From a virus (lineage: Duplodnaviria; Caudoviricetes): 53,379 nt of DNA. Below the pieces are notes generated by a model, which worked only from the letters and a program-made list of their open reading frames with translations, had not been told where the DNA came from and did no database searches. Of this stretch, positions 1-53,379 are shown in pieces. The DNA lies in IMG/VR virus record IMGVR_UViG_3300027801_000030, positions 1 through 53,379 of that record. One strand, written 5' to 3'. The translations under genes were made by a program, and so were the position numbers. Within the stretch, counting starts at the first letter, position 1; every line of letters begins with the position of its first letter.

Positions 1-1
1 C

Positions 2-250
2 AAATATAGTCGAATGAGATGTTTGTGTGCCTCGCTCGTTGTATAATGCGGCGCCGCCGTATCCACCTGGGTTGTCTGGTCTTGCTGGTAAAACTATCTC
101 TATTAATGAGACTTCTTGTGTTGGATCGGAATCTGTTTCTACAACTGTTGCTCCAACAACAACAACTTCTTCTATCTCGTCTGCCCAAACATTTGTTGGG
201 ACGCCTATCACTATTAGTATACTTAGTGCGGTCAATAATATTTTTTTCAT
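2..250 (-). CDS. TonB-dependent receptor-like protein, N-terminal part (runs off the window edge; not in the ORF track)
   Basis: Manual translation from ATG at 250: MKKILLTALSILIVIGVPTNVWA|DEIEEVVVVGATVVETDSDPTQEVSLIEIVLPARPDNPGGYGGAALYNERGTQTSHSTIF. Signal peptide, TonB-box-like EEVVVVG and plug-like GG..G.....RG...H motif. SD AAGAGGAAAG at 251-260. Confidence 0.7.
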   Translation of the reverse strand, partial: MKKILLTALSILIVIGVPTNVWADEIEEVVVVGATVVETDSDPTQEVSLIEIVLPARPDNPGGYGGAALYNERGTQTSHSTIF

Positions 251-277
251 CTTTCCTCTTTAGTTAATGTTAATAAT

Positions 278-309
278 AAAAGGAACACTAGCATAATTGC
301 TAGTGCTCC
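278..309 (-). terminator. Rho-independent terminator
   Basis: Minus strand GGAGCACTAGCA-ATTA-TGCTAGTGTTCC followed by TTTT, downstream of the AAA ATPase gene. Confidence 0.7.
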
Positions 310-338
310 AGTCGAGTTATAAGTTTAGTGTGGGAGAA

Positions 339-1373
339 CTAAAAATCTACAACTCTTTTCATACAGGTGGTAGTTGCTAAGTCCTTCCAAGTGTCCGGGG
401 ACATTTGTTTTAAATCAGAAACCTTAAGTACCATCCTTAATGAAATCTCTCTCAATCTAGTCTGCTTGTCGACCATAAAGTCTACAACTTCTTTATTCCC
501 TTCATCACCAAAGTTGTATTCATCAAGCATACCATCTCTAACAATTTGATTGATTCTTAAAAATCTATCATTAACACTACCCATTTCTAGATCAATGTAA
601 TGACACCTGGACATAAGAGCCGCTAAGTGATCTTTAATCTTCTTGCTACGAACGTTTTCAAAATCAACGTTAGTAATAAAGATACAACCACCTTTAAACT
701 CAAATCTATCAGGAATCCCTTCTCTACGAAGTGCTTGTGATTCTGCCTTCCAACTAATAGTTCTTTTCTTGCCTGAGTCAAGTACTGCTTTCAACATGTT
801 CAAGCAAACTTCATCAAACAACACACTATCACAGTCATCAAATACAAGTATGTTACCTGCGGCTGAATTGTTATATAGTGTCTGGAACAAACCAATTGGT
901 GTCATAGACCCTTTAACAATTTCTGTTCTCGGTGCTTGGTTAGAGAGTTTTGTCATCATGTCATACTCTTCCAACACTTTTTCTACACCAAAACTTTTAC
1001 CAACTCCTGGAGGACCACTAACAATAAGTCCGCGGACTACACCGTTAGCAACTGCATCAGTCATTTGGTCTAAAATCTCAAACCTTTTTGCAATACGGTC
1101 AAGTGCTTCTTCGTCTGTTTCAGCAACTACTTCTTCAGCAACTACTTCATCAGCAACTACTTCATCAGCTGGAACGTAACTTACGTCATTCTCTGATTCA
1201 ATTAAAACGCGGATTGCTTTTTTACTTGGATCAAGAATTTTGCTGGCATCAACTGTTACGAACATGCCTTTCTTGCCATACTGTATTGGTTTAACCAAAG
1301 GAAATACAGTATCCATAATTGGAGCGTTTCTGTATGTACCTTGGAATATTCTTACTTTATTTGTGTTTGTCAT
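339..1373 (-). CDS. AAA+ family P-loop ATPase (phage conserved, function unknown)
   Basis: Walker A GPPGVGKS, Walker B ILVFDDCD, sensor-like FITN, Arg finger ALMSR. Start moved to MTNTNK (1373) because of SD GGAGG. Confidence 0.8.
   Translation of the reverse strand: MTNTNKVRIFQGTYRNAPIMDTVFPLVKPIQYGKKGMFVTVDASKILDPSKKAIRVLIESENDVSYVPADEVVADEVVAEEVVAETDEEALDRIAKRFEILDQMTDAVANGVVRGLIVSGPPGVGKSFGVEKVLEEYDMMTKLSNQAPRTEIVKGSMTPIGLFQTLYNNSAAGNILVFDDCDSVLFDEVCLNMLKAVLDSGKKRTISWKAESQALRREGIPDRFEFKGGCIFITNVDFENVRSKKIKDHLAALMSRCHYIDLEMGSVNDRFLRINQIVRDGMLDEYNFGDEGNKEVVDFMVDKQTRLREISLRMVLKVSDLKQMSPDTWKDLATTTCMKRVVDF
1120..1169. repeat. 15-bp tandem repeat x3 coding an acidic linker (ADEVV/AEEVV)
   Basis: tcagcaactacttc(t/a) repeated three times. 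Confidence 0.9.
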
Positions 1374-1410
1374 ATTTGCCTCCCACAGCAATTATTTAAT
1401 TTACTAGTAT

Positions 1411-1438
1411 ATTATAACATCGATTTACTATTTGTCAA
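1411..1438 (-). promoter_or_regulatory. sigma70-type (early) promoter
   Basis: ggTTGACA-16nt-TATAAT with perfect hexamers and TG just upstream of -10. Confidence 0.8.
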
Positions 1439-1489
1439 CCATTCAGTTGAACTAGTTAAAATCTTTGTTTAATTCCTAACTATCCAACT

Positions 1490-1517
1490 ATTATAGCAAG
1501 AATCTAGTATTTGTCAA
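1490..1517 (-). promoter_or_regulatory. sigma70-type (early) promoter, tandem with 1411-1438
   Basis: ggTTGACA-16nt-TATAAT with extended -10 TG. The -35 overlaps the acpS stop codon. Confidence 0.8.
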
Positions 1518-1894
1518 CCGGTTTCTAGTACTACAGTTGCTAAAGAGTGCATATTTGTGTCTGAAATAGTGACATGAGTGCTAGTAATTTGCTCATTTTC
1601 CATCAATTCTTTGAGCTTTCCTAGGGGTGTTAGCACGGGTTTTCCTAGTGAATCTCTATGTATTTCCATGTTTGTAAAGATAACTTCGTTCCTAATACCA
1701 GTGCCAAATGCCTTAGAGATTGCTTCTTTGCATACATATTGATTTGCTAAGTATTTGATTGCTTTAGATTCTGACAGATTTTTAAACACATCATACTCAT
1801 ATGCTGTTAGCACTTTTAATGCTAAGTTAGTGCTTCGTTTGTAATCACTTAGTCTACTAATCTCTAAGATGTCGTTTCCGATACCATAAATCAT
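1514..1894 (-). CDS. acpS: holo-[acyl-carrier-protein] synthase (4'-phosphopantetheinyl transferase)
   Basis: MIYGIGNDILEISR, KEAISKAFGTGI, GKP, VTISDT motifs; 126 aa is typical AcpS size. Confidence 0.9.
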   Translation of the reverse strand: MIYGIGNDILEISRLSDYKRSTNLALKVLTAYEYDVFKNLSESKAIKYLANQYVCKEAISKAFGTGIRNEVIFTNMEIHRDSLGKPVLTPLGKLKELMENEQITSTHVTISDTNMHSLATVVLETG

Positions 1895-1900
1895 ATAATA

Positions 1901-2362
1901 TTACTCAATAACAATGTCTTCCATACCTGCTGTTCGCAGTCTGGTAATGTGTCCAATTTGCCATTGCTTGACATCTAGGCCTTTCATAATACCGAGGTAT
2001 TGATTACGCAATAGGCTAAATTGATTAGTAAGGTGTGTTAGGTCAATTACATCTTGTTCACTGTCAACAAACTTTTCAGCATCTCTACTGGATAACGCTC
2101 TATTGTAACTTTCTAAATACTTACGGAATGTAATAGAACGTACTTTACGAAGTTCTATGTTAAGGTGTTCGAGGATCGCTTCGATCTCTTGTAACTGATT
2201 AAAGCGATACTCGGTAAGTCCAGGAAGGGAGGAACTAGCTTTTTCTAGGCTCCCTTTGATCCTGCACTCGAACCTGGCTTCTGATAGTTCTTTTTCAAAA
2301 TAAGTAATACTGTCAACAATACTACCTAAATCTCCAACAACTTTATTATACCATGTAGCCAT
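1901..2362 (-). CDS. uvsY: UvsY-like recombination mediator
   Basis: 153-aa helical protein near uvsX and gp32, with C-terminal IMKGLDVKQWQI..ITRLR pattern seen in UvsY-like proteins. Confidence 0.65.
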   Translation of the reverse strand: MATWYNKVVGDLGSIVDSITYFEKELSEARFECRIKGSLEKASSSLPGLTEYRFNQLQEIEAILEHLNIELRKVRSITFRKYLESYNRALSSRDAEKFVDSEQDVIDLTHLTNQFSLLRNQYLGIMKGLDVKQWQIGHITRLRTAGMEDIVIE

Positions 2363-2373
2363 TTCTTTCTTCC

Positions 2374-2610
2374 TTAGTACTCTGCATCGTCTGAGTCATC
2401 ATCTTCGTCGTAACCTTCATCATAAAAGTTAACGATTGCCGCCTTCATTGATTTATCAAACTCATGAGCGTTATCGTTCAGGTCGGACATCTCAATATGC
2501 TCATCGAAAATTCTAAGTAATCTTTCTGCTTCGTGAAGTCGTTCTTTAGCCGCAATATGCGGTCTAACAGAATCCCAAACTTCATGAAGTAATGCTACTT
2601 CAGGACTCAT
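2374..2610 (-). CDS. hypothetical protein with acidic tail
   Basis: ORF overlapping the uvsX stop; start MSPEVA preceded by GGAG. Confidence 0.7.
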   Translation of the reverse strand: MSPEVALLHEVWDSVRPHIAAKERLHEAERLLRIFDEHIEMSDLNDNAHEFDKSMKAAIVNFYDEGYDEDDDSDDAEY

Positions 2611-3706
2611 CGTTATACTCCTCATCAGTTGGTTCTAATACGTCAGGATCAATATCTTCAATTACTTCTTTCTGTGCAATTGGATTCTGTTCCCACTCGT
2701 CTATAACTATTTGAAGTTTCTCATTAGACCAGCCTTTTCTGAACTCTTTAATTTCTTCACCAGTCACTGGTGATGTATATAAAAGTTTGTTGCCAGTCTT
2801 AACGATAATGCCTTTTTGTTCAAGCATTTCTACCATACCACTGTACGGGTCCATTCCTGTTTCATATGGAATCTTAATCTGCACACCTTCAAAAGGTTTG
2901 CTGTATCTAGACTTCACAACTTTACAAGCGGCTCTAATACCTTGTACTGTAGAAACTTTATTACCGTCCTCATCTTCTTTAAGTTTTAGTTTTTTAATTG
3001 CTACTACAATACTTGATGCATATATAAAACCTTGTCCTCCACTGATTTTATCATCAGGGTCAAACATGTCTTGCGATGCATAAGTGTGGTTGGTTGCTAC
3101 AATGCCAATCGGATAAGGGGCAATCTGGTTAACGGTGTTTCTAACTAAAGACGCTAACGCCTTTGGCTTTCTACCCATATCACCTTTCATGTCACCTTTT
3201 TCAAATTGTGCAACGTCTGTTGGTGTAAGTAACATTCCCAAACTATCAATTACAAATAACAACTTAGGCATATCATCATATTCTAGCTCGCCGTAGTTAG
3301 TTTTATAGTCTTTCATAAATTCACTAATTGCTTTAGCAACATCGTCAATCATAGAAACACTAATTTTTAATAGTTTATCTGGGGTTGTTTCTACATCTAA
3401 TGCTTGTAACCATTGTTCATCCAACGCATTCTCAGAGTCAAACAATACTACTTGACATCCTTTCTTTTGTGCATTCCTAACAATGTTACCTGAACATATA
3501 AATGATTTACCAGAACCAGATTCACCTGCAAACACAGTTACTTTACCGAGGGGAATACCCCCGGCAAAGTCTCCACTAATTAAATAGTCTAGAGTGTGGT
3601 TACCGGTGCTGATCCAATCCCTAGGGTCATGGAATCCTGCACTAATACCACTAATGCTTTTAGTTATACCTGTTCTGAACTTAGTTAAGTCAAATGGCTT
3701 CTGCAT
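2600..3706 (-). CDS. uvsX: RecA/UvsX-like recombinase
   Basis: GGIPLGKVTVFAGESGSGKS, FDSENALD, VIDSLG, SGG.G..YASS. Confidence 0.93.
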   Translation of the reverse strand: MQKPFDLTKFRTGITKSISGISAGFHDPRDWISTGNHTLDYLISGDFAGGIPLGKVTVFAGESGSGKSFICSGNIVRNAQKKGCQVVLFDSENALDEQWLQALDVETTPDKLLKISVSMIDDVAKAISEFMKDYKTNYGELEYDDMPKLLFVIDSLGMLLTPTDVAQFEKGDMKGDMGRKPKALASLVRNTVNQIAPYPIGIVATNHTYASQDMFDPDDKISGGQGFIYASSIVVAIKKLKLKEDEDGNKVSTVQGIRAACKVVKSRYSKPFEGVQIKIPYETGMDPYSGMVEMLEQKGIIVKTGNKLLYTSPVTGEEIKEFRKGWSNEKLQIVIDEWEQNPIAQKEVIEDIDPDVLEPTDEEYNDES

Positions 3707-3715
3707 GATAACTCC

Positions 3716-4741
3716 TTAAGATGTTGATCTGTTACGGATCAAGTTCAGGATGTCATCTGCTGATTTTTTACCTTTGTCTTCTACTTCTGCCACTGGTGCC
3801 ACTGTTGCAACTGGTACTGGAGCAGGTGCAGTTTCAACAACAGGTGCTGTTGTTTCCGCTACTGCTGGTGCCGGTGCTGTTACTGGTGCCACTACTGGAG
3901 TAGGTGCAGGTGCTGTTGCTTGAGCTGGAGCACTTGATGCCTGAACTGCTGTTGCAGGAACTTCAACGCCATATGGCTTGTAGAAGTTACCCCATTTTGC
4001 AGGATCATATAACTCACCATCTACTGAAGCCGCAAACATTTCTGCAATTGCGTTGTATCCTTCGGCAGTTGGTTGTGCTGGTAAGTAGTCGCTTAGATTG
4101 AATAAACCATTGGCATCAACAGCCGCTAGTTGCGTTTCATCTAATGAACTATCTTTACGAGCCCAGTTTGATGTTGAATAATCAGCGTATTGCCCTTTAG
4201 TAGTTTTAGTAACTCTAAAGTCACAACCATTAACATAATCAGTTGGAATATTTTCCATATCTGGGTCCATTAATGCGGACTTAATAATGTTAAAGATTTG
4301 TGGTGAAATAACAAATCGTCTAATTGGGTTTTCAGGTGCTTCCTCGTTTAGAGGACTGTCAATAACAAATCCTTGAAAAATATAAGAACGTTTCTTCCAA
4401 TATTTCCTGCCCATATCTTCTAATGAAGAATCCTTAAACCAAGGCCTAACTTCCGTTAGTACTGGACATGTGTCACCGTACATCTCGCCACAAGGGACTT
4501 GTACTGTAACTGGTTTGTTTTCTCCGCCTACTACACCTGGGAAGGTGAGACGAATCATTTGACGTTCAATCCAAAAGAAAGTATTATTTGTATCACTGTC
4601 AGGTAAGAACCTTAGTGTTACATTTGTACCTTCGTCAATATTCCAATGAGGAAATATTGCGTTATCGGATTGCTTGTTGTTGGAACCGGGTTTGGTTTCC
4701 ATTGATGAGAGCTTCGCTCTGATTTCTGCTAATGAGGCCAT
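3716..4741 (-). CDS. gp32: T4 gp32-like single-stranded DNA-binding protein
   Basis: LRFLP, C...YGD.CPV, KYWKKRSY, GCDF....K...YADY..S.W motifs; Ala/Pro linker and C-terminal DDIL. Start MASLAE with SD AGGAG. Confidence 0.9.
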   Translation of the reverse strand: MASLAEIRAKLSSMETKPGSNNKQSDNAIFPHWNIDEGTNVTLRFLPDSDTNNTFFWIERQMIRLTFPGVVGGENKPVTVQVPCGEMYGDTCPVLTEVRPWFKDSSLEDMGRKYWKKRSYIFQGFVIDSPLNEEAPENPIRRFVISPQIFNIIKSALMDPDMENIPTDYVNGCDFRVTKTTKGQYADYSTSNWARKDSSLDETQLAAVDANGLFNLSDYLPAQPTAEGYNAIAEMFAASVDGELYDPAKWGNFYKPYGVEVPATAVQASSAPAQATAPAPTPVVAPVTAPAPAVAETTAPVVETAPAPVPVATVAPVAEVEDKGKKSADDILNLIRNRSTS

Positions 4742-4799
4742 GATGTTTCTCCTATGTTGCCATGTTTGCCATGTTCGCCGCAATATTGCGACTGTTACT

Positions 4800-4828
4800 A
4801 TTATAAATGCCTAGATAAGAAAAGTCAA
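4800..4828 (-). promoter_or_regulatory. sigma70-type promoter for the gp32-uvsX-uvsY-acpS block
   Basis: ggTTGACT-17nt-TATAAT, A-tract upstream. Confidence 0.8.
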
Positions 4829-4880
4829 CCGTTTTTTTAATTTAATATTGACACATTTTTTCTTAACAATAGTATTTAGC

Positions 4881-4908
4881 AAAAAACCCACATAAAGCGG
4901 GTTTTTTT
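4881..4908. terminator. Rho-independent terminator (A/T tracts on both sides)
   Basis: AAAAAACCCAC-ATAAA-GCGGGTTTTTTT. Confidence 0.7.
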
Positions 4909-4931
4909 AGGTCTATAAAAGAATTTACTAT

Positions 4932-5477
4932 TTACTGTACTTGATTAATTGTTGGACCACTAAAGAAAACTTCAATTGTAGCTGTACCAGTTGTTGCGCC
5001 GCCTTGAGTAATTTGTGCTAGTATATCTGTTTCACTAGCGTAAGTATAACCTGAATCTATTTTGTATTGTTCGCCGTCTGCTTGAAAGCCTGAGAACAAT
5101 CTATCTGTGTCGCCTGAGTCACCTACTGTAATTTCTGTTGTCGCATTATAAGAAGACCAGTTAGTAGCTTTTGTAACCATTACATTAAGAATTTTTGTAT
5201 TTGCGGCAACTGAAAACAAAAAGAAATTAGCGCCACTGTTATAATTTACAGTTTCTGTAATTGTTTGCACTTTGCTTGACGTTGCTGTATCCATTTGTAA
5301 TTTAGTTACTGCTTGATCATCCGCTGTACCTGCTAAACAATCTACTGGCGAAAGGCTATTATTTGCATTCTTTAATGATATGTCGCTTGCTGAGCCAACA
5401 ATTTTTTTGCCTGCTTTACCAAGCTCAACTGTTGCACTTACTCCTGCAATACCGTAATTTTTTACTGAATCGACCAT
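4932..5477 (-). CDS. hypothetical virion structural protein
   Basis: Gly/Ala/Thr/Ser-rich beta-type sequence; late promoter motif TATAAATA at 5490-5497 and SD GGAG. Confidence 0.6.
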   Translation of the reverse strand: MVDSVKNYGIAGVSATVELGKAGKKIVGSASDISLKNANNSLSPVDCLAGTADDQAVTKLQMDTATSSKVQTITETVNYNSGANFFLFSVAANTKILNVMVTKATNWSSYNATTEITVGDSGDTDRLFSGFQADGEQYKIDSGYTYASETDILAQITQGGATTGTATIEVFFSGPTINQVQ

Positions 5478-5501
5478 TTTGTCTCCAAATATTTATATTA
5501 G

Positions 5502-7454
5502 TTATAGAATGTCAAATTGTTCTATGAACTGTTCGTATTGATCTTCTACGCTTTCTGCTACACTTACAGGTACTTCATGCTGTTGGTGGGCACCTAATAA
5601 ACAACTTTTGATAGTTGTGTACTCATGTTGTGACATTCTGTCCCCGTTATTGAGCTTCTTGCTAATTCCTGATAAGTAGTTACCTAAATGAGAATTGGTT
5701 ACACTAGTACTCATTTGTCCTACTTGATGTCCTAATTTCGCATATGGTGTTGCAAACTCCATTCCGTCATCTTCAGATAATAAGCTCTTTAGTGATGCAA
5801 ATGTTTCGTTTGTAACTGCCGTATTAATTATGCTTTCAAAACTTGTTCTTCTTGACATTGCTGTTTTAATAGAATCTATTACGTTAGCAACTTTGTTATC
5901 AAAATGTGTTTCAGTAAATTTACTTTCTAGGTCAATGTCATCTTGTAACACTTCTGTATGGGACCTATCTAACACTTGTTCTGTTGCATTAGCATATGAT
6001 TTAACACCTGCTAACTTAGTAAATGATTTTGTTATATAATCAATGTTCTCTACAGCTAATGCCACATAGCTCTCGTTTTCTTCATTTACGAGACCTGACG
6101 TTTTAACATAACGTACAAACTCTCTGAGTTTTCTTTGTTCTGTTGCCATTTCATTAATAGCATTACCAACTGAATCAAACGGCTCTCCGCCATTCTTTAC
6201 ATGTCTTGCCATTGCTCTAGCGGCTTTGAGATTAGTCTCTGCCATTTTAAATCTTTCGTCGCCACGTTGTATAAAGATACTGTGAATATTTCTACTACGT
6301 GATCCTCTAATTTCTTCGTTAACTTCTTTTTTATGTCTTACAATAAGTTTAACGTTGTCTAAGCCTTGATAACTTGTTTTGCTACTGCCTGACATAGAAC
6401 TGAATCCTTCTTTTACGTCTTCAGGTTCTTCAGGACATTCACATCCTGGAACTTTATCAATGTCTAACGTTTCTCCGCCTTTAACTTTACCGCACTTAGG
6501 ACATTTTGTGCCATAATTACTTAACGTAAAATTGCTTTCATCAATATCTGCTTCTTTTGTATTTTTCATATTTTCTTGTCCTTCATATGCCTTATCTTCA
6601 AACATGGAGCCTGGCCAGTTTCTTAAATCGGCTTTAAATGCTTTCAATGCCTCGAATGATTTGTCGCGACTGAGTCCTTGGGTTTGTATTGCTTGAACCA
6701 TTGATTCGTCATCATCAAAATTAGCGAAGAACCAATTTCTTTCTGCTTCACCTAATTGACCCTTTGCCATGTTTATAATAAACGTATAAGCCATTGGGTA
6801 TTTATACGAATGATAACCTGGTAAATCATTTTGAAATTCGTTTAGGTCTGATTCTACTTTAGGATCGTTGCGTAGCTTAGAAATAACTTCACCCGTATTA
6901 CTACATGCCGAACAGCCGTCGCCTTTACACTTAGGACATACTTGTGGATTTCCTCCAACTGGTCTAGTGTGCCTATGTGCTGGGTCGTATTGCTTTTTAT
7001 CTTTGCCAGTACTGTGAGTGCTACTAGTTGTAGGTCGCTTAAATTCTGAAATAGTATCTACTGGTAAACCTGCTAGTTGCTTTAAAGTGTTTAATGCTTC
7101 TAATACGTCGCCCATTGGTTTTTCTGATTTTTGTGCAATGTCTATTGTTTCAGACTTAGGTTTTAGTACCTTGCCAAAAATCTTAAAATCAAAATTCATT
7201 AAATAATCGTTTGCTAAGTGCTTAACTGAATCACGTAAATCGTGGTTGTCAAAGTCTTCTCTAACTCCCATGGATACTGTTTCTGTTGCTTTATCAAGTC
7301 TTACAAGTATATTAGGTTGCTTGATAACAAACCTCGATGCTTCTGTTGGATCAATAACTGTTTCACCAGCGGAATTTAAGCTCAAGATATCATACCCGCT
7401 ACCTGCGAGCAAGTTAAATGCCTTTTCAGCTACTAATTCTATGTTTACAGCCAT
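5502..7454 (-). CDS. probable head/internal protein with Zn-ribbon-like inserts
   Basis: 650 aa next to terminase; CPKC..C..C and CPKC..CEC motifs, LKQLAGL motif, repeated [IVL]-x-E sites; late promoter at 7479-7486. Confidence 0.55.
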   Translation of the reverse strand: MAVNIELVAEKAFNLLAGSGYDILSLNSAGETVIDPTEASRFVIKQPNILVRLDKATETVSMGVREDFDNHDLRDSVKHLANDYLMNFDFKIFGKVLKPKSETIDIAQKSEKPMGDVLEALNTLKQLAGLPVDTISEFKRPTTSSTHSTGKDKKQYDPAHRHTRPVGGNPQVCPKCKGDGCSACSNTGEVISKLRNDPKVESDLNEFQNDLPGYHSYKYPMAYTFIINMAKGQLGEAERNWFFANFDDDESMVQAIQTQGLSRDKSFEALKAFKADLRNWPGSMFEDKAYEGQENMKNTKEADIDESNFTLSNYGTKCPKCGKVKGGETLDIDKVPGCECPEEPEDVKEGFSSMSGSSKTSYQGLDNVKLIVRHKKEVNEEIRGSRSRNIHSIFIQRGDERFKMAETNLKAARAMARHVKNGGEPFDSVGNAINEMATEQRKLREFVRYVKTSGLVNEENESYVALAVENIDYITKSFTKLAGVKSYANATEQVLDRSHTEVLQDDIDLESKFTETHFDNKVANVIDSIKTAMSRRTSFESIINTAVTNETFASLKSLLSEDDGMEFATPYAKLGHQVGQMSTSVTNSHLGNYLSGISKKLNNGDRMSQHEYTTIKSCLLGAHQQHEVPVSVAESVEDQYEQFIEQFDIL

Positions 7455-7492
7455 TTAGAATACTCCTTTATCAAATACTATTTATCAAATAG

Positions 7493-9124
<1,632 letters not shown>

Positions 9125-9141
9125 TTATACGGTAATTGAAT

Positions 9142-9900
9142 TTACTTAAGACGTTGTTGGAGTTTGTCTTTAATAATATTGACTAAAGTTTGCTTTGCAT
9201 CACTCTTGTCGGAAGGTTCTGGATCACCGCATGGTGATTCATCATCACTATCTGGAGAAACAACTACCATTTCATCTTCTGGTGATTCATCATCTGGGCT
9301 AAGTAAGAGCTCTTCTTGTTCTGGCTCATCATTAGCTTCAGGCTCATCATTAGCTGGAGCATTTAAATTAGGAAGTGATAATCCTGCTAGTTGCATGATT
9401 TTTTGTAACTCTTCCATATTGTCTGCACTTGCTTCAATACTTACAGAACCTTTATCAGTATTTTTATGCTGTTTAAATTCTACTGATCCACCTTCTGTAC
9501 TATCTTGAGGTTCTCCGCTAGTAATACCATAAGCATCGCTCATTGCTTCATCAATAGATTCTAATCCTGCTAGTTGCATGATTTTTTGTAGTTCTTCAAC
9601 TGCTTCTTCTACTGTTTCTTCTTTGTCTTCGTCTTTTTTTCCTTTCATTACTCCGACTGCTTTGCTATATCTTCCTTTAGCGTCCTTTATTTTTGCTTTA
9701 TCTTCATCGGTGTCCACATCATCATCTTTCTTGCCGTTCTTTTTATCTTGATATGCTTGTAGTCCTGCAGGTAATTTACCTTCATCTACTGGAGCGTCTG
9801 TAGTAGGCATAACTGGAGTGATTCCGTCAGCTTCGTACATTTCATCAATAATGTTAAGTAACGTCTTACATAAGTCTAGGTCGTTTACTGGATTGCTCAT
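9142..9900 (-). CDS. acidic probable prohead core/internal protein
   Basis: Very acidic, two copies of EELQKIMQLAGL, IDE/VDE/VEE sites, located in the head module. Confidence 0.55.
   Translation of the reverse strand: MSNPVNDLDLCKTLLNIIDEMYEADGITPVMPTTDAPVDEGKLPAGLQAYQDKKNGKKDDDVDTDEDKAKIKDAKGRYSKAVGVMKGKKDEDKEETVEEAVEELQKIMQLAGLESIDEAMSDAYGITSGEPQDSTEGGSVEFKQHKNTDKGSVSIEASADNMEELQKIMQLAGLSLPNLNAPANDEPEANDEPEQEELLLSPDDESPEDEMVVVSPDSDDESPCGDPEPSDKSDAKQTLVNIIKDKLQQRLK
9379..9590. repeat. 29-bp exact direct repeat (9379-9407 and 9562-9590)
   Basis: taatcctgctagttgcatgattttttgta twice, coding LQKIMQLAGL. Confidence 0.9.
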
Positions 9901-10586
9901 TTTATTCCCCCAGACTGATTAATTGTTGTTACTTCTTTAGAATCGGTGCTTTGTCCCATGTTGCCTGCGTTATTAATAGTGTCCCATATAGGTCGTAAAG
10001 TGTCACCCATTAAGTCATCTTTATCAGGATACTGTCTAAAATAGTCTGCACCTTTTTCTGCTTTAATTTTTTCTAGCTCTGCTAAGAACTTAGCATTGTA
10101 TTCTTCACCAAAACCATATTCTCTGCCTAGTAAATCTTCATCAATTTCGTAATGTTCTTGGTCTTCGCTGTTAAGTAGTGCATCGTCTTCGGTAACACTT
10201 CTGTCTTTATCAGCTTCAACCCTTGATTCTGCTTGTTCTGATTGTAATCGTCTCGGATCTTTAACATCATAACATAAAACTCTATCAGCGTCTAAGCCTA
10301 AGTTTACTGCTACCCAAACTTCAAGTATTCTTGCATTAACAGGATACCCAATTATAACATCAGTAGAACAAACTTCTGATATAAGTCTAACACCTTTAGT
10401 GCTTGTGAACTCTACTGGGTTCTCTGAAATGGGTTTACGTTTAAAATCTGCTACGCTTACTACATTATACTTTGCTAAGGCTTTCTCAATAACTGCAATA
10501 TGGTCTGCAGTACAATCAGCCGCAATTTTAATACGGTAAGAGTATTCTTTGTTTAAACTTTCTGCTAAAAAATCTTTAAAGTTCAT
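9897..10586 (-). CDS. hypothetical head-region protein
   Basis: Start MNFKDFLAES (SD AGGAG; late promoter 10610-10617). The FKDFLAE N-terminus resembles T4 capsid-targeting leaders. Confidence 0.6.
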   Translation of the reverse strand: MNFKDFLAESLNKEYSYRIKIAADCTADHIAVIEKALAKYNVVSVADFKRKPISENPVEFTSTKGVRLISEVCSTDVIIGYPVNARILEVWVAVNLGLDADRVLCYDVKDPRRLQSEQAESRVEADKDRSVTEDDALLNSEDQEHYEIDEDLLGREYGFGEEYNAKFLAELEKIKAEKGADYFRQYPDKDDLMGDTLRPIWDTINNAGNMGQSTDSKEVTTINQSGGIK

Positions 10587-10629
10587 GGTTGAAAATCTCC
10601 TGTTACATGTATTTATCATCTGACTCAAG

Positions 10630-10658
10630 AAAAAAGGCACAATAAAATGTGCCTTTTT
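10630..10658. terminator. Rho-independent terminator
   Basis: AAAAAAGGCAC-AATAAAAT-GTGCCTTTTT. Confidence 0.75.
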
Positions 10659-10679
10659 AATTTTGATTGTAACCTAAAC

Positions 10680-11024
10680 TTAACTTACAACTAAGCCTGT
10701 ACCTAAAGTAACTGTAGCGCCACTAAAATCGTAACTGTTAGCAACCTGAGTACCAATTGCTCTTAATTGTACTTGAACAGATGCCGCATCAAATTGACTT
10801 CCATCAACTATCGCATGAACTTGTCCTGCGGCGGCGGTTGGGATAACATACATTAGAGGTTGTAAAACTCCTAATGTTCGTTCAACTGCTTCACCATATG
10901 CATCGTCTTCTGCTTGAAGGTCTGCGCCTGTGTCAACTAAAACTGCTACAAGGTTATGTCTTGAAATAAGAGTCCCTGTTACAAATTCGGCAACACCGGA
11001 TCCTGATCCTTTTGTTTGTGCCAT
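10680..11024 (-). CDS. small virion structural protein (possible capsid decoration)
   Basis: 114 aa Ala/Val/Gly-rich, strong SD, own late promoter motifs (11041-11048, 11073-11080) and terminator. Confidence 0.5.
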   Translation of the reverse strand: MAQTKGSGSGVAEFVTGTLISRHNLVAVLVDTGADLQAEDDAYGEAVERTLGVLQPLMYVIPTAAAGQVHAIVDGSQFDAASVQVQLRAIGTQVANSYDFSGATVTLGTGLVVS

Positions 11025-11071
11025 TTTTATTCTCCTGAATTATTTATGAGCAAATTATTTGCTCTATGTTA

Positions 11072-11557
11072 TTATTTATCACTCTTGCCTAAAATTTTGA
11101 GTAGTTCGTTGCGATTAAGCGAAGTTGCACTGAATCCAGCTTCACCATCTTTACTTTTTACCCTGTGATCTAGGCTAGCTTTTTTTAGCATTAAATCTAC
11201 TTGCTTTAATTTTCTATTAATTTTACTGTCTTTAGCCTCTAATGCAATTTTTAACATGTTTGCCGCATTGTTAAATACACTACCAGCCGCCATATCAGTC
11301 ATGTTCATACCAAGACTCATTAACTGCTCGTAACTTTCGATTGCCTGGAGAGCAAGATCATCCATTTCTTTATCATGATGTTCCATTCCTCTTACTTCAG
11401 CTAACGCATTATTAATTTTTTCACTAACACTTATTGCATCTTCTACAGTTTGTATAGTAATAGCGGGTTCAATAGGAGTTTTGACTTCTTGTGATTGAGC
11501 GTCTAAGGCTTCTTCTATTGGCGGGAGATTAAATTCTTCTTCAAGTTTCTTGGTCAT
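11072..11557 (-). CDS. putative terminase small subunit (gp16-like)
   Basis: 161-aa helical protein with central coiled-coil hairpin and C-terminal RNELLK; near gp4 and gp17. Confidence 0.5.
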   Translation of the reverse strand: MTKKLEEEFNLPPIEEALDAQSQEVKTPIEPAITIQTVEDAISVSEKINNALAEVRGMEHHDKEMDDLALQAIESYEQLMSLGMNMTDMAAGSVFNNAANMLKIALEAKDSKINRKLKQVDLMLKKASLDHRVKSKDGEAGFSATSLNRNELLKILGKSDK

Positions 11558-11570
11558 ACTACTATTTATA

Positions 11571-12305
11571 TTATTTTTGTAGTATGTCTAATAAAAATGA
11601 TTCATGAAGATCAATAATTTGTTCTGATATTGCTTTTTGTTCGTGAGGGAAAAGATGGTTAGAATGTCGTTTTTCTGGACTCTCATACATATCACCTGGT
11701 AATTTAATATCCATAATTCGAGTATTATTATTATTGTCTAAAAACAAACTTGAGTCTAGTTCACGGCATTCTGTACGAATAAAAAGAATTTTGATTCCTC
11801 GATTTTTACACACATTTACTAGAAAATTTAGATATGCATAACTATCATAATATTTTTTATAAGTAGGTTGGGATAGAAAATACTCATAGGCTATAGCGTT
11901 TTCGTTTTCAGGATAATGCACATTTAAGATTTCTCTATTATTAAAGAAATGCGGATCATCGTAGCCTTTGTCTGCATAATGATAGTTACCAGTTGCTTTA
12001 AGAGAATACATTATTCTAACACTTGCTGTTAAGTAAAAAAATAAAAACTTTACATCGTTATGATTAGTAATATGGTGTATAACTTTAGCTACAGTGGCAT
12101 CTATACTAGCACCCTCCCAACCCAAAGAAGTTCCAGGAGTATTATATTTCTTCATTAGTAATTCTACTGCACTTAGTCCCGGTGCGCCGTCCAAATTAAT
12201 GCGTTTTTTATTTTTGCCGTTTTGATTGTTACTGACTTCGCTGGCAGTATATTGTCCTAAGGGAGTAGTAAATTTACTGAAGCTATCGCCGCCGCATAGA
12301 ATCAT
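11571..12305 (-). CDS. SGNH/GDSL-like hypothetical protein
   Basis: N-terminal GGDSFS, later G.S and C-terminal NH motif; lower GC than its neighbours. Confidence 0.5.
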   Translation of the reverse strand: MILCGGDSFSKFTTPLGQYTASEVSNNQNGKNKKRINLDGAPGLSAVELLMKKYNTPGTSLGWEGASIDATVAKVIHHITNHNDVKFLFFYLTASVRIMYSLKATGNYHYADKGYDDPHFFNNREILNVHYPENENAIAYEYFLSQPTYKKYYDSYAYLNFLVNVCKNRGIKILFIRTECRELDSSLFLDNNNNTRIMDIKLPGDMYESPEKRHSNHLFPHEQKAISEQIIDLHESFLLDILQK

Positions 12306-12308
12306 CTA

Positions 12309-12782
12309 TTAGACTCTTTTCTTAGCAATACGCTTTTTTGGATTACGTTTTTTCTTTGTTTGAAATATTTGATCTTCGTTAATTACTTTAAATCTTATGC
12401 CTTTGCGTTTGCACCACTCTTGTGCGGCAGTCCACTTAGCGGCATTAATGGCTACTTGGATTTGATTCCTTGAACTCTTAGCATTTTCCATTGTTGTTTG
12501 ATTGCTAGGCTTAATTTCTATAAGCTCAACATGTGTTTGTCCACTTCTATCAGTGTATTGTATCATAAAGTCCGGGGTATAGTTGTGGTACTTGCCATCC
12601 ATTGGACTTCTATAAGGTATTTTAACGTTTTCACTTGCCCATTTAATTATATTTGGGTGTGAGTCGCACATTTTCATGAAGGCTAATTCCCAACTACTTC
12701 TATAAGTTGGATTTTTACCACCTATATACTTAGTACGGTTTTCAACAAGGTATTGACCGCTTGCAAATTTCTTGCCGTTCAT
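12309..12782 (-). CDS. gp4: head completion nuclease (T4 gp4-like, TnsA-type endonuclease fold)
   Basis: YRSSWE, WASE...IPY, YTPDF, EIKP, NAAKW.AA. Confidence 0.9.
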   Translation of the reverse strand: MNGKKFASGQYLVENRTKYIGGKNPTYRSSWELAFMKMCDSHPNIIKWASENVKIPYRSPMDGKYHNYTPDFMIQYTDRSGQTHVELIEIKPSNQTTMENAKSSRNQIQVAINAAKWTAAQEWCKRKGIRFKVINEDQIFQTKKKRNPKKRIAKKRV

Positions 12783-13213
12783 GGCTGGATGATATTACTG
12801 AATCTAGTGTTTGCTGAATTTTTAATTGCAGTTGTAATACTTACTCTGTTTCCTGTAGGTCTTATGTTGTTCATAGCATCATACCCATCTTGTGTTAACT
12901 TAATTGCTGAGTCTGGATCATCAAAATATACTAACGGGCTAAGTTGTTCTGATTCCGCAACTGCTAATAAAACTTTTGCCATTGTTAATGCCTTAGGCTT
13001 TTTGAATCCTGCAACTATTAACTTTTGTGTTACTTGATCATATAACGCACCGTCTATTGACCCAGTAGTAGAGACATAACCGGCAAGAATGTCGGAAGCC
13101 GCTTCTGGTAAAGGAAAATCAATTGTACTGTTTACTAAGTATGTTCTGATTGTGCCTTCATCGATTCGATATTTTATGTCATTACCGAACGTATCGTATA
13201 AACTTGTTGCCAT
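12779..13213 (-). CDS. hypothetical (probable virion) protein
   Basis: ORF coupled to gp4 within the tail operon. Confidence 0.6.
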   Translation of the reverse strand: MATSLYDTFGNDIKYRIDEGTIRTYLVNSTIDFPLPEAASDILAGYVSTTGSIDGALYDQVTQKLIVAGFKKPKALTMAKVLLAVAESEQLSPLVYFDDPDSAIKLTQDGYDAMNNIRPTGNRVSITTAIKNSANTRFSNIIQP

Positions 13214-13230
13214 TATCTATAATCCTACCA

Positions 13231-14373
13231 TTATGGTGTTTTAATTTGGTCTTCTGAACTTACATTCTCATTAATTGCTTCGCCGACCGCAGTTGATACT
13301 TTTGCAACAGCCGTTGATACTATAGCGTCTTTAACATTTTGTCCACGTAAAACTGCTGATAAGGCTGAGTCCGCAACATCACCTAATATGTCTTTAAATA
13401 TACTACCAGAGGAATCTTTTGCGCCTGCCGAACGAGTACCTGTATTTGATGCGGCATAAGTTGCTTCTTCAGCCGATCTAGCAATGGTCTCTGTATCAGG
13501 GTTACCAGGAGTCGTAGTATAGGCTGGCTGAGCAGAACGGTCTCTCTTATCAGCATCTTCTGTGCCTAATAATTTCAACGTTCGTGAAGTTTTCATAACT
13601 TCCGGTAAGTCTTCTTCAAATAAATCACCTGACAATTGAGCTATACTTTCAAATCTACTGAGATCTTCGTCGCCTAAAGCAAAGTTAAGTTCATTGAATA
13701 CCGTAAATCTTTCGTATTCGAACTCCATAGAAAACTCTTGTACCTCACTAGAAGAATAATCAATGCCACCTGGTTTAAAATTTGTCATTACTGGATTAAA
13801 AATACTATACTGTACTCCTTTCCTGCCATGATACAACACATAGTCTATGCGTTCAAAAAATTGTGCTGAAGCATTTAAGTTATAACCTGTCGCATTAGAA
13901 TCAAAACCGTCCTTCATATTGACTAGTCCGCCTTCTCTACCTCGATGACCTGCTATATCTCGGTCATCGCCTTTTTGCAAATTACGAGGGTCCATAAAGT
14001 GATAAGAGAAATATTTCATAAGTGTAGTTAACCACTCATTGCCTACTGTGTCAAACACCGTTATTCCTACTGGGTTATATGTAACACCTGTATTAACTAT
14101 TTTTTTCTTGTTGTATTGATTTTTAGTTTCTGTCTGAAATACAACAGAAGGTAAATCAGCAGTTCTAATTAAACTGCTGATCTCTTTTCTAAAATTGTGG
14201 GTATCTTTAAATTTATCGAATATGTCTCTGTTAAGAATAAAATTTACATATCCTTCAAACTTCTGCCTCGGCGGATTAACACCTGGTACGAGTTGCGACG
14301 CATTTCGGAAGTCCCTTACAAGGAACTTCTTACTGCCGTTTTCGCCGAGAAGATCTAAAAAATCTATGCCCAT
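13231..14373 (-). CDS. tail tube-fold protein (gp54/gp19-like tube initiator)
   Basis: ADLPS..F....NQYN...Y.PV.IT..D and F..EFEYE tube-fold motifs; directly downstream of the tail tube gene. Confidence 0.7.
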   Translation of the reverse strand: MGIDFLDLLGENGSKKFLVRDFRNASQLVPGVNPPRQKFEGYVNFILNRDIFDKFKDTHNFRKEISSLIRTADLPSVVFQTETKNQYNKKKIVNTGVTYNPVGITVFDTVGNEWLTTLMKYFSYHFMDPRNLQKGDDRDIAGHRGREGGLVNMKDGFDSNATGYNLNASAQFFERIDYVLYHGRKGVQYSIFNPVMTNFKPGGIDYSSSEVQEFSMEFEYERFTVFNELNFALGDEDLSRFESIAQLSGDLFEEDLPEVMKTSRTLKLLGTEDADKRDRSAQPAYTTTPGNPDTETIARSAEEATYAASNTGTRSAGAKDSSGSIFKDILGDVADSALSAVLRGQNVKDAIVSTAVAKVSTAVGEAINENVSSEDQIKTP

Positions 14374-14397
14374 GGTTGACTCCCCATAGAGCTAATA

Positions 14398-15015
14398 TTA
14401 CGCTCTAAGTGTTGATTCGCCAGCCGCCGGTGCTGGGCTCAATGCCGAACCGTCTACATCATATTGAGTGGCGTTATCATACTTAATTGACATAATGATT
14501 TGAACTGGATCTGTTGCAGTATAGTCTTGATCAGTGTAGTCAACGTTAGTAAGGAAACATCCTTCTAATATCCAATATTCAGTTGCTTCAGTTGAACTAC
14601 CATCTAACACTTCAATCGCTGTTTGGAACTTATAGTCTGATCCGGCGGATGGAGCTGTTTGTTGGAAGTGGTTGAACTGTCTTTGTAACTGTCTACCGAT
14701 TGCTTTTGATGTACCGTTAGTCATATCATCCCTTACAGTAACAGTAATAGGATCCCAAGTATGTTTACCTTGGATATATACTCTTGAATTGTAAGAATCG
14801 ATAACAACTTCTTCATGAGTAATTTTTGGTCTAACTACTGATTGTACGTTTTGTGTAATAACTAAGTTATCACCTGCAACAGCACCACCGAAGCCTTCTA
14901 AAAATGTAACCCTGAATCGATACTTTAGTTTTGGCATTAATATGCCTGTTCCGGTAGTACTGTCGCCTGTCGGTACTCCGAACTTGTTTAATGTTGGTAT
15001 AGCTTCTAGTGCCAT
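14398..15015 (-). CDS. gp19: tail tube protein
   Basis: PKLKYRFRVTF, GKHTWDPITVTVRDD, W.LEGCF, I.YD; follows the sheath gene. Confidence 0.85.
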   Translation of the reverse strand: MALEAIPTLNKFGVPTGDSTTGTGILMPKLKYRFRVTFLEGFGGAVAGDNLVITQNVQSVVRPKITHEEVVIDSYNSRVYIQGKHTWDPITVTVRDDMTNGTSKAIGRQLQRQFNHFQQTAPSAGSDYKFQTAIEVLDGSSTEATEYWILEGCFLTNVDYTDQDYTATDPVQIIMSIKYDNATQYDVDGSALSPAPAAGESTLRA

Positions 15016-15114
15016 TGTATTCTCCTACGTTAATAAAATAATAACGATTATCGTTTATATGCAGATATTTATCACTTTTTGCAAAAAATAGTTAAAGTAT
15101 GTTATTATAACCAC

Positions 15115-15141
15115 AAAAAAAGGCGCCCAGTGACGCCTTTT
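15115..15141. terminator. Rho-independent terminator
   Basis: AAAAAAAGGCG-CCCAGTGA-CGCCTTTT. Confidence 0.7.
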
Positions 15142-15164
15142 AGTGTTTTACTGTAAAGTTTAAC

Positions 15165-17984
15165 TTATGCAGTCGAACCAAGAGTATTTTGTACTCTGAT
15201 CGGTATGTAAATAAACTCGATTGCTTTGATAGGCTGTATAGCAATATCAATATGCAATTCGTTTCTATCAATCCTTTCAGCGGTGTTATTTGTAGTGTCA
15301 CAAACTGTAACAAAGTCAAATAAACCTCTTTGAGTAACAAGATTTGATAAGAATCTATCTACTATTGCTTTAGCATCTGCTCTTGTTGACGCATCGTTTG
15401 GTTCAAACAAGAATGGCTTAACCATATCGTCAAGTCTTTCTCTTATGTAAACAACTAAACGTGCAACGTTAACTCTGTCTAAAGCACTTACTGTAGGGCT
15501 TAAAGTCTTTTGTCCAAATACACTAATTCCTTTTCCAGGGAAGTTAGCAACTGGATTAACCTTATTAGTATATAAGGCGTCTCGTTGACCTTCGTTCAAT
15601 GAAACTGCTTTAAATGATCCTGTTTTTCTATCAACATAACCAGTTGAGGTAGCGTTACTAACAGCACCTCTTTGGAAACCAGCTGGGGCAAACCAAGGGA
15701 AAGCAACCTGATCGTTATACGCTAATGTGCGTAAAGCAATCGAACTAGAAGGAATAACAATGTTAGTTCCGTCTAAATTAGTTGACATACCATGTGGGTA
15801 GTAAACAGCCGCGTATGCTGATCCACTTACTAGTCCATCTTCACCGTTTGCTGTTGCAACTGCTGAGTTCTTAGCCCATGCTTGAGTTGAGGTTGAGTCA
15901 CTTGCTAATCCTAAAGGAGCGTCTGCAATAACAAATGCTGTTTCCTTACGATCAGTGTTTAATGTAATCATCTCATCTAAACATTCTGCGTATCCAGGAC
16001 ATGCAATTAGATTGAACCTATTTGTTTCATTTCTAATGTCTTGGTTTGCAGTTAGTGATGCCTGTAATGCTGTAACAACAGCACCCCTTTGTGCTTTTCT
16101 AAGCATTTTAGGTGAACCATCAGCAAAGTTACCACTGTTATCTTCCCATCTAGTGTTAGTTGTTGAATACTTCTTAACATTGCCACCTGATAAACGTTTG
16201 TTCCAACCTAATATACCTAAAGGATATAAAGCAGGATTAGGACAATCAGTGTCCATTGCAACGCCGGCGCCTTGTGTTATAGCAGATCTCATGTCAGCAA
16301 ATATAATTCCTGCTGATGATGTTTTGTCGATGTTCGAAACTAATACCCATCTAGAACCTGCCGCTAAAGCTGAGTTGTACTTGTAGATTTTAGGATAGCT
16401 TTCTAAATCGCTACTATCAATCCATAAGTCACCAGTTACAAGTGAACCTTTATCGCTTTGTACTGTTGGCTCTGTAGCCGCAATGTTTACATCAAATGCA
16501 TATGATTGCCACTTACTGTCAGAACCTTTATAAACAAAATCAATGTTTGTATTATCAACTAAGTTGTCATACCACAATGTATTATTTGCTAAAGTTCCTG
16601 TAGGTGCTGTTGCACTTGAAGTGAAACTCAAGTCTCCCCAGTTACTGTTAGTTTCTGACAGATTTAAATCTGCCGCATTAAAGCCTGAAACAGTACCAGC
16701 AACAATATTAATGTCTGTGCCTGCACTATTAACTAGTGTGACTTTACCAGAAACATTTGAACATGTTATTTTATCTGCCTGTGTATTTACAGCGTTAGCG
16801 CCACTCAAAGCTGAGTTAATCGCTTGTACCATATCATCAATACTTAGATTGCCATCTGAATCGCTATCAAAGTTATACATAGTTACATTAACATATCCAC
16901 TTGCGCCATTAACAGCAAATCTGTCGTTAATGTTAAGTTTAAGTGCAACAGAACCATTAACGTGGCCTGTATATGTTGTAGTTGTATCGGCAATTGCCGC
17001 AGAACTTGAGATAGTTAATGTAGATGCACCACTGTGCCTCTTAAGATTAACTACTGCTGTGTCTGAATTGTACTTGTACCATAAAGATCCAACTGCTGGA
17101 GCACCACTGTAATCAGTGTATGCTTCATGAGAATACTTTCTGTAAGAAGCAAGTTGTGTTGTCCATGCTTTAGTAGTTGAGCTATAAAGTTTTAAACCAA
17201 GAACTGAACCACTGTTCAATGTGTTAGTTTGTAAGTATAAATCACCTGCCGCTAATGATCCGCCGCCACTTTTAGTAGTTGGAACATTAGTATGTCTAGC
17301 AATTTGGAAGTCGCCACTTGTAGCTGAATCCCAACCTGAACTGCCAATCTCATGCCATGCACCTGAAACCTTTTCATAAAGTTTGATGTTTGCCATAGTA
17401 ACGCCAGCACTTGTTTGGTATACAACAGCATAATTGCCATTCACGCCAACACTAGCTTTAGGTGCCGGAGCGGCGCCTGAAGTTACTTGATCTTTATTTG
17501 GTGATAAAGTTGCTTTAATTGCCCATGCAGAACCAGACCATTCTTTAAGACCCCAAGTTGTTGCACTTGAGTCTAACCAGTATGAACCGTTTGATGGAGC
17601 CGCTGTTGGAGCCGTTGTTGAACCAGTAAGTTCTGACAAGTCAATATCAGCTCTAAGGACGTATGCTCTATTGGCAATTCCTAAGAAACTGTATGCCGCT
17701 TGTAAGCCATACTCGTTAAGTTCGTCTCCGTGTAAAGGTGTTGCCCCGCTTTTTCTAAAATCAGGGTTACCGTAGTTTGTAAGTAATTCTCTTTGGCTAT
17801 TGACTAAATATACGTTTCCAGTGTTTGCTTGAGTAGTATATGAAGCAGTTGTAGAACCATCCGGGGCGGTTTTATTTTCTGCTGTTGCAATAACAATAAG
17901 AGGTACTGTGCCTGTGCCAGCCGCCGCGTAAAAACTTTCGTCTGTTACGGTAATGCTAACTCCAGGTGAGGTTAATGTAGCCAT
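15165..17984 (-). CDS. gp18: contractile tail sheath protein
   Basis: N-terminal SPGV...DES, PWFAPAG..RG, FGQKTL...SALDRVNV.RL, FEPND, IEFIYI. Confidence 0.95.
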   Translation of the reverse strand: MATLTSPGVSITVTDESFYAAAGTGTVPLIVIATAENKTAPDGSTTASYTTQANTGNVYLVNSQRELLTNYGNPDFRKSGATPLHGDELNEYGLQAAYSFLGIANRAYVLRADIDLSELTGSTTAPTAAPSNGSYWLDSSATTWGLKEWSGSAWAIKATLSPNKDQVTSGAAPAPKASVGVNGNYAVVYQTSAGVTMANIKLYEKVSGAWHEIGSSGWDSATSGDFQIARHTNVPTTKSGGGSLAAGDLYLQTNTLNSGSVLGLKLYSSTTKAWTTQLASYRKYSHEAYTDYSGAPAVGSLWYKYNSDTAVVNLKRHSGASTLTISSSAAIADTTTTYTGHVNGSVALKLNINDRFAVNGASGYVNVTMYNFDSDSDGNLSIDDMVQAINSALSGANAVNTQADKITCSNVSGKVTLVNSAGTDINIVAGTVSGFNAADLNLSETNSNWGDLSFTSSATAPTGTLANNTLWYDNLVDNTNIDFVYKGSDSKWQSYAFDVNIAATEPTVQSDKGSLVTGDLWIDSSDLESYPKIYKYNSALAAGSRWVLVSNIDKTSSAGIIFADMRSAITQGAGVAMDTDCPNPALYPLGILGWNKRLSGGNVKKYSTTNTRWEDNSGNFADGSPKMLRKAQRGAVVTALQASLTANQDIRNETNRFNLIACPGYAECLDEMITLNTDRKETAFVIADAPLGLASDSTSTQAWAKNSAVATANGEDGLVSGSAYAAVYYPHGMSTNLDGTNIVIPSSSIALRTLAYNDQVAFPWFAPAGFQRGAVSNATSTGYVDRKTGSFKAVSLNEGQRDALYTNKVNPVANFPGKGISVFGQKTLSPTVSALDRVNVARLVVYIRERLDDMVKPFLFEPNDASTRADAKAIVDRFLSNLVTQRGLFDFVTVCDTTNNTAERIDRNELHIDIAIQPIKAIEFIYIPIRVQNTLGSTA

Positions 17985-18104
17985 ATTGTTCTCCCATTTA
18001 TATATAATTTGTTATGGATACATGTATTTATGATAAATCAGATATTAGGCGGTATTATAGAATATTGGGTGTTGTAATAAAAGGGGTTCTAGATAAATAG
18101 ACCT

Positions 18105-18773
18105 TCACACACTATAAAGGCGTGTAGGCTGGTTATTATCCATATCTAGTCGAATTTTAGCAACTTGCTCAGTTAAATTGTCTAAAGTATCATTGTTGCT
18201 TATGATATAATCTACTGGATGACCAACCCAGTTCCATTCACTTTCGTGGACGCTTTTATAACGAGTTTGCATAATCTTTCTATTTACAGCATTTTCGTGT
18301 GCCGTTTTTGCAATGTCATACCAGTCTGGTAGCTCGCCACGTTGTACCCAAACAACAAAACCATTCATTGACTTAACTAATGATAGTTCATTGCGGAATC
18401 TTGCATCACTAACAACTACACAAGGTTGCTCAGTATGTCTCTTCCTCAGTCTATATTCTAAACTGTTAAGCCAAATGTCTTCATGAAAATGATTGCGGAG
18501 TACTTCTGTACCCATGAGTTGTAATGCTAGGCGGGGAGTAAAATTATCTATGTTTAATTTCTTAGTCCAATATAAGTCAGGTGTTTCTCTAAAGTCTCGG
18601 CTCTCAATTGTTTCGCCTGCTAACAAGTGTCTATCCCAACCAAAAATTGTTGAGCATAAATCTTTAAGAGGTGCGGCAAAACTGTCTTGTACGCAACCAT
18701 GATTCTCAACGAACATGTTTGCTACCGTGTCTTTTCCAGAACCTATAAAACCAACCAATCCAATAATGTTCAT
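18105..18773 (-). CDS. gp1: deoxynucleoside monophosphate kinase
   Basis: IIGLVGFIGSGKDT, SFAAPLK, TPRLALQLMGTE, SDARF.NE, H.SE. Confidence 0.9.
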   Translation of the reverse strand: MNIIGLVGFIGSGKDTVANMFVENHGCVQDSFAAPLKDLCSTIFGWDRHLLAGETIESRDFRETPDLYWTKKLNIDNFTPRLALQLMGTEVLRNHFHEDIWLNSLEYRLRKRHTEQPCVVVSDARFRNELSLVKSMNGFVVWVQRGELPDWYDIAKTAHENAVNRKIMQTRYKSVHESEWNWVGHPVDYIISNNDTLDNLTEQVAKIRLDMDNNQPTRLYSV

Positions 18774-18813
18774 ACTGTGCCCTGTTTATGTGTGCTAGTG
18801 ATAAAAATAAAAG

Positions 18814-19575
18814 TTAGCCTATTACAAATCCTAAAGGACTATTGCCTTCTTCCATGTTATGTACTGCCATGATAAGAGATTCCAATTCAGCCTGGCCTTC
18901 CTGTTTCATTGCTTCACCGTTTAACACAATGTTGCCGCCTGCTCCTGGAATACCACCCATATATTTACTTCTAGCTTCACCGAGTATTAATTTAGATTGT
19001 GCTAGTGCCCAATCAACTAACCATTTGCCTGCATAAATATCACCTAATAATGTTTTTTCAGGGATAAAGTTATGTACGCCGACTGCAACTTCTTCATCAG
19101 TTTTGATGTTTCGAAGTATTTGTAATACTTTTGTATTTCTATTCCAAAGAAAGTTATATTCACTACCGAATATACGTCCTATTGTTTCTTTGTATTGAGA
19201 GAATGAATCGAATGTTGCTAAACCACCGATTTGGCCTGCATTTAAAAGATACATATTGTTGAATGCTACATCAAATGGATCAAAGTTAGAACCGGTTCCG
19301 GAGTTAGTACCAACCCCTCTACGGTAAAGTCTCTGCACTTCAATAACTTCGTTTGGTAATGTATATTCTGTAACACCGGGTTGTGTTTGAATAAAAATTA
19401 CTGCTTCTTCTACTGCGCCTGAACTAAGTTGTCTATACTTATTTAAAGCTGAGTCAATAGCAATGTCGTAGTGGGCTCTGTCTAATTCCACATCAACGAT
19501 ATCGTCTGCTAACCTAAGTTGCAACTCTCGTACTAGGTCTTCCCTATTATTGTATCCTATTTGATTCTCTGGCAT
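18814..19575 (-). CDS. gp13: neck protein (gp13-like)
   Basis: LRL...VDVELD, ALA.SK..LG..RSKY..IPG.GG...LNG, C-terminal FVIG. Start MPENQ lies 5 nt after a late promoter. Confidence 0.8.
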   Translation of the reverse strand: MPENQIGYNNREDLVRELQLRLADDIVDVELDRAHYDIAIDSALNKYRQLSSGAVEEAVIFIQTQPGVTEYTLPNEVIEVQRLYRRGVGTNSGTGSNFDPFDVAFNNMYLLNAGQIGGLATFDSFSQYKETIGRIFGSEYNFLWNRNTKVLQILRNIKTDEEVAVGVHNFIPEKTLLGDIYAGKWLVDWALAQSKLILGEARSKYMGGIPGAGGNIVLNGEAMKQEGQAELESLIMAVHNMEEGNSPLGFVIG

Positions 19576-19610
19576 AACACTATTTATCACATTTTAGTGA
19601 GTGTTGGTAT

Positions 19611-20765
19611 TTAAAATGACTTTAATATTATCATGTGTTCATTAAATCTACCATTCATTTTGGTGTCTGTAGTTTTAATTTCTTTAAAGTTCTTGTTACA
19701 TGCCGTCTTGGCTCCTGCGAACATTTTAATTTGTTCTTTAGGCTTTCTAAGGGTTTTTTGTACACTTGTCTGTTCACAATAACCGTGAATTGTGGTGCCT
19801 TTAATTGTTATGCCGCCACCTTCTCGTTTCATGCTCTTAGGATCAGGATGTGTAGATTTGTACACTCCTATCTTTCTAGTTTTAGTATTATATGTCCAAC
19901 ATTCGTTACAATAAACAATTTCTGTAGGTGTAATACTTACTAATCCTAACTCTGGAAAATTAATCTTATACTTTAACTTATCAACTATCTTCTCTTTAGA
20001 CCGTGCTTTAGGCTTACGAGCTTTGCGTGTAGTCGCTTTTGTTTTAATAATAGTATCACAAGCCGTATTAATTGCTTCGTGGTACCCTACATACGCTTTA
20101 CGCATTTTAAGATCAAAGTTACTATATGCTTCTTTCAGGTCTTCGTCTTTCCACTCAAGCACTTCTAAAGATTCTTGATAACAATTTGCAAACTCATCTT
20201 TAATAATTTTAGCATGTGGGCCTTTTACTTCTGGCTGGTACGCAATCATCATTGTGTAAGGATCAAAGTCTTTTATTGATTTCTTATTTTCCACTAACTC
20301 ATCTAGAAAGTATTCCATTTCCCCACATAGCTCTGCTACTTGGTCTTTCATACGTTCTTGTATGCTAATTACTCTCTTTGGCTTTTCATCTGTTTTTGCG
20401 GATTTCTCTTCGACAACTTTTTTACCTTGGCTAATCCATTCAGTTTTTCGCTTCTCAACATGCACAAGGGTTGAGTCTGGTATAAAACCTAATTTTTCCC
20501 AAGAATAAAATGTAGTACTAGTTGCGCCAAAGGCGTAATCAGGACATTTAAGTATTGTCTGAATGTCTGCAGGATCCCAACCAGATTTATTTTTAACCCA
20601 TTCTCTTGTTAAAATAATCTTTTCTTTGTCCTTGATCTCTGTTCGCACAAAGTACTGAACATCCTGGTATGCTTTTACCATTGCATCCTGGTCTGTTATG
20701 CCTGCAAATTTCGTCCAGTCTGGTTCAGGCGTGAAGTATACGTTCTTTGCTTTACGTTTTGCCAT
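19611..20765 (-). CDS. conserved hypothetical basic protein
   Basis: 384-aa Lys-rich ORF with C-terminal KTLRKP.EQ and NGRFN motifs; weaker sigma70-like promoter TTGACA-16-TAATAT at 20802-20829. Confidence 0.7.
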   Translation of the reverse strand: MAKRKAKNVYFTPEPDWTKFAGITDQDAMVKAYQDVQYFVRTEIKDKEKIILTREWVKNKSGWDPADIQTILKCPDYAFGATSTTFYSWEKLGFIPDSTLVHVEKRKTEWISQGKKVVEEKSAKTDEKPKRVISIQERMKDQVAELCGEMEYFLDELVENKKSIKDFDPYTMMIAYQPEVKGPHAKIIKDEFANCYQESLEVLEWKDEDLKEAYSNFDLKMRKAYVGYHEAINTACDTIIKTKATTRKARKPKARSKEKIVDKLKYKINFPELGLVSITPTEIVYCNECWTYNTKTRKIGVYKSTHPDPKSMKREGGGITIKGTTIHGYCEQTSVQKTLRKPKEQIKMFAGAKTACNKNFKEIKTTDTKMNGRFNEHMIILKSF

Positions 20766-20856
20766 GTTTATAGAGTTCCTTAGTGAAGCGATATGTTAAA
20801 CATATTAACACATCTTTTAATGCTGTCAACTACTATATATAAAAATGATGCAAAAA

Positions 20857-21813
20857 TTACGTGATTATATTGGTAATATTCTTAAATTCGGCGTTTTTGC
20901 TATGAATGTCCTTCCAAATAGCAACTGTCCGATCTAGTCCCTCATCAAGAGAAACTTTCGGTTGCCAACCTAACTTTTCTGTGATTTTTGCATTAGAACT
21001 ATTCAGTATAAATATCTCACCTGGACGTTCTGGCTTCTTGTCCCAATGAACTTTTCCTTCCCAGCCAACCTTCTTAGCAATGAGGTCAACATAGTCTGAA
21101 ATCCTTATTGCATTGTCTGGTCCTAAGCAAAATATCTCGCCAGCACATTTTTCTGGATTACGGATAACTGCCTCCCAGGCATCAAGTAAGTCTTCAATGA
21201 AAATGAAGTTACGATATGGCTTACCATAGCCTAAGAATATTTCCTCTGGATTATCTAGCATCTGCCAAATAATTTGTTCTGTTACAAAAAAGTTATTGTC
21301 TTTTCTACCGTATGCATTAGTTTGCCTAATAGCAGTGAACGGTAATCCTAAACTTCTGTGTGCATACTCTAAGTATTTTTCACAGCCATATTTTGCAACG
21401 GCATATGGTGCATTTGGATTAGGTTGTGTGTTTTCAGTAAACGCAAAAATATCTTCTGGGGTATCAGTACCATCTCTGATTACATCACTGATTGGTTGCC
21501 AACCATAAACTTCCATTGTACTTGCAAACACAAAGTTTTGTAAGTTTGGTAAGGTTGCGGCGGCTTCAATTAAGTTTACAGTACCTACATAGTTTACTTC
21601 TGAGAAAACTATTTGTTCATAAAAACTATCTTCTACTTCTGTTCTTGCCGCTAAGTGGACAATAATCTCTGGATTAAACTCATGTAGTTGTGCTTTCACC
21701 TGTGCATGATCTCTTAAATCATATTCAAGAAACCCTAGTTCATGGTCGTTTTGTAAACGTTCAACCATATGTGATCCAATAAATCCGTCGTGCCCTGTTA
21801 TAAAAATTCTCAT
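20857..21813 (-). CDS. NAD-dependent nucleotide-sugar epimerase/dehydratase (extended SDR)
   Basis: ITGHDGFIG, HLAA, STMEVYG, YAVAK (YxxxK), RPGE. Confidence 0.9.
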   Translation of the reverse strand: MRIFITGHDGFIGSHMVERLQNDHELGFLEYDLRDHAQVKAQLHEFNPEIIVHLAARTEVEDSFYEQIVFSEVNYVGTVNLIEAAATLPNLQNFVFASTMEVYGWQPISDVIRDGTDTPEDIFAFTENTQPNPNAPYAVAKYGCEKYLEYAHRSLGLPFTAIRQTNAYGRKDNNFFVTEQIIWQMLDNPEEIFLGYGKPYRNFIFIEDLLDAWEAVIRNPEKCAGEIFCLGPDNAIRISDYVDLIAKKVGWEGKVHWDKKPERPGEIFILNSSNAKITEKLGWQPKVSLDEGLDRTVAIWKDIHSKNAEFKNITNIIT

Positions 21814-21820
21814 GTATTTC

Positions 21821-22390
21821 CTATGTTTTAGTTACCCACCAAGAAGAATATGCTTCATCAGTAGTGTGTAAGGTTAAGTTTTCTCGTTCTATAAATTCTG
21901 TTACTGCTGGAATAACACCAAACTCTTCAATGTGACTCCTCGCTATGTAGTCGTGTCCTGCTAGTATGCCGCCAACTTTAACTTTTGGATACCACGCATT
22001 AATTTCAGATTTAACAGACTCGTATTTGTGATCACTGTCTAAATAAACAAAGTCTATTGTGTTATCAGCAAACGTAGGTGCATAGTTGGTGCCCATTTCT
22101 CTTATTATCTTGCTGTTAGTATGACTTAATTCAGTGTTAAATGTTTTAAAGGTTTTCATGACTCTATTGTATAATTCCTCTAAGCTTCGGTTATTTTGAA
22201 ACTCGAGTAGATTAGGTTTATCGGTATATCCTTCGTATATGTCATACGGGTCTACACCATAAAACGTAGTAGGTTGAAGGTTTTTAATTATAGATCTACT
22301 ATAAGAACCTCGCCACACTCCTATTTCAAGTGCAATGTTTATATCGCCTAATTGGTGCTTGATTGTTGTTAGCAGTTGTTCTCTATCCAT
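21821..22390 (-). CDS. class I SAM-dependent methyltransferase (Methyltransf_24-like)
   Basis: LEIGVWRG, GVDPY, DFVYLDSDH.Y, GGILAGHDY. Confidence 0.85.
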   Translation of the reverse strand: MDREQLLTTIKHQLGDINIALEIGVWRGSYSRSIIKNLQPTTFYGVDPYDIYEGYTDKPNLLEFQNNRSLEELYNRVMKTFKTFNTELSHTNSKIIREMGTNYAPTFADNTIDFVYLDSDHKYESVKSEINAWYPKVKVGGILAGHDYIARSHIEEFGVIPAVTEFIERENLTLHTTDEAYSSWWVTKT

Positions 22391-22395
22391 ACGTC

Positions 22396-22440
22396 TATTT
22401 ATTCGATACTAATTCGAGTTGCCGTAAGTTCTGATAAATA
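22396..22440. promoter_or_regulatory. divergent pair of T4-type late promoters
   Basis: AATAAATA on minus (22396-22403) and GATAAATA on plus (22433-22440), each 5 nt before an ATG. Confidence 0.75.
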
Positions 22441-22445
22441 GTGTT

Positions 22446-23501
22446 ATGGGAAAGTTAAAACTATGGAATCCGACTAAGACCAATGACTATAAATTTTTTG
22501 ATAGGGTAGTTGGCGAACATCTCCACGCTGGTGGAACAGGCATTCATGTACACAAATACATGGGTATCCAAGACGTGGGTGCTTCTACAGACCCAACAAG
22601 ACCAAGTACAGACGGTGTAACGTCTGATATATTTATTCAAGACTTACTATTTCTAGAAAACAGAGATAGAAAGTACAGCGAGGATATATTCGAAATGATA
22701 GGTTCTTACCAGTTACAAGAAAGTGACGGGTTCGACTTAACACAATTTGGAGCATTCCTGGCTAACGACACAGTATTCATTAACTTCCACATTGACACAA
22801 TGATGGACACTATAGGCAGAAAATTGATGCCTGGTGATGTATTAGAGCTTCCGCATCTCAGAGATGATGCGTTATTAGGCAGTGACGAAGCTATTAATAG
22901 ATACTATGTTGTACAAGAAGGTGCAAGGCCTGCCGAGGGTTTCGATCCACGTTGGTGGCCTCACTTGTGGAGAGTTAAGTGTGGACCAATAACAGATTCT
23001 CAAGAATACAGAGATATACTCGGTACTGGAGAAGATGAAGGTGACTTACGAAATCTACTCAGCAAGTATCAAGATGAAATTATTATTAATGATGCACTAT
23101 TAGAACAAGCAGAAAATGATGTAGCACAAGACAGCCGAATGTATCAAACTGGTCACTTATATGTTGACCCTAAATCACCAGATAAAGCATACCTCGAACC
23201 AAGTGATGGGTCAGCACCAAACGGATTAAGCCTTGTAGGTAGTGGCGCATCGTTCCCAACTTCAGGTACAAGTGATGGTGATTTTTACTTGCGTACAGAT
23301 TTTTCTCCCCATAGATTGTTTCAAAAGAAAGGAACTAGATGGGTTAAATATGCCGATGACAACAAACGCACATGGGCAACTGCTAATAAAACATTAGCAT
23401 CGTTTATAAATAACGACACTTATACTATTAACAGTGACGGTGAAACTGTTAAAGAAAAAACAAATCTAAGTCAGGTGGTAGCACCTCGTACAGACACATA
23501 G
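22446..23501 (+). CDS. gp14: neck protein (gp14-like head closure)
   Basis: IQDLLFLENRDRKY, FDLTQFG.FL, GRKLMPGDVLELPH motifs; context with gp13 and gp15. Confidence 0.7.
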   Translation: MGKLKLWNPTKTNDYKFFDRVVGEHLHAGGTGIHVHKYMGIQDVGASTDPTRPSTDGVTSDIFIQDLLFLENRDRKYSEDIFEMIGSYQLQESDGFDLTQFGAFLANDTVFINFHIDTMMDTIGRKLMPGDVLELPHLRDDALLGSDEAINRYYVVQEGARPAEGFDPRWWPHLWRVKCGPITDSQEYRDILGTGEDEGDLRNLLSKYQDEIIINDALLEQAENDVAQDSRMYQTGHLYVDPKSPDKAYLEPSDGSAPNGLSLVGSGASFPTSGTSDGDFYLRTDFSPHRLFQKKGTRWVKYADDNKRTWATANKTLASFINNDTYTINSDGETVKEKTNLSQVVAPRTDT

Positions 23502-23510
23502 GAGTAGTAA

Positions 23511-23978
23511 ATGTTTGGTTTAGGAAAAGAACAAATGGACAGAGACTCAGTTTTTGAGCAACTAAAAATAGACGAAGGAGTAGTAAATGAAATTTACCTC
23601 GATCATCTCGGCTATCCAACTTTTGGCGTGGGCCATCTCGTATTGGAAAGTGACGAAGAATTTGGAGCCGAAGTGGGTACTCCAGTCTCAGAGGATAGAA
23701 CAAAAGAATGTTTTGAAAAAGACCTCGATACAGCAATCTCAGAATGTGTTGCTTTATACGGAGAAGGGTTTACTGACTGGCCTGGCGTTGCCCAGGAAGT
23801 CTTGGTTAATATGATGTTTAACATGGGTCGTGGAAGACTTGGTGGATTTAAAAACTTTAGAAAAGCTCTCGAAGAGCAAGATTGGAAACAAGCAGGAATA
23901 GAAGGCAGAGATAGTAAATGGTATAGGCAAGTTACTAAAAGAGCTGAAAGACTAATGGAACGTTTAGAACAGGTATAG
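23511..23978 (+). CDS. T4-type lysozyme (GH24)
   Basis: Catalytic E-x8-D-x5-T (DEGVVNEIYLDHLGYPT), GVGH, NMMFNMG, SKWYRQ...RA.RL. Confidence 0.92.
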   Translation: MFGLGKEQMDRDSVFEQLKIDEGVVNEIYLDHLGYPTFGVGHLVLESDEEFGAEVGTPVSEDRTKECFEKDLDTAISECVALYGEGFTDWPGVAQEVLVNMMFNMGRGRLGGFKNFRKALEEQDWKQAGIEGRDSKWYRQVTKRAERLMERLEQV

Positions 23979-23979
23979 T

Positions 23980-24927
23980 ATGACGTACAGACTAAGAGAA
24001 AGCAATTTTTTTAAAATATCGGACGAAAATCGTCCTGATCTTGCTGAGCAGTCTGACAGCCCGTTCCCATCAGAATGGGATACCCGTCATAACCCAGAAG
24101 GCTTTGTGCTTAGTATTGCAAATGCTCCCAGAAGACATCAGGATAACTTAATAGAAGAATATTCAAAAGACAAAACTGTTATAGATTTAGGAGCAGGATC
24201 AGGCTATGCAGGAATTAATGCCTTTAAACATGGTGCAAAATTTGTATATTTTGTAGAATACGATCCGCAGGCTTTCTTAATATTAGATCGTGCATTAGAA
24301 AAATTAGGATTTAGTCAAGAGCAATATCGAGTTATAAACAAAGACATAGAAAGATTAACTGTAGAAGATTTTACAGGGCCAGTTCCAGAAGTAGTGTACA
24401 GCGAATTTTACGGGCCATGTATATTTGACGAAGGTTTTGTATCTTATACTAGGCATTTAGATAAGTTGTTTCCTAATCTTTATTATGCTCCAGAATTTCA
24501 AGCCATGGAAGTTCGTACATGGGACGCTGATTATTCAGTTCCGCCGTGGCCTTACAAACGACCTGAACTATTAGAATCTTTTAAAGTGAAGTTTGCAAAC
24601 TCAGTATGGGCTTCTCAGTCCATGCCTAAGCATGATCCTATGCCTGAACCGACGCTACCTTATACAACACATGGAATGTTTTATTATAATGCAAACACTA
24701 AAAAATTAACTGAAAGTGTTACTGTAGTAACAACAAAACCTGAACAAATGATTGGTTTCTTTCCAATAGAGTTTGGTTGTCATCATGATTATTATTGGAT
24801 TAACCGTCCAAGGATTGGCTGGTGGGTTAACGAACCAGGCACTTATGTAGTCACAATGGATGTAGCTAATGCATTAAATGGTATGCCTAGAATTATATAT
24901 CCGGGAGAATTAAGCAATGGCAGGTAA
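23980..24927 (+). CDS. SAM-dependent methyltransferase with PRMT-like motifs
   Basis: KDKTVIDLGAGSG, GAKFVYFVE, and a double-E-loop-like VVYSEFYGPCIFDEG. Confidence 0.7.
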   Translation: MTYRLRESNFFKISDENRPDLAEQSDSPFPSEWDTRHNPEGFVLSIANAPRRHQDNLIEEYSKDKTVIDLGAGSGYAGINAFKHGAKFVYFVEYDPQAFLILDRALEKLGFSQEQYRVINKDIERLTVEDFTGPVPEVVYSEFYGPCIFDEGFVSYTRHLDKLFPNLYYAPEFQAMEVRTWDADYSVPPWPYKRPELLESFKVKFANSVWASQSMPKHDPMPEPTLPYTTHGMFYYNANTKKLTESVTVVTTKPEQMIGFFPIEFGCHHDYYWINRPRIGWWVNEPGTYVVTMDVANALNGMPRIIYPGELSNGR

Positions 24928-26266
24928 AAATTTAGATTATTGGTATGACGCACAGATAAAACGTTATCTGCTACAACTTGTACGAGTATTCTCAAACTTT
25001 CAAGTTAAAGAAATTGTTAAAGGTGCTGAGCGTCTTAACAGAGTTCCTGCACGATATGGTGATATCAGTAGAATGGTAGCTCATATGTTGAAAAACAATT
25101 CAGAGAATTCTGTTGCTAATGCACCACAAATTACAGTTAGTGTAGCCAGCATAGGGCAGGCTAAAGAAAGAATACAAGATCCATTCCTAGTTGATACTAC
25201 TCAAGTAGCAGAAAGAGAATGGGACGTAGCGTCAGGTAAGTATACTTCCGAGCAAGGAAACTTATATACTACACAACGTTATATGCCTGTTCCATACAAT
25301 CTTAATATACAAGTAGATATTTGGACTACTAATACAGACACAAAATTACAAATACTAGAACAAATATTTGTAATATTTAACCCTGGTATACAGTTACAAG
25401 TTAACGACAATCCGTTGGATTGGACCAGTGTGTTTGAAGTAGAATTAACAGATATAAACTGGAGTAGTAGATCATTGCCAGCAGGAACAGACGAAACATT
25501 AGACATATCAACATTAACATTTGCTGTGCCTATTTGGATATCGCCTCCTGCTAAAGTTAAAAGACAAACAATTATACAACGCATTGTTAACGACATACAC
25601 AATGTAGATAGCCTTGCTGACTTAGGATTTGATGGCAGTTATGCTGACTTCTTTGGATCAATTAACGATACTGCAAGTGTTACTGTTACACCAGGCGAGT
25701 ACAAAGTAAAAGTTATAAGTGGTGGTGCAACATTAGTTAATCCAATGAACGTTGAAGTAAAATGGGCTGACATTATAGAAATGCACGGTGAATTGAGAAC
25801 AACAAGCAGACTAGAGCTTAATATAAGTGCTGACCCTGAAGAAAGAGAGTTATTAGTTATCGGTAGTATAGCGGCTAATCCAGCAAATCCTAACAACTTA
25901 GTATTCAATGTTGATGCTGATACATTACCAACTAACTCATTAGACGCAGTAAATAAAATTATAGACCCAGGTACAAGTAGACCAGGTGATACATTAATTG
26001 CTCAAGCAACCGATCAACGATATTTACTAACAGGACCTATATTATCTACATTTGTTGAATGGGGTGGTATCACTGCAAGTGCTAACGATATTGTTCAGTA
26101 TAATGGTAGTGCATGGTCTGTAGTATTTGATGCTAGTGCAAAAATTGGCACAACTGCACTTGCAACAAATTCACATACATCACAACAGTTTAAATGGACT
26201 GGCGTACAATGGATAAGTAGCTGGCAAGGAACATATAACCCAGGCTACTGGAGATTAATACTTTGA
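24917..26266 (+). CDS. gp15: tail sheath stabiliser/terminator (gp15-like) with C-terminal extension
   Basis: YWYD.QI.RY, VP..YG, MPVPY.L, LQILEQI...FNP, LTF...WISPP. Confidence 0.85.
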   Translation: MAGKNLDYWYDAQIKRYLLQLVRVFSNFQVKEIVKGAERLNRVPARYGDISRMVAHMLKNNSENSVANAPQITVSVASIGQAKERIQDPFLVDTTQVAEREWDVASGKYTSEQGNLYTTQRYMPVPYNLNIQVDIWTTNTDTKLQILEQIFVIFNPGIQLQVNDNPLDWTSVFEVELTDINWSSRSLPAGTDETLDISTLTFAVPIWISPPAKVKRQTIIQRIVNDIHNVDSLADLGFDGSYADFFGSINDTASVTVTPGEYKVKVISGGATLVNPMNVEVKWADIIEMHGELRTTSRLELNISADPEERELLVIGSIAANPANPNNLVFNVDADTLPTNSLDAVNKIIDPGTSRPGDTLIAQATDQRYLLTGPILSTFVEWGGITASANDIVQYNGSAWSVVFDASAKIGTTALATNSHTSQQFKWTGVQWISSWQGTYNPGYWRLIL

Positions 26267-26685
26267 TTACGGCGGCAGGAGTTGTATTTTTAGCTAAAGA
26301 CACAGGCAGATGTTTATTGCAACTTAGAAATAGTGACAAGAGATTTAAACACACATGGGGGTTTTTTGGTGGGCTGATCGACAAAGGTGAGACTCCGTTT
26401 GAAGCACTTCAACGAGAATTAATAGAAGAAATTGGATTTATGCCTGCATTGAATAAACTTAACCCAATTGATGTCTACGAAAGTAGAGACAAACACTTTT
26501 ACTATTATAGCTTTGCGGCAGTTGTTGAAAAAGAATTTTCGCCAACGCTTAATGACGAAAGCTCAGGGTACGCATGGGTAGACATAGGCAGATGGCCTCA
26601 ACCAATGCACCAAGGAGCTAAAGCAACACTAAACAGAAACGGCGGCACCGACAAACTACACAGGATTTTAGAAGTTAATAGTTAA
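26263..26685 (+). CDS. NUDIX hydrolase
   Basis: Nudix box GG.IDKGETPFEALQRELIEEIG. Confidence 0.9.
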   Translation: MITAAGVVFLAKDTGRCLLQLRNSDKRFKHTWGFFGGLIDKGETPFEALQRELIEEIGFMPALNKLNPIDVYESRDKHFYYYSFAAVVEKEFSPTLNDESSGYAWVDIGRWPQPMHQGAKATLNRNGGTDKLHRILEVNS

Positions 26686-26701
26686 CACGTAGGAGTGTAC
26701 T

Positions 26702-27322
26702 TTGTCAACGATCATAGATTTTATATGTATTAGGATACAGTCTGAGCTTGAAAAATATGCTAAGACAAGTACGTTGCCTGCTGGACTTTTAGACGGTGTT
26801 TTTACTATAGATGATATAGAAGGGTGTATGCAACACTTTACTGCAAGACAAACTAGAATTGCTAGGAAAATAATAAAAGACTACAACAAGCGTACAGGCG
26901 AAAGTTTAGAATCGCTTAAAGAAGCACTTAAAAAAGAATATACTGGCCTAGTAAAAAATGCACGAACTAGAGATCCTCAGTTTTCATTTCCACAAATACT
27001 TAGAAAATACAGGGCAGACATAAATCCAATTAGAGCATTATATTACGACGCAAGAGATATGGTTAGACGTTATGATCCTACTAGTGAACATCACGTATGG
27101 TTAAGTGGAGTAGTAACTGATTTACAGTTTAGTAATGCATTACTTGATGCTTTAGAGTCAGATCTCAAAAAGATAGAGAGATTTATTAAACGATACTACT
27201 GGCCTATCTTACAGCACGACCCATCTATTCCATTAGAACTGTTTCATGCAAGACAAGTAAGCAAAGACGGAAAATTCTATGCACAGTTTTTCTTTGATTT
27301 GCAATCTTGGGAACCTGAATAG
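26702..27322 (+). CDS. hypothetical protein
   Basis: 206-aa ORF with TTG start and SD AGGAG. Confidence 0.7.
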   Translation: MSTIIDFICIRIQSELEKYAKTSTLPAGLLDGVFTIDDIEGCMQHFTARQTRIARKIIKDYNKRTGESLESLKEALKKEYTGLVKNARTRDPQFSFPQILRKYRADINPIRALYYDARDMVRRYDPTSEHHVWLSGVVTDLQFSNALLDALESDLKKIERFIKRYYWPILQHDPSIPLELFHARQVSKDGKFYAQFFFDLQSWEPE

Positions 27323-27325
27323 TAA

Positions 27326-27661
27326 TTATTTAATACTTTGTAGTATGCTGTATTGCGTTTCATACGCATCATTATGTTTCATCTTTAACACTTTAACAGG
27401 AACATTATTAATATTTAATATATTGTTTACCTGTTCACGATCTTCCTGGAATGGATCAAACCCCATAGCATCCATATTTGTGCTTTGCATATCATCCTGA
27501 CTAACATAGTCATCTTCTAAATGAATGAAATCCAATGCTAATTGTCGATTCTTAGTATGCTTGAATATTACGTTAGCTAAGTCTCTGTGACTTATCCACT
27601 GTTCTTCTTGTAGAGTTTGGGCACTCTCAATGAGGTTAATATATTTTCGCATGTCGTCCAT
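27326..27661 (-). CDS. small probable capsid-internal protein
   Basis: N-terminus MDDMRKYINLIES resembles a capsid-targeting leader ending in L-I-E; late promoter 5 nt before the ATG. Confidence 0.5.
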   Translation of the reverse strand: MDDMRKYINLIESAQTLQEEQWISHRDLANVIFKHTKNRQLALDFIHLEDDYVSQDDMQSTNMDAMGFDPFQEDREQVNNILNINNVPVKVLKMKHNDAYETQYSILQSIK

Positions 27662-27675
27662 ACTGTTATTTATCG

Positions 27676-29733
27676 TTATTTGCTTGTAGCTATAAATACG
27701 CCATTCCAGTCTTTAGGCAAGTCTTGTGTTAATTGAAATTCACAGCGTTCAATCCACATAGCATAGTAGCCTTTCATTTTGCCTTCAAATGCATCTGTTA
27801 ACTTTTCGCATAAGTTAATTGCTCTATTAAACTCCTGATTGAGATAATGATTATACATGTCTTCGTGCATCTGTTTTGCTTTAGCATACTTAGTTTTCTT
27901 AATATCAAGTACTGTGTATATTTCTATACCGACTGTTTTTCCTTTTACTGCTAAGTCGTCTACTTTTAGATAAAAGAAATCGTTCTTAGTATGCTTATAT
28001 GTGTCGCCGCCCACAAGGAGTAAACAGCCATACTCTTTACATTTGCTTTCTATCCTCGCGGCAGTACTAACTGCATCTCCGAGTATGTCATATGAGTGTC
28101 TTGCAGTAGAGCCCATTTCCCCAATATAGCCGAGTCCAGTATTAATACCAGCACCCATACCAATAGGTGGTCTGCCTTCTTTAACAATTTTATTATTAAA
28201 CTCTTCAACTGCTTTAAGCATTAACAGTCCTGTTTGGACTGCACTCTTAGGATGGTCTGGATCATCCATAGGAGCATTATGTATATGCATACTAGCATCG
28301 CCGATGTACTTAATCACCATACCGTCTGCATCAAGTATAGGTTGTGTTATTGCATCCATATACCCATTCATTATTTCTGTTAACCCTTTAACATCATCGC
28401 CAAAGCTCTCGCCTAGCGGAGTAAAGCCACGCAAATCTGAGAAGCATATACTTACTTCTTTTTTCATTCCGTCTTTGATTAGTCCTGGATTTTCTTGTAG
28501 CATACGCACTACTGTCGGAGAGGCATATCCTGCAAATTGTTTTTGTATCTCGGCTCTTAGTTTAAATTGTACATAGAAGTTGTTAAACGACGTCTGTGTG
28601 AACACTAGGAACCCTGCTAGTACCGGGAAGGTAGCATCAAACAATACTAAGTTTGCTGTATAAGAATGTATACTATAATACACAATTCCTCCTAATACAG
28701 CAATAACAGTTGGCATACTTGCCCATATAGGTGCTTTATATACTACAGTCATGACTAATAGCATAGTCAACAACGCACACAGAAGCTCTGTAACAGCACT
28801 TAGCTGGCTACGGGTTATATTGGCCCCACTTATAATATTCTGTAGCATTTGGGCTTGTATATGCTGTGGATAGAGGTTGCCTCTTGGTGTTGCTACAGGG
28901 TTTGCAATACCTTCTGCTGTTACTCCTACAATAACAAACTTTGCACCCATATCTGGTAAACTGGTCGCATCTGTGTATTCTATTTCTTCAAAAGTATTGT
29001 TAAAGCGAATGTAAGTTGTGCCGTTTGGTTGGGTTACAATAGGATCGTACGGAGGAACTGCAATCTCTTGCACCCCTATTTCTGTTGTTTTAATTATATA
29101 ACTAGGCTTGCCTGAATTTACTCGCAACATCTCTATAGCAAAACTAGGATATAGTTTACCTTCTACTCCTATTGCTAATGGATATGTTCTTGTTTGGTTG
29201 TCTGGCTGTGGTGCAGATGCGTTAACACCGATCCCTTGTGCTGGTTGCTCTAAAAGGTTTATATTCGTTACTAAGTTTGGCCATGTTAAGATAAAGTCCT
29301 GTGCTGGTAAAGGTCCTATTGTGCCTGTACCAATGTGAGGACCTGTAGTTTTGACTCCTTTGGAACTTGGGGTTTGGGATAAAACTATGCCGTTGCCTTG
29401 TATCCATGATGCAAATACCTCGTCTCCGTTGAATCTATCTTGCTCAGGAAACATAATAGTAAATCCTATTATGCCTTGATTCTTTTGCCTGATATCGTGT
29501 AAAAGTTGAGCATACGTTGTTCTAGGAAAAGGATACTGTCCTAGCGTTGCTAAACTTTTTTCACCTAAGTTAATTATAACAACGTCTTTACTGTCTACTA
29601 TAGTATCTAACTGCTGGTAACTGTCAAACACCTGTCCTCTTAGACTTTGTAAGGGGATAGGATCGAATATTTTTAGTACTGTTAGAAGTACTATCGTCAA
29701 GAATACTGCATAACTACTATATAACCATTTCAT
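27676..29733 (-). CDS. CHASE2-domain class III adenylate cyclase (membrane-bound)
   Basis: N-terminal TM, CHASE2 motifs (GQYPFPR..YA.L, F.EQDR, PS.A), three TMs, then FSDLRGFT, KYIGDA, GINTG, GDAVSTAARIES, VKGK. Confidence 0.92.
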   Translation of the reverse strand: MKWLYSSYAVFLTIVLLTVLKIFDPIPLQSLRGQVFDSYQQLDTIVDSKDVVIINLGEKSLATLGQYPFPRTTYAQLLHDIRQKNQGIIGFTIMFPEQDRFNGDEVFASWIQGNGIVLSQTPSSKGVKTTGPHIGTGTIGPLPAQDFILTWPNLVTNINLLEQPAQGIGVNASAPQPDNQTRTYPLAIGVEGKLYPSFAIEMLRVNSGKPSYIIKTTEIGVQEIAVPPYDPIVTQPNGTTYIRFNNTFEEIEYTDATSLPDMGAKFVIVGVTAEGIANPVATPRGNLYPQHIQAQMLQNIISGANITRSQLSAVTELLCALLTMLLVMTVVYKAPIWASMPTVIAVLGGIVYYSIHSYTANLVLFDATFPVLAGFLVFTQTSFNNFYVQFKLRAEIQKQFAGYASPTVVRMLQENPGLIKDGMKKEVSICFSDLRGFTPLGESFGDDVKGLTEIMNGYMDAITQPILDADGMVIKYIGDASMHIHNAPMDDPDHPKSAVQTGLLMLKAVEEFNNKIVKEGRPPIGMGAGINTGLGYIGEMGSTARHSYDILGDAVSTAARIESKCKEYGCLLLVGGDTYKHTKNDFFYLKVDDLAVKGKTVGIEIYTVLDIKKTKYAKAKQMHEDMYNHYLNQEFNRAINLCEKLTDAFEGKMKGYYAMWIERCEFQLTQDLPKDWNGVFIATSK

Positions 29734-29748
29734 AGTTATATTTATGTA

Positions 29749-30201
29749 TTATTCAACGTCGTTCAGTGGATTTTCTAGTATAGTTGTTATTTTTTCTTCT
29801 AACTCTTTACGCATTTCTCGTTGTTCGGAATCCATCTCTTTAAAACGTGTATTCATATCACGTTCCATAGCATACACATCATTTCTAATTTCTCTTTGTG
29901 TGTCTGCCGATGTCTTTTCAGTTTCCCTTGCTAAGTCCATTGCTACTTTAGTTTCATCTCTTGCGGCATTAATATCTTCCCTTAAATCAGTTTTAATGAT
30001 TTCTGTGAGTTCTGTTAGCCTAACTAACTCTGCCTGAATTGCTTCTGGTTGTAAGTTTGCTAATGTTTCTTCTGCTTCAAGCAAACGACTATAAAGTTCA
30101 AAGCCTCCCCATAGCCCACCAATTAGTGTACCTAGCAACGGAAGTATAAACATCATTTTACTGCCACTCATCTTTACTCCACCAACATCTATCTCTGCCA
30201 T
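29749..30201 (-). CDS. single-TM coiled-coil protein
   Basis: Hydrophobic FILPLLGTLIGGLWGGF followed by a long charged heptad region ending ILENPL. Confidence 0.75.
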   Translation of the reverse strand: MAEIDVGGVKMSGSKMMFILPLLGTLIGGLWGGFELYSRLLEAEETLANLQPEAIQAELVRLTELTEIIKTDLREDINAARDETKVAMDLARETEKTSADTQREIRNDVYAMERDMNTRFKEMDSEQREMRKELEEKITTILENPLNDVE

Positions 30202-30202
30202 T

Positions 30203-33200
30203 TTAGTTCTCCTGTAATTCTTTATATTGACTGTATATCATTTCTTTTAATTTTTCTTGAGTTTTACCAGCCATCATATAAAAACTCTGAACATTGTCTG
30301 TATTTTTTTGCCCTGGGTACACTTGATCACTACCATACCATTGCTGTTGGTCTGCTAGTTGCATTTGTGATGTGTAATCGCTAAAGCCTGCTGTATATCC
30401 TATATAAGCAACTGCAATAGTTTGGTCACCATATTGTGCTCCATCTCCTGTGCCTTGTTGTACTGCTTGTAATTCTGTTGCTAAGTTTGCCGAAGCAACT
30501 ACTGAACCCATTCTGTCTGCTAAACTTTCTACTGCATCAGTTTGTTTTTGTTCTTGGAATGTCTGTTGTTGCACTTCAAACTGTGTAAATGTAGGTTGTT
30601 CTTGGCTTAAAAATTCAGTAAGACCTGTACCAGAAGCAATAGCATCAGTAAGGTTATCGCCAAAATCTTGTGCTGTTTGTGATAAACCTCCTGAAGATCC
30701 ATCATCAAAACTCTCTATAAACATTTGTGCTTCTTCTTGCTCTGTTTGAGTCTCAGCAAACTCTTCAGCAACATCAAAGGCGCTTAGACTAGGTCCTGCG
30801 TCTATATTTGATATATCTATCGAACTTTGTCCTAGTTGATCTTGAGCAAATAGTAATGAAGTATCGTCGCCTGTTGAACTGCTTTCAACTAACTGTCCAG
30901 TAGATGATGAACTAGATGATGAACTACCGTCATCATTTTGGAAACTACTGCTACCGTCTTGTGATACGCTTCCATCTTGTTGTGAGCTTCCATCCATAAC
31001 TTGCACACTTTCACCTGAACCATCTGCAAGAACTTCTTCCACAATATTTGCTGTTGCTGAATCTGAGAATTCTATTTTCATTTCTGAAACTGCCATGCTC
31101 ATTCCGCCACCCGAAGGTTCCCAACTATTATTACTGCTAAAACTACTGCTACTTCCGGAATCATTAACAACAGATGAACCACTGTTTGATGTAACTGGAC
31201 CTTTTTGTGATGATGCTATATTATTCACTGATTTTGACTGAGATTTTTCTCTTGTATCTTCTCTATCTTCTTCTCTATCTTCTTCTGTCTCAACACGACT
31301 CTCATCTCTTTCTTCATTAATATCAATATCATCTAATCTTTCGTCTGTCTCTGACATTATTAACTCTGCTAATTCTTCTTCGTTAATTAATTCTTCAAAT
31401 GCTTCGTCGTTTAAGAAATCTTCTAATATATCTTCTTCTGTAAATTCTTCTTCTGTGAATTCTTCTTCACGTGCATAGTCTTCATCATACAATTCTGTTT
31501 CGTCTGCATAAAATTCTACGTCCTCGTCATACAGCTCAAAAAAGGCTTCTTCGTCATCATGTTCACGGAAAAAATCTTCCATAGCACACGTTGGGCAATC
31601 CTCAGCACTACGTTCATCTCCTTCTTGAGCAATTAATCCTATAAGGTCGTCATGCTCTGCAAAGCCATCAGCAACTAAGTCATAAGCCATTTCTGCATCT
31701 ATTGAGTAATCATACTCTTCCCAAACTATTGTTCCTGTATCATCAAACGCCACATCTGTACCGTACCATTCGTCAACTTGCTCTTGACCAAATTCAGCAA
31801 CGTCTACTTCATACCAGTCTGCCATAGTCATTGTATCTTCCCAGTTTTCGCCGTATGTGCCTTCCATCTCTGATTGCCACTGTTGTTCTTCTAATGCCCA
31901 CTGAGGATCATTCTCCATAAGCCAATCTTCTTGTGTATCAAACACATCATTATGTACATTGTAGTCATAAGATTCACCTAACTGCTCATCAACTATATCA
32001 CCTGGGTCGTGTCCGTTGAATTGGATAGACGGATCTAAGCCTAATGCAAGTAAATCATCTTCGCCCATTGTTATGAGTACTGCATCTTGTAGACTAAGAC
32101 CTTGGTCAACTAACATTTGTTGTTCAGGGTTAAGATCATCATATTGGATATTCATATCTTCGCGTGGATCGTATCCACATGCGCCGCAATCTTCGTTCTC
32201 TGAGGCATAGGCATCACGACCATCGTCATATCCATTGTATCCAGCATCATCATACAATTCTGTCCCATCTTGTGAACCATCGTCGCCGAGTGAATTATCT
32301 TCATAACCGTATTGATCTTCATGTGCTGTATTTGAATAGCCACCATCATCCATGATATAGTTATCATAATATTCAGGGTCGTCTGTCATCATAGCCATTG
32401 CATCTTGTTGTAATTGTAATTCTTGTGCATAGTAAGGACAGTTAGCATCTGATAATTGATCTATATCGCATTGTTGTTCAAATTGGGTTTCTTCGTAGGC
32501 TTGGGCATACCCAGGACAATATTGCGAGTAATGAACATCATTTACACATTCTATACCAAATTGATAAGCAGAATAGCCTTCACAGTCTTGAGAGAAGCCA
32601 GGATTATTTACACATTCACTAGGCTGACCTTCACCATTTGGGTTATATTTAAGCACACCGCCGTCTTCTAGTGTTCCTTGATCCAGACTATCCCAATTAG
32701 AAGTAGAGTCATTAGTATAAAGTATAGCTTGAATATAATTAGAATCATCAAATTGAGCTCCTACTACAACATTATGATTCTCTATATCAAGTTCTCTGTA
32801 ACGAAACTCAAAAGTGTCTTCATCGCCTTCACAGCACCACGCAGGATCAGTCAACGCAAAATTAGAGCCGTTGTGATCGTTTAATATAACTTCAAAACTG
32901 TTACTTGATGGTCTGTTATATTCTTGCATAAAGTACCAACCAAAAACAACATAATCATCAAATGTTTGATACATCATTTTAGATGCAACAGAGCATTCTT
33001 GTCCTGAAGAATATGACGAGTTACCTGGAAACATCTGGGCACAGGCTCCTGTACCTGTTCCTCGAATAAGGTCTGTCCAGAAAGGATATAAAGTTTCGTC
33101 TTGATAAGGAAGTGCTTGTGGGGTATAATCAGAGCAACTAGAGCCGCCTGAGCTGGAGTCATCCCATCTCAGCAATTTTAGACAACCATTTGTTCCCATT

Positions 33201-33436
33201 ACAGTTCTTGTATATTTCTGGCCTTGCCAGTCAAAGTCAAATCCTATTGAAATAGGACCGCAACTACCATCATCAGCCGAAAAGCATTCTGTTCCTGTAT
33301 TGTAGATATCGTATAAGGTACTGCCATCGTGTCCAATAGTAACTGAACCGCCCATAGTGACATCCGCGTTACTGTTAGGTGATACTAACGCTATTAGTAG
33401 CAATACTGCAAGAGATGTTAGATGTTTGATTGCCAT
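30203..33436 (-). CDS. large secreted acidic protein with N-terminal NIDO-like domain and Cys repeats
   Basis: Signal peptide; IGFDF....Y.....TNG, YPFWTDL, NSFEVIL, FEFRY (NIDO-like); three C-x9-C-x-x-Y repeats; then long D/E- and S-rich regions. Confidence 0.75.
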   Translation of the reverse strand: MAIKHLTSLAVLLLIALVSPNSNADVTMGGSVTIGHDGSTLYDIYNTGTECFSADDGSCGPISIGFDFDWQGQKYTRTVMGTNGCLKLLRWDDSSSGGSSCSDYTPQALPYQDETLYPFWTDLIRGTGTGACAQMFPGNSSYSSGQECSVASKMMYQTFDDYVVFGWYFMQEYNRPSSNSFEVILNDHNGSNFALTDPAWCCEGDEDTFEFRYRELDIENHNVVVGAQFDDSNYIQAILYTNDSTSNWDSLDQGTLEDGGVLKYNPNGEGQPSECVNNPGFSQDCEGYSAYQFGIECVNDVHYSQYCPGYAQAYEETQFEQQCDIDQLSDANCPYYAQELQLQQDAMAMMTDDPEYYDNYIMDDGGYSNTAHEDQYGYEDNSLGDDGSQDGTELYDDAGYNGYDDGRDAYASENEDCGACGYDPREDMNIQYDDLNPEQQMLVDQGLSLQDAVLITMGEDDLLALGLDPSIQFNGHDPGDIVDEQLGESYDYNVHNDVFDTQEDWLMENDPQWALEEQQWQSEMEGTYGENWEDTMTMADWYEVDVAEFGQEQVDEWYGTDVAFDDTGTIVWEEYDYSIDAEMAYDLVADGFAEHDDLIGLIAQEGDERSAEDCPTCAMEDFFREHDDEEAFFELYDEDVEFYADETELYDEDYAREEEFTEEEFTEEDILEDFLNDEAFEELINEEELAELIMSETDERLDDIDINEERDESRVETEEDREEDREDTREKSQSKSVNNIASSQKGPVTSNSGSSVVNDSGSSSSFSSNNSWEPSGGGMSMAVSEMKIEFSDSATANIVEEVLADGSGESVQVMDGSSQQDGSVSQDGSSSFQNDDGSSSSSSSSTGQLVESSSTGDDTSLLFAQDQLGQSSIDISNIDAGPSLSAFDVAEEFAETQTEQEEAQMFIESFDDGSSGGLSQTAQDFGDNLTDAIASGTGLTEFLSQEQPTFTQFEVQQQTFQEQKQTDAVESLADRMGSVVASANLATELQAVQQGTGDGAQYGDQTIAVAYIGYTAGFSDYTSQMQLADQQQWYGSDQVYPGQKNTDNVQSFYMMAGKTQEKLKEMIYSQYKELQEN

Positions 33437-34974
33437 TTGTCCTCACAATAGCCTTTACTTTTTTTCGGTTTTTTCCCTGATTTCTTAGTGCATGTTCTCA
33501 TAAACTCATCAAAGTCTTTACCGCCGTTTAACTCTTTAGCATCTTCCGCCGGTCTTTTAGAAATCTTTTTTCTGCCAAACCAACCTGTTTTAGCGTCTGC
33601 CCTTTCATCGCTGTTATCAGCCCAGGCTACTGTAGCTTCAGCACCAATGGCACCCATGTAAGGACATGGTGTTCCAGCCATTTCCATTGCTTTAAATACA
33701 CGTTCGTCTTGACACATTAAACTAACTGCCGCTACTTTCATGCCCATATCGTATATAGTTTTAGAAAGTTTAATACGTTCACAGTTCATGTCTCTAACTG
33801 ACTTACCACCACTTAGTCCAAATACTTGTCCTTGAAAAGCACCTGATATACCAGTTGTACATAAGTCTTGAGAATAACTTGACCCAATGCTTGGTGCTAT
33901 AGCACTAGCCGGTGGAGCCTTTGTTGTTATCTCTTGCTTAATAGTTTGGTTAGTTTCATTTTTGTTAATGTTTTCGTTCTTGTTGTTATTGTTATTCGTG
34001 TTATTATTGGTATTGGTATTGTTTGTTTCTACTTTACTATCACTAGTACTGGTGCTAGTATTGGTGTTATTATTATCGTTTGTATTACTGTTGGTGTTGG
34101 TGTTGTTACTGGTCGAATCTGAAGTTGAATTGTTGGTGTTCGTATTATTATTCGTGTTGCTGTTCGTATTGGTATTATTGCTATTTACATTTTGGTCAAT
34201 GGTACTATTGTTTGTATTATTATTAGTATTGGTGTTATTTGCAGAACTATTGACTGTTGAATTGTTTGTGTTGGTGTTATTGTTGGTACTGGTTGAGGTA
34301 TTATTGTTCGTATTATTATTCGTGTTGCTGTTGGTGTTATTCGTTCCACCAGATGAAACATTATTGTTGGTATTGGTACTATTGTTTGTATTACTGTTGG
34401 TGTTGGTGTTATTATTGGTGTTCGTATTGGCGTTCGTATTATTATTCGTGTTGGTACTGGTTGAGGTATTATTGTTCGTGTTATTATTCGTGTTGGTGTT
34501 GGTGTTGGTGTTGGTGTTCGTATTGGCGTTCGTGTTATTGTTGGTACTGGTGTTCGTATTATTATTCGTGTTATTATTCGTATTATTATTCGTGTTATTA
34601 TTGGTATTGGTATTGGTGTTATTGTTGGTACTCGTGTTGGTGTTCGCGTTTGTATTATTATTGGTGCTAGTATTCGTGCTAGTGTTGGTGTTGGTGTTGT
34701 TATTGGTCGCCGTACTGGTATTGGTGTTCGTATTATTATTCGTGTTGGCGTTCGTATTGGTATTCGTATTGGTATTCGTATTATTATTCGTGTTGGTACT
34801 CGTGTTGGTACCAGTAGTATTCGTAGTCGTGGTATTCGTAGTAGTGGTATCACTTGTACTAGCTTCACAATATTCTGTTCCTGCTGTACATGTACCTGTT
34901 GCCTGACCTTCTGCTGTAATAGGTAAACCAAAAAAGACAATCATGCCCATGACTGATAAAAGTTTTTTCATCAT
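33418..34974 (-). CDS. secreted Asn/Thr-repeat protein with Cys-rich C-terminal domain
   Basis: Likely start MMKKLL (34974, SD GGAG); signal peptide; ~300 aa N/T/S low-complexity tract; C-terminal PPASAIAPS..DLC...NCERIKL...MCQD.RV..AM..AGTPCP. Confidence 0.8.
   Translation of the reverse strand: MMKKLLSVMGMIVFFGLPITAEGQATGTCTAGTEYCEASTSDTTTTNTTTTNTTGTNTSTNTNNNTNTNTNTNTNANTNNNTNTNTSTATNNNTNTNTSTNTSTNNNTNANTNTSTNNNTNTNTNNNTNNNTNNNTNNNTNTSTNNNTNANTNTNTNTNTNTNNNTNNNTSTSTNTNNNTNANTNTNNNTNTNSNTNNSTNTNNNVSSGGTNNTNSNTNNNTNNNTSTSTNNNTNTNNSTVNSSANNTNTNNNTNNSTIDQNVNSNNTNTNSNTNNNTNTNNSTSDSTSNNTNTNSNTNDNNNTNTSTSTSDSKVETNNTNTNNNTNNNNNKNENINKNETNQTIKQEITTKAPPASAIAPSIGSSYSQDLCTTGISGAFQGQVFGLSGGKSVRDMNCERIKLSKTIYDMGMKVAAVSLMCQDERVFKAMEMAGTPCPYMGAIGAEATVAWADNSDERADAKTGWFGRKKISKRPAEDAKELNGGKDFDEFMRTCTKKSGKKPKKSKGYCEDKWQSNI
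33960..34860. repeat. low-complexity AAY/ACN codon repeat tract with internal duplications
   Basis: Runs of gtgttg/ttattattcg; a 31-bp exact repeat at 34281-34311 and 34449-34479. Confidence 0.9.
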
Positions 34975-35050
34975 TTTCTCCGTGCAAGGGCAAGTGTTTT
35001 GTTTGGGTAGCTTGTGTAGTGCGTGTGTCGTCGTACCCTGTTTGTATATG

Positions 35051-35058
35051 TATTTATC
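35051..35058 (-). promoter_or_regulatory. T4-type late promoter for the Asn-rich/NIDO/coiled-coil operon
   Basis: GATAAATA just downstream of a terminator. Confidence 0.65.
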
Positions 35059-35088
35059 AAAAATGAGACCAGTCTCAGTTTTAACCAT

Positions 35089-35115
35089 AAAAAAAGGGCA
35101 GTTTACACTACCCTT
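35089..35115 (-). terminator. Rho-independent terminator
   Basis: AAGGGTAG-TGTAAA-CTGCCCTT-TTTTT. Confidence 0.75.
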
Positions 35116-35149
35116 AATTAGTTCATAATATTATCTTGAAAGAATATTA

Positions 35150-35272
35150 CTACGAGTCGCACTCTGCAGGATTGTCGTTACAGTATATCATGATACTTTT
35201 TACAAGTGCCTTGATATCCTGATCCGCCTGTTTCTCATCTGCCCTTTTCGAGAACAGGCGAGCTACTTTCCC
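35150..35272 (-). other. programmed -1 ribosomal frameshift site and 38-aa extension ORF
   Basis: In-frame slippery heptamer G GGA AAG (35272-35266) right before TAG, 5-nt spacer, then hairpin CGCCTGTTCTC...GAGAAACAGGCG. The -1 frame is open for 38 codons to TAG TAA. Confidence 0.7.
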
Positions 35273-35547
35273 GCTGAGTCGTCTTTATCTTTTTGAAGTT
35301 CGTCAGTTTGTTTATCAACTTGGTCTGCAACTGTGTCTATTGCGCCGGTTGTAATATCCGTTGCTACTGTTGCTATGTTAATAACGTCATCTGAAACTGC
35401 TGTTACCATTGTGGCGGCTCCGCCTACAATTGCATCAACTGTTCCTGTGACAATCTCTGTTCCTGCGTCCCAGGCCCCTCCAACTGAGGCGCATCCTACA
35501 ATACTTGAACAAAGTACTACTACGAAGAACGAAATCAAATTTTTCAT
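35263..35547 (-). CDS. lipoprotein (94 aa; 132 aa if frameshifted)
   Basis: Signal II with lipobox IVG-C, amphipathic Ala/Val/Thr repeats, SD AAGGAG, late promoter at 35600-35607. Confidence 0.8.
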   Translation of the reverse strand: MKNLISFFVVVLCSSIVGCASVGGAWDAGTEIVTGTVDAIVGGAATMVTAVSDDVINIATVATDITTGAIDTVADQVDKQTDELQKDKDDSAGK

Positions 35548-35632
35548 GATTAACTCTCCTTTTATAAAGTTATAAAGCCAACTGCTATTATAACATATAT
35601 ATTTATCAACTTGTTAGTACATACTAACCGGA

Positions 35633-35842
35633 TTATGACAAATAATCTGCATTATTATACTCTTTATTTGCGATATCATATAATTCATAGTGTGTTAAAA
35701 CTATAAACATTAGGAATATAAACAGTAAGATAGAACTCACAATTAGATAAATTATAAAAGGAAAGAAGAATGTAAATATTGATATGTGTGCAAACAATAT
35801 TGAGTAGACGTAAAATTTAAGGCTGTTACTGTATTTCTTCAC
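35633..35842 (-). CDS. small hydrophobic membrane protein
   Basis: 69 aa with two hydrophobic segments; GTG start overlapping the upstream ORF. AT-rich, so it could be spurious. Confidence 0.45.
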   Translation of the reverse strand: MKKYSNSLKFYVYSILFAHISIFTFFFPFIIYLIVSSILLFIFLMFIVLTHYELYDIANKEYNNADYLS

Positions 35843-35996
35843 TGGTTGATGTAAGGTTTTCTAAGAAATCAGCCCTATGCCAAGAGTAATCAACTAAAAT
35901 ATCAATCGTAAGGACTATTAAGACTAATGTCATGATTATTGATAGATATATGTTTATGGCCGCGGTTATCTTTAACCACTTGATCATATGTTTCAT
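35826..35996 (-). CDS. 56-aa single-TM protein (below ORF-track cutoff)
   Basis: MKHMIKWLKITAAINIYLSIIMTLVLIVLTIDILVDYSWHRADFLENLTSTSEEIQ*; ATG 7 nt after a consensus -10. Confidence 0.6.
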   Translation of the reverse strand: MKHMIKWLKITAAINIYLSIIMTLVLIVLTIDILVDYSWHRADFLENLTSTSEEIQ

Positions 35997-36003
35997 AAGT
36001 TAT

Positions 36004-36031
36004 ATTATACACGCTTTATAAAACGTGTCAA
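36004..36031 (-). promoter_or_regulatory. sigma70-type (early) promoter
   Basis: aaccggTTGACA-16nt-TATAAT, same flanking context as the 1490-1517 promoter. Confidence 0.8.
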
Positions 36032-36036
36032 CCGGT

Positions 36037-36960
36037 TTAGTCGCCTTGGGTTATACTAATCGAACAGCCGCCAACAGTTACACAGGATTGGGTAAGTGTA
36101 TAACTTTGATTTGTAGTGCCTTGCTGAAGTAAATCTAGTGTTGTAGGATTGGTTCCGTCTAGAGAAATTGTAGCAGAATGGGCGCCGGCGCTCTTTTGTT
36201 CGATGTCAACTATGTTGCTGTCATTGTTTATTGTTAGATTAAGTGTTTTGTTACCATTGGCCCATTGCTGAGCAAATACATCGTTGCTGTTACTATATAA
36301 GTTTACAGTCATACTATGATTAGTACTACTGCTATCCATTTTTTGAGAACCACTAAAATCATTGTTACTACCGTGAATGTCTAACCTGAGAAAGTTGCCG
36401 CCGGGTTCGTAGTTATCATAATCAAATGTTGTATCGTCGGTGCTGGATAGATAATATCCTTGCCCAAATAGAACATCGTTGTTATTGCCCGATATATGGA
36501 ATTGAGCATCGTTTGCGTTACATGTTGAAAAACTACATTTTTGTCTTATTTCTATATCGTTATTGTTGCCGTCTAAGTCTCCGCCCCAAGAATAGCCCGA
36601 CCCCCATGCATCTGTCCAGCCGATATCGTTATTCTTACCTTCTTGTTGTAGGTATATAGTATTATTGTTTCCGCCTACACTGAAGTAAACACTATTGTCA
36701 TTGCCTACCTGTACAACACTAAAAGTGTTGTAAGTATCGCTTGTTACTAATCCCAATTTAACGTCAACACTATTATCGTATCCGCCTTGGGCTATATCAA
36801 TAGCTACATTGTTGCCTGTTTGTGTTATCATAACATCGTTCTCATTGCCTGCTTGGGCACTAAGTGGTATTAATAAAAACATTCCCAATATTATATACCC
36901 TAATACTAATAACGGGGTGTCTTTAGGTTTCATATTATTAAGTTTATCGTCTATATTCAT
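36037..36960 (-). CDS. curlin-repeat protein (CsgA/CsgB-like)
   Basis: Signal peptide ending AQA; repeats N....I.Q.G..N (ITQTGNN, IAQGGYDN, VVQVGNDN, LQQEGKNN, LLQQGTTN). The start overlaps the upstream stop (TAATG). Confidence 0.8.
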   Translation of the reverse strand: MNIDDKLNNMKPKDTPLLVLGYIILGMFLLIPLSAQAGNENDVMITQTGNNVAIDIAQGGYDNSVDVKLGLVTSDTYNTFSVVQVGNDNSVYFSVGGNNNTIYLQQEGKNNDIGWTDAWGSGYSWGGDLDGNNNDIEIRQKCSFSTCNANDAQFHISGNNNDVLFGQGYYLSSTDDTTFDYDNYEPGGNFLRLDIHGSNNDFSGSQKMDSSSTNHSMTVNLYSNSNDVFAQQWANGNKTLNLTINNDSNIVDIEQKSAGAHSATISLDGTNPTTLDLLQQGTTNQSYTLTQSCVTVGGCSISITQGD

Positions 36961-38459
36961 TAGAATAAGTCTCTCCACGTAGATGTAGTTAGATCACCGG
37001 AGTGTTCTCTGCGAATTCTTTGTGCATTAGCCTCTATAATAGGTGCTATGCCATTCCTCCATTGGCGCCATTCGTCGTCTGTAAAACTATTTAGCCTTTT
37101 AAGTTCATTAATAACCATTTGCATACGCTTGTCATCGTCAGTTTCATTGTCATAACTTTCATCAATGTAGGGTTCAAACGTTTGCCAACCTATACCTTTT
37201 AAGTATTTTAATAAGCCAGGAACTGCAATAACCATGAATGCTTGCTTAAACCAGAAAGGTTTGTATGTTTTCTCTGTAAAAAATACTCCTCCCCGTAAGT
37301 AGTCGGACGTACTATCCCTAGGTTCCTCATTGTCACTTTGATATATTGTTTCTGTAACAATTGATAACTGTGTGTTCATATGTAATTGTGTATCATTGTT
37401 ATCTGGAAATGCTATATGTCTAAGTCGCTCAGCACCTTCGTTAATATATAACGGTAAATTATTCTTTAGCCAGTCAGTCGCAACAGGATGTGACTTGTCA
37501 AGTCCTAATTGATCTGAATGGCCTGGTTCGTTATGTCTTAAACTAACTAAACCATCTTTTAGTAAATCATTATGAACTAACTCTGTAACCAGTTTGGTTC
37601 TGTGCCATCTAGGAACATTGTTAAAGCATAAAAATGTTTTTGCTGGCATAAACTCTGGATCAAATGCTGGTACAGATACAATATCCTCAACTGGCATCCA
37701 AGATGTGTTCCACCATGTTTGATCATACCAATTTCCTGACATAATACTAATAGGATTATCTATTTGGTTCTCTTTACAGAAGTCTTTCCACGGTATTTGC
37801 ATGTTAGCCGCGGAAGTAACATATATAAAATCTGCAGGATTTATCTCTGGCATTGCAGTTGCTAGTAACTGTATGCGTAATAGACCGTCTGTTTGAATTG
37901 TTTCCATTAAGTTATAACAAAGAAACTTAGTAGTTCCGTGTTTTTTTAACACATTAACATATTCCACTAGCTCTGATACGCACATATGGGCAACTGAGAT
38001 ACCATGTTCCGGGCCTGCATACAATATTCCTGTCTTGTCGACAAAGTTTGAACGTATAAGGTCTGGCCAAACTCGGCTCATTTCTTTCCAACAGTCAACT
38101 AGATAGTTAAAACTCGGTAATCTTGAATGACTAACTTGTTTCCAGCCAAGATATGAATCATATCTTTCGTATGGAATATTTTCTAAGAGGTCATTTACTG
38201 TAAGTAAATTAAATGCAACAGATGAACTAACTTGTACTGTAGTACCAAAGAATATAACAGTATGTGCCCAAGCAAGAGGTTCTTTATACTCCATATTTAA
38301 ATGTAGTATAATGTTTTCTGTTTCTAAGTGCCTAACATCTAATCCTGCTGATGCTAAAGCGTTAGCTAAGTCAAGTTTGGGTTTTTCCGAGACAATTAAT
38401 ACTCGTGTGCCTAATTGCTTTGCTTTTTTAACATAAGCAATTATATAATCTGGATGCAT
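36960..38459 (-). CDS. putative glycosyltransferase-like protein
   Basis: FLCFN...R.HR, SIVTET, FFTEKTYKP, GWQTF..YIDESYD; the TEK motif recalls GT10/GT-B-type phage island enzymes. No signal peptide. Confidence 0.55.
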   Translation of the reverse strand: MHPDYIIAYVKKAKQLGTRVLIVSEKPKLDLANALASAGLDVRHLETENIILHLNMEYKEPLAWAHTVIFFGTTVQVSSSVAFNLLTVNDLLENIPYERYDSYLGWKQVSHSRLPSFNYLVDCWKEMSRVWPDLIRSNFVDKTGILYAGPEHGISVAHMCVSELVEYVNVLKKHGTTKFLCYNLMETIQTDGLLRIQLLATAMPEINPADFIYVTSAANMQIPWKDFCKENQIDNPISIMSGNWYDQTWWNTSWMPVEDIVSVPAFDPEFMPAKTFLCFNNVPRWHRTKLVTELVHNDLLKDGLVSLRHNEPGHSDQLGLDKSHPVATDWLKNNLPLYINEGAERLRHIAFPDNNDTQLHMNTQLSIVTETIYQSDNEEPRDSTSDYLRGGVFFTEKTYKPFWFKQAFMVIAVPGLLKYLKGIGWQTFEPYIDESYDNETDDDKRMQMVINELKRLNSFTDDEWRQWRNGIAPIIEANAQRIRREHSGDLTTSTWRDLF

Positions 38460-38464
38460 GTGTG

Positions 38465-39649
38465 TTATCCGCTTTGTTGTCTAATAATAATATTTATGCT
38501 TCCGCCCGAGCCTACTGTTATTAAGCCGGTCTTTCCGTCAACGTCTGTTTCAATACTTGCATTAGATGATATCGGTAATCTAATACTAATTATACCGCTG
38601 TTATCTCTGTAAAACCATATTGTTCCTGCACCTTTATCTATTATAGTGTTAAAAGATGTCTCTTTATCAAATCCTGGAGAGGTACCTGTTATTAGTGCGC
38701 CATCAAATGCGGCTACACCTGATCTACCTTTTGATTTCATGTCTACTGACACTTCAAGTACACTCAATAAGTCTTGTAGCAGATCTACATCAAGAAAATT
38801 TATGTCAAGTTCAGTAAACTCTAGATCTGCATCAGGGTCTTCTTCTAATATATTTTCTTCTAATAAGTCTACATCTAAATCTGTGAATGCAAGGTAGTCT
38901 GCTCCGCCATTTGCTTCTGCTTTTTGTTCAGCAACTGCTTCTGTAATTTCTGCTGGTTCACTTACAATAAACATATTGTCTATCATATTAAGATCAATAT
39001 TTGTTAGGATAACAGGATCTGTAGGACTTGTCTCAAATGTACTAACCATAGCACTCATGTATGCTTCGTCAAGTGTTACTACTCCGCCTGCGTTTGTAAT
39101 TGTTATGCTACCACTAGGCGCACAACCTTCTTCTAGTGCTACTTTATCAGTGCAATCTTCATCAGGTAATAATATAACTAAACTTCTGCCGAGTTCATCT
39201 ACTGTTGTTGTGAAATCAGTGCCACGGATACCAATTGTGGCAGTAGGCGTATGGATTGTTATGTTCTGCTTTGGAACTAATCCTAGTCCACCAGTAGCAA
39301 ATCTGGCGGTGCCTTGTATAAAGTTAAGGGACATTTTGCTTTTGTTTGGATCTGGGTCATAAACATATTCGTTTATTTCCATAAAAGTGTGTTCTGTAAG
39401 ACTAACTTGAGTTTTGTCAAGAAACTCAATTTTTAGTCTGCCGTTCTCTGTTTCGATATTGTCGAGGCTTTCAATTCCACCAGAAAGGGTCGCTATCAGG
39501 TTTTCACCTGTCTTACGTTCTATTGAACCTGGGGTGCCGTTTAGCTCTGAGACTGTGCCTATCTGGGCACTGACTCCGAAACTACATATAACACACAACA
39601 ATCCAATAACATATTTATTAATCTGTTTGCGTAATTGTAACTGTAGCAT
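38465..39649 (-). CDS. FecR-domain secreted protein
   Basis: Signal/TM then D.IET.NG...I.F.D.T...L, G..RF.TG, I.TPTATIGIRGTDF; acidic C-terminal half ending INIIIRQ. Confidence 0.85.
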   Translation of the reverse strand: MLQLQLRKQINKYVIGLLCVICSFGVSAQIGTVSELNGTPGSIERKTGENLIATLSGGIESLDNIETENGRLKIEFLDKTQVSLTEHTFMEINEYVYDPDPNKSKMSLNFIQGTARFATGGLGLVPKQNITIHTPTATIGIRGTDFTTTVDELGRSLVILLPDEDCTDKVALEEGCAPSGSITITNAGGVVTLDEAYMSAMVSTFETSPTDPVILTNIDLNMIDNMFIVSEPAEITEAVAEQKAEANGGADYLAFTDLDVDLLEENILEEDPDADLEFTELDINFLDVDLLQDLLSVLEVSVDMKSKGRSGVAAFDGALITGTSPGFDKETSFNTIIDKGAGTIWFYRDNSGIISIRLPISSNASIETDVDGKTGLITVGSGGSINIIIRQQSG

Positions 39650-40343
39650 TTTCGCTATCAATATCTAGGTTCATTTCGCTATAACACGAAGTTATACCTG
39701 TTGCACATGTTCCTGAGCTTTGAGTTAAACTGTAATTTGCTCCACTACCATCATGTAGCACAATCATTTTATGATATGCTCCATCTGTTTGGCTAGTTAC
39801 CCAAGTATTGTTACTTCCAGTTATATCAAAATCCCACTTAGCATCATCTGACTCAATATCAATAGAAGTAAATACATTTGTACTTCCTAGTATATCAAGG
39901 TCAAAATCTAACCTTTCTGCGGAAACTGATCCACCTATGTCGATATCAAAAGTGTTAGAACTACCAGCAACGTCAACTAAAAAGTTGGCGTAGTCTGTGC
40001 TACCGCTTGCACCTAAGTTCCAATCCCATATATTACTGTCGCCAGTAAATACAGCATTAATAGTAGCATTATCACTTATAAGCGGTCCATAGAACTTGTT
40101 CAAGTTACCTGCTTGATCTAAGTTAAATGTAACTGTTGCTCCAGTAATTAAGAAATCTGTTGACGACGCCGCGTTTCCACTAACTTTGTTACCATAACCA
40201 ATTTGGTCAATAGTTAAAATTAGTGTCGTGCCTTGTTGATCAAGCAAAATTTCGTTATCCGTTGTGCCTGCCGCTGAAATCGGCTGTGTAATAACCAATC
40301 CAACTCCTAGCATACCAATTAATAATAATTTATTAATTTTCAT
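39618..40343 (-). CDS. curlin-like beta-solenoid protein (CsgA-like)
   Basis: Signal peptide; DNEILLDQQG, IDQIGYGN, LDQAGNLN, repeated (V/I).G.SN; ends VTITQTD; directly after csgG. Confidence 0.7.
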   Translation of the reverse strand: MKINKLLLIGMLGVGLVITQPISAAGTTDNEILLDQQGTTLILTIDQIGYGNKVSGNAASSTDFLITGATVTFNLDQAGNLNKFYGPLISDNATINAVFTGDSNIWDWNLGASGSTDYANFLVDVAGSSNTFDIDIGGSVSAERLDFDLDILGSTNVFTSIDIESDDAKWDFDITGSNNTWVTSQTDGAYHKMIVLHDGSGANYSLTQSSGTCATGITSCYSEMNLDIDSENATVTITQTD

Positions 40344-41277
40344 TTCTTTCTTCTCCTATTTGGCTTTCTACTGTGTTAGTTTTTATAGGCGTAAATACGA
40401 TTTCTTCGTAGTGTTCGTTTGCTGGATAATTCAGCGTCCAAAACCCTCGGAGATCTCCTTGTTCAATCATTGCCAATACTGCGGCTTCGACTGCACTTCT
40501 TACTGCCCATGTAACACTTTCGTTTTGTGTAACACCTGTTTCAAGCTCTAATAATTTAGTATCCATATCAAGGAATCGGAAAACATCTGCTCCCATTCCT
40601 ACACTTAATATTGTCTTGTATGTCTGTACGTTGAGTAACACTTCGCCTGTTAATGTACTAACTGCTCTTAGTGATACTACAACAGAGTCGCGTCTATATT
40701 GGGCACTACCGCCGATACCTAAGTACCTTGCGCCATTACCGCCTGTTTCTACGTTGCTATCATACCCAACAATGCCACCTTCTAGAATCATTCCTGCAAA
40801 CAACATAGGTTCGAGTCCTTTTTCTTTCTCATTATTAGCTTTAGCGTACTCTGTTCTTGTAGACCTTACAATCTGTCGTTCTCTGACAAGATTATCTAGT
40901 CCCAAGCCTCTTTCTACCACACGGAACCAAGTACCGTTACCGGTGTCTCCTGCTCCTGCGGCTTTTAGTGCATCAATTAATAAAGGTTTAGCACCTTGAG
41001 TAACTGCTGTACTAAACAAGGCAATGTTATCTTTCTGTTTACGTTGCCCTGTTAAATCTGTAAATTGGTAAACTGCTACCACTGGCATAGTTTTCGCTGG
41101 CGGTAAAGCTCTTAACTTCGCATACGTTGGAAGCTCAACTTGGACTGGATCTTCGATACACTCCATAAAACTATCTTTACACCAGTCATCTTTAACTATA
41201 TTAGTAGGTATGGCAATACTCGCACAACCGCTAGTAATCAGGCCTAAAACTAAGATAGGCAAAAATATTTTAAACAT
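40333..41277 (-). CDS. csgG: curli secretion channel CsgG
   Basis: Lipobox TSG-C; VAVY.F.D.TGQRK, STAVTQGA, WF.VVER.GL.NL..ERQI.R, EGGIVGYDSN..TGG.GARYLGIG, TGEVL. Confidence 0.95.
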   Translation of the reverse strand: MFKIFLPILVLGLITSGCASIAIPTNIVKDDWCKDSFMECIEDPVQVELPTYAKLRALPPAKTMPVVAVYQFTDLTGQRKQKDNIALFSTAVTQGAKPLLIDALKAAGAGDTGNGTWFRVVERGLGLDNLVRERQIVRSTRTEYAKANNEKEKGLEPMLFAGMILEGGIVGYDSNVETGGNGARYLGIGGSAQYRRDSVVVSLRAVSTLTGEVLLNVQTYKTILSVGMGADVFRFLDMDTKLLELETGVTQNESVTWAVRSAVEAAVLAMIEQGDLRGFWTLNYPANEHYEEIVFTPIKTNTVESQIGEERNEN

Positions 41278-41762
41278 TATCCTATATTTCCTACACCAAC
41301 CGGAATGTCAATTGTTGTTATTGACCCGTCGGCATCTACGATGGTTAATCGTATAATTGCTATACCATCTTCTCCTATTATGCGTTCGTATGTTACAGTA
41401 TTGCCTTCAATAGTAAACACGCCATAGTCTGCACCTTCTTCGTTACCAAACATATTATCAACCAACTGTTTAGATAACTGAGAATAAATTCTACTTTCTA
41501 AGTTTCTTAAAAACTTGTTTAACGTTGAATTATCTTCTTCTCGTTTTAATCTTAAAAGCTCTGCTTCTATACTTTCTTTAATTTTATCCTTTCTGCTTTT
41601 TTCTTGATTCTCAATAGTTAAATAATGACTTGAAGTACCTACTCCCGAAAAGGATGGATTTTTAAACTTCATTACAAGTTCGTCAGCCTCTAATGTTTGG
41701 CTTGCAAAAAACAATACCATAACGGCTATACCTAAATGAGTTCCTGTAATTTTCATTTTCAT
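41277..41762 (-). CDS. csgF: curli assembly component CsgF
   Basis: Signal peptide then ELV..FKNPSF.G, F...LESRIY.QLS..L, G..T.I.IP; directly upstream of csgG. Confidence 0.88.
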   Translation of the reverse strand: MKMKITGTHLGIAVMVLFFASQTLEADELVMKFKNPSFSGVGTSSHYLTIENQEKSRKDKIKESIEAELLRLKREEDNSTLNKFLRNLESRIYSQLSKQLVDNMFGNEEGADYGVFTIEGNTVTYERIIGEDGIAIIRLTIVDADGSITTIDIPVGVGNIG

Positions 41763-42085
41763 TTTTTATCCCCTATCGATGACTGTATGCTTGATAATTC
41801 ATGCGTCATGCTTTCTAATTTTTCTTTCTTCGCCGCGTCTTCTATAACTTTTTGGCGTTCTCTATACTCTAAAACTACATTAACTTTTTGTTGCAGTCTA
41901 ATCATATCTTGATCAAGCATTCTTGTTTGATCTATCACTTTAATTAATGCAAAGTGCATTTTTTCAAGTTCAGGCTCTATATGTTCGCTGATAAAATGCC
42001 AGATAAAATATATAAAGTACCCGAGTCCTACCATCATTACAATAGGGAATCCGTACTCGTTAACTATCTGTGCAAAATCCATCAA
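41759..42085 (-). CDS. small single-TM coiled-coil protein
   Basis: EYGFPIV....GYFIYFIW then coiled coil; translationally coupled to csgF. Confidence 0.8.
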   Translation of the reverse strand: MMDFAQIVNEYGFPIVMMVGLGYFIYFIWHFISEHIEPELEKMHFALIKVIDQTRMLDQDMIRLQQKVNVVLEYRERQKVIEDAAKKEKLESMTHELSSIQSSIGDKK

Positions 42086-42378
42086 TCTCGCCTAGCGTCT
42101 ATTTTACCATCTTCCATAAAATTTTCTGCTCTTGCAATTCTATCGATATCTGGTCTTAAATCTAACGCACTACTAACTAGCAAGTCTATTTTCATCATTT
42201 CATTACTCATTGTTCTTGCCCTATTTTCTAGACTAGTACAAAACATAGTTAATGTTTTAATCTGATCCACAATGCCGTTTAAGATTTGCTTAATAACAGT
42301 AAAAATGAAGAATCCCATTACGAGGCTTCCGGCGATTGGTGCTCCAACTTCAGCAATCAAAACAAATATTTCTTCCAT
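42082..42378 (-). CDS. small single-TM coiled-coil protein (paralogue of the neighbour)
   Basis: EVGAPIA....GFFIF then coiled coil; first gene of the curli operon. Confidence 0.8.
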   Translation of the reverse strand: MEEIFVLIAEVGAPIAGSLVMGFFIFTVIKQILNGIVDQIKTLTMFCTSLENRARTMSNEMMKIDLLVSSALDLRPDIDRIARAENFMEDGKIDARRD

Positions 42379-42474
42379 GACTGTACCTTCTGCGGTTCGA
42401 ATAGCAAATTAATTTACTATAGACTTAGTGTCTGTTTAAGTTTCTAAAAAGTAGTCCTACCTACTAGTAACAAC

Positions 42475-42482
42475 TATTTATC
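42475..42482 (-). promoter_or_regulatory. T4-type late promoter heading the curli operon
   Basis: GATAAATA between the tail fibre terminator and the first operon gene. Confidence 0.65.
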
Positions 42483-42520
42483 AGTTCTATGCTATGTTTT
42501 CGTGCATAGAAAAATTATTC

Positions 42521-42548
42521 AAAAAAAAGCACTCCGGAGAGTGCTTTT
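42521..42548. terminator. Rho-independent terminator
   Basis: AAAAAAAAGCACTC-CGGA-GAGTGCTTTT. Confidence 0.8.
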
Positions 42549-42572
42549 AAATAGGTTTCTAAACTTTTTTTA

Positions 42573-45500
42573 TTACATTAAGTTAATAAGTACTTCAATA
42601 ACTGCTTCGCCACCTTCTGAAGAGCCAACTGCTTTACCAATTATTCTTCCTGACTGTGCATTGTTATCTGTTTTAGCATGTCCACTCATTCCTGAACTAA
42701 CCATTAAGTCTCCAGGAGCAACTGGGCCAGTAACCTTAGTAGGTACTCTTCCTGTTAATGCTACTGCAACACCTTCTGCGTCTGCGTTCATTAAGTAAGC
42801 TGGATCTGTACTAACAACACCTGCTACTGCGTGACAACTTTCCATGCCACATGCTGTAACTTCTGCATCGCCGCCAAACATAACAACTGTTCCTGCATCT
42901 ATGTCAGCATCTGCTGAGTAAACCTCAGCCAAATCCGCATATCTTGCCGTTGTTGCTGTTGCTGTAATAACGCCTGCCGCAAAGTTACCTGATCCATCTC
43001 TTGCTACAACTTTACTTGCTGTGTTAGCCGAAGTTGCGTCTACATTTAATGTAACGCCTCCACTTGCACCGCCACCTGATAAGTAATCGCCTGCTGTAAC
43101 ACCAGTGATGTCACCAACACTAGTTGTATACCCTGCGTCATTACTAAAACCTGAGATTGCAATACTGCCTTTAGTAAGTTTTCTGCTGTTGCCTGAATCG
43201 TCTACAACTACAAAGTGATCTCCGTCTCCATTAGTAGTAGATGTGCTTAGTTCGTTACCGTCAAATGCTATTGAAATAGTTCCTGAACTTGTAACTGTTC
43301 CTCCGCCACTAATACCTGTGCCTGCACTTACGGCAACACTTGTAACTGTACCAGTTGTTGTCGAGTATCCTAATCCTGTAACGAAATCATATACATGATC
43401 ACCAGTTGGGATAGTTGATGCACCATTTGTTACTGCGGCTGTGTTTACATTTAATGTAATGGCACCACTTGCGCCACCACCAGTTAAACCAGTACCTGCT
43501 GTAACACCTGTAATATCACCGACATTACTTGTCCAACTGTTATCGTTGTTAAAGTCACTTAGTGTAATTTCACTAACAAGTTTTCTTGACTGTACGCCAC
43601 CGTCTAGTATTACTAGTTCATCTGCTGATCCTGTAACATCCGCTGTCATATCTGGAAGTTCTGAAAGGTCTACGTTTAATGTAACTGTACCATCTGTGCC
43701 GCCACCGTCTAACAATGTACCTGCTGTAACACCTGTTACATAACCTGTATCTGTTAAACTAATTGCTCCGCTACTATATGTAATACCTGTTCCGCCACTA
43801 AATAAGCCTGTAATGTAACTGGAATCTACTGTTAATGTTGCACTACCTGATGTAGCTCCGCCATTTAAACCAGTTCCAGCAACTACGGCTGTAATATCGC
43901 CTGTTGTAGTTGAGTATCCGTATGCTTCAATCTTATCAGCAATCGCTTTTGCTGTCATCAATACTGCGTCTGAATCAGCAAATGATTCTGAACTAATTTG
44001 CAAACTGCCTGCCGCTAATTCTGAAACTGTTAATCCGCTTACGTTAACTGTAACAGTACCTGATGTACCGCCTCCACTTAAACCAGTACCTGCTGTAACG
44101 CCTGTTACATAACCTGTATCTGATAAACTAATAGCACCAGAACTAATATTAATACCAGTTCCTGCACTAAAGTGAGCTCTTGTCTCACTAGCACTTGGAC
44201 CTGTGTAAGTAATTGTACCACTGCTGTAAGCAAGACTTCCGTCTCCGCCTGCATCAGTAACTGTAATGGCACCTTGTGCATCTGAATCTGCGTATTGTGT
44301 AATAGTTGTAGCAAATGCGCCACTACTAAATGTCATACCAGTTCCTGCACTTAGATGTGCTCTTGTTTCTGCCGCACTTGGACCTGTGTAAGTAAATACA
44401 CCGTTACTGTAAGCAAATGATCCATCGCCACCTGCATCTGCGGCACTAAAGAATGCTTTAATTTCTGATTCTATTGGTAATGTATACCAAGCTGATCCGT
44501 CTCTTGTTTGTTGCCAAACATCTGCACTTTCGTCCCATTGTAGTTTAACGTTAGTTGATGTTCCACGTTCTATCTCAATACCAGCATCTGCACTTGGAGT
44601 ACCTGTTTCGTTGTTATTGAGAACAATTAAGTTATCATCTACAGTTAAAGTTTCTGTATTAAGAACAGTTTGTGTACCATTAACAGTTAAGTTACCGTTA
44701 AATATTGCATTATCTGAGAATGTTTTAGCACCTGCAACAGTTTGGGCGCCAGTAGTTCTAACTACTGTAGCATCTACGCTTAAGGCTCCACTAGCTATTG
44801 CAACACCGTTACTAGCACTAAAGTGAGCTCTTGTCTCACTAGCACTTGGACCTGTGTAAGTAATTACACCAGATGTACTGTTGTAAGCCGCACTTCCGTC
44901 TCCGCCAGCGTCTGTAACACTAATATGTGCTCTTGCTTCTGCGGCACTTGGGCCTGTGTAAGTAATTACACCTGTTGTATTGTTATAAGCAAGACTTCCG
45001 TCACCACCTGCATCAGTTACACTAACGCTGTCTAACGCAATTAAGTCTTTGTATGATGAACCATCGTTTGTATACTGCCATCCGTCACCTGATTCGTCCC
45101 ATCTAAGTTGAACATTAGTAGAATCGCCTCTTTCAACAATAATGCCAACGTTATCAGAAGGGGTGCCTGTTGCGTCTGCATTTAAAGTTATTAAGTTATC
45201 TGCAATTTCTACTGAACTACCAGTTGCCGCTAATGCGCCACTAAGTGTAGTTGTTCCTGAGAATGTCTTGTTGCCTGCAATAGTTTGAGTGCCAGTAGTT
45301 CTAACTACTGTAGCATCTACTAAAATTGTTCCTGAAGTATTTGTAATACCGTCGCCACCTGTTATATAGGTTGCTCCGTCTACATAAGCCTTAGATGCGG
45401 CATCTGTTGCCACACTAGGTGCGGCTAAGTTGTTAATGTGGTTACTGTTAACATTAATGTTTGAACCAAACTTAACACCACCACTTGAAGTAATAGTTTT

Positions 45501-46325
45501 AGCCGCTGTTAGTACAACGTCTGTTTTAAGTTGGATGTCGCCACCTGAAGTTAATTCAATATCACCAGTTCCTTGTGATAAGATACTAATGTTCTGGTTA
45601 CTATCAGCTGATATTTGGATTGTTCCTGAGTTATCTTCAATAACTTTTTGTCCATTAACATATAATGATCCTGGTCCAATGTAAACATCTTTCCACATTC
45701 TCGCCGCAGTACCTAGTGTATAAGTATTGTCAGCGGCAGGAATAATATGTCCTGCAAGTGTGCCAGCGGCTAAGAAAGTTTGTACTCTAGCATTTGTATA
45801 ATAAAGGTTAGATGAACCTTCTGTCATTTCATCTGTATTATCTTTTGTTGCTATTTGTGAAGTAACATAAGCCTTAATACTTTGCTGTGATGCAACTTTA
45901 GTAGCACTATCTGAAGCAAAGTTATCTTCATCTAAAAATGCTGTACCACTTACGCCAGTATTTAATACTGGTGAAGTTAAAGTTTTGTTTGTTAAAGTTT
46001 GCGAACCTGTTAAAGTTGCTACTGTACTATCAATTGCTATATCATTTGCGTTTGCAGTAATACCTGTTCCGCCTATAACATTAATTGTTGCTGATCCTGA
46101 AGTTGCACCGCCAGTTAGACCTGAACCTGCTACTATACCAGTAATATCACCCGTTGCCGCTGATGCTACTTCTGAATAAGTTGCTAGTCTAAATCCGCCT
46201 GCTGTACTACCATTGTGGACGATGATTGTATTTAAATCTGTATCTATCGTAATCTCACCAGCTAATCCAGTAAATGAACTATGCTGGGAAGTAGTACCTC
46301 GACGCCTTTGAATTGCTGTTGCCAT
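42573..46325 (-). CDS. tail fibre-like virion protein (Mtd_N-like N-terminus, C-terminal chaperone/peptidase G2-like domain)
   Basis: MATAIQRRRGTT..H..FTG..GEIT.DTD; repeats GDITGV.AG.GL.GG, DAGGDGS..Y....TYTGPS, Q..AG.KTF; C-terminal ARYADLAE...GVVSTDPAYLMN..VAL.GRVP.KV. Late promoter at 46375-46382. Confidence 0.85.
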   Translation of the reverse strand: MATAIQRRRGTTSQHSSFTGLAGEITIDTDLNTIIVHNGSTAGGFRLATYSEVASAATGDITGIVAGSGLTGGATSGSATINVIGGTGITANANDIAIDSTVATLTGSQTLTNKTLTSPVLNTGVSGTAFLDEDNFASDSATKVASQQSIKAYVTSQIATKDNTDEMTEGSSNLYYTNARVQTFLAAGTLAGHIIPAADNTYTLGTAARMWKDVYIGPGSLYVNGQKVIEDNSGTIQISADSNQNISILSQGTGDIELTSGGDIQLKTDVVLTAAKTITSSGGVKFGSNINVNSNHINNLAAPSVATDAASKAYVDGATYITGGDGITNTSGTILVDATVVRTTGTQTIAGNKTFSGTTTLSGALAATGSSVEIADNLITLNADATGTPSDNVGIIVERGDSTNVQLRWDESGDGWQYTNDGSSYKDLIALDSVSVTDAGGDGSLAYNNTTGVITYTGPSAAEARAHISVTDAGGDGSAAYNSTSGVITYTGPSASETRAHFSASNGVAIASGALSVDATVVRTTGAQTVAGAKTFSDNAIFNGNLTVNGTQTVLNTETLTVDDNLIVLNNNETGTPSADAGIEIERGTSTNVKLQWDESADVWQQTRDGSAWYTLPIESEIKAFFSAADAGGDGSFAYSNGVFTYTGPSAAETRAHLSAGTGMTFSSGAFATTITQYADSDAQGAITVTDAGGDGSLAYSSGTITYTGPSASETRAHFSAGTGINISSGAISLSDTGYVTGVTAGTGLSGGGTSGTVTVNVSGLTVSELAAGSLQISSESFADSDAVLMTAKAIADKIEAYGYSTTTGDITAVVAGTGLNGGATSGSATLTVDSSYITGLFSGGTGITYSSGAISLTDTGYVTGVTAGTLLDGGGTDGTVTLNVDLSELPDMTADVTGSADELVILDGGVQSRKLVSEITLSDFNNDNSWTSNVGDITGVTAGTGLTGGGASGAITLNVNTAAVTNGASTIPTGDHVYDFVTGLGYSTTTGTVTSVAVSAGTGISGGGTVTSSGTISIAFDGNELSTSTTNGDGDHFVVVDDSGNSRKLTKGSIAISGFSNDAGYTTSVGDITGVTAGDYLSGGGASGGVTLNVDATSANTASKVVARDGSGNFAAGVITATATTARYADLAEVYSADADIDAGTVVMFGGDAEVTACGMESCHAVAGVVSTDPAYLMNADAEGVAVALTGRVPTKVTGPVAPGDLMVSSGMSGHAKTDNNAQSGRIIGKAVGSSEGGEAVIEVLINLM

Positions 46326-46386
46326 TACATTCCCCTAAAATTTGATATGGTAATCGTTAAATTTGTATAACACATATTTATCATAA

Positions 46387-47748
46387 TCACCTAATTAACG
46401 TGAGTTCTAACTCATCATTTATGTTTTTTAACACAATCCAGTTCGGATTAGTTAATTGCCCTTTGTAGACCGGTGTTGTTCCTACTAAACATACCACTGC
46501 CCACTCCTGTCTATCGTTCCTGTTCTTGTACTCTCTGCCTTCTTCAAATACTATACCGTTTGGCAGATTCCTGTATAATGCAGATCCTTCGCTGTCTGTC
46601 TGAAATTCAATTGCATTTTCAGGCAATGCCATAGCAGGATCTAAACTTGTTTTGAAATAACTTTCTAACTTAGTTGTTTCATTCTCTAACCACTCTACAA
46701 TATTGTATTGTGATTTTGCTTCTTCATTAAACTTATCTGTGTAAAATTTACTTTTCCAATAAGTTTTTTCGTTACCTATAACTGCGGCATTTTTAACAAC
46801 TACCCCAATTACTGTGTCTCCTTCATCTGCAACAACTAACATTCCGTTTGTGTCAACTGCAACAGTAAAACCTGATCTATCTTCTTCTTTATGATTACCA
46901 TCTGCCCATTCAAAAAATTCTGCATATCCTACTTTATTTGAAAAGTAAGACTTTGCTGTGAATAATGAGCCTTCGCCATCAACGTTAAAAATTTCTGTTT
47001 TGCTAATATCATCATTGCCTGCTTCAGCATTTACTGTTATTGCATTCCAGTTTTTAGAAAATGTTGCCGCTGTATCTAACTCTAGAATAGCATTATCTTC
47101 AAATGCTTTAGACTTTGCTGAAACACTCAACCCAGGCATGTCATTAAATCTGTGATAAACACCTAGTGTAGCATCATTAACCTTGTCCATAGAACCTAAT
47201 GTTAGCGATCCATCTGAATGGATATTTGTTCCTTGCCTATTCATTCTACTTGCGGCTTTAAAGACAAATGTTTTTTCATCATCTCCATCGCCTTCAACTA
47301 TTAATCCTCTTGTACTGCCATCTCCACTTGTAGGTATGTCTGATTCACTTGGCTCTCCTGCCTTAAAGTGGACACTTCCTTTGCCAACTGTTCTTGGCGA
47401 CTTAGTACCTGTGGATAAAGTACCAACTCTAGAAATTTGTAAAACTGTATCTTCTAATCTTTTAAAGCCTAAACCGTAAGTATCTGCTACAACTGAATAT
47501 CCTACGTCACCACCAACAAGTGCTATTTCATCTTTCCTGTCGCTTGTTGCAATTTTAATTTGTTGTAATGCTACTTGCAATTTTCCTTCTACCTCTGCTA
47601 TTAAACGTTTTGTAACGTCAGCTGTAATTTTTTCTGTCAATGCTTCTACGTCAATTTCCTGTTTAACTGGTTTAACCTGTTTAACTGGTTTCTTAATAAG
47701 GGCCGATGCTTCTATTTTCGTACCTGCCTTTGTTAATTTTTTTGCCAT
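46387..47748 (-). CDS. virion/fibre-associated protein with peptidase G2-like (intramolecular chaperone) C-terminal domain
   Basis: GYAEFFEWADGN, IGVV....VIGN, R..R.EW..V.L.G; basic and coiled-coil N-terminus. Confidence 0.7.
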   Translation of the reverse strand: MAKKLTKAGTKIEASALIKKPVKQVKPVKQEIDVEALTEKITADVTKRLIAEVEGKLQVALQQIKIATSDRKDEIALVGGDVGYSVVADTYGLGFKRLEDTVLQISRVGTLSTGTKSPRTVGKGSVHFKAGEPSESDIPTSGDGSTRGLIVEGDGDDEKTFVFKAASRMNRQGTNIHSDGSLTLGSMDKVNDATLGVYHRFNDMPGLSVSAKSKAFEDNAILELDTAATFSKNWNAITVNAEAGNDDISKTEIFNVDGEGSLFTAKSYFSNKVGYAEFFEWADGNHKEEDRSGFTVAVDTNGMLVVADEGDTVIGVVVKNAAVIGNEKTYWKSKFYTDKFNEEAKSQYNIVEWLENETTKLESYFKTSLDPAMALPENAIEFQTDSEGSALYRNLPNGIVFEEGREYKNRNDRQEWAVVCLVGTTPVYKGQLTNPNWIVLKNINDELELTLIR

Positions 47749-47770
47749 TGTGTGTGTTCCATGTGTGTTA

Positions 47771-48748
47771 TTAGCTTACTATTGCTCTGTCTGTAATTCT
47801 ACGCCAGTTAGACCCGTCACTAAAAGCCATTGTGGCTCCGCCAGTTTCGTTACTAACAAAAATCATTTGCCCAGTACCACTTACTGACGGTAATGCTGAT
47901 ACTAAAAATATATCATGTGCATTGCCGTGATTTTTAATTATGTGTTTAAAGTCGCCAATGGTGGTATCGCCATCTGCTACTTGACCGTAATCTATAGTTA
48001 TATTAGCTGTTGTGGCTATAGAGCCGTAATCACTAATAGGTTCAAATAAAACACCTTTTACTACACCTGTCTGTAAAGTATCTGTTGCTTTATCAAATGT
48101 AAGAGATGCATCGGCACCTGCTGAACCACCATTATTAAATTGAATTTGTGTGTTACTGCCTGCTGGATCTACACTTACTGCTCCAAAACTTAACGTACCA
48201 GAACCATTAGTCTTTAAAAATTGATTAGCTGTACCGTCGGCGGACGGTAATGTATAAGCATTATTAATTGTGGTTGATGAGCCGTCTACTTTAAAAACTT
48301 CTGCACTATTACTAGCATTGTAAATTTTAAATACTGGATCAGTGCCGCTTGAATTATCTCTAATACGAATATTGGTGGCTGAACCATTACTATGTCTTAG
48401 ATCTAAGTAAGCACCGGAGTATTGTAAACTAGGATTTGTTCCTAATCTTAAATTACCATTTACAAAAAGTTTTTCATTCGAACTTACGGAGCCAATAGAA
48501 ACAGTATCATTTGTACTGTTAACAACTAATGTGGTAGTATCAACTGTCAAGTCTGGCAGATTTGCACTTAGGTTTTCCCAAGCAGAACCTGTATACACCT
48601 TTAAGGTAGTATTTGAAGCATCAATAAAGATGTCACCTGTTGATTGTCCGGAACTAGGAGCAGTTCCTGTTGAAATTTTACTTCCGGTACTCTTTCCGAT
48701 CTTAAATTCAGAAGTAGTGGTACCTTTGAAATTACCAAATATAGCCAT
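47771..48748 (-). CDS. virion structural/fibre protein
   Basis: Gly/Ser/Thr-rich; LPSADG..NQ.L.T.G.G.L, IQFN..G, MAFSDG.NWRR motifs; late promoter at 48829-48836. Confidence 0.7.
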   Translation of the reverse strand: MAIFGNFKGTTTSEFKIGKSTGSKISTGTAPSSGQSTGDIFIDASNTTLKVYTGSAWENLSANLPDLTVDTTTLVVNSTNDTVSIGSVSSNEKLFVNGNLRLGTNPSLQYSGAYLDLRHSNGSATNIRIRDNSSGTDPVFKIYNASNSAEVFKVDGSSTTINNAYTLPSADGTANQFLKTNGSGTLSFGAVSVDPAGSNTQIQFNNGGSAGADASLTFDKATDTLQTGVVKGVLFEPISDYGSIATTANITIDYGQVADGDTTIGDFKHIIKNHGNAHDIFLVSALPSVSGTGQMIFVSNETGGATMAFSDGSNWRRITDRAIVS

Positions 48749-48869
48749 TTTATCTTTCTCCGCACTCGTTCAGAAGTTGTATAACCGCTGTCAGTAACTA
48801 TTGTCGTTACTGTCTTGTACGCAATAAGTATTTATCACTTTGTGGGAATATAGTTAGTCTTAGTGTATT

Positions 48870-51800
48870 TTAAACTATGATTTCAATAACACCAGAGCCT
48901 GCATCAGTTTTATTTGATAACGCTCTACCTATTATTTGTAACGGACTTAGTATTGTAGGATCTGGTGCCACCATTGCAAAGCCTGGGGCTCCACTAGTAA
49001 TTAACACATCACCTTTATTAACATTTCCTATTACTTTACATGGTACTCTACCACGTAATGCTACTGCAACACCTGTTGTATCTGCATTCATTAAGTAAGC
49101 TGGATCTGTACTAACAACACCTGCTACTGCATAACTGCCTGGTTGATCTGTAACTGTAACTTCTGTTTGGCCGCCTATAATTAAAACAGTACCTGCTTCG
49201 TAGTCAGCATCTGCATGATATTTTTCAGCCAAATCCGCATATCTTGCCGTTGTTGCTGTTGCTGTAATGACGCCTGCCGCAAAGTTACCTGAACCGTCTC
49301 TGACCACGGCTTTACTTGGCGTATTTGTACTTGTATATACTGCTGTATCTGTTAAATCTGTATTAAAAGTTACTTGGTCACTGTTAGCGACGTGTGTTAA
49401 ACTTATTCCAGTGCCGCCAACTAACGATAATATATCATTGTGGTTAAAAGGAGAAGTATTCCCGGCGGCTGATATTGACCAATTAGACATATAACTATAT
49501 GATTCAATTTTGTCTTTTATTGCCGCTGATGTCATTAATACTGATTCTGAATCAGTAAAACTTTCTGAACCTAGTTGTAAACTGCCTGCGGCTAATTCTG
49601 CAACTGTTAATCCACTAACATTTAAAGTAACTGCACCACCTGTACCACCTCCAGTTAAACCTGTTCCTGCTGTAACGCCTGTGATGTCACCAGTTTCTGT
49701 TGTATATCCGTAACTTAGAATCTTATCTTGAATTGCCGCTGACGTCATTAATGACGTATCATTATCTACAAATGATTCTGAACCTAATTGTAGACTGCCT
49801 GCCGCTAATTCTGATATTGTTAATCCTGTTACATTAAATGTTGTTCCACTTAAATTTAATCCTGTGCCGCCTGTATATGTTGTATCTGTCCATGGAACAT
49901 TAACAAACATCTTACCACTTGATAATTCAATTGGATAATTTTTACCACTTTCTGTGAAGCCAGTTTTTACACCACCAAATAGTGATGATGTTGCTTCTAT
50001 AACATCAAGTGTGACTGCACCTGACGTGCCGCCTCCACTTAAACCTACGCCGGCTGTAACACCTGTAATGTCTCCTGCATCATTAGTAAAACTAATAACA
50101 CCAGTACTACTGTTATATGCTAAGTCGCCGCCTGCACTAATTAATCCTCTAATATGAGATGTATCTACTGCAATATCGTTTGCATTAGCAGTAATACCTG
50201 TTCCGCCTATAACATTTAATGTAGCTGATCCACTTGTACCGCCGCCAGTTAAACCTGTTCCTGCCACAACTTCTGTTATGTCACCTACTGTAGGTGTTGC
50301 AAAAACTACACCACCAGAGCCATCTGTTGTTAGAACTGCGCCAGCACTACCGTCTGCTGTTGGGAAAGTAAATGCACCGTTAATACTTAGTTGGTTTATT
50401 CTTGTTGTTCCTGCAATAGTCTGTCCGCCAGTTGTTCTTAAAACTGTGCTGTCAACTGCTATATCATCTGCGTTAGCAGTAATACCAGAGCCACCTACAA
50501 CATTAAGTGTAACTGCCCCTGAATTGCCGCCGCCAGTTAAACCTGCGCCGGCTGTTACAGCTTCTAAGTCTGCTGAATTATCATTTCTAATTGTAACCGT
50601 GTTACCTGTATTAGTAACTGTAATATTTGTACCGCCAACAAATGAAAGTACTTCGCCACTGCTAATTGCTTCGTCGCCACCTACACCTGTATCTGTTCTT
50701 ACAGTAAAACTTGAATAGTTATCTGCTGTTGTAGTTATTGCACCAGTACTACTGTTATAAGCAACTAAGCCTGTAGCACTAAGATTACTTCTAACCTGAG
50801 CGGCAGTAATACCTGAATATGTAAATTGTCCTGTACCGTTGTTATATGAGAAACTTCCATCGCCTGCTGAGTCAACAGCACTAAATAATGCTCTCACGTT
50901 TGAATCTGATCTAAATGCATCTGTTGTAACTGTTACAACGTTTCCTGTTTCTGCAAGTGTAACACCTGTTCCGCCTGCTAAACTTTTAATAGCGTGGTAT
51001 GTTGTTGAACCAGATACTCTAGCACCAGCATAAATGTTTGTGCCACTAGCACCGACATCTTCTACTGTGCCAACACTTGATGCTGGTGTAATTTCTTGTG
51101 CCGAACCATTAACATAAACGTATGCCTTACTTGCCGAGTTGTCAATATATATAGCACCGTTAGTTGCTGTCGCACTTCCTGGAACAATAAGTGCTCCAGT
51201 GAATGTTTTAGTTCCTGTAACTGTTTGGTTTGCTGTTGATGATACAAAAATTGTACTTGGTACTCTGCTTAGTTCGTATGTACTATCGTTGTACATAGCA
51301 ACTTTACCAGTGTCTGCTGTTGTATTTCTTAAAGGTGAAATATAAGTTGCACCTGCTGTTGCGGCCGCTGGGTATGGAAAAGCACTATCACCTGCTCTCA
51401 GTACAATACTGTCTGCGGCTTGGCTAGTTTCACCTGCTTTATGTCCAATAGCAATGCTATAATCGCCTTGAGTTGTTTCACCTGCTTCAACACCAATTGC
51501 AATACTGTATGCCTTCTGTCCAGTTTCACCTGCTTTTCTTCCTATAGCAATACTATGTTCTTGTTGTTGTACTCTTCCTGATGCTGAACCAATTGCAACG
51601 GCATATTGGCCTTGATTTGTATAACCGGCAGTAGTACCTATAGCAACTGCTGAACCTGTTCCGCCTGAGTCACCACCTGCAATGGTTCTGCCACCTTGGT
51701 TATTCCAACCTGCTTTCCAACCTAGAGCAACACCGGCATCTATTTGACTTGTTTTACCTGCTTCGAGACCTACTGCAACTCCACCTGATTGTTGTGTAGT

Positions 51801-53378
51801 TGTACCAGCCATGTTACCTATTGCAATACTGTTTGCTTCACTAACGGCAAATGTTCCTGCACTTGGGCCAATACCAATACTGTTTGCATCAAACTTAACA
51901 TGCCCTTGTGTAAAGTTAATTATTGTCGGTACTGTTGTTAATGATATCGCGCCGCTACTTATAGCTATTGCAGTTCCGGCACTAAAGTGAGCTCTAACAT
52001 TACTTGCTGAATTATCTATATGAGTTTGTACTTCTGCGGCACTTGGTCCTGTAAATGTCAATACACCTGTGCTGTTATTGTATGCTAGTGAGCCATCGCC
52101 ACCTGTATCAGTAACACTAATTGCCGCTCTGGCTAATGCATCAGTATATTGTGTAATTGTTGTTGCAATAGCGCCATTACTAAATGTAATACCTGTGCCT
52201 CCACTAAAGTCAGACATAAGTAACATGTTATTATTTGTTGAACCGTTGTTACTAAACATCCATCTATCTGATGTTTCGTTCCATCTTAATGTAACATTTG
52301 AACCTGCGCCTGTTCTGTCAACTTCTACTCTGGAAGCGTCTGCCGCCGAGCCGCCGCCAACATTTAAACTTAAAACCCTAGTTGTAATAAATGAATCTGT
52401 CTGTGTTGCAGAATTCAAATTACCAACAATAGTCATAGCACCTGTAACGTTTAAGTCACCTGTAATCTGTGAGTTTCCTGCAATATTTGAAATTACCGGA
52501 TTTGTTAATGTTTTGTTTGTTAAAGTCTGAGAGCCTGTTAATGTTGTAACAGTATTATCAATATTAAATGTTCTCGAAGCGGCAATAGTACCACCTCCAG
52601 TTAAACCAGTTCCTGCTGTTAGTGTTACACCTGAGTGATCAATGTGCTCGTTTGCTACAAAACCACTTAAACTGTCATGCACTATATCTGCATCAGTTGT
52701 AGTTAGTGTATATGTATTGGCTCCATCGTTGTAAGTTTTTGTTATACCTGTTCCTGCAACAATTAATCCGTTAACTCTGTCGTCAACTGCTTCACTAAAA
52801 TCTGTAATTTGTGTACTTGGTACTGCAATGTTTACGTCGGCCGAAGCAGTTAATTGTCCTTGTGCATTAACTGTAAATGTTGGTATTGCTGTTGCACTAC
52901 CATAACTTGCTGGTGTAATTGATGCTATGTTTGTTACACTAATTGCGCCACTGTTATATGTAATTCCTGTGCTACCTGTTAAGTAGGCATCTATATCTGT
53001 TCTAGTATTTGCCTGAGTTGCAAATTTATTTGTTGAACCTTCGACAACGAGGTCTGAAGTAAATTCTGTGAAGTCAACTGCTATTGTGCCCGCTGTTAAA
53101 CTTATACCAGTTCCACCACTAAAGTGAGCTCTTGTCTCTGTAGCACTTGGGCCTGTATATGTAAATACACCTGTTGAGTTATTATATGCAAATGATCCAT
53201 CGCCGCCTGCATCTACATGACTTACTAAACCTCTAATATGGCTTCCTGAAATTGCTACATCTGCCGCCGCTGTTAATTGTCCATCTATATTTACTGTGAA
53301 CGTTGGTATTGCTGTTGCACTACCATAACTTGCCGCTGATACGCCTGTATTATCTAGTGCGGCATTTAAAATAATATT
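48870..53378 (-). CDS. long tail fibre-like protein, 5'-truncated by the window edge (>1500 aa)
   Basis: The frame stays open from 52682 to the window end (NIILNAALDNTGVSAASYGSATAIPTFTV...). Same repeats and C-terminal domain as 42573-46325, plus 14-aa YadA-head-like repeats. Confidence 0.85.
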   Translation of the reverse strand, partial: NIILNAALDNTGVSAASYGSATAIPTFTVNIDGQLTAAADVAISGSHIRGLVSHVDAGGDGSFAYNNSTGVFTYTGPSATETRAHFSGGTGISLTAGTIAVDFTEFTSDLVVEGSTNKFATQANTRTDIDAYLTGSTGITYNSGAISVTNIASITPASYGSATAIPTFTVNAQGQLTASADVNIAVPSTQITDFSEAVDDRVNGLIVAGTGITKTYNDGANTYTLTTTDADIVHDSLSGFVANEHIDHSGVTLTAGTGLTGGGTIAASRTFNIDNTVTTLTGSQTLTNKTLTNPVISNIAGNSQITGDLNVTGAMTIVGNLNSATQTDSFITTRVLSLNVGGGSAADASRVEVDRTGAGSNVTLRWNETSDRWMFSNNGSTNNNMLLMSDFSGGTGITFSNGAIATTITQYTDALARAAISVTDTGGDGSLAYNNSTGVLTFTGPSAAEVQTHIDNSASNVRAHFSAGTAIAISSGAISLTTVPTIINFTQGHVKFDANSIGIGPSAGTFAVSEANSIAIGNMAGTTTQQSGGVAVGLEAGKTSQIDAGVALGWKAGWNNQGGRTIAGGDSGGTGSAVAIGTTAGYTNQGQYAVAIGSASGRVQQQEHSIAIGRKAGETGQKAYSIAIGVEAGETTQGDYSIAIGHKAGETSQAADSIVLRAGDSAFPYPAAATAGATYISPLRNTTADTGKVAMYNDSTYELSRVPSTIFVSSTANQTVTGTKTFTGALIVPGSATATNGAIYIDNSASKAYVYVNGSAQEITPASSVGTVEDVGASGTNIYAGARVSGSTTYHAIKSLAGGTGVTLAETGNVVTVTTDAFRSDSNVRALFSAVDSAGDGSFSYNNGTGQFTYSGITAAQVRSNLSATGLVAYNSSTGAITTTADNYSSFTVRTDTGVGGDEAISSGEVLSFVGGTNITVTNTGNTVTIRNDNSADLEAVTAGAGLTGGGNSGAVTLNVVGGSGITANADDIAVDSTVLRTTGGQTIAGTTRINQLSINGAFTFPTADGSAGAVLTTDGSGGVVFATPTVGDITEVVAGTGLTGGGTSGSATLNVIGGTGITANANDIAVDTSHIRGLISAGGDLAYNSSTGVISFTNDAGDITGVTAGVGLSGGGTSGAVTLDVIEATSSLFGGVKTGFTESGKNYPIELSSGKMFVNVPWTDTTYTGGTGLNLSGTTFNVTGLTISELAAGSLQLGSESFVDNDTSLMTSAAIQDKILSYGYTTETGDITGVTAGTGLTGGGTGGAVTLNVSGLTVAELAAGSLQLGSESFTDSESVLMTSAAIKDKIESYSYMSNWSISAAGNTSPFNHNDILSLVGGTGISLTHVANSDQVTFNTDLTDTAVYTSTNTPSKAVVRDGSGNFAAGVITATATTARYADLAEKYHADADYEAGTVLIIGGQTEVTVTDQPGSYAVAGVVSTDPAYLMNADTTGVAVALRGRVPCKVIGNVNKGDVLITSGAPGFAMVAPDPTILSPLQIIGRALSNKTDAGSGVIEIIV

Positions 53379-53379
53379 T

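What the first reader, a model, noticed from the sequence alone, without database searches (positions are those of the whole stretch)
35150..35547. Programmed -1 frameshift giving two forms of a lipoprotein inside the curli island
Seen: the 94-aa lipoprotein ends GCG GGA AAG TAG. GGGAAAG is in the correct X XXY YYZ phase, followed after 5 nt by an 11-bp hairpin with one bulge. The -1 frame reads VARLFSKRADEKQADQDIKALVKSIMIYCNDNPAECDS to a double stop TAG TAA, fills the gap up to the terminator, and is closed by a TAA five codons upstream, with no ATG until codon 26. Established: GGGAAAG is the lambda G/GT tail-chaperone slippery sequence. Inference: 94-aa and 132-aa products in fixed ratio, the longer with a helical tail and a C-x6-C disulfide. 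I know of no frameshift described in a phage envelope lipoprotein, and gene callers would miss it.
Basis: partly seen in the sequence, partly recalled or inferred. Interest (0 to 1): 0.85.

Follow-up and report, generated by a model that had tools for sequence, protein, structure and literature searches.

The report
Conserved -1 frameshift in phage lipoprotein
A small lipoprotein gene of uncultured marine phages almost certainly makes a short and a longer protein by a programmed backward slip of the ribosome, an arrangement conserved in well over a hundred related phage sequences.

Summary
The minus-strand lipoprotein ORF (35263-35547) ends GCG GGA AAG TAG. G_GGA_AAG is in X_XXY_YYZ phase, an 11-12 bp bulged hairpin starts 4-5 nt downstream, and the -1 frame stays open for 38 codons up to TAG TAA, just before a terminator.

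Comparison with relatives supports a programmed -1 ribosomal frameshift:
- All 29 related viral loci, and all 77 metagenome loci that reach the stop, carry an in-phase slippery heptamer 0 or 3 nt before the stop.
- Each has a 36-58 codon -1 ORF ending in a conserved YCxxNPxEC loop.
- The hairpin recurs with different sequences and compensatory changes.
- One relative is fused in frame.
- A distant subfamily and one lineage lack the heptamer and also lack the extension.

No protein-level evidence exists, and the efficiency, product ratio, disulfide and biological role remain inferences. This is a new member of a known kind of recoding. The searches made found no prior report.

The parts
35263..35547 (-). 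Zero-frame lipoprotein ORF: 94 aa, signal peptide with lipobox IVGC, Cys19 codon at 35493-35491, stop TAG at 35265-35263.
   Evidence: Cys19-Ala-Ser is invariant in 53 aligned relatives. There is no Pfam, PHROGs or PADLOC hit.
35554..35560 (-). Shine-Dalgarno-like AGGAGAG, 6 nt upstream of the ATG.
   Evidence: Read directly from the sequence.
35266..35272 (-). Slippery heptamer G_GGA_AAG in X_XXY_YYZ phase, directly followed by the zero-frame stop.
   Evidence: An in-phase heptamer occurs at this place in 29 of 29 viral loci and in 77 of the 77 metagenome loci that reach the stop.
35224..35261 (-). Stem-loop 4-5 nt 3' of the heptamer (11-12 bp, one bulged A, 13-nt loop). It is the presumed frameshift stimulator.
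   Evidence: Counts on a model-fitted alignment of 21 relatives: 93.6% of cells paired, 4 of 10 pairs with changes on both sides.
35153..35266 (-). The -1 frame extension: 38 codons, VARLFS...YCNDNPAECDS, with Cys codons at 35182-35180 and 35161-35159 (C-x6-C).
   Evidence: It is conserved in relatives and is under purifying selection.
35147..35152 (-). Tandem stops TAG TAA that end the -1 frame.
35094..35115 (-). Intrinsic-terminator-like hairpin followed by a T-run. It lies downstream of the -1 stops, so the extension is inside the transcription unit.
   Evidence: Similar GC hairpins with T-runs follow the -1 stop in most relatives.
35636..35996 (-). Two small membrane-protein genes directly upstream (56 aa at 35829-35996, 69 aa at 35636-35842). 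They may be co-transcribed with the lipoprotein gene.
   Evidence: The 56-aa gene is syntenic in most relatives. No terminator-like site was found between them and the lipoprotein gene.
36004..36031 (-). Perfect sigma-70 consensus match (TTGACA-16-TATAAT) upstream of the 56-aa gene. It is a candidate promoter of the unit.
   Evidence: This is a pattern match only.

Best explanation
The lipoprotein gene is decoded in two ways by a programmed -1 ribosomal frameshift of the classical bacterial type.
1. Ribosomes reach G_GGA_AAG with tRNA-Gly in the P site and tRNA-Lys in the A site.
2. The stem-loop 4-5 nt downstream resists unwinding.
3. A fraction of ribosomes re-pair both tRNAs one base back (GGG AAA) and continue in the -1 frame for 38 more codons.
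4. The remaining ribosomes terminate at the UAG directly after the heptamer.

Both products share the signal peptide and the lipid-anchored Cys19. The short form is 94 aa as precursor and 76 aa mature. The long form is 132 aa as precursor and carries a probably helical tail that ends in a C-x6-C loop, which could be disulfide-bonded in the periplasm.

Shown here, by sequence and comparison: the site, its phase, its conservation, the structure, the coding constraint on the -1 frame, and the absence of any other way into that frame.

Inferred: that slippage happens and at what rate, lipidation, the disulfide, and the role. My best guess for the role is a sub-stoichiometric long isoform that links the lipoprotein to a partner in the phage's curli-type (CsgG/CsgF) envelope gene cluster.
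For: 1. Conservation of the arrangement.
- 29 of 29 viral loci have a -1 frame open for 36-58 codons after the stop, and all have an in-phase heptamer: 15 G_GGA_AAG, 12 A_AAA_AAG, 2 C_CCA_AAA.
- Of 80 metagenome loci, 77 reach the stop and all 77 have an in-phase heptamer (53 A_AAA_AAG, 24 G_GGA_AAG) 0 or 3 nt before it. Of these, 76 have complete -1 ORFs of 36-43 codons and 1 is cut by the contig end.
- Together these make 54 distinct nucleotide versions, and 53 of the 54 have C-x6-C.

2. No other entry to the -1 frame.
- The -1 ORF has no ATG, GTG or TTG at all in 12 of 30 loci. Elsewhere such codons occur only at codon 13 or later and at non-conserved places.
- In 19 of 54 distinct versions a -1 frame stop lies immediately 5' of the heptamer.
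- The +1 frame closes within 1-22 codons.

3. Coding constraint. dN/dS in the -1 frame is 0.00-0.24 in the six closest pairs. All 53 aligned zero-frame proteins end in GK, KK or KKD.

4. Codon choice. The A-site Lys codon of the heptamer is AAG in 53 of 54 distinct versions. Outside the heptamer, AAG is 159 of 396 Lys codons.

5. Hairpin.
- In 14 of 18 distinct sequences no more than 5.5% of dinucleotide shuffles fold as stably, and the mean z is -2.34.
- Against synonymous recodings, 42 of 44 have a negative z, the mean is -1.98, and 24 of 44 are at or below 5%.
- On a model-fitted alignment of 21 sequences, 93.6% of cells pair against 85.2% when shuffled (0 of 500 shuffles reach it) and 60-69% when the partner is slid. 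Four of 10 pairs have changes on both sides.

6. Natural controls.
- P0069 (136 aa) is an in-frame fusion of body and extension.
- In distant subfamilies, 76 of 80 P0084-like loci keep both heptamer and extension. The 4 that lost the heptamer (AAA AAG to AAA CAG) have no Cys-loop extension.
- 0 of 38 P0102-like loci have either the heptamer or the extension.

7. Recombination. Body and extension have been recombined, yet the arrangement persists.

8. RNA libraries. Contigs from RNA libraries of four runs run collinearly from the ORF through the heptamer into the extension without an indel.

9. Literature. G_GGA_AAG, C_CCA_AAG and A_AAA_AAG are described as highly shift-prone in E. coli (PMC5009743, passages read). 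Lambda G/GT uses GGGAAAG with the stop immediately downstream (PMC3296357, passages and Table 1 read).
Against: - There is no protein, ribosome-profiling or reporter evidence. The host and its tRNA-Lys are unknown.
- The hairpin is not universal. L005/L006 (the same versions as L047/L048) show none (z +0.2 to +0.5), and L025 and L027 are weak.
- In the window a wider 76-nt context gives only z -0.66.
- A crude ungapped covariation count was mixed: 7 changes on both sides kept the pair and 9 broke it. The better count uses an alignment fitted to the structure, and it covers only 21 of the 54 distinct versions.
- Four P0087-like loci keep the extension with only GAA_AAG (an A_AAG tetramer), so they need a one-tRNA slip.
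- Contigs drop rare variants and RNA libraries can contain DNA, so a contribution from transcriptional slippage on the A-runs is not excluded.
- The AlphaFold model of the fused relative was poor (pLDDT 43), so the tail's fold and any function are unsupported.
Confidence: 0.88

Rival explanations
1. The shifted reading frame arises at the RNA level. RNA polymerase slips on the A-run and makes some transcripts with one extra or one missing A, and these are then translated normally into the long form.
For: 33 of 54 distinct versions have a run of 6-7 A at the site. Contig-level RNA data cannot exclude a minority of slipped transcripts.
Against: - 20 of 54 versions, the window among them, have GGGAAAG, with only three G and three A. 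From recall, such runs are too short for efficient transcriptional slippage.
- What is conserved is the X_XXY_YYZ phase and a 3' hairpin at ribosomal spacing. Run length is not conserved.
- RNA-library contigs of four runs show no indel at the site.
Confidence: 0.05
2. The -1 ORF is a separate small gene. It is translated on its own from a non-canonical start codon or by reinitiation after termination at the lipoprotein stop, and gives a free 4-kDa Cys-loop peptide.
For: The extension is a compact conserved module that recombines independently of the body. Overlapping small genes are common in phages (general knowledge).
Against: - There is no ATG, GTG or TTG in the -1 ORF in 12 of 30 loci, and none near its 5' end in any locus.
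- Peptide conservation begins at the first codon after the heptamer.
- In 19 of 54 versions the frame opens exactly at the heptamer.
- A free cytoplasmic peptide without a signal sequence would not form the conserved Cys pair in the periplasm (inference).
- A natural in-frame fusion exists (P0069).
- Where the heptamer is lost, the extension is lost too.
Confidence: 0.04
3. It is an artefact or decay. Either an indel or assembly error split a single-frame gene in this contig, or the downstream frame is open by chance and conserved only because of RNA structure or a terminator.
For: One relative (P0069, a single 1195-b contig) is in a single frame.
Against: - The same two-frame layout occurs in 54 distinct versions from many independent assemblies, and in 83 of 92 loci of two more distant subfamilies.
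- Purifying selection acts on the amino-acid sequence for about 40 codons, far beyond the hairpin.
- Elsewhere in the window the -1 frame after a stop is open for a median of 12 codons.
Confidence: 0.01

Closest known systems
Phage lambda G/GT tail assembly chaperone frameshift
   Same: The heptamer is identical (G_GGA_AAG), the zero-frame stop follows it immediately, and the long form is the short form plus a C-terminal module. In lambda about 4% of ribosomes shift (PMC3296357, passages and Table 1 read).
   Different: - The gene is not between tail tube and tape measure genes. It lies in a curli-type envelope cluster.
- It has no PHROGs or Pfam match to chaperones.
- The product has a lipoprotein signal peptide.
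- A strong 3' hairpin is present here. From recall, lambda needs none.
E. coli dnaX (tau/gamma) -1 frameshift
   Same: A_AAA_AAG, the heptamer of most relatives, combined with a 3' stem-loop a few nucleotides downstream. It relies on the single bacterial tRNA-Lys pairing poorly with AAG (PMC5009743, passages read).
   Different: In dnaX the shift truncates the protein, whereas here it extends it. From recall, dnaX also uses an upstream Shine-Dalgarno-like stimulator; none was looked for systematically here.
B. subtilis cdd and IS1222 A_AAG tetranucleotide shifts
   Same: Four P0087-like relatives have only GAA_AAG before the stop yet keep the extension. That matches the minimal Z_ZZN A_AAG one-tRNA slip described in PMC5009743.
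   Different: In the window and most relatives the full tandem-slip heptamer is present.
Curli (type VIII secretion) gene clusters of marine pelagimyophages and methylophage Melnitz
   Same: Marine myoviruses that carry csgG and csgF with unexplained function (PMC7029224 and PMC9004378, passages read). The window has CsgG, CsgF and a curlin-repeat protein.
   Different: - Neither paper's main text mentions a lipoprotein or a frameshift (0 occurrences each; supplements could not be seen).
- tblastn found no relative of this lipoprotein in 50,697 GenBank phage records.
- The tail sheath is closest to Pseudomonas phage PA5oct at 41%, so this is another phage lineage.

Membership tests
Programmed -1 ribosomal frameshift site (bacterial tandem-slip type) | Slippery heptamer X_XXY_YYZ in the phase of the zero frame. 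| tested here: met
   G_GGA_AAG at 35272-35266 is in phase. It is the only such site next to a stop among the 49 ORFs of the window.
Programmed -1 ribosomal frameshift site (bacterial tandem-slip type) | The site and its phase are conserved among homologues even where the letters change. | tested here: met
   29 of 29 viral loci, 77 of 77 metagenome loci that reach the stop, and 83 of 92 loci in two distant subfamilies. Four heptamer types occur.
Programmed -1 ribosomal frameshift site (bacterial tandem-slip type) | A trans-frame ORF without its own start codon, under protein-level selection. | tested here: met
Programmed -1 ribosomal frameshift site (bacterial tandem-slip type) | A 3' stimulatory RNA structure 5-9 nt from the heptamer. 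| tested here: met
   It is not found in 2 of 54 distinct versions and is weak in a few others.
Programmed -1 ribosomal frameshift site (bacterial tandem-slip type) | The trans-frame protein is detected, or frameshift efficiency is above background. | not testable with these tools
   This needs a reporter assay, tagged expression or mass spectrometry.
Tail assembly chaperone G/GT family | Position between tail tube and tape measure genes, and homology to tail assembly chaperones. | tested here: not met
   The neighbours are small membrane proteins, a curlin-repeat protein and a CHASE2 cyclase. PHROGs and Pfam give no family.
Bacterial lipoprotein (signal peptidase II substrate) | An N-terminal hydrophobic signal ending in a lipobox [LVI][ASTVI][GAS]C with an invariant Cys. 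| tested here: met
   The sequence is ...SSIVGC|AS, and C19-A20-S21 is invariant in 53 relatives. The pattern was judged by eye and the lipobox consensus is recalled. No dedicated predictor was available, and lipidation itself is untested.
Phage o-spanin (Rz1-like lysis lipoprotein) | A small outer-membrane lipoprotein paired with, or embedded in, an i-spanin gene inside a lysis cassette. | tested here: inconclusive
   PHROGs gives no match. Two small membrane-protein genes lie upstream, but no endolysin or coiled-coil i-spanin was identified nearby. The cluster is curli-type.
Glycine-zipper lipoproteins (YiaD/SlyB-like) | A significant match to a glycine-zipper lipoprotein model. | tested here: not met
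   NCBIfam YiaD_Gzip_OmpA scores 13.3 bits against a cut-off of 175. Pfam gives none. The Atlas lead to DUF6726 scores 0.88 and is a lead only.

The most novel reading that the evidence does not exclude
The frameshift is a stoichiometry device for a previously unrecognised component of phage-encoded curli-type (CsgG/CsgF) machinery. Most copies would be a bare membrane-anchored lipoprotein. A set minority would carry an exchangeable, disulfide-locked C-terminal cassette that docks the assembly to a partner such as the pore, the curlin-repeat subunit or the CHASE2 cyclase. The cassettes would be swapped between phage lineages by recombination at the slip site.
Probability: 0.15. Interest if true: 0.75.

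Novelty: new member of a known kind. Interest (0 to 1): 0.62.

Why it matters
- Conserved, utilised -1 frameshifts in bacteria and phages are few outside tail chaperones, dnaX, insertion sequences and some capsid genes. This one would add a secreted, lipid-anchored protein family.
- It comes with natural controls: lineages with the heptamer lost, an outgroup without it, and an in-frame fusion. It also has several interchangeable heptamers and extension cassettes.
- Gene callers miss the extension. All 81 database relatives are annotated as short hypothetical proteins or not at all.
- The gene sits in the curli-type cluster of marine myoviruses. The function of that cluster is an acknowledged puzzle (PMC7029224, PMC9004378), so a two-isoform lipoprotein is a concrete new handle on it.

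Tried and rejected
- **Near and distant DNA search against GenBank phages:** no match.
- **tblastn of three family members against GenBank phages:** no match. BLAST's low-complexity filter may hide this Ala/Gly/Thr/Val-rich protein.
- **Genome-contig scan:** no cellular relative.
- **Family and structure searches:** Pfam, PHROGs and PADLOC, NCBIfam, a PDB profile search and Rfam gave nothing significant for the lipoprotein or the RNA.
- **AlphaFold2 of the naturally fused relative P0069:** mean pLDDT 43, too poor for a fold search, so none was run.
- **Adding extension fragments to that alignment:** MAFFT misplaced them, and the alignment was discarded.
- **RNAalifold on MAFFT alignments:** 0 pairs were predicted, because variable loop lengths put the 3' arms out of register.
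- **Ungapped grouping for covariation:** the result was mixed for the same reason. A covariance model was used instead. Its first search pulled in reverse-strand and spurious hits and was narrowed.
- **Profile scan of viral contigs with the distant-member alignment:** Single proteins were used instead.
- **Read laying:** it failed twice because the machine was busy and worked on the third identical request.
- **Ends of the RNA-library contigs:** they stop at about 35136-35138 and 35554-35577. Contigs cannot show transcript ends, so no weight is placed on this.
- **Spanin reading:** considered and left open. See the membership tests.
Full report
**What is in the window**

The window is an IMG/VR virus record of 53,379 bases with a CheckV completeness estimate of 15%.
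- It encodes a T4-type large terminase, a 939-aa tail sheath, a gp15-like sheath stabiliser and a UvsX-like recombinase.
- The sheath is closest to jumbo Pseudomonas phage PA5oct at 41% identity, and next to the roughly 350-kb Escherichia phage SP27 group.
- The feature lies on the minus strand.
- ORF 35547..35263 encodes 94 aa with a signal peptide and lipobox (…SSIVGC|ASVGG) and ends GCG GGA AAG TAG.
- The heptamer G_GGA_AAG (35272-35266) is in X_XXY_YYZ phase and the stop follows immediately.
- From 35266 the -1 frame reads 38 sense codons (VARLFS…YCNDNPAECDS), then TAG TAA at 35152-35147.
- Five nucleotides after the heptamer an 11-bp stem with one bulged A and a 13-nt loop occupies 35260-35225.
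- A terminator-like hairpin with a T-run follows at 35115-35094.

**Is it more than chance in this one sequence?**
- Among 49 non-overlapping ORFs of at least 80 aa in the window, this is the only one with an in-phase XXXYYYZ within 3 nt of its stop.
- The median -1 frame after a stop stays open for 12 codons. The 12 ORFs with 36 or more open codons include this one, and nearly all the others run on for 100 codons or more, which I read as the overlapping next gene.
- The hairpin by itself is only moderately unusual. In a 76-nt context z is -0.66, and 48 of 200 shuffles fold as well. In a 52-nt segment z is -1.98, with 4% of shuffles as stable.
- It is, however, much more stable than 200 synonymous recodings of the same peptide (z -4.5, none as stable).

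**Relatives: the arrangement is conserved**

A protein search found 81 relatives of 79-136 aa, nearly all 92-95 aa and none named. All 53 that were aligned end in GK, KK or KKD.

DNA was obtained for 29 viral loci and 80 metagenome loci. Some of these are the same contigs filed twice. Together with the window they give 54 distinct nucleotide versions.

In the viral loci:
- All 29 have a -1 frame open for 36-58 codons after the stop.
- All 29 have an in-phase heptamer: G_GGA_AAG in 15, A_AAA_AAG in 12 and C_CCA_AAA in 2.
- Of the 12 with A_AAA_AAG, six have it directly before the stop and six have it one codon earlier.

In the metagenome loci:
- Three do not reach a stop. Two are cut by the contig end, and L108 is a chimeric ORF.
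- All other 77 have an in-phase heptamer (53 A_AAA_AAG, 24 G_GGA_AAG) 0 or 3 nt before the stop.
- Of these, 76 have complete -1 ORFs of 36-43 codons and one is cut by the contig end.

The extension peptides align from the first codon after the heptamer. They follow the pattern (V)xxFS(L/F)F…K…E…TAxEL(I/V)xL…(L/I)xxYCxxNPxEC. C-x6-C is present in 53 of 54 versions and C-x5-C in one.

**There is no other way into the -1 frame**
- The -1 ORF holds no ATG, GTG or TTG at all in 12 of 30 loci. In the rest such codons occur only from codon 13 onward and at different places.
- In 19 of 54 distinct versions a -1 frame stop lies immediately 5' of the heptamer, so only a shift on the heptamer itself can be productive.
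- The +1 frame closes after 1-22 codons.
- A GC-rich hairpin with a T-run follows the -1 stop, not the zero-frame stop, in most loci.

**Selection**
- Nei-Gojobori dN/dS in the -1 frame for the six closest pairs is as follows:

| Pair | dN/dS |
|---|---|
| window / L022 | 0.20 |
| L002 / L003 | 0.16 |
| L005 / L006 | 0.03 |
| L010 / L011 | 0.00 |
| L013 / L016 | 0.24 |
| L021 / L023 | 0.05 |

- More distant pairs are saturated. Pairs with L027 give values near or above 1 and say nothing.
- The A-site Lys codon of the heptamer is AAG in 53 of 54 versions. Outside the heptamer, AAG is 159 of 396 Lys codons.

**The RNA structure**
- A stem-loop whose main helix starts about 5-8 nt after the heptamer is predicted in nearly all 54 versions, with different arm sequences.
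- Against dinucleotide shuffles, 14 of 18 distinct sequences have at most 5.5% of shuffles as stable, and the mean z is -2.34. L005 and L006 show nothing, and L025 and L027 are weak.
- Against synonymous recodings of the first 18 extension codons, 42 of 44 have a negative z, the mean is -1.98, and 24 of 44 are at or below 5%. Only 44 of the 54 distinct versions were used, because my motif filter missed 21 of 110 loci.

Formal covariation was harder to obtain:
- MAFFT alignments put the 3' arms out of register, and RNAalifold predicted no pairs.
- A crude ungapped count was mixed, with 7 changes on both sides kept and 9 broken.
- A covariance model built from three sequences aligned 21 distinct sequences of the 'FSLF' class.
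- On that alignment 93.6% of cells pair, against 85.2% in shuffles (0 of 500 reach it) and 60-69% with the partner slid.
- Four of 10 pairs have changes on both sides, covering 19 cells (0 of 500 shuffles reach it).
- That alignment is fitted to the structure and covers under half of the diversity. I therefore count it as supporting, not decisive.

**Natural controls**
- P0069 (136 aa, one 1195-b contig) joins body and extension in one frame (…APKK-ELTTKELV…YCKKNPDECE). A short deletion has removed the stop and the linker. This shows that the two parts function as one polypeptide.
- A profile search of 1.84 billion representatives found only 37 clusters, so the family is small. DNA for three distant subfamilies (130 loci) gave the results below.

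| Subfamily | Loci | Result |
|---|---|---|
| P0084-like | 80 | 76 keep an in-phase heptamer and a Cys-loop extension, including a new extension type, VEDIIPTAMLLEAMMLYCSEFPQKC…. The 4 in which AAA AAG has become AAA CAG have a non-conserved -1 frame without the Cys pair. |
| P0087-like | 12 | 7 have a heptamer (G_GGA_AAG, G_GGA_AAC or C_CCA_AAA). 4 have only GAA_AAG yet keep the extension. 1 is truncated. |
| P0102-like | 38 | None has a heptamer or a conserved extension. 33 have fewer than 30 open -1 codons. These proteins end instead in an in-frame …PDFPTGELKE tail. |

Presence of the slip site and presence of the extension therefore go together.

- The window's closest body relatives (L031, 89% identical) carry a different heptamer and a different extension type (35% identical). 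Its closest extensions (L071 and L106, 63%) sit on bodies only 62% identical. Recombination has shuffled body and tail, and the two-frame layout survived each time.

**Transcription**
- The stretch or large parts of it are held by 20 listed runs from 17 studies, six of them RNA libraries.
- Contigs of four RNA-library runs were laid:
  - Two of 419 and 421 nt are identical to the window over 35136-35554 and 35138-35558.
  - One of 419 nt from a related strain spans 35159-35577. The 24 of its 27 differences that the output places all lie in 35287-35505.
  - Two are 151-nt pieces.
- They bridge the ORF, heptamer, hairpin and extension without any indel.
- Contigs cannot show levels, ends or rare variants, and RNA libraries can contain DNA. 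This is compatible with an unedited transcript that carries both frames, but it does not prove expression.
- A perfect TTGACA-16-TATAAT match at 36031-36004 precedes two small membrane-protein genes, and no terminator-like site separates them from the lipoprotein gene. A three-gene unit ending at 35094 is therefore plausible.

**Mechanism**

The features are those of classical bacterial tandem-slip -1 frameshifting. According to the Atkins et al. review (PMC5009743, passages read):
[quoted passage not shown] - A_AAG is the minimal one-tRNA site (cdd, IS1222).

Lambda G/GT uses GGGAAAG with the stop immediately downstream and about 4% shifting (PMC3296357, passages and Table 1 read).

I therefore conclude, with about 0.88 confidence, that a fraction of ribosomes slip on the heptamer, helped by the hairpin, and append the 38-residue tail. 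The efficiency is unknown.

**What the protein does**

This is not established.
- No family, fold or defence model matches, and the AlphaFold model is unreliable (pLDDT 43).
- The gene order is conserved in the 29 viral loci: 241-aa protein, FecR-domain protein, (499-aa protein), curlin-repeat protein, 56-aa membrane protein, (69-aa membrane protein), lipoprotein, variable insert, CHASE2 nucleotide cyclase.
- CsgG and CsgF lie just upstream in the window.
- Curli-type operons in marine myophages are known and unexplained (PMC7029224, PMC9004378, passages read).
- Neither paper's main text mentions a lipoprotein or a frameshift. Their supplements, which may list this gene as hypothetical, could not be seen.
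- My working guess is an envelope-anchored protein whose minority long form uses the Cys-loop tail to bind a partner in this cluster.

**Novelty**

Six literature searches, and passages read in the recoding review, the PRFect paper, a 2025 frameshifting preprint and the GeneTack paper, turned up no frameshift in a phage or bacterial lipoprotein of this kind. 'Lipoprotein' occurs 0 times in the part of the review that is held. The library does not cover most subscription journals. The mechanism itself is well known, so this is a new member of a known kind.

Noticed in passing
window 36040-42378 (minus strand): The phage carries a curli-type (type VIII secretion) cluster: CsgG (40336-41277), CsgF (41280-41762), a FecR-domain protein (38468-39661) and a 313-aa protein with Curlin_rpt repeats (36040-36978, 22.4 bits against a cut-off of 20.7). 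Published marine myophage curli operons were reported to lack CsgA/B-like subunits, so the curlin-repeat protein is a candidate fibre subunit.
   Followed up: partly
window 27679-29733 (minus strand): A 685-aa CHASE2 sensor fused to a class III nucleotide cyclase. It also matches Pycsar cyclase models (PycC, E 8e-16). It lies downstream of the lipoprotein gene in most of the 29 related viral loci, at 54-84% identity in nearly all of them.
   Followed up: partly
window 33421-35088 (minus strand): A 556-aa secreted protein with about 350 residues of near-perfect Asn/Thr dipeptide-like repeats (NTNTNN…) and a Cys-containing C-terminal domain. It has no family match and is found in only one related locus (L029, C-terminal part 82% identical).
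   Followed up: no
window 35153-35547, compared with L031, L022, L071, L106: The lipoprotein body and the frameshift extension have different nearest relatives. The best body match is 89% identical with an extension only 35% identical. The best extension match is 63% with a body only 62%. This points to recombination at or near the slip site.
   Followed up: partly
L145 and three loci identical to it at this site; L202-L240: One lineage has lost the slippery site (AAA AAG to AAA CAG) and, with it, the conserved extension. A whole distant subfamily ending …PDFPTGELKE has neither the site nor the extension. These are natural negative controls.
   Followed up: yes
P0069 (protein); L108:601-1038: P0069 is an in-frame fusion of body and extension on a single short contig. 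L108 is a different chimera: the first roughly 66 residues of the lipoprotein run into an unrelated Gly/Thr-rich sequence with no stop for 146 codons. That could be a misassembly or a recombinant.
   Followed up: partly
window 35159-35577 (RNA-library contig of run X18): A related strain's contig has 27 differences from the window. The 24 that the output places all lie in the lipoprotein body (35287-35505), and none is listed in the 128 nt that cover the heptamer, hairpin and extension. This could be a recent recombination or strong nucleotide-level constraint.
   Followed up: no
window 36004-36031 (minus strand): A 12-of-12 match to the sigma-70 consensus (TTGACA, 16 nt, TATAAT) lies directly upstream of the 56-aa membrane-protein gene.
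   Followed up: no
L193, L200, L201 and one locus identical to L193 at this site: These relatives keep a conserved 45-codon Cys-loop extension but have only GAG GAA AAG before the stop. There is no XXXYYYZ, only the A_AAG tetramer, which suggests a one-tRNA slip variant of the same device.
   Followed up: partly
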